20,000 bases of DNA from an uncultured virus (IMG/VR IMGVR_UViG_3300031612_000007) (IMGVR_UViG_3300031612_000007), one strand, 5' to 3'. Counted from the first letter of the stretch, positions 1 through 20,000 are shown. The notes: generated by a model not told the origin, from the letters alone. Numbers and translations: made by a program.

Positions 1-1
1 G

Positions 2-1129
2 GATTCACTACGAATAGTTGAAGCTAATGATGCACTTGATAAATCTAAAATAAGTTTAATGAGTAGAACAGACTCTGCTTTCTTTACTAGACTTTGTTTT
101 AGTATGAAGCATACATGGACAGATGACCTTCCTACAGCAGCTTGTGATGGTAAGACAATATTCTGGAATCCAGATTTCTTCTTAGGTCTTGCTAATGCTG
201 AAGAACGTATATTTATAATGCTGCACGAAACTATGCATGCAGCCTACTTACATATGGACCCAGTACGTCTGAATGGTCGTTGCCCAGATCGCTGGAATAT
301 CGCAGCAGATCATGTTATTAATTTACAACTAATTGAGCGTGGCTTCACAATGCCTACTGGTAATAATAAAGGAGTGGCCGACTCAATTTATAAAGATATG
401 TGTACTGAAGATGTATATGCTAAGTTACCTAAAAATCCAGGTAAACCTACTATGGTAGATCTATTGACACCAAGTGGGGATACTGAAGAGCTTAGAAAAT
501 TAGTACAAGACAATTTAATCCAAGCATCAATTCAATCTAGGATATCTCATGATAAGGCAGGAACTATTCCAGGAGAAATACAAATTTTCCTACGGGAATT
601 ACTTACTCCAGAATTACCTTGGACTCGTCTATTGCAAAAGTATTTACAAAACTTTGCTAAGAATGATTATTCATTCAAAAGACCGAATCGAAGATTTTTC
701 CCTAAGTTTTACTTACCAAGTATGCTAAGTGAAAGTCTAATTGATCTGTGTATCGCAGTCGACACCTCTGGGTCAGTATCAGATACAGATTTTCTACGAT
801 TTATCTCTGAAATACATGGAGTATTTAAGATGATGAAACCTAAGAAAATTACCCTAATACAGTTTGATTCAGAAATCAAAGATGTAACCGAAGTGTCCAG
901 TATAAAGGACTTAATGGATGTTAAGTTTGCTGGACGAGGTGGAACAGTAGTAAGTCCTGTACTGAAGTGGGCTAAAGAGAATAAACCCCAGCTATTGTTA
1001 GTTTTCACAGATGGTGAATTCAACTTCCCTAGAACAGAGATAGAACTGAAAAGTAAAGTTATATGGCTCATCCATAATAACAAACAATTTAAAGCACCAA
1101 TAGGAGAAACAATACATTACAGCATTTAA
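2..1129 (+). CDS. Putative metallopeptidase plus vWA domain protein (DUF2201-like, N4 gp25-like); 5' partial
   Basis: HExxH motif (LHETMH), TAACDG and WNIAADHVIN segments, and vWA MIDAS motifs DTSGS, GRGGT and FTDG. The frame is open from position 2, so the true start probably lies upstream of the window. Confidence 0.88.
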   Translation, partial: DSLRIVEANDALDKSKISLMSRTDSAFFTRLCFSMKHTWTDDLPTAACDGKTIFWNPDFFLGLANAEERIFIMLHETMHAAYLHMDPVRLNGRCPDRWNIAADHVINLQLIERGFTMPTGNNKGVADSIYKDMCTEDVYAKLPKNPGKPTMVDLLTPSGDTEELRKLVQDNLIQASIQSRISHDKAGTIPGEIQIFLRELLTPELPWTRLLQKYLQNFAKNDYSFKRPNRRFFPKFYLPSMLSESLIDLCIAVDTSGSVSDTDFLRFISEIHGVFKMMKPKKITLIQFDSEIKDVTEVSSIKDLMDVKFAGRGGTVVSPVLKWAKENKPQLLLVFTDGEFNFPRTEIELKSKVIWLIHNNKQFKAPIGETIHYSI

Positions 1130-1140
1130 TAAGGATAGGA

Positions 1141-1374
1141 ATGATGAAATTTCTTGATTTGAAAAATAAAGCAGATGAGAAAATATGGTTAAAAATAATT
1201 GATGAAGGACATAGTGCAAACTTACATAGGTGCCCATACGATCAAGACTTTGAGGCATCTAAAGCATGCCCAAAGTACGAAAAATATGGAGATACATTAG
1301 AGCGTGAGTGTCAATTCGTTCTTATTACTAATTCTAAATGTTTTTGTGAATTACAACCAAGCACTAAAGGATGA
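1141..1374 (+). CDS. Hypothetical phage protein (Cys-containing)
   Basis: 77-aa ORF with an AGGA SD-like sequence upstream; ATGA overlap with the next gene. Confidence 0.6.
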   Translation: MMKFLDLKNKADEKIWLKIIDEGHSANLHRCPYDQDFEASKACPKYEKYGDTLERECQFVLITNSKCFCELQPSTKG

Positions 1375-1721
1375 CTATGAATATTAAAAAAGACTTTTTA
1401 AATGCAAAGAAGGAATTAAAATCTAATAGGCGGGACCAGAACTATATGACCATAGCATGGGGATATAGTACAGAGCTAATCCTTCCCTATGACGATGCAC
1501 TTAAACTCTTAAGCTGCTTAGAGTATGCAGAAGAGTTCACTGGTGAGTATGGGAACAAGAGAATTACATCTTTAAGCAGCGACGCTATTAAAGTAGCTCG
1601 TTTACCTCGTATAGAATATGAAAATCATAAAATAGCAGCTTTACTTAATGTTAACTACACAGACATACAAGACCATATCAATGACGTAACTCTAGCAGAG
1701 AGTGTGAAATGCAGAACATAA
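1371..1721 (+). CDS. Hypothetical phage protein
   Basis: 116-aa ORF coupled to both neighbours, directly upstream of the helicase. Confidence 0.7.
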   Translation: MTMNIKKDFLNAKKELKSNRRDQNYMTIAWGYSTELILPYDDALKLLSCLEYAEEFTGEYGNKRITSLSSDAIKVARLPRIEYENHKIAALLNVNYTDIQDHINDVTLAESVKCRT

Positions 1722-3025
1722 CTCTAACTACTGACCAAGAAGCCGCACTCTCCGCTATTAATGCATTCTTACTCGACCCTATTGAGACAGTATTCGTATT
1801 ACGAGGATATTCTGGTTGTGGTAAATCTACTTTAGTTCGTGAAGTAGTCAAGGGAATGCCTGCTTTCCTACAATCAAACAAGTTAATCCATCCGGCTCTT
1901 AAAGAATATGAGCTAATGCTCACCGCGACTACAAATAAAGCAGCTGAGAATTTAGCATCTATTACTGGAATGGACGTTAGAACAATTCATGCATTCCTAG
2001 GATTACGTGTACATACTGATTATAGAAATAATACTACCCAGCTAATTCCTGCTACTGGAGAGATATTACATGACTATTTAATATTCATTGATGAGGCTAG
2101 CTATATAGATAGTCAGCTCTTAGAGCTTATTTTTAAGAAACTAAGAGATTGTAAAATCATTTTCGTTGGTGATCCTGCACAGCTAGTACAAGTAAAAGCT
2201 AAGGATGCTCCTGCATTTAAAATTAACTATGCTGGTGCAGCACTAACTCAAGTAGTACGCCAAGCCAAAGATAACCCTATCATTGATTTATCTGTCAAGT
2301 TTCGTAGAACAGTAAACACAGGTGAATTTTTCCAATTTGTTCCTGATGGGGAGTATATTCAACACTTAAGTCGTACAGATTTCATACAAAAAGTTATAAG
2401 CGAAGTTAGTAAACCTGAGTGGGAATATACACATTCAAAGGTACTTACTTGGACCAATAAATGTGCAATTACCTTTAATGACCTTATTCGTGCGAGTACT
2501 AAAGGAAACCACCGTTTTCATCCTGGAGAATATGCCCTCTGTAATTCATATACAGAAACAATTGTAGCAAACAGTACAAATCTATCAGGTACTGGACGGA
2601 GGAGCGTTAAAAAACAAGGTATTAGAGCTGATTCATTAGTACAAATTCTAAAAATTTCTAAGGATCATGACCGGCATGATGTACCGGGCAATATGTTTAC
2701 TCTAAAAGCACATGATGCAGCTGACGCTTTTGCTATATTTATGCCACATAAAAGAGAAGACCGAGCTGCTCGCATTAAATTAGCTAGAGCAGATGGCAGT
2801 AAACAATCTATGGACGTTATAGAAGAAATTGGGAGGCACTGGATAGATTTACGTGCGGCTTATGCACAAACAATCAATAAATCCCAAGGCTCTACTTATG
2901 ATCAAGTATTCATTGATCTTGATGATGTTTCTAAATGTCGTAATCCTAACCAACTAGCTAGGATGTTATATGTTGCAGTATCAAGGGCGAGAACTAGAGT
3001 ATATTTCACTGGAGATTTCAAATGA
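1709..3025 (+). CDS. SF1B RecD/Dda-like DNA helicase (N4 gp37-like)
   Basis: Walker A GYSGCGKS, TATTNKAA, TIH, Walker B IFIDEAS, VGDPAQL, LTQVVRQ, YAQTINKSQGSTY, and LYVAVSRAR. Confidence 0.95.
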   Translation: MQNITLTTDQEAALSAINAFLLDPIETVFVLRGYSGCGKSTLVREVVKGMPAFLQSNKLIHPALKEYELMLTATTNKAAENLASITGMDVRTIHAFLGLRVHTDYRNNTTQLIPATGEILHDYLIFIDEASYIDSQLLELIFKKLRDCKIIFVGDPAQLVQVKAKDAPAFKINYAGAALTQVVRQAKDNPIIDLSVKFRRTVNTGEFFQFVPDGEYIQHLSRTDFIQKVISEVSKPEWEYTHSKVLTWTNKCAITFNDLIRASTKGNHRFHPGEYALCNSYTETIVANSTNLSGTGRRSVKKQGIRADSLVQILKISKDHDRHDVPGNMFTLKAHDAADAFAIFMPHKREDRAARIKLARADGSKQSMDVIEEIGRHWIDLRAAYAQTINKSQGSTYDQVFIDLDDVSKCRNPNQLARMLYVAVSRARTRVYFTGDFK

Positions 3026-3549
3026 GACAACCAAATCCACATGCAAAACAATTAATAAGAAATGATATTTTAAGCCATTTATATGAGGTCCCTTTTGAAA
3101 AAAGTGTAGAAGAATTAAAAGCCCTTATTATACGTAATACCCTTATTGGGCAACATTTACATAAATCTTTTACATATAAAGATTCATTATATTCCTGTGT
3201 TACAGCTCCACCACCTAGAGTAAAGAACCGGCTACTACCAGCAATACGTCCAGATATGGAGATATATTTAGATAATAGGGATGCTTTGATAGAGGAAAAA
3301 AATGCTGTTTCTGGATTCCTTACTCGTATGCTTAATGCAACAGAGACACTAGAAGATTACCTAGCTGTATTACCTGAAACACTGCATGAAAGGTTAGGAA
3401 AGACTATTGAATCTTTATATACATCATGGCCACCATTTAGAGATTCCCCTAAGAGATTCTCAAATGATGAATTAATGCTTTTTAAACAAAATAACCAAAC
3501 ATACAGCGATTTAATGAAGAATCGTATGGTTGTTAATCTAATAATATAG
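3022..3549 (+). CDS. Conserved hypothetical protein (N4 gp38-like by position and size)
   Basis: 175-aa ORF with ATGA overlap on the helicase stop; lies between helicase and polymerase as in N4-like phages. Confidence 0.7.
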   Translation: MRQPNPHAKQLIRNDILSHLYEVPFEKSVEELKALIIRNTLIGQHLHKSFTYKDSLYSCVTAPPPRVKNRLLPAIRPDMEIYLDNRDALIEEKNAVSGFLTRMLNATETLEDYLAVLPETLHERLGKTIESLYTSWPPFRDSPKRFSNDELMLFKQNNQTYSDLMKNRMVVNLII

Positions 3550-3559
3550 GAGGACTTAA

Positions 3560-4012
3560 ATGGGGTACCGATCACAAATAGCTATAGCCGTAGATAAACA
3601 TATCATTACTCAAGACCTTATTCACCCGCTCATTCCCCCAGTACTTCGATTTGAAGAAGAACGTAGGATAACGAACGCAGGTTGTTTTTGGGTTCTTGAG
3701 GATTGGAAATGGTATGACAGTGACTCTGATGTTAGGGACATTTTAAGATTCTTTGACGAGATGGATGATATGCCTAGATTTACATATAAGATAGAGAGAA
3801 CTCATCTTGTCAAACACCATAACGACAAAGGCACGCCTAGTGACTTAGTTGAATATACACAAGCTGCTTATGGAGCGATCCGTATAGGTGAAGATAACGA
3901 CGATAGTGACTACTGGGGCTCCCCAGGAGAGTTTGAGATATATACGGACCGTAGACTTGTTACTCCATATTATTCAAACGACGATAATCCTGATGGCATT
4001 TTATTTGTATAA
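3560..4012 (+). CDS. Hypothetical phage protein
   Basis: AGGAGG SD upstream; MGYRS start and IRIGEDNDD motif resemble a common uncharacterised phage family. Confidence 0.75.
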   Translation: MGYRSQIAIAVDKHIITQDLIHPLIPPVLRFEEERRITNAGCFWVLEDWKWYDSDSDVRDILRFFDEMDDMPRFTYKIERTHLVKHHNDKGTPSDLVEYTQAAYGAIRIGEDNDDSDYWGSPGEFEIYTDRRLVTPYYSNDDNPDGILFV

Positions 4013-4030
4013 AACAAGGTAAAATTTATT

Positions 4031-4528
4031 ATGCACAGTCTTACACAAGAAGAATTAAAAAGAATAATGGAATTTGACCATGTTACTGGTATTTTCACTT
4101 GGTCAGGTGCTGCTAAAAATAAAATGCGAGCTGGAAGTAGAGCTGGGACTAGTAATACTACTGGCTATATTTGTATTATGATATATGGCAAGCACTATCG
4201 AGCACACCGATTAGCCTGGTTATGGGAATACGGAGAGTTTCCCGCAAAGGAAACAGACCATATAAACGGAATCCGTAATGATAACCGTATAGCTAACCTT
4301 AGACAGGCAACTCACCATGAGAATATGCAGAATCAACGAAAGATGCATAAGAATAACTGCTCAGGGTATCTCGGAGTTTATCCTTCAGGCTATATGAAGA
4401 AACCTTGGAGAGTTACCATAAGTGTAGACAATAAAACAAAACATGTAGGGCATTTTGTAGGTAAAGAGGAAGCACGCGATGCTTATATCGAGGCTAAAAG
4501 GATGTATCATAAATTCTGCACCATATAG
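4031..4528 (+). CDS. HNH homing endonuclease with C-terminal AP2-like DNA-binding domain
   Basis: YRAHRLAWL, DHINGIRNDNRIANLR and N-x-x-N HNH core, followed by an SGYLGV...W...I...KHVGHF...EA..AY AP2-like tail. Confidence 0.92.
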   Translation: MHSLTQEELKRIMEFDHVTGIFTWSGAAKNKMRAGSRAGTSNTTGYICIMIYGKHYRAHRLAWLWEYGEFPAKETDHINGIRNDNRIANLRQATHHENMQNQRKMHKNNCSGYLGVYPSGYMKKPWRVTISVDNKTKHVGHFVGKEEARDAYIEAKRMYHKFCTI

Positions 4529-4552
4529 CCACCCATATAAGGAGCTATCACT

Positions 4553-7177
4553 TTGAAACACCATATATTTAAAAAGTCAACCAATAACAATTACCCAATT
4601 GCAGTATTAATAAAAAATACTTCATTCAATAAGAAAGAATTACAAGATAACTACATCACAGCATTAAACCAACAGAACATACCTAGTGATACCATCATTG
4701 CATTTACACTTGATTACAATGATACGAATAAAGCACCTGTTAAGTTTATCAAGAATTACTTGGCTAAACTACTACCGGCCCTTGATTCTCTAGGTACTAA
4801 GACTTTATATGTAGCTGACTCAGCTTACTTTAAGGTCTTAGTTGGAAAGTCAAAGGCTGAAACTAGTTTTGGTTATGTACTCCGATGCAATATTAAAAAC
4901 TTTGAACATATAAGTGTAGTGCTAGGTTTGAATCATCAGGCATTAATTTATAATCCTCAATTAAATTCAAAACTATCCCTAAGTTTAAAAACCCTAGTTG
5001 ATCATGTAACTGGGTTCTATAATCCTCCAGGATTAGACATTATTCACTCGGCTTCATACCCAAGGGACCCTGAGGCGATCTCTGCTGCGCTTGCAGCGCT
5101 GCATCGTCACCCAAGTCTTACTTGTGACATTGAAGGCTTCTCACTGCGTTTTAACGAGGCTGGTGTAGGTACCATTGCTTTTGCTTGGAATGAGCACAAC
5201 GGGATTGCATTCTGTTGTGATTATCAGGATGGCTCCTTTCAACCGAATGAAGCGATAAGAAAATTACTACTAGAATTCTTTGTTACCTATAAAGGTGAGC
5301 TAACTTTTCATCATGCTCCTTATGATGTGAAAGTATTAATCTATACCTTATGGATGCAAGACTTACTAGATACCCGTGGCTTACTAGCCGGGTTAGATGT
5401 AATGACCAAGCGTATGCATGATACTAGAATTATTACTTACCTAGCTATTAACTCCACAGCGGGGAACACTTTAGGATTAAAGTACCTGGCTCATGAGTTT
5501 GCAGGTAACTGGGCTGTAGAGGATATAAAAGATATCCGCCTTATCCCTGAAGATATACTACTTAAATACAATTTAATAGATGCCTTATCCACACATTATG
5601 TTCGTAATAAGTATGAACCAATAATGGAGAAGGATAACCAAGGGGATCTATATCGAGGACTAATGTTAGATAGTCTAAAACTGATTATTCAGTTAGAACT
5701 AACAGGCATGCCAATGTCCCGAAGTAAGATACAAAGAGTTAAAGCTAAGCTTGAAAAGATCCAGAAAGTTCAGCTAGATATCATTCAGAAAAACATTGTT
5801 GTCCACGAAGTGAATCATATTATACGTGACAGAGCAATGGTATCTGCCAATATGAAGCTTAAAGTTAAGCAGCACCCAATAGAAAAATTTGCAGACCTAA
5901 GCTTCAACCCTAACTCTAGTTCTCAATTGCAGATTCTTCTATATGATCAAATGTGGTTGCCAATAATAGACACAACAGAAAGTGGAGCGCCTGCTACCGG
6001 TGCTGAAACAATAGAGAAACTAATCAACCATACAGATGTCTCTGAATATAAAGAATTGCTTACTGCAATAATTGCCTATGGTGGAGTAGGTACAATGTTA
6101 TCTACATTTATTCCAGCATTTGAGAAAGCAATTTCTAAGGATGAGAGCGACACAGTATGGTTACATGGCTCACTTAATCTTGGTGGAACTGTATCTGGAA
6201 GATTATCTTCTAGTAATCCAAACTTAACCAATCTACCTTCTGGTTCAACATATGGTAAATTAGTTAAGAGCTGTTTTAAAACGCCCACTGGCATAATAAT
6301 GGTCGGTGCTGATTTTAATAGCCTAGAAATGATGATAGATGCACTTACTACTCAGGACCCAAATAAACTCCGTGTATACGAAAGTGGTATGGACTCTCAT
6401 GCATTTAATGCTTCAGTTTACTGGCCTGAGAAAATGCCTGTAATCGTTAAAGCTATGCAAGCTGCAACTACACCTACAGAATATGCTAAAGCAGTTAATC
6501 GTGTAAAGAAGGAATTCCCTGAATTACGCCAACGATCAAAGACTGTATCTTTTGCTCTCCAGTATGCAGGCACAGCTCACACCTTAGTCAAGAACTCCGG
6601 TTTCTCTAGGGAAGAGGCAAACAAAATCTACAATAACTATCACGAAACTTACTCAACTTCTAGAGAGTATTCCAAAGTTAAAGTTAAGCAGGCATCTAAA
6701 GATGGTTATGTCACCGTAGCTTTTGGATTACGTGTTCGTACTCCTCTACTTGCACAAGTTGTCTACGGTGCTCCTAAAGTACCCTATAAAGCAGCAGCTG
6801 AAGCTAGGACTACAGGTAATTCATTATCTCAGTCCTACGGCTTACTCAATAATAGAGCTGCAGTTGCTTTCATGAAGAAAGTATGGAAATCTAAGTATCG
6901 CTATAACATATTACCAATTAGCTTAATACATGATGCATGCTACTTCTTGATTAAAGATGATGTTGAAGTACTTGAGTGGGTAAACCAAGAGTTAATAACA
7001 GCTATGCAATGGCAAGACTTACCTGAGCTAAAGCATGATGAAGTAAAGCTAGGCGCAAACCTTGATGTTTTCTATAAAGGGTGGCACCAGCCAATTACGT
7101 TACCTAATGTATCCACTGCACAGGAAATACAGAAGCTAGCCAGGGAAACCCAGAAAATCTACGATGATAAAACATAA
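4553..7177 (+). CDS. Family A DNA polymerase with 3'-5' exonuclease (N4 gp39-like)
   Basis: Exo I CDIEG, Exo II HHAPYD, Exo III YNLID; TVSGRLSSSNPNL; motif A ADFNSLE; motif B RQRSKTVSFALQY; motif C IHDA. TTG start preceded by AAGGAG. Confidence 0.96.
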   Translation: MKHHIFKKSTNNNYPIAVLIKNTSFNKKELQDNYITALNQQNIPSDTIIAFTLDYNDTNKAPVKFIKNYLAKLLPALDSLGTKTLYVADSAYFKVLVGKSKAETSFGYVLRCNIKNFEHISVVLGLNHQALIYNPQLNSKLSLSLKTLVDHVTGFYNPPGLDIIHSASYPRDPEAISAALAALHRHPSLTCDIEGFSLRFNEAGVGTIAFAWNEHNGIAFCCDYQDGSFQPNEAIRKLLLEFFVTYKGELTFHHAPYDVKVLIYTLWMQDLLDTRGLLAGLDVMTKRMHDTRIITYLAINSTAGNTLGLKYLAHEFAGNWAVEDIKDIRLIPEDILLKYNLIDALSTHYVRNKYEPIMEKDNQGDLYRGLMLDSLKLIIQLELTGMPMSRSKIQRVKAKLEKIQKVQLDIIQKNIVVHEVNHIIRDRAMVSANMKLKVKQHPIEKFADLSFNPNSSSQLQILLYDQMWLPIIDTTESGAPATGAETIEKLINHTDVSEYKELLTAIIAYGGVGTMLSTFIPAFEKAISKDESDTVWLHGSLNLGGTVSGRLSSSNPNLTNLPSGSTYGKLVKSCFKTPTGIIMVGADFNSLEMMIDALTTQDPNKLRVYESGMDSHAFNASVYWPEKMPVIVKAMQAATTPTEYAKAVNRVKKEFPELRQRSKTVSFALQYAGTAHTLVKNSGFSREEANKIYNNYHETYSTSREYSKVKVKQASKDGYVTVAFGLRVRTPLLAQVVYGAPKVPYKAAAEARTTGNSLSQSYGLLNNRAAVAFMKKVWKSKYRYNILPISLIHDACYFLIKDDVEVLEWVNQELITAMQWQDLPELKHDEVKLGANLDVFYKGWHQPITLPNVSTAQEIQKLARETQKIYDDKT

Positions 7178-7187
7178 GGAATTTCAG

Positions 7188-7565
7188 ATGAGTAAAGAAG
7201 CTTGGCAAGAAAGTAGTGATGAAGATGCACATGAATATAACAGACAAGAAGAGTGGATGGAGCAGCGACAAAGGGAGCAAGATGTACAAGAAGATCTAGA
7301 ACTTGGTCTCATGACCAATACCCATGATGACGCTATAAACCACCCAAAGCACTACACAAATTCTAGAGCCAGATGCCCTGATTGCAATGCTACAGTAGAA
7401 TGTATCACAGTAGCTAAGCATATGGGATTCTGTCTAGGTAATGTCCTTAAGTACGTTTGGAGGGCAGGCGAGAAGGGCGATGCCATAGAAGATTTAAAAA
7501 AAGCAGCTTGGTATCTCCAGTGTGAGATTGATAAACGATGCACATCTTATGGGAAACCAAAATGA
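7188..7565 (+). CDS. DUF3310 (SaV-like) domain protein with acidic N-terminal extension
   Basis: DAINHPKHY...ECI...GFCLGNVLKYVWRAGEKG..EDLKKAAWYL signature. Start placed at ATG 7188 after TAAGGA (the track uses 7164). Confidence 0.85.
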   Translation: MSKEAWQESSDEDAHEYNRQEEWMEQRQREQDVQEDLELGLMTNTHDDAINHPKHYTNSRARCPDCNATVECITVAKHMGFCLGNVLKYVWRAGEKGDAIEDLKKAAWYLQCEIDKRCTSYGKPK

Positions 7566-7663
7566 AAATAGTAATAGAGCTTATATTTTTCTTAGGCGTA
7601 GTTTACGCCACATATCTTCTTTTTACCACAGGTACGATTCTAATTACAGGAGGAACAGAGTGA
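7562..7663 (+). CDS. 33-aa single-TM microprotein (MKIVIELIFFLGVVYATYLLFTTGTILITGGTE)
   Basis: Translated by hand; ATGA overlap with the upstream stop and GTGA overlap with the next start; hydrophobic. Confidence 0.6.
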   Translation: MKIVIELIFFLGVVYATYLLFTTGTILITGGTE

Positions 7664-7812
7664 ACAAAATAGTTGAGAGTATTGCGACGGTTTGTGCTGG
7701 AATTGCAGCGGCTGCAGTAATTATCGGTGTATTCATAATACAGTGTGTATTAGCAGTAATACCAGTAGCAATAGGTATCTACGTAATTCTATGGTTTCTA
7801 GGGAAAGCGTAA
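7660..7812 (+). CDS. 50-aa membrane microprotein (1-2 TM)
   Basis: GTG start after GGAGG; C-terminal part of track ORF 7522..7812; about 35 hydrophobic residues. Confidence 0.65.
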   Translation: MNKIVESIATVCAGIAAAAVIIGVFIIQCVLAVIPVAIGIYVILWFLGKA

Positions 7813-7904
7813 TGAAAGATCAAAGAAAGATAAGTGCCATTATAGCTATTGCTTTAGTGGCGGTTTTATCACTTATATCATTACTTTTTTGTTTAACTAC
7901 TTAA
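7812..7904 (+). CDS. 30-aa single-TM microprotein (MKDQRKISAIIAIALVAVLSLISLLFCLTT)
   Basis: TAATG stop/start overlap; basic N-terminus followed by a hydrophobic helix. Confidence 0.6.
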   Translation: MKDQRKISAIIAIALVAVLSLISLLFCLTT

Positions 7905-7921
7905 GAGATTGAGAGGTCAGA

Positions 7922-8218
7922 ATGAAAAAACTTATAACTTTAACAATATTAATTATATTTATGTTTTGTTGGACACAAAGCTATGCAGATAGTAATCCAT
8001 ACAGCGCTGCTAATAACCCTTACAGTGCCCAGAATAATCCATATAGCACTAATAACAACCAGTACAGCTCTGAGAATAATCGCTACAATACAAATAGTAC
8101 CAGAATAATTCGTAATGGCTCCGGTGAAGCTATGGGGTATGCAGTACCTAGATCCGACGGTGGTACTAACTATTATAGTTATGATGGCGGGTACATAGGC
8201 TACCAATCTCCTGAGTAA
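7922..8218 (+). CDS. Secreted/periplasmic protein with NNPYS heptad repeats
   Basis: GAGGT SD; Sec signal peptide ending SYA|D; five 7-aa repeats; short Gly/Tyr beta-rich C-terminus. Confidence 0.8.
   Translation: MKKLITLTILIIFMFCWTQSYADSNPYSAANNPYSAQNNPYSTNNNQYSSENNRYNTNSTRIIRNGSGEAMGYAVPRSDGGTNYYSYDGGYIGYQSPE
7991..8095 (+). repeat. Five degenerate 21-bp coding tandem repeats
   Basis: agtaatccatacagcgctgct / aataacccttacagtgcccag / aataatccatatagcactaat / aacaaccagtacagctctgag / aataatcgctacaatacaaat. Confidence 0.8.
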
Positions 8219-8260
8219 TCTCTTAGTGTGTTAATATTTGCCTAAGACCCATGGAACAAT

Positions 8261-8274
8261 AAAGGAGGTGATCC
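8261..8274 (+). promoter_or_regulatory. Extended Shine-Dalgarno sequence AAAGGAGGTGATCC
   Basis: Exact reverse complement of the conserved 16S rRNA 3' tail GGAUCACCUCCUUU. Confidence 0.75.
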
Positions 8275-8279
8275 TATCT

Positions 8280-8354
8280 ATGCCTTATCTAGAAGCCTTA
8301 AAAAGTTTTTGGTATAAGTTCCTTTCATTGGTAACAAAAGGAGAATCAAAGTGA
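8280..8354 (+). CDS. 24-aa amphipathic peptide (MPYLEALKSFWYKFLSLVTKGESK)
   Basis: Follows the extended SD; its TGA overlaps the GTG of the next gene (GTGA). Confidence 0.5.
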   Translation: MPYLEALKSFWYKFLSLVTKGESK

Positions 8355-8536
8355 AACGAACACCAGTATTCTTAACAGGAATAGCTTTCTTTATTCTATC
8401 TTTTATATGGTTCTCAAGCGCATCCATAGCAGATACACACAAAGTATGCCATGTAGCTTCAGCAGGCTGCAACAAGGTAGAGTGTATTAATAAAGATTGT
8501 AGCTCAAGTTGTAAATCCCATTGCAAACATGAATAA
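8351..8536 (+). CDS. Small secreted cysteine-rich peptide (signal peptide plus 34-aa, 6-Cys mature part)
   Basis: AAGGAG SD and GTG start; signal peptide ending SIA|D; mature DTHKVCHVASAGCNKVECINKDCSSSCKSHCKHE. Confidence 0.75.
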   Translation: MKRTPVFLTGIAFFILSFIWFSSASIADTHKVCHVASAGCNKVECINKDCSSSCKSHCKHE

Positions 8537-8547
8537 AGGAGATTCAC

Positions 8548-8631
8548 ATGCCCCAAGGTCCAGGAACTTACAAAAACCCAGGAAGACCCCGTACTAAATC
8601 TAAAACTAAAAAGAAGAAGTGCTTTAGGTAA
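8548..8631 (+). CDS. 27-aa basic peptide (MPQGPGTYKNPGRPRTKSKTKKKKCFR)
   Basis: AAAGGAG SD 6 nt upstream; TAATG overlap with the next gene; GRPR AT-hook-like core. Confidence 0.7.
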   Translation: MPQGPGTYKNPGRPRTKSKTKKKKCFR

Positions 8632-8828
8632 TGTGGTACTTACTCGTATCCCTGTACTTACCTGTACAGGATGTGGGTATTACTTACCGCTTTGATGAGT
8701 GGGGGTCTGAGTGGGCTTGTACTCAAGCAAAAGCTAAACTAATAGACCATCAAATAGATCTACTGAGAACAACCGGCAAAGATTCATTTATAACCAAGAT
8801 AGAGTGTAAGGAAGTAGAGAATGGCTAG
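8631..8828 (+). CDS. Hypothetical protein with hydrophobic N-terminus and one Cys pair
   Basis: 65-aa ORF coupled at both ends; F..E.AC...K...IEC pattern. Confidence 0.65.
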   Translation: MWYLLVSLYLPVQDVGITYRFDEWGSEWACTQAKAKLIDHQIDLLRTTGKDSFITKIECKEVENG

Positions 8829-8946
8829 TATCCCCGCCGAGTTGATTACTATGTGTGTATTAATTCTATCAATTGGAATGGTAGGTATAGCCATTAGTGG
8901 CATCCTATGGGTACTAACACAGATAGCAGAAGATATTAATAGGTGA
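8821..8946 (+). CDS. 41-aa single-TM microprotein
   Basis: Translated by hand as MASIPAELITMCVLILSIGMVGIAISGILWVLTQIAEDINR; overlaps both neighbours. Confidence 0.6.
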   Translation: MASIPAELITMCVLILSIGMVGIAISGILWVLTQIAEDINR

Positions 8947-9146
8947 GAAAATGCAGGACCTGTAGGCTAGAAAAGCCCCTGGTTGACTTTATAAGAAATT
9001 TCCCTCATTGTAATACTTGCATTACTGAGTATAAAAAAAGTTGGGAAAAAAGGAATAGAATAAAATTGGAAGAGTATCTAGAACTAGGCGATGATAAAGA
9101 ATTACCAGTAGGTGGTGGAGTAGTACCAAACTATAAACCTAAGTAA
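8943..9146 (+). CDS. Small CxxC...CxxC zinc-finger-like protein
   Basis: KCRTC..EKPL.DF...HCNTC resembles the Zn module at the N-terminus of EndoVII/HNH-type phage nucleases. Confidence 0.65.
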   Translation: MRKCRTCRLEKPLVDFIRNFPHCNTCITEYKKSWEKRNRIKLEEYLELGDDKELPVGGGVVPNYKPK

Positions 9147-9149
9147 TAC

Positions 9150-9208
9150 GAAAGGTAGTTAGCGTCGTAACCCAAAGCTTGGAGAGGCAGAGGAGTTAGC
9201 TACCTTTC
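9150..9208 (+). other. Intergenic stem-loop (14-bp stem with G-U pairs and an internal hairpin)
   Basis: gaaaggtagttagc (9150-9163) pairs with gttagctacctttc (9195-9208); inner ccaa-agc-ttgg hairpin. Confidence 0.55.
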
Positions 9209-9240
9209 TTATTAGAAAGCTTATCAAAGGAGTAGTTCTA

Positions 9241-9405
9241 ATGAATAGGTATAAGATTGAAACAGTAACAACATCAGGTAGTAAAATCACTTCCCATGTA
9301 ATAGCAACTTCCGCAGACAAAGCCATTAAAATGATACAAGTCATTATTAAAAATGCCGAGATTCTGCATTTAACTTTAGAAGACGAGACAGAAAAGGCTG
9401 ATTAA
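9241..9405 (+). CDS. 54-aa hypothetical protein
   Basis: AAGGAG SD; translated by hand as MNRYKIETVTTSGSKITSHVIATSADKAIKMIQ...EKAD; below the ORF-track cutoff. Confidence 0.65.
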   Translation: MNRYKIETVTTSGSKITSHVIATSADKAIKMIQVIIKNAEILHLTLEDETEKAD

Positions 9406-9425
9406 TTTCAAACGAGTCTTTTTGT

Positions 9426-9462
9426 GAGGGGACTTGCTCCATCAAGCATTTCCCCTCTTTTT
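9426..9462 (+). terminator. Rho-independent terminator
   Basis: gagggga...tcccctc stem with inner cttg/caag pairing, followed by TTTTT. Confidence 0.7.
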
Positions 9463-9489
9463 ACTTATATACAAGATAGAGGAGTACAG

Positions 9490-9690
9490 ATGAGTAACCC
9501 TGACACAATAGTAGAGGTTGGTAATTACTGGATTTACGATAAACCACCAGAAAATGCTAGTAAGAAAATGCTTCTACTTACTGCTGGGAAAATTTGTATT
9601 CTAGGGCCCTGGCATGGAACAGTGGGTGTTATAGCTTGGCATCCAGTACCAGATCGAAATAAAAAATTAGAATTATCTTTAGGCCTTTAA
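9490..9690 (+). CDS. Hypothetical protein, DUF551-like
   Basis: GAGGAG SD before ATG 9490 (track start 9424 lies in the terminator); W....PP...and VIAWHPVP motifs. Confidence 0.65.
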   Translation: MSNPDTIVEVGNYWIYDKPPENASKKMLLLTAGKICILGPWHGTVGVIAWHPVPDRNKKLELSLGL

Positions 9691-9709
9691 ACAAAGGGGA
9701 AACTAAGCG

Positions 9710-9934
9710 ATGATAACAAGTAAATTAGATATGGAATTCGTCTACATGTATACCGTAGATGATACCGAAGAATTTAAATCACAAATACTTAGATGGCGTG
9801 ACCTAGAGGATATGGGTCAAGATTGGATATCAGGCTGGGACGACGGTTACGAGAACGGTGTTTTAAGCCTTAAAGTTGGAGAGAATCTAAATGTTAGTGA
9901 TGTCAATAGCGAATATATTATTCGTATTAAATAA
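9710..9934 (+). CDS. Hypothetical acidic protein
   Basis: 74-aa ORF with an AAGGGG SD-like sequence. Confidence 0.65.
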   Translation: MITSKLDMEFVYMYTVDDTEEFKSQILRWRDLEDMGQDWISGWDDGYENGVLSLKVGENLNVSDVNSEYIIRIK

Positions 9935-10171
9935 ATGAGTATCTATCTAGAAGCCGATCAATTCTTAACTCTAGCTGCAGAGCTAGCAGAACGTAAACTT
10001 GACCTTCTAGAACATATTGACGGTATCGAAAGGATACATGTTCTTCATGATGACGGTGATAGCAGTTACTCTTGTAATGCTCAATACGTTTTCACTAGAG
10101 AAATGGGTATAGTATGCGAGATTTTAAATGAGAATGGGATATACCAGAGGGAGCCAAATGGACGTACATGA
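9935..10171 (+). CDS. Hypothetical protein
   Basis: 78-aa ORF abutting the upstream stop. Confidence 0.65.
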   Translation: MSIYLEADQFLTLAAELAERKLDLLEHIDGIERIHVLHDDGDSSYSCNAQYVFTREMGIVCEILNENGIYQREPNGRT

Positions 10172-10328
10172 TAATGAAATAAAAAGACTTAAAGCATTAC
10201 GTTTCCCAAGAACTTACCGAGAAGCAACAGGCAGTAACTTCTACGCGGAACCTAAAATAAAATCTTCTTGGAAAAGTTGGGTATCCCTTTTACTGTTTAT
10301 AGTTATCCTACTAGCAGTTGTAGAATAA
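10158..10328 (+). CDS. Small protein with C-terminal TM anchor (RFPRTYREA motif)
   Basis: GAGGGAG SD before ATG 10158; hydrophobic C-terminus. Confidence 0.65.
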   Translation: MDVHDNEIKRLKALRFPRTYREATGSNFYAEPKIKSSWKSWVSLLLFIVILLAVVE

Positions 10329-10529
10329 ATGAGCACATATACTGAAAGTAGTGCAGAGGCCCAGGGCAGGGAAGATTTCTTCTCTACAGCAGAGAATGAA
10401 TGCGATCCTGTGTGTCCCCATGAATGGGGCACACCGGAAGATATTGCTTGGCGGAAAGGGTTTTATGAAGAGAAAAGCCTTTGGCTAAAAGCTATGGCTG
10501 ATAGTTTTGTAAACGGAGACTCAGAATGA
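10329..10529 (+). CDS. Rmf/CrpP-fold-like small protein
   Basis: A..GR..F......CPH........WRKGF resembles the Rmf pattern A...G..AG..G......CPY......W..GW. Confidence 0.5.
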   Translation: MSTYTESSAEAQGREDFFSTAENECDPVCPHEWGTPEDIAWRKGFYEEKSLWLKAMADSFVNGDSE

Positions 10530-10795
10530 ATGATACTGTTAAAGTGAAAAGAAGAGCTATCCATGTTAGAAGATGCAGCTATGCAGGCAAGCTAGTTGTA
10601 CAGACTCGATCACTAGACTTAGCGAATGGGGAACAAGTTCCAGCTATAGGTAATATGTACAGTATGCTCACAATATATAACAATATAATATCTAAGGAAA
10701 AAGAGATCAAGGACCGCCTAGAGTTTAATAAGGGCAGATGCAGGCGTATACGCGCTGAAGCAAAAGCACAAGCTAGACTAATTACTAACTTGTAA
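10526..10795 (+). CDS. Hypothetical basic protein
   Basis: 89-aa ORF with ATGA and TAATG overlaps; GGAG SD. Confidence 0.6.
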   Translation: MNDTVKVKRRAIHVRRCSYAGKLVVQTRSLDLANGEQVPAIGNMYSMLTIYNNIISKEKEIKDRLEFNKGRCRRIRAEAKAQARLITNL

Positions 10796-11061
10796 TGAAA
10801 AAGAAGTATTACAACTACAATTATAATCCCTATAAGGATACAGGTAAGCCTGTTAGGGTGTTTAGTAGTTGTTACTACTGGGAAGTACCTGTCCATCCAA
10901 CACAGTTTGAGTTGCTGCAGCATTTAATAAAGGATACTGCAATAACTAAAGCAAACGCTATAGCACAGCGGGAGTTAATTGAACTTAGAATGGATAAACT
11001 AAAGAAGACTCTTAATGAGAAAAGAGTTAAACGCTTAGCCGACAGTGAAGACTTTGACTAA
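10795..11061 (+). CDS. Hypothetical protein (last + strand gene)
   Basis: 88-aa ORF whose stop overlaps the stop of the convergent - strand gene. Confidence 0.6.
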   Translation: MKKKYYNYNYNPYKDTGKPVRVFSSCYYWEVPVHPTQFELLQHLIKDTAITKANAIAQRELIELRMDKLKKTLNEKRVKRLADSEDFD

Positions 11062-11810
11062 ACATTAGAGGTCTTCGTATGTACCGGTATCTTACATACC
11101 GCTTCATGACCACGGAACCAATGATGGCAGGAGTTACAACTGTATCTCTTGTACACTCCAGATGCTGTAGCAATATTACCCCTCGCTATAAAATGTTCAG
11201 ACCCACAAGTAGGGCAGCGCATCTCATCTAATACCTTATCTTCATATAGATTCTGGTTAGGATGATTCTTAATCCATGGCAATAACTTAAAATATACCTT
11301 TTCAGTTAGCGCCACATCTTTCTTATTATAAGAAATCATTTTTTTCCAGGACTTTTCATCATTGGACATGCAACCCTTCCAATCGTCCATGTTCATTCCC
11401 TTAGTTTTATGACCAATACCAAGAGCTTGTGCAACATAATCTAATTTATTACTTGGAAACTTGAATTGACTACGAACAGTACGTAGTAAGTCAATTTGTT
11501 TATAAGGACTTGGTGGAAGAAGTGGAGGCTCGGCCAATAAAAACTCACTATGGACCCAAGGCATATCAAAACGCTGGCCATTATAATGAATTACTGCATC
11601 AGCCTCACTTATCAAGGCGTGTAAACACGTTAGAAAGTCTTTATCACCTTTGGATCGGCTATAAATACCTCTCTTAGTTGTCCATTTCGCCGCCCAGCAC
11701 AGCATATACCCTGACTCAATTAATTGACTTAAGGAGATATTCTGTTGCCATAAACCCCAACAATAACCTGTGTTGGGTGCCGTCTCGATATCAAGGGTAA
11801 GTAAACGGAT
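11058..11810 (-). CDS. DnaQ/RNase H-like 3'-5' exonuclease with C-terminal Zn ribbon; probable ATC start
   Basis: Exo I LDIETAP lies in frame upstream of the track's ATG (11705); Exo II HYNGQRFD; Exo III YNKKDV; CPTCGS...YSCNSC. GGAG lies 5 nt before ATC at 11810. Confidence 0.85.
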   Translation of the reverse strand: MRLLTLDIETAPNTGYCWGLWQQNISLSQLIESGYMLCWAAKWTTKRGIYSRSKGDKDFLTCLHALISEADAVIHYNGQRFDMPWVHSEFLLAEPPLLPPSPYKQIDLLRTVRSQFKFPSNKLDYVAQALGIGHKTKGMNMDDWKGCMSNDEKSWKKMISYNKKDVALTEKVYFKLLPWIKNHPNQNLYEDKVLDEMRCPTCGSEHFIARGNIATASGVYKRYSCNSCHHWFRGHEAVCKIPVHTKTSNV

Positions 11811-11883
11811 AGGATCTCCAAAGCGTGTAACACCTTGTCTATACTACATGAAGTTGAGGTTATTTGGCTAAACGGGGGGAAAC

Positions 11884-12093
11884 TTACTTAACTGCTCTCT
11901 CGAGTTCTAAAATATACACAGCCAGTTCTTCGGCATTTTCAGAATCCATGCACATTCTTCCATCTGACATTTGTGTAATTTCAAGACTTGGTTTCGTCGG
12001 AGCTATCAGTCTTGTTGGGTGGCTTTGACAAGCCATTAGAGAAATGGTTAGCAAACCAAGCACTAGGGTTCTTTGAAATTTTATCTCGCTCAT
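11884..12093 (-). CDS. Putative o-spanin (Rz1-like lipoprotein)
   Basis: AGAGAGGGG SD before ATG 12093; lipobox LMA|C; Pro-rich mature segment; overlaps the i-spanin-like gene in another frame. Confidence 0.7.
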   Translation of the reverse strand: MSEIKFQRTLVLGLLTISLMACQSHPTRLIAPTKPSLEITQMSDGRMCMDSENAEELAVYILELERAVK

Positions 12094-12190
12094 GTTGAGC
12101 CCCTCTCTTTTCGTCTGTACGCTTATACGCAAGTAACAGCCACAACAGCTTATCCAATACAGCGATAAGCGTTGTGCTAAGAGCGATCAT
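11981..12190 (-). CDS. Putative i-spanin (Rz-like)
   Basis: N-terminal hydrophobic segment and charged tail; overlapped by the lipoprotein gene; follows the holin. Confidence 0.55.
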   Translation of the reverse strand: MIALSTTLIAVLDKLLWLLLAYKRTDEKRGAQHERDKISKNPSAWFANHFSNGLSKPPNKTDSSDETKS

Positions 12191-12396
12191 GCAGAATCTG
12201 TAGATTTAGCTATACGTTTAACAGCTTTGATGCGCCCGAATATGGCTACAGCACCACCTACTAAAGCAGTTACTTGTTCTGCTAAACCATTTGTATCTCC
12301 AAGATCCCATCCAGCAAGTTGTGAGATAGTCGCAAAAATAGCGATTAATGCTCCCCAGATAGTTTTACTTTCTAGTAAACCTTTTATATCATCCAT
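12187..12396 (-). CDS. Putative holin (2 TM, basic C-terminus)
   Basis: SKTIWGALIA...AVAIFGRIKA pattern typical of small phage holins; GGAG SD; adjacent to spanin-like genes. Confidence 0.65.
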   Translation of the reverse strand: MDDIKGLLESKTIWGALIAIFATISQLAGWDLGDTNGLAEQVTALVGGAVAIFGRIKAVKRIAKSTDSA

Positions 12397-12423
12397 AATG
12401 ATCTCCGGTTAAATTACGAACAA

Positions 12424-12454
12424 CTATACTACTCTTTTTTTATCTTGCTGCAAA
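12424..12454 (-). promoter_or_regulatory. Candidate sigma70-like late promoter
   Basis: Minus strand reads TTGCAG-N16-TAGTAT(AG), upstream of the holin SD. Confidence 0.4.
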
Positions 12455-12456
12455 GA

Positions 12457-12711
12457 CTAATCTTTATCAGCCTTACGACTAACCTTTGCTTCAATTCTGT
12501 CAAGCTTATTAAAAACTGTTTTCATTACATCTGAAAGTTCTGCCCTTGTCATGTAACTCCCTGCGACAAGAACCTCAATTGAAGAAACTTTTTTCATTAT
12601 ATCTTTATCAGCAGTTTGTAATTCTTTTACTGCTTGCCAGATAACATGGAGCAAAAATCCGAGCAAGGTTCCTAGTCCACCTAAAACCCAATTAACCATT
12701 ATTTGTTCCAT
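12457..12711 (-). CDS. Single-TM plus coiled-coil membrane protein (holin/antiholin-like)
   Basis: N-terminal TM VNWVLGGLGTLLGFLLHVIW, heptad C-terminus ending KLDRIEAKV..KADK; lysis context. Confidence 0.6.
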   Translation of the reverse strand: MEQIMVNWVLGGLGTLLGFLLHVIWQAVKELQTADKDIMKKVSSIEVLVAGSYMTRAELSDVMKTVFNKLDRIEAKVSRKADKD

Positions 12712-12856
12712 AAATAAGCCTCTTTACATACTATAAAATAGATATTGGACCATAAAATCGTACCAGGGTGTCTAAGACGCTCTCTAAGAGCTTTTAATAC
12801 AAATTTGATGCTATCCTATTCCCTTATACTAAATAAACCACTGTACGATGGTACTT

Positions 12857-13114
12857 TTACTCATGTCGATGGTTTTCTACCATCGCGCTATTCTTTATTG
12901 CTAATTCTTTAGCTTCTAGTGCTAATGTTATACTAAAAGTAGTTCGGGAGCTCTCTTTTTCGTCAACTCCTTTTGATCTGTCCACCTCATTTACATGAGC
13001 TGTATCTTGTCCGAAGTTAACTACAGTAGCATTTATTACTCCACCTGTCATTGCTACGATATATGCAGTAATAAGACCGATAGCTAATTTACTGTCTTTA
13101 ATAGAGTCCCACAT
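12857..13114 (-). CDS. Hypothetical membrane-anchored protein
   Basis: N-terminal hydrophobic segment; starts 1 nt after the upstream stop. Confidence 0.6.
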   Translation of the reverse strand: MWDSIKDSKLAIGLITAYIVAMTGGVINATVVNFGQDTAHVNEVDRSKGVDEKESSRTTFSITLALEAKELAIKNSAMVENHRHE

Positions 13115-13115
13115 A

Positions 13116-13382
13116 TTAAGTTAGTATATAAAACCAACCTGCAGCAGATGCTGCTATTCCTGAAACAACACCAGCATAACTCCATTTTAAATCTAGGTTA
13201 AAGAAGTTAAGCGCTGCTACATTCTCAGTGAATGAATAATCATGGTCCTTATGCTGATAGTACTCTCGTGTAATTGCCCATAAGATAACAATATGAGCAC
13301 CGAATCCAGCTGTTATTAATGTAAGTCCGAAACAACTTCCAAAATGTGCAGATTGATCCCTCAATTCTTTATTCACGGTCAA
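13116..13382 (-). CDS. Small integral membrane protein (YfiM/VanZ-like D..H...E..D pattern)
   Basis: DQSAHF, REYYQ and DL motifs separated by hydrophobic helices. Confidence 0.55.
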   Translation of the reverse strand: MTVNKELRDQSAHFGSCFGLTLITAGFGAHIVILWAITREYYQHKDHDYSFTENVAALNFFNLDLKWSYAGVVSGIAASAAGWFYILT

Positions 13383-13818
13383 CTCCCATACGTTTCACAG
13401 GCTGTGGTCTACGCTTTTCATCCACTGCCACATAAGTTAATATAGCTTCCGTTACTTTAATACAGATTTCCTCATTTCCTTCACGAGGTCCTCGCTGTGC
13501 GTAAACAGTAACATCTACTGTAATTGAAGTATACCCTACCTTAGTAACCTCAGTATAGAAACTAACCAAGTCACCTACATATACAGGGTGTTTAAATACA
13601 AAATTATTTACTGCGACTGTAACTACGTGTCCACCTGAATGGCGAATTGATGCCATACTACCGGCTATATCAACCTGGGACATTATCCAACCTCCGAATA
13701 CATCCCCTGAATGGTTAGTATCCGATGGCATAGGAACTATTCTTAGTGTTGGGTTAAGTCCTTTTGGTAGTGAAGTATAAAATGGTGTCAATAATCTTTC
13801 CTTATCATTTATTGTCAC
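13369..13818 (-). CDS. yciA: Acyl-CoA thioesterase, hotdog fold (YciA-like)
   Basis: MPSDTNHSGDVFGGWIMSQVDIAG, VVTVAV...F..PVYVGDLVSFY...VGYTSITV.V and VTEA.LTYVAVD...P are the YciA family hallmarks. Confidence 0.9.
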   Translation of the reverse strand: MTINDKERLLTPFYTSLPKGLNPTLRIVPMPSDTNHSGDVFGGWIMSQVDIAGSMASIRHSGGHVVTVAVNNFVFKHPVYVGDLVSFYTEVTKVGYTSITVDVTVYAQRGPREGNEEICIKVTEAILTYVAVDEKRRPQPVKRMGVDRE

Positions 13819-14111
13819 TTTTGCTTCTCTTTAGGATATTTCAGTTTAACTGCTAGACATTCATCAATGTATCTCTGTACCTGGAGGTCATCAGCTTTAG
13901 CAATACCATCCAAGTAATCAGCTACAGGTGGATACTCTCTTACTCTTAATTCTTGATAAGTAGGTGGTGTAGGTTTATCAGCATCAAGAGCTACATTACC
14001 TGCCTTTAACCACTTAAGATACTCTACATAATCTGAATTAGCCTTATCCTTTGGGATAGATGCTCCGTCTTTAATTCTAATAATTGTGTCTGTGTCTGTT
14101 AATTTATACAT
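13815..14111 (-). CDS. Tail fibre assembly/chaperone-like protein
   Basis: IP.D..NSDY.EYL.W...GN and R..EYP...D.LD.......VK.KYPK motifs, typical of genes downstream of fibres. Confidence 0.7.
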   Translation of the reverse strand: MYKLTDTDTIIRIKDGASIPKDKANSDYVEYLKWLKAGNVALDADKPTPPTYQELRVREYPPVADYLDGIAKADDLQVQRYIDECLAVKLKYPKEKQK

Positions 14112-14114
14112 AAT

Positions 14115-15329
14115 TTATAGCTCCGCTGATGCTGTAAATGTACCTGTGTTTAAAAACAATGCCGCACGCAGACCTAAAGTGTTTGTCAGGGCTGAAGCAC
14201 AAGTCATATCGTATTGAATCATTTCAGGCTTACAGTAACTTGCGCCTAATGTTGCATTTGCCCCAATAGCACCGCCATTCCACAAACCGCAAGTACCAGA
14301 CAAAGCCCCAGTAGGGGCAGTGCGCATAACAACGGGGAGTTCAAATCCCCACCGATGAACAGTAGTTGCGTTGTTAGTGTTTCCTGACCCAAGCATAGTA
14401 TTTGCGTGCGGCCCATAATGTTGATAATACCTCTGACACAAAGCAAACTCAGTTCCATAACTTCTATGTTCAAATGGTGTGGCTACTGAACCTATTTCTA
14501 GTTGAACACCTGTGATATAAATTGTAGCATTTAAGACACTTATTAACTTTACATCAGCAGCCTTGCGCTTAAAATTCCCTGCTTGCCATGTATCTGCTGT
14601 TGATGTTTCGAAAGCTGAACCAGACCCTATATCACAGATACCTACATATATGCTAACTCCATTAGTGCTATCAGCAGTAACCCAACCTGTTCCTGTTGTA
14701 TCTCCGGGAACTGTTACACTATGTTGTACCCAAGAATTAACTTGTCCCGCAGAGACAGTTACGGCGGTAGTATATGACCTATTGCTTTGTGTCATATTGC
14801 CTAAGAATGAAACCCCGTATGATCCTGCGGTATTGGCATACATCCAAAAACTTAAAGTAAAGGATTTTGCATTAGCTGTACCAAAACTCATGTCCGTGAA
14901 ATTAAACCCTTCAACAGCTTGCCATATAGCATTTATATCTCCTGATGAAGCGGTTGCTGCTGTAGTTGTTTTTACTTCAAAACAGTCATAGAATCCTCCT
15001 AGAGTAGAGGCATCTGTTTTTCTCCCTGTCATAACTCCACCTGAAGTACCCTTGTATGCTCTAGTACGATCAGCAACAAATGTAGTTGTCGCTGTAGCAC
15101 CTAATGTAATGGTTGATGTTCCGTGTCTCTGATTAATCCTCATATCACCATTAATTATCTTGTTTCTATTACCTGCTAACTGACCACCATTAAGTGAGGT
15201 ACCATTTAGCGAAGTAGCAGTGACACCCGCTGTAAACGTAGCGTTTTCATTAGTATCTACACTTAGATAAGTATTCCCATTATTCTTTAGCGTAGTAGTA
15301 GTACTCGTACTTTCTATACTAGATGCCAT
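14115..15329 (-). CDS. Tail fibre/adhesin with carbohydrate-binding-like domain
   Basis: RNKIINGDMRINQR...TLSFW...ITGVQLEIGSVATPFEHRSYGTE..LCQRYY...VMRTAPT pattern of phage fibre-associated proteins. Confidence 0.8.
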   Translation of the reverse strand: MASSIESTSTTTTLKNNGNTYLSVDTNENATFTAGVTATSLNGTSLNGGQLAGNRNKIINGDMRINQRHGTSTITLGATATTTFVADRTRAYKGTSGGVMTGRKTDASTLGGFYDCFEVKTTTAATASSGDINAIWQAVEGFNFTDMSFGTANAKSFTLSFWMYANTAGSYGVSFLGNMTQSNRSYTTAVTVSAGQVNSWVQHSVTVPGDTTGTGWVTADSTNGVSIYVGICDIGSGSAFETSTADTWQAGNFKRKAADVKLISVLNATIYITGVQLEIGSVATPFEHRSYGTEFALCQRYYQHYGPHANTMLGSGNTNNATTVHRWGFELPVVMRTAPTGALSGTCGLWNGGAIGANATLGASYCKPEMIQYDMTCASALTNTLGLRAALFLNTGTFTASAEL

Positions 15330-15553
15330 TAGACACTTACTCCTTTAAGCTCACCAAGAGTTTTCATATCATCCACTTGTTTGGTTACATCTCTAAGTCT
15401 ATTCTTTTCTTTAACAATAGCTGAAGTATCTTCAGATGTTTCTAATGCTCTATTAAATAGAATGTCCTGTGCTTCAAGTAGAGGTTTGCGTTCCTCACGA
15501 AGCCTATCTTTGGTAATAACTTTAGCCTTATTAATGTCTATTATTATGCCCAT
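15329..15553 (-). CDS. Tail fibre assembly chaperone-like protein
   Basis: LREER.PLL...D..F.RA.E......K..LRD motif; GAGGAG SD favours ATG 15553. Confidence 0.7.
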   Translation of the reverse strand: MGIIIDINKAKVITKDRLREERKPLLEAQDILFNRALETSEDTSAIVKEKNRLRDVTKQVDDMKTLGELKGVSV

Positions 15554-15732
15554 GTCCAAGCTCCTCTAAAAGTTCTATCTGAAGGTACATCTGAATCTTC
15601 TACTATTTCAAATTCAGCACCTTCTGGTACATCTTTAGCAGCAAGTTCTTCAATGGTGTGATCTTGTAGGTAATCAGGAGTTGGGATAAGAACTGCCACT
15701 CCACCTTCTTCTGTTTTATATATTATTCTCAT
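15544..15732 (-). CDS. Small tail fibre-associated protein
   Basis: IIY....GGVAV.IP...A.KDVP.G....IV..SD.PSDRTFRGAW motif commonly paired with the preceding gene; AAGGA SD. Confidence 0.7.
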   Translation of the reverse strand: MRIIYKTEEGGVAVLIPTPDYLQDHTIEELAAKDVPEGAEFEIVEDSDVPSDRTFRGAWTWA

Positions 15733-15741
15733 AGTTGTCCT

Positions 15742-17088
15742 TTATCTAAAAATAGCTATACATATATTGTGAGCATCCCATGCCGACCCATTTTGGTAAG
15801 CTACTGTATATCTACAAGATCCTACTGCGGGTACTTCAGTTTGAGAGTTTTGAGATACGTTAATCTGGTCTGCACCCGCGCCACCTGCCGTACCCGCTGA
15901 ACAATAATTCACATCTGGCATATTGTTTGTAAAGTTTACTCTGTAATTTCCAACTGCCACATCAGTAACAGAGCTAACATTAGCACTACCACGAATAGCA
16001 AGAGTACCCTGTCCATTGAAGTTAACCCAAGCTCTACATCCATAAGCTGTACCAGTAGAGCCAAATCCTGAGTTGAACTTCAAGTCACCTGTGGAAGTAA
16101 CCCTCATCTTCTCAGAGATTGCCCCAGAATCTACAGATGTACTTGTACGAAATACTAAATCGGCAGGGGCTGCTGAACTAGCAGTTCTATCACACCCTAT
16201 ACTCGCCATTATTCCTGCGTTGTTTTCATTCATCCAATCAATTGTGAATGGCTGAAGTCCAGTAGTGGAAGCAGGTGATGTGATTTCAAGGTTTCCCGCA
16301 CCTGCAATACGCATACGCTCTGTCGGGTTTCCCCCACCTCTGGTAGAGAATATTAAATTTCCGTATCCCGCGCTTTCATAGTTACTTGCAATTGATGCAC
16401 TGCCGTGATCGTCATGGCTAAACATCATTCGAGCCAAGTTTCCTGTGGACTTCGTTACTGAATTTATAGCCAATTGCCCTGTGTATGCACTAGACTCAGC
16501 TATATCATCTCTTATATCTAGTTTTGCTTGTGGTCCAGTAGTACCTATACCAACATTTCCGCCATTTGGATTTAACAATAGTGGATACTCTGTTTGCATT
16601 CCAGTTTGGTCATAACTCTGTAGCCATGCGCCACTTGTACTATTACCACCAATATCTAAGACGGCATTATTTCCGGGTCTAATCCGTAAAGTAGTTCCTG
16701 CGCTAGGAGTAGTTCCAGTAGTGGCAGGTAGTGATGTTCCTCCACCTTCTATATGTAATTTTGTAACAGGTGCGGTCTTATTTATACCAACATTACCTGA
16801 CGTATCAATACGAACACGTTCTGTACTATTCGTATTGATGCGAAATGGAATATTATCACCAGTACCAATTCCACCAATACCATTATAAGTTTCAATATCT
16901 ACTAAACCACCACCAGAAGTTCGTTGGAATCTAGCTGCGACACCATCAGCTGACTTTGCTACATTTAAATTTACCGCAGGGGTGGTAGTACCAATACCTA
17001 TATTATTATTAGTATCTACAGTTATATAGGTAGTGTTCTGATTTTTAAATGTAGTAGTAGTGCTTGTAGTTTCTATACTAGATGCCAT
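15742..17088 (-). CDS. Tail fibre protein with GNVGIGTT.P / ERMRI repeats
   Basis: Three N[IV]GI[GN].T.P units, ER[MV]RI motifs, and a C-terminal RAWVNFNG...NVSSVTD...G.Y.VNF domain. Confidence 0.82.
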   Translation of the reverse strand: MASSIETTSTTTTFKNQNTTYITVDTNNNIGIGTTTPAVNLNVAKSADGVAARFQRTSGGGLVDIETYNGIGGIGTGDNIPFRINTNSTERVRIDTSGNVGINKTAPVTKLHIEGGGTSLPATTGTTPSAGTTLRIRPGNNAVLDIGGNSTSGAWLQSYDQTGMQTEYPLLLNPNGGNVGIGTTGPQAKLDIRDDIAESSAYTGQLAINSVTKSTGNLARMMFSHDDHGSASIASNYESAGYGNLIFSTRGGGNPTERMRIAGAGNLEITSPASTTGLQPFTIDWMNENNAGIMASIGCDRTASSAAPADLVFRTSTSVDSGAISEKMRVTSTGDLKFNSGFGSTGTAYGCRAWVNFNGQGTLAIRGSANVSSVTDVAVGNYRVNFTNNMPDVNYCSAGTAGGAGADQINVSQNSQTEVPAVGSCRYTVAYQNGSAWDAHNICIAIFR

Positions 17089-17102
17089 ATTATTCCTTTT
17101 TA

Positions 17103-17939
17103 CTACGTCTTAATAATAAAATTAATAGCTGCAAATGGCTGAACATTATTATGTGCGCCACCACCACCTGTATTTTGGTTGACGGCTGTAGTGTTTTGGT
17201 TCGTAGAAGTAGCAGCTTGATTTGTTGCTGTTTGCGCCACGGTTAATCCTGGAGTCCACGTTCTTACACCATGATTAGACCTAGCAGCAGATACATCCGA
17301 ATCTACATTTGGCCATGCTCCCACCCCAGTGTATGAGGTATGGTTATGTGCATCCTGTGTATGATTATGTGCATCTTGTGTATGGGTATGAGCATTCTGT
17401 GTATGAGTATGAGCAGCAGTTTCTGTTGTTGTCAGTGTATGGGTTTCTGCACCACCAGTAGCAGCCAAGTTTCTAGCAGTTAAACTCGCACCAGTACCAA
17501 CACCAACTGGAGCACGACCTCTTAAATCGGGTAATGCAAAAGTACTTGAACCATCACCTGCGCCCCAAGCTGTACCAATTGCAGTAAACAGTGCAGAGTA
17601 AGTAGAGCGTGATACCAAAGCACCATCACAAGCAAGCCAACCTGAAGCTATACTTGCTCCTGCGAACATCTTTACATCACCTGATGCAGAAGCAACAATA
17701 CCAGTACTTGTTCCAGTTCCACCACTAGCAACGGGTAAAGGTGTAGTTAAAGTAACTGTGCCATTTGCAGCAATAGTCATTTTGGCTGCTATAGTCCCAC
17801 TGGTGGTTGTCTTTAATTCTAACTTACTCTCACCAGAACTAATCTCTGTAGCTGTTATAGCCGCTACATTAAGTGTTCTAGAGCATCCAAACTCTAGAGC
17901 ATCTGATCCACCATTGGGCGTTATAATCTTAACTGTCAT
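17103..17939 (-). CDS. Tail collar domain fibre protein with HxH repeats
   Basis: Collar signature G.VKMFAG.....GWLACDG..VSR.TY..LF.AIGT.WG.GDGSSTF.LPDLRGR; ends HNNVQPF...NFIIKT. Confidence 0.88.
   Translation of the reverse strand: MTVKIITPNGGSDALEFGCSRTLNVAAITATEISSGESKLELKTTTSGTIAAKMTIAANGTVTLTTPLPVASGGTGTSTGIVASASGDVKMFAGASIASGWLACDGALVSRSTYSALFTAIGTAWGAGDGSSTFALPDLRGRAPVGVGTGASLTARNLAATGGAETHTLTTTETAAHTHTQNAHTHTQDAHNHTQDAHNHTSYTGVGAWPNVDSDVSAARSNHGVRTWTPGLTVAQTATNQAATSTNQNTTAVNQNTGGGGAHNNVQPFAAINFIIKT
17338..17412 (-). repeat. 21-bp coding repeats (HTHTQNA/HTHTQDA/HNHTQDA/HNH)
   Basis: Repeated tgtatg..tatg.gcat..tg units on the + strand. Confidence 0.8.
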
Positions 17940-17949
17940 ATTCTTTCCC

Positions 17950-19197
17950 TTAAGTTAAGTAGCGAATGATTACGATACCTGACCCACCAGATGATTGAGT
18001 AGCCCAACTTGTATTAGGACCTTGTCCACCACATCCGCCACCGCCACCACCCGTGTTTGCTGCACCTGCTGTAGGAGCGCCTGTGTTATAATTAAATGAA
18101 CCATTACCACCACCACCATTACCACCTGCTCCACCTGCTGATGTATTCTGCCAAGATCCACCACCACCACCACCTGCGTAGTAGGCACTTGAACCTGAGT
18201 ATGAGTTTGCTACGCCAACACCACCTACACCACCATCGGTATTACCTGTACCACCACCACCACCGCCTGCTCCTCCTCCACCACCTCCTCCGTGGGAGGA
18301 GGCAGCAGTGCCACCTGTATTACCTTGACCTGCAATACCTTCAGCACCATAACGGTAGTCTCCATGCGTTGTACCATTACCACCACCACCTGAACCGCCC
18401 TTACTAGGTGTGAGAGTAGTGTAGTTACCACCTCTACCTCCACCAATAGCTGTTAGTCCAAGAGCAGAGGAGTTTTCACCATTATATCCAGATGTAGTTG
18501 CAACTGTGGCAATATCTGGCGCACCTGACCCTCCTGCTCCAATAGTAATAGGATAACTTTGGGCAATAACTTTAAAACCTGTACCAGTAAACAAACCACC
18601 TGCTCCGCCACCACCTGAGTGCCAGTATCCACCTGCTCCGCCACCTGCAACAATCAAGTAATCAACAAGTTTACTACCCGTAACAGTGAGTATTCCACTG
18701 CTTGTGAAGGTGTGAATAGTATATGAACCAGAAGTTGTAACTGTTCCACCTGTAGCTGCAAAAGTTCCTATACCACCACTCGCAACGGGTAGTGGAGTAG
18801 CTAGTGTCACTGTACCCGAAGAATCTATACCCATCTTCTCTGAATTGTTTGTAAAGAAGGTCATTTTGTTTGTCGTTGGGTTATAACCTACCTGACCATT
18901 AGTAGTTGCACCTACTTTACCCATATACATTACAGTTTGACCAGGAGTTCCTGCCTGTACTTGTAGCGAAATGGAAGCCTGTTGGGAAGCTGCATCTGCT
19001 TTAACTGTTAACTTGTTCTCCCCAGAAGCGGTTGTGCTAGTAATTAATGCAGCACCTACTGTTCCTGTAAGAGTGGGAGATGCACTAAGTACTACATTCC
19101 CTGATCCAGTAGATGCTGTAGCTCCTGTACCGCCTTCTGCAGCAGGTAAGACTGTTTCAAAGTCGGCACTACCTGATCCATTTATTACTGTTGTCAT
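17950..19197 (-). CDS. Glycine-rich domain tail/adhesin protein
   Basis: Fibre-like N-terminal half; then ATGG...YTIHTFTSSG...YLIVAGGGAGG, many poly-Gly runs and GGSGIVIIRY. Confidence 0.82.
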   Translation of the reverse strand: MTTVINGSGSADFETVLPAAEGGTGATASTGSGNVVLSASPTLTGTVGAALITSTTASGENKLTVKADAASQQASISLQVQAGTPGQTVMYMGKVGATTNGQVGYNPTTNKMTFFTNNSEKMGIDSSGTVTLATPLPVASGGIGTFAATGGTVTTSGSYTIHTFTSSGILTVTGSKLVDYLIVAGGGAGGYWHSGGGGAGGLFTGTGFKVIAQSYPITIGAGGSGAPDIATVATTSGYNGENSSALGLTAIGGGRGGNYTTLTPSKGGSGGGGNGTTHGDYRYGAEGIAGQGNTGGTAASSHGGGGGGGAGGGGGGTGNTDGGVGGVGVANSYSGSSAYYAGGGGGGSWQNTSAGGAGGNGGGGNGSFNYNTGAPTAGAANTGGGGGGCGGQGPNTSWATQSSGGSGIVIIRYLT

Positions 19198-19242
19198 TAG
19201 GTAGTTTCTCCTTTAGGGTATTTATACTTCATATTCTTTTCC

Positions 19243-19995
19243 TTAAGTTAAGTAACGAATGATAACAACACCAGATCCGCCTGCTCCTGCTCCACCTGAT
19301 GAATCACCGCCACCACCACCTCCAGTATTAGCAGTACCAGAAGCACCTGTAGCACCACCGCCACCATTGCCACCTACTGAGTCTGTTCCACCTCCGCCAC
19401 CGCCGCCACCTCCGCCACGATATATTGATGAACCTGATATGGATGAAGCTAACCCAACACCGCCATTTCCGCCGTTACTACTACCACCTGTTGCCGAATA
19501 TCCACCACCACCTGCACCACCACCGCCACCTGCGGGGTAATTGGGGCCTGAAATGTTACTATTACCACCTGAGTTACCTTGACCTGATGTGCCTGCACAA
19601 CCATTTGTTGATCCAGATCCGCCTGATGCGCCACCGCCTGAACCACCCACAGCACAGACATAACTTCCTACCGCATTTCCAGAACCTCTACCACCTCCTA
19701 CTGAAGTTATAGAGCTAAATACAGAGTTAACACCTGAATAACCATAAGCACCACCTGCTCCCACGGTTACTGTAAGTCCAGTTGCTGCCACATCAAACCC
19801 TGTTGCAGTCCTATATCCTCCTGCACCTCCTCCGCCTCCTGAGTCACCGTTCCCGCCACCACCACCTGCGATAACTAGATACTCTACAGTACCTACTTTG
19901 TTAGGCGTGAAGGTTCCTGAGCTATTGAAAGTATGGATAGTATATGCACCAGATGTAGAAATTGTACCGCCTGTAGCTGTAAATTGCTGCGCCAT
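19243..19995 (-). CDS. Glycine-rich domain tail/adhesin protein, possibly 5' partial
   Basis: Paralogue of the 17950..19197 C-terminal domain; the frame stays open to the window edge. Confidence 0.8.
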   Translation of the reverse strand: MAQQFTATGGTISTSGAYTIHTFNSSGTFTPNKVGTVEYLVIAGGGGGNGDSGGGGGAGGYRTATGFDVAATGLTVTVGAGGAYGYSGVNSVFSSITSVGGGRGSGNAVGSYVCAVGGSGGGASGGSGSTNGCAGTSGQGNSGGNSNISGPNYPAGGGGGAGGGGYSATGGSSNGGNGGVGLASSISGSSIYRGGGGGGGGGGTDSVGGNGGGGATGASGTANTGGGGGGDSSGGAGAGGSGVVIIRYLT

Positions 19996-20000
19996 ACTAA

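Follow-up and report, generated by a model that had tools for sequence, protein, structure and literature searches.

Nine small open reading frames (ORFs) lying in a row behind the DNA polymerase gene of a marine N4-like phage probably occupy a hypervariable accessory slot that is filled one to three genes at a time by recombination, and the genes likely come from a pool common to unrelated phages of one host. We observed the position of the region, purifying selection on seven of the ORFs, allele swaps, a gene-sized indel bounded by repeats, and homologues scattered over other phages.

Genomic setting and layout of the nine ORFs

The window, by which we mean the whole 20-kb stretch of DNA that was analysed, is the end part of a 67,399-nt (67.4-kb) marine N4-like phage genome recovered as one contig, a size inside the 60-90 kb expected of N4-like phages. 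This genome contains a 4043-aa ORF, placed as in N4-like phages (Schitoviridae), that is, judging by its size and position, the giant virion RNA polymerase. The primase, exonuclease, major head, portal, and terminase genes matched N4-type PHROGs in a profile search, and the DNA polymerase was 48-49% identical to those of cultured Schitoviridae, including Pylas and CB1. The region was present in 20 sequencing runs, all of them (20/20) marine or seawater metagenomes, and none of the listed runs containing it held RNA data. The nine ORFs lie directly behind the DNA polymerase and DUF3310 genes, within a run of small plus-strand ORFs that stops at position 11061, where it meets a convergent minus-strand block of exonuclease, spanin- and holin-like, and tail genes. 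The 67-aa ORF that follows them has an HNH/endonuclease VII-like N-terminal part (PHROG 1035, E 6e-6) and a C-terminal tail in common with phage record L012 (tblastn E 0.02). Small-gene insertions and variation in hypothetical genes have been noted in N4-like genomes (PMC3915230, PMC6027278), and a review describes phage small proteins as numerous and functionally varied (PMC11323111).

All nine ORFs were found consecutively on the plus strand at the lengths given in the original prediction (Table 1). They had been described as mostly coupled; this amounts to five of the eight internal junctions (four GTGA or TAATG overlaps and one 8-nt overlap), because the other three are gaps of 17, 61, and 11 nt. 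Coupling is not lost at the borders of the set, since overlaps also tie ORF33 to the DUF3310 gene (ATGA) and ORF41 to the 67-aa ORF (GTGA), and ATGA or TAATG joints occur at four further junctions elsewhere in the operon. A scan for sigma-70-like promoters returned 8 sites where 13.3 were expected, one of them on the plus strand, inside ORF98. No plus-strand terminator appeared in a scan of the region, and Rfam gave a single, chance-level match (E 0.39). We infer read-through from the replication operon (no promoter or terminator of its own was found, N4-type promoters falling outside the scan); the nine genes would then be read as the tail of this (middle) operon via coupled starts.

Table 1 Features of the nine-ORF region and its borders, with positions counted in the window
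Feature	Position	Strand	Remarks
DUF3310 gene, upstream neighbour	7164..7565	+	Pfam PF11753, E 1.8e-15; ATGA junction to ORF33
ORF33, predicted single-TM peptide	7562-7663	+	33 aa; KD19 2.33
ORF50, predicted TM peptide	7660-7812	+	50 aa; GTG start behind AGGAGG; KD19 2.91
ORF30, predicted TM peptide	7812-7904	+	30 aa; KD19 3.07; weakest evidence of the nine
ORF98, signal-peptide-like N-terminus	7922-8218	+	98 aa; KD19 1.72 at N-terminus
Extended Shine-Dalgarno site	8262..8274	+	13-nt perfect complement of 16S rRNA 3' end, before ORF24
ORF24, short peptide	8280-8354	+	24 aa; KD19 0.53
8-nt repeat, copy 1	8337..8344	+	ORF61 ribosome-binding site; left end of ORF61 indel
ORF61, signal-peptide-like N-terminus and six-cysteine domain	8351-8536	+	61 aa; GTG start; KD19 2.03, N-terminal
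8-nt repeat, copy 2	8535..8542	+	ORF27 ribosome-binding site; right end of ORF61 indel
ORF27, lysine-rich peptide	8548-8631	+	27 aa; net charge +10
ORF65, predicted compact protein	8631-8828	+	65 aa; KD19 0.99
ORF41, predicted single-TM peptide	8821-8946	+	41 aa; KD19 2.51
67-aa ORF, downstream neighbour	8943..9146	+	GTGA junction from ORF41

Transmembrane (TM) and signal-peptide labels follow from hydrophobicity alone, scored as the best 19-residue Kyte-Doolittle mean (KD19). By this measure, ORFs 33, 50, 30, and 41 are TM-like (KD19 2.33-3.07), in line with the four TM peptides that had been claimed, and the claimed highly basic peptide is ORF27, with its net charge of +10. The N-termini of ORF98 and ORF61 are hydrophobic, but what had been called clear Sec signal peptides are signal-peptide-like on the Kyte-Doolittle scale only. 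One peptide had been described as amphipathic; ORF24 has a hydrophobic moment of 0.54, a value that is ordinary among the neighbouring ORFs, and neither ORF24 nor ORF65 is hydrophobic over 19 residues. Hydrophobic products thus number six of nine (four TM-like, two signal-peptide-like), against one among the nine small ORFs that come next (Fisher p = 0.05), a comparison with boundaries set post hoc and with the early-region ORFs, a pooled set chosen by eye, excluded. Some functional sorting is possible, given that neither those next nine nor the equivalent slot of phage CB1 reaches this density of hydrophobic ORFs. The description of the set as envelope targeted captures this local density but does not extend to ORF27 and ORF65, which carry no envelope signal. 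In a global catalogue, 15.3% of small-protein families are transmembrane or secreted by prediction, and the same source cites 30% for a human-microbiome set (PMC11364881).

None of the nine ORFs scored above cut-off against Pfam, PHROGs, PADLOC, or NCBIfam, and the DNA of the region had no match among cultured phages. The ORFs had been thought largely invisible to the ORF track; six of nine do fall under a 60-aa cut-off, but the exact sequences of five (ORFs 33, 50, 98, 65, and 41) are already gene calls in a public collection.

Purifying selection, allele exchange, and a gene-sized indel

Codon comparisons support the view that the nine ORFs behave as genes. Most are conserved under constraint: a testable homologue was available for eight, and purifying selection was found in seven, the eighth (ORF30) showing too few changes (2 nucleotide changes); ORF27 is the one that lacked a homologue close enough for the comparison. 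The diverged allele L008 differs from the window by one change over about 5.6 kb of the helicase and polymerase genes and by about 110 substitutions over 7553-8196, with the frames preserved: four frames stay open, and the sole real gap (8 nt) is intergenic. Against this allele, dN/dS was 0.44 for ORF33 (79% aa identity), 0.29 for ORF50 (67% aa identity), and 0.24 for ORF98; for ORF30, a value of 0.30 came from 2 changes only, and 29 of 30 aa were identical. The frame that competes with ORF33 gave a dN/dS of 1.54, and the 87-96-aa extension of ORF50 proposed by gene callers (87 aa, P0009) was rejected because it uses that frame over ORF33. Against unrelated phages, pN/pS was 0.17-0.50 for ORF65, 0.19 and 0.34 for ORF41, 0.43 for ORF24 (codons 1-16), and 0.15 for ORF61 (codons 40-60).

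Within this phage population, the nine ORFs are intact in the near-identical copies L001, L002, and L006; in L008, a single exchanged block comprises ORFs 33, 50, and 98. Two alleles were present within single sequencing runs at 7567-7871 (X18 and X19) and at 8675-8807 (X14, X17, and X19).

A joint from 8336 to 8535 drops ORF61, and 8 letters at this joint fit both sides, matching the repeated ribosome-binding sites that bound the indel. The joint was seen in two of the seven runs examined (of 23 listed), X19 and X15, from two studies; the contigs lacking ORF61 have a length of 91 nt, and a sister phage, for which a 63.7-kb contig exists, is a possible source of them. At the joint, the ORF24 frame meets a frame that stops at 8597, which would give a product of about 39 aa. 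The ORF24 homologue in L012 has 40 aa (10 of 24 residues identical, E 0.003, with the same leader), and because the two lengths are so close, we infer that ORF61 was inserted and thereby shortened ORF24. The extended Shine-Dalgarno site before ORF24, defined against the 16S rRNA 3' end of E. coli rrsA, is the only site in the genome with at most two mismatches, and 12 of its 13 positions are conserved in L012. ORF61 itself matched a 67-aa ORF of L036 (19 of 22 residues identical) that retains the signal-like N-terminus and the cysteine-rich end. Another ORF61 match (E 4e-4), inside a 518-aa gene of the AT-rich virus L037, was rejected as chance.

Gene families and their scatter across phages

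In no independent genome did we find this set of genes in this order; in other phage types, whose records are fragmentary, at most three of the nine genes occurred together. L012 and L160, which have a P22-like portal, carry ORFs 24, 65, and 41 between terminase genes. ORFs 65 and 41 are found in L027-L031, from a phage with a family B polymerase (PolB), and L026 ends just past ORF65. In L036 and L162, ORFs 61 and 65 lie three ORFs apart, without ORF41. These other phage records are 4-41% complete, so absent genes could lie elsewhere in those phages. We saw ORFs 33, 50, and 30, which had no collection scan of their own, in this phage population alone. Further genes link the three other phage types to this genome: an exonuclease (59%), a membrane protein of 88 aa (52%), and a protein of the tail region (39 of 43 aa identical). 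Co-occurrence, which had been proposed as a check on the cassette, therefore speaks largely against it, since the genes occur alone or in groups of two or three in relatives; but the ORFs themselves are conserved. Some of these families of small genes may already be listed in Fremin 2022.

ORF65 and ORF41 recur together most often. ORF41 overlaps and directly succeeds ORF65 in three of the four phage types in which the next gene is visible; this adjacency persists down to 55-60% identity, and ORF41 homologues are 78% identical at the amino acid level in L012 and 60% in L027-L031. L036 has ORF65 without ORF41. The AF2 model of ORF65 is a compact beta-beta-alpha-beta fold (pLDDT 88.1) in which the hydrophobic N-terminus forms strand 1, so that this segment is predicted to be a beta-strand of the fold and no export signal. 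Two cysteines are invariant across 15 aligned sequences. The shape recurs, at weak E-values, in many uncharacterised 50-70-aa phage proteins, several of them with a Foldseek probability of at least 0.9 and TM 0.6-0.7. A Foldseek search of the model against BFVD gave no match at E<=0.001, and ORF65 had no match among cultured phages. Its likeness to DUF1482 (PF07358) is at the fold level only (Atlas score 0.77), with no Pfam match at E<=0.1, and we found no literature on DUF1482 in phages.

The second recurrent family is that of ORF98, which has four 7-residue Asn/Tyr repeats (21-nt repeats in the DNA) and a C-terminal beta-meander (AF2 model, pLDDT 87.6). The family is widespread and unnamed, comprising 62 clusters at E<=0.001; its members have three or four of the Asn/Tyr repeats and a short beta-meander, and a hydrophobic N-terminal stretch is present in all 38 aligned members. 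When these 38 were scanned against family profiles, no family was matched by more than one member. ORF98 had no match among cultured phages and plasmids, its model had none in PDB or BFVD by Foldseek at E<=0.001, and profile searches against solved structures, ORF98 included, gave nothing meaningful. ORF98 relatives occur without the other eight genes at four viral and five bacterial loci. In bacterial bins, by raw count, three of the five loci are no more than about 3 kb away from a defence or toxin-antitoxin gene (Hhe-like, AbiL-like, or Xre-RES). In L018 and L020, the relative comes after a cell-wall hydrolase gene. In L015, three of the four ORFs that come after it encode TM peptides; four of the nine ORFs in that run are hydrophobic, and the peptides are unrelated to those described here.

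ORF27 fits a one-residue-shorter variant of a very common family of lysine-rich phage peptides. A motif derived from ORF27 is present in about 8100 viral stretches, and ORF27, with its N-terminal motif and basic tail within the 20-40-aa range, scored 28.2 bits against the family HMM. None of 1985 scored shuffles reached this value (best shuffle, 24.2 bits), although the test is partly circular, the family having been gathered with a motif drawn partly from ORF27. The peptides concerned (MPxG[K/P]GTY, unnamed; median, 31 aa) are like ORF27 in size range and charge, and the first 8 residues of ORF27 are identical in 4 of 117 members. They differ in having four residues before GRP in all 120 members fetched, where ORF27 has three. 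ORF27 had no match among cultured phages, and a homologue of another of the nine genes lay within 1.5 kb at 0 of 120 ORF27-motif loci.

These patterns bear on several readings other than the mosaic slot. There is a small but real chance that the mosaic contains one or two genuine envelope submodules, namely, ORF65 with ORF41 as a soluble protein and its membrane anchor, and perhaps 33-50-30-98. The succession of ORF41 after ORF65, the movement of the left block as one allele in L008, and the TM peptides behind the ORF98 relative of L015 all argue for such units. However, linkage alone keeps small overlapping neighbours together, L036 has ORF65 on its own, the ORF65 model has no export signal, and in one relative ORF50 is apparently followed directly by ORF98 (as judged from a 30-letter loose end only).

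The original prediction, that of a dedicated nine-gene cassette acting jointly on the host envelope, now appears very unlikely. The genes are contiguous, overlap at most of their junctions, are predominantly hydrophobic, and stay intact in the three near-identical copies; but a single cassette does not account for overlaps that continue past both of its ends, for an ORF61 that is dispensable, being missing from a variant, or for homologues scattered across unrelated phages, never more than three of nine together outside this population. Nor does the scan reveal a sigma-70-like promoter or plus-strand terminator belonging to it, and two of its members, ORF27 and ORF65, lack an envelope signal.

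We regard an auxiliary role in lysis, in which holin-, antiholin-, or spanin-like products would set the timing, as highly improbable. Lysis control commonly relies on TM peptides together with an exported, cysteine-rich small protein, and the corresponding predicted products are present here; the hydrolase gene preceding the ORF98 relative in L018 and L020, and the location of the L012 block among packaging genes, are also consistent with such a role. However, holin- and spanin-like genes form a cluster of their own on the minus strand of this genome (11884-12711), an endolysin-like gene adjoins the terminase gene, and no match to a lysis family was obtained for any of the nine. Finally, that the shortest ORFs are mostly untranslated chance frames in AT-rich filler is scarcely credible: the case for these ORFs is made from sequence, and ORF30 offers too few changes for a test, but selection, frames preserved in diverged alleles, ribosome-binding sites, and homologues in other phages contradict the idea for every ORF except ORF30.

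Proposed function, host, and relation to known systems

If the region is a mosaic accessory slot, its products would act one by one rather than as a unit. The four TM peptides would enter the inner membrane, the periplasm would receive ORF98 and ORF61 by export, and each of these six products would act on a host envelope protein independently of the others. The most likely outcome would be that competing phages are blocked or a membrane-bound defence is damped; by analogy with exclusion proteins such as T4 Imm and Sp, action at the envelope against rival phages or defences would most plausibly be what these genes provide. Individual genes may have one or another of the envelope functions proposed in the original prediction (superinfection exclusion, receptor masking, lysis timing, or inhibition of membrane-bound defences or signalling). 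ORF27 may bind nucleic acid in the cytoplasm, and ORF65 may be a soluble partner of ORF41, at least in some phages. Fast gene turnover would follow from variation among host strains.

The host is, by a slight preference, a marine ammonia oxidiser of the Nitrosomonadaceae, as suggested by a thioesterase of the phage. The closest named proteins to this YciA thioesterase are from Nitrosomonadales (79%), Nitrosomonadaceae (cluster, 76%), and Nitrosospira (cluster, 73%), and a Nitrosospira bin is the named source of one ORF98 relative. Counter to this assignment, four of five genome matches to the ORF98 pattern are Methylococcaceae. Among the papers that a literature search listed, no title or abstract opening dealt with an N4-like phage of Nitrosomonas, and a 2026 preprint on ammonia-oxidiser phages contains, in its main text, none of the terms "N4-like," "Schitoviridae," or "marine" (10.64898/2026.05.02.722434).

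A more elaborate proposal, which we consider doubtful, is that unrelated phages of marine ammonia oxidisers exchange a set of envelope microproteins that includes a new two-part membrane module (ORF65 with ORF41) and a widespread phage-blocking factor of the periplasm (ORF98); ORF98 would then serve phages against rivals and bacteria in defence islands. Whatever the functions of its products, the region is a well-documented case of how a phage accessory region is built, through swapped alleles and through insertion or deletion of whole genes at ribosome-binding sites that are repeated, and the same microprotein genes occur in four unrelated phage types. It leaves two candidates that can be tested, the ORF65-ORF41 pair and the family of ORF98, which has no name. 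Should one of them prove to block phage infection, it would represent a new factor in exclusion or defence; should a marine ammonia oxidiser be the host, the region would be relevant to how viruses control nitrification.

T4 Imm and Sp, T5 Llp, and Cor are small envelope proteins that mediate superinfection exclusion. Like the products predicted here, they are small inner-membrane or periplasmic proteins encoded in phage accessory regions; searches of Pfam, PHROGs, NCBIfam, and PADLOC matched none of the nine ORFs to a described exclusion family at scores above cut-off. Alteromonas schitovirus A5, an N4-like marine phage, and myovirus V22 offer a parallel for gene sharing across distant families of phages of one host; there, the shared genes are a tail fibre and a chaperone with known roles (PMC10579305), whereas here they are mostly uncharacterised microproteins. 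The closest counterpart in genome organisation is the schitovirus CB1 (Pectobacterium phage, NC_048653), in which the space between the DNA polymerase gene and the convergent lysis/tail block is taken up by successive small hypothetical genes, among them one annotated as encoding a membrane protein, and by an HNH gene. Although the two slots have no sequence homology and the ORFs described here are shorter and more often hydrophobic (6/9 versus 1/8), they are alike in position and orientation.

Candidate nucleic acid signals and small ORFs in and around the nine-ORF run

The leader of ORF24, the 24-aa member of the nine-ORF run, carries a perfect complement of the 16S rRNA 3' end that is the sole site of its kind in the genome. 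In L012, an unrelated phage with a P22-like portal and an ORF24 homologue, 12 of the 13 nt are kept at the counterpart (2602-2614). We interpret this leader site as a predicted Shine-Dalgarno pairing of uncommon length. A second candidate signal, an inverted repeat, folds with a z score of -3.8 and had no match in Rfam; it could be a terminator, a processing site, or a small RNA. The neighboring 67-aa ORF looks like a truncated nuclease piece put into a microgene, and its C-terminal tail corresponds to a separate tiny ORF in L012 (3483-3530), directly after the ORF41 homologue. Another small ORF, of 66 aa and with a TM-like segment, falls outside the borders that the original prediction had set for the nine ORFs.

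Features in and around the nine-ORF run (window coordinates unless marked G000, the whole phage genome; KD19, best 19-residue Kyte-Doolittle mean)
Feature	Position	Strand	Remark
13-nt perfect complement of 16S rRNA 3' end	8262-8274		Precedes ORF24
67-aa ORF	8943-9146		N-terminal part endonuclease VII/HNH-like
Inverted repeat, 18 nt, 35 nt apart	9144-9214		Gap 3' of 67-aa ORF
66-aa small ORF	10128-10328		TM-like segment at the C terminus, KD19 2.17
RNase H-like exonuclease with zinc ribbon	11058-11705	-	End of lysis block
Spanin- and holin-like genes	11884-12711	-	Lysis cluster
88-aa membrane protein	13116-13382	-	52% homologue at L028 3803-4117
YciA-type acyl-CoA thioesterase	13369-13818	-	PF03061
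At least five consecutive tail-type genes	14115-19995	-	
Endolysin-like gene	G000 38203-39159	-	Adjoins terminase

Genes common to other phages and bacteria

The exonuclease is 59% identical to an L012 gene (1818-2561) located between the terminase genes of that phage, and its real start is probably further upstream than the current call. The homologue of the 88-aa membrane protein in L028, from a PolB phage, lies immediately 3' of the ORF65-41 pair. Around this pair in the large PolB phage (L026-L031), we also observed Kdo synthesis genes (KdsA/KdsB-like) together with genes for a C5 methyltransferase and a cupin, and a phage OMP-like gene. ORF27 belongs to a lysine-rich peptide family without a name, found in ~8100 viral stretches (median, 31 aa in L038-L157, 120 of its loci); ORF27 itself matched no Pfam or PHROG profile. 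Relatives of ORF98 occur at five loci in bacterial bins (L021-L025), four of them Methylococcaceae, next to MerR and VIT/VWA genes, an Hhe-like helicase, an AbiL-like pair, an Xre-RES pair, or a trypsin-like protease.

Lysis, tail, and thioesterase genes

No endolysin adjoins the spanin- and holin-like genes. Within the tail-type row, two genes have Gly_rich_2 domains and one has a collar domain; a Gly_rich_2 gene of similar kind is present in L162, a phage with ORF61 and ORF65 homologues. The thioesterase gene is set among lysis and tail genes. Among named relatives of its product, those of Nitrosomonadales/Nitrosomonadaceae are closest (73-79%); this may be an auxiliary metabolic gene and could serve to mark the host.
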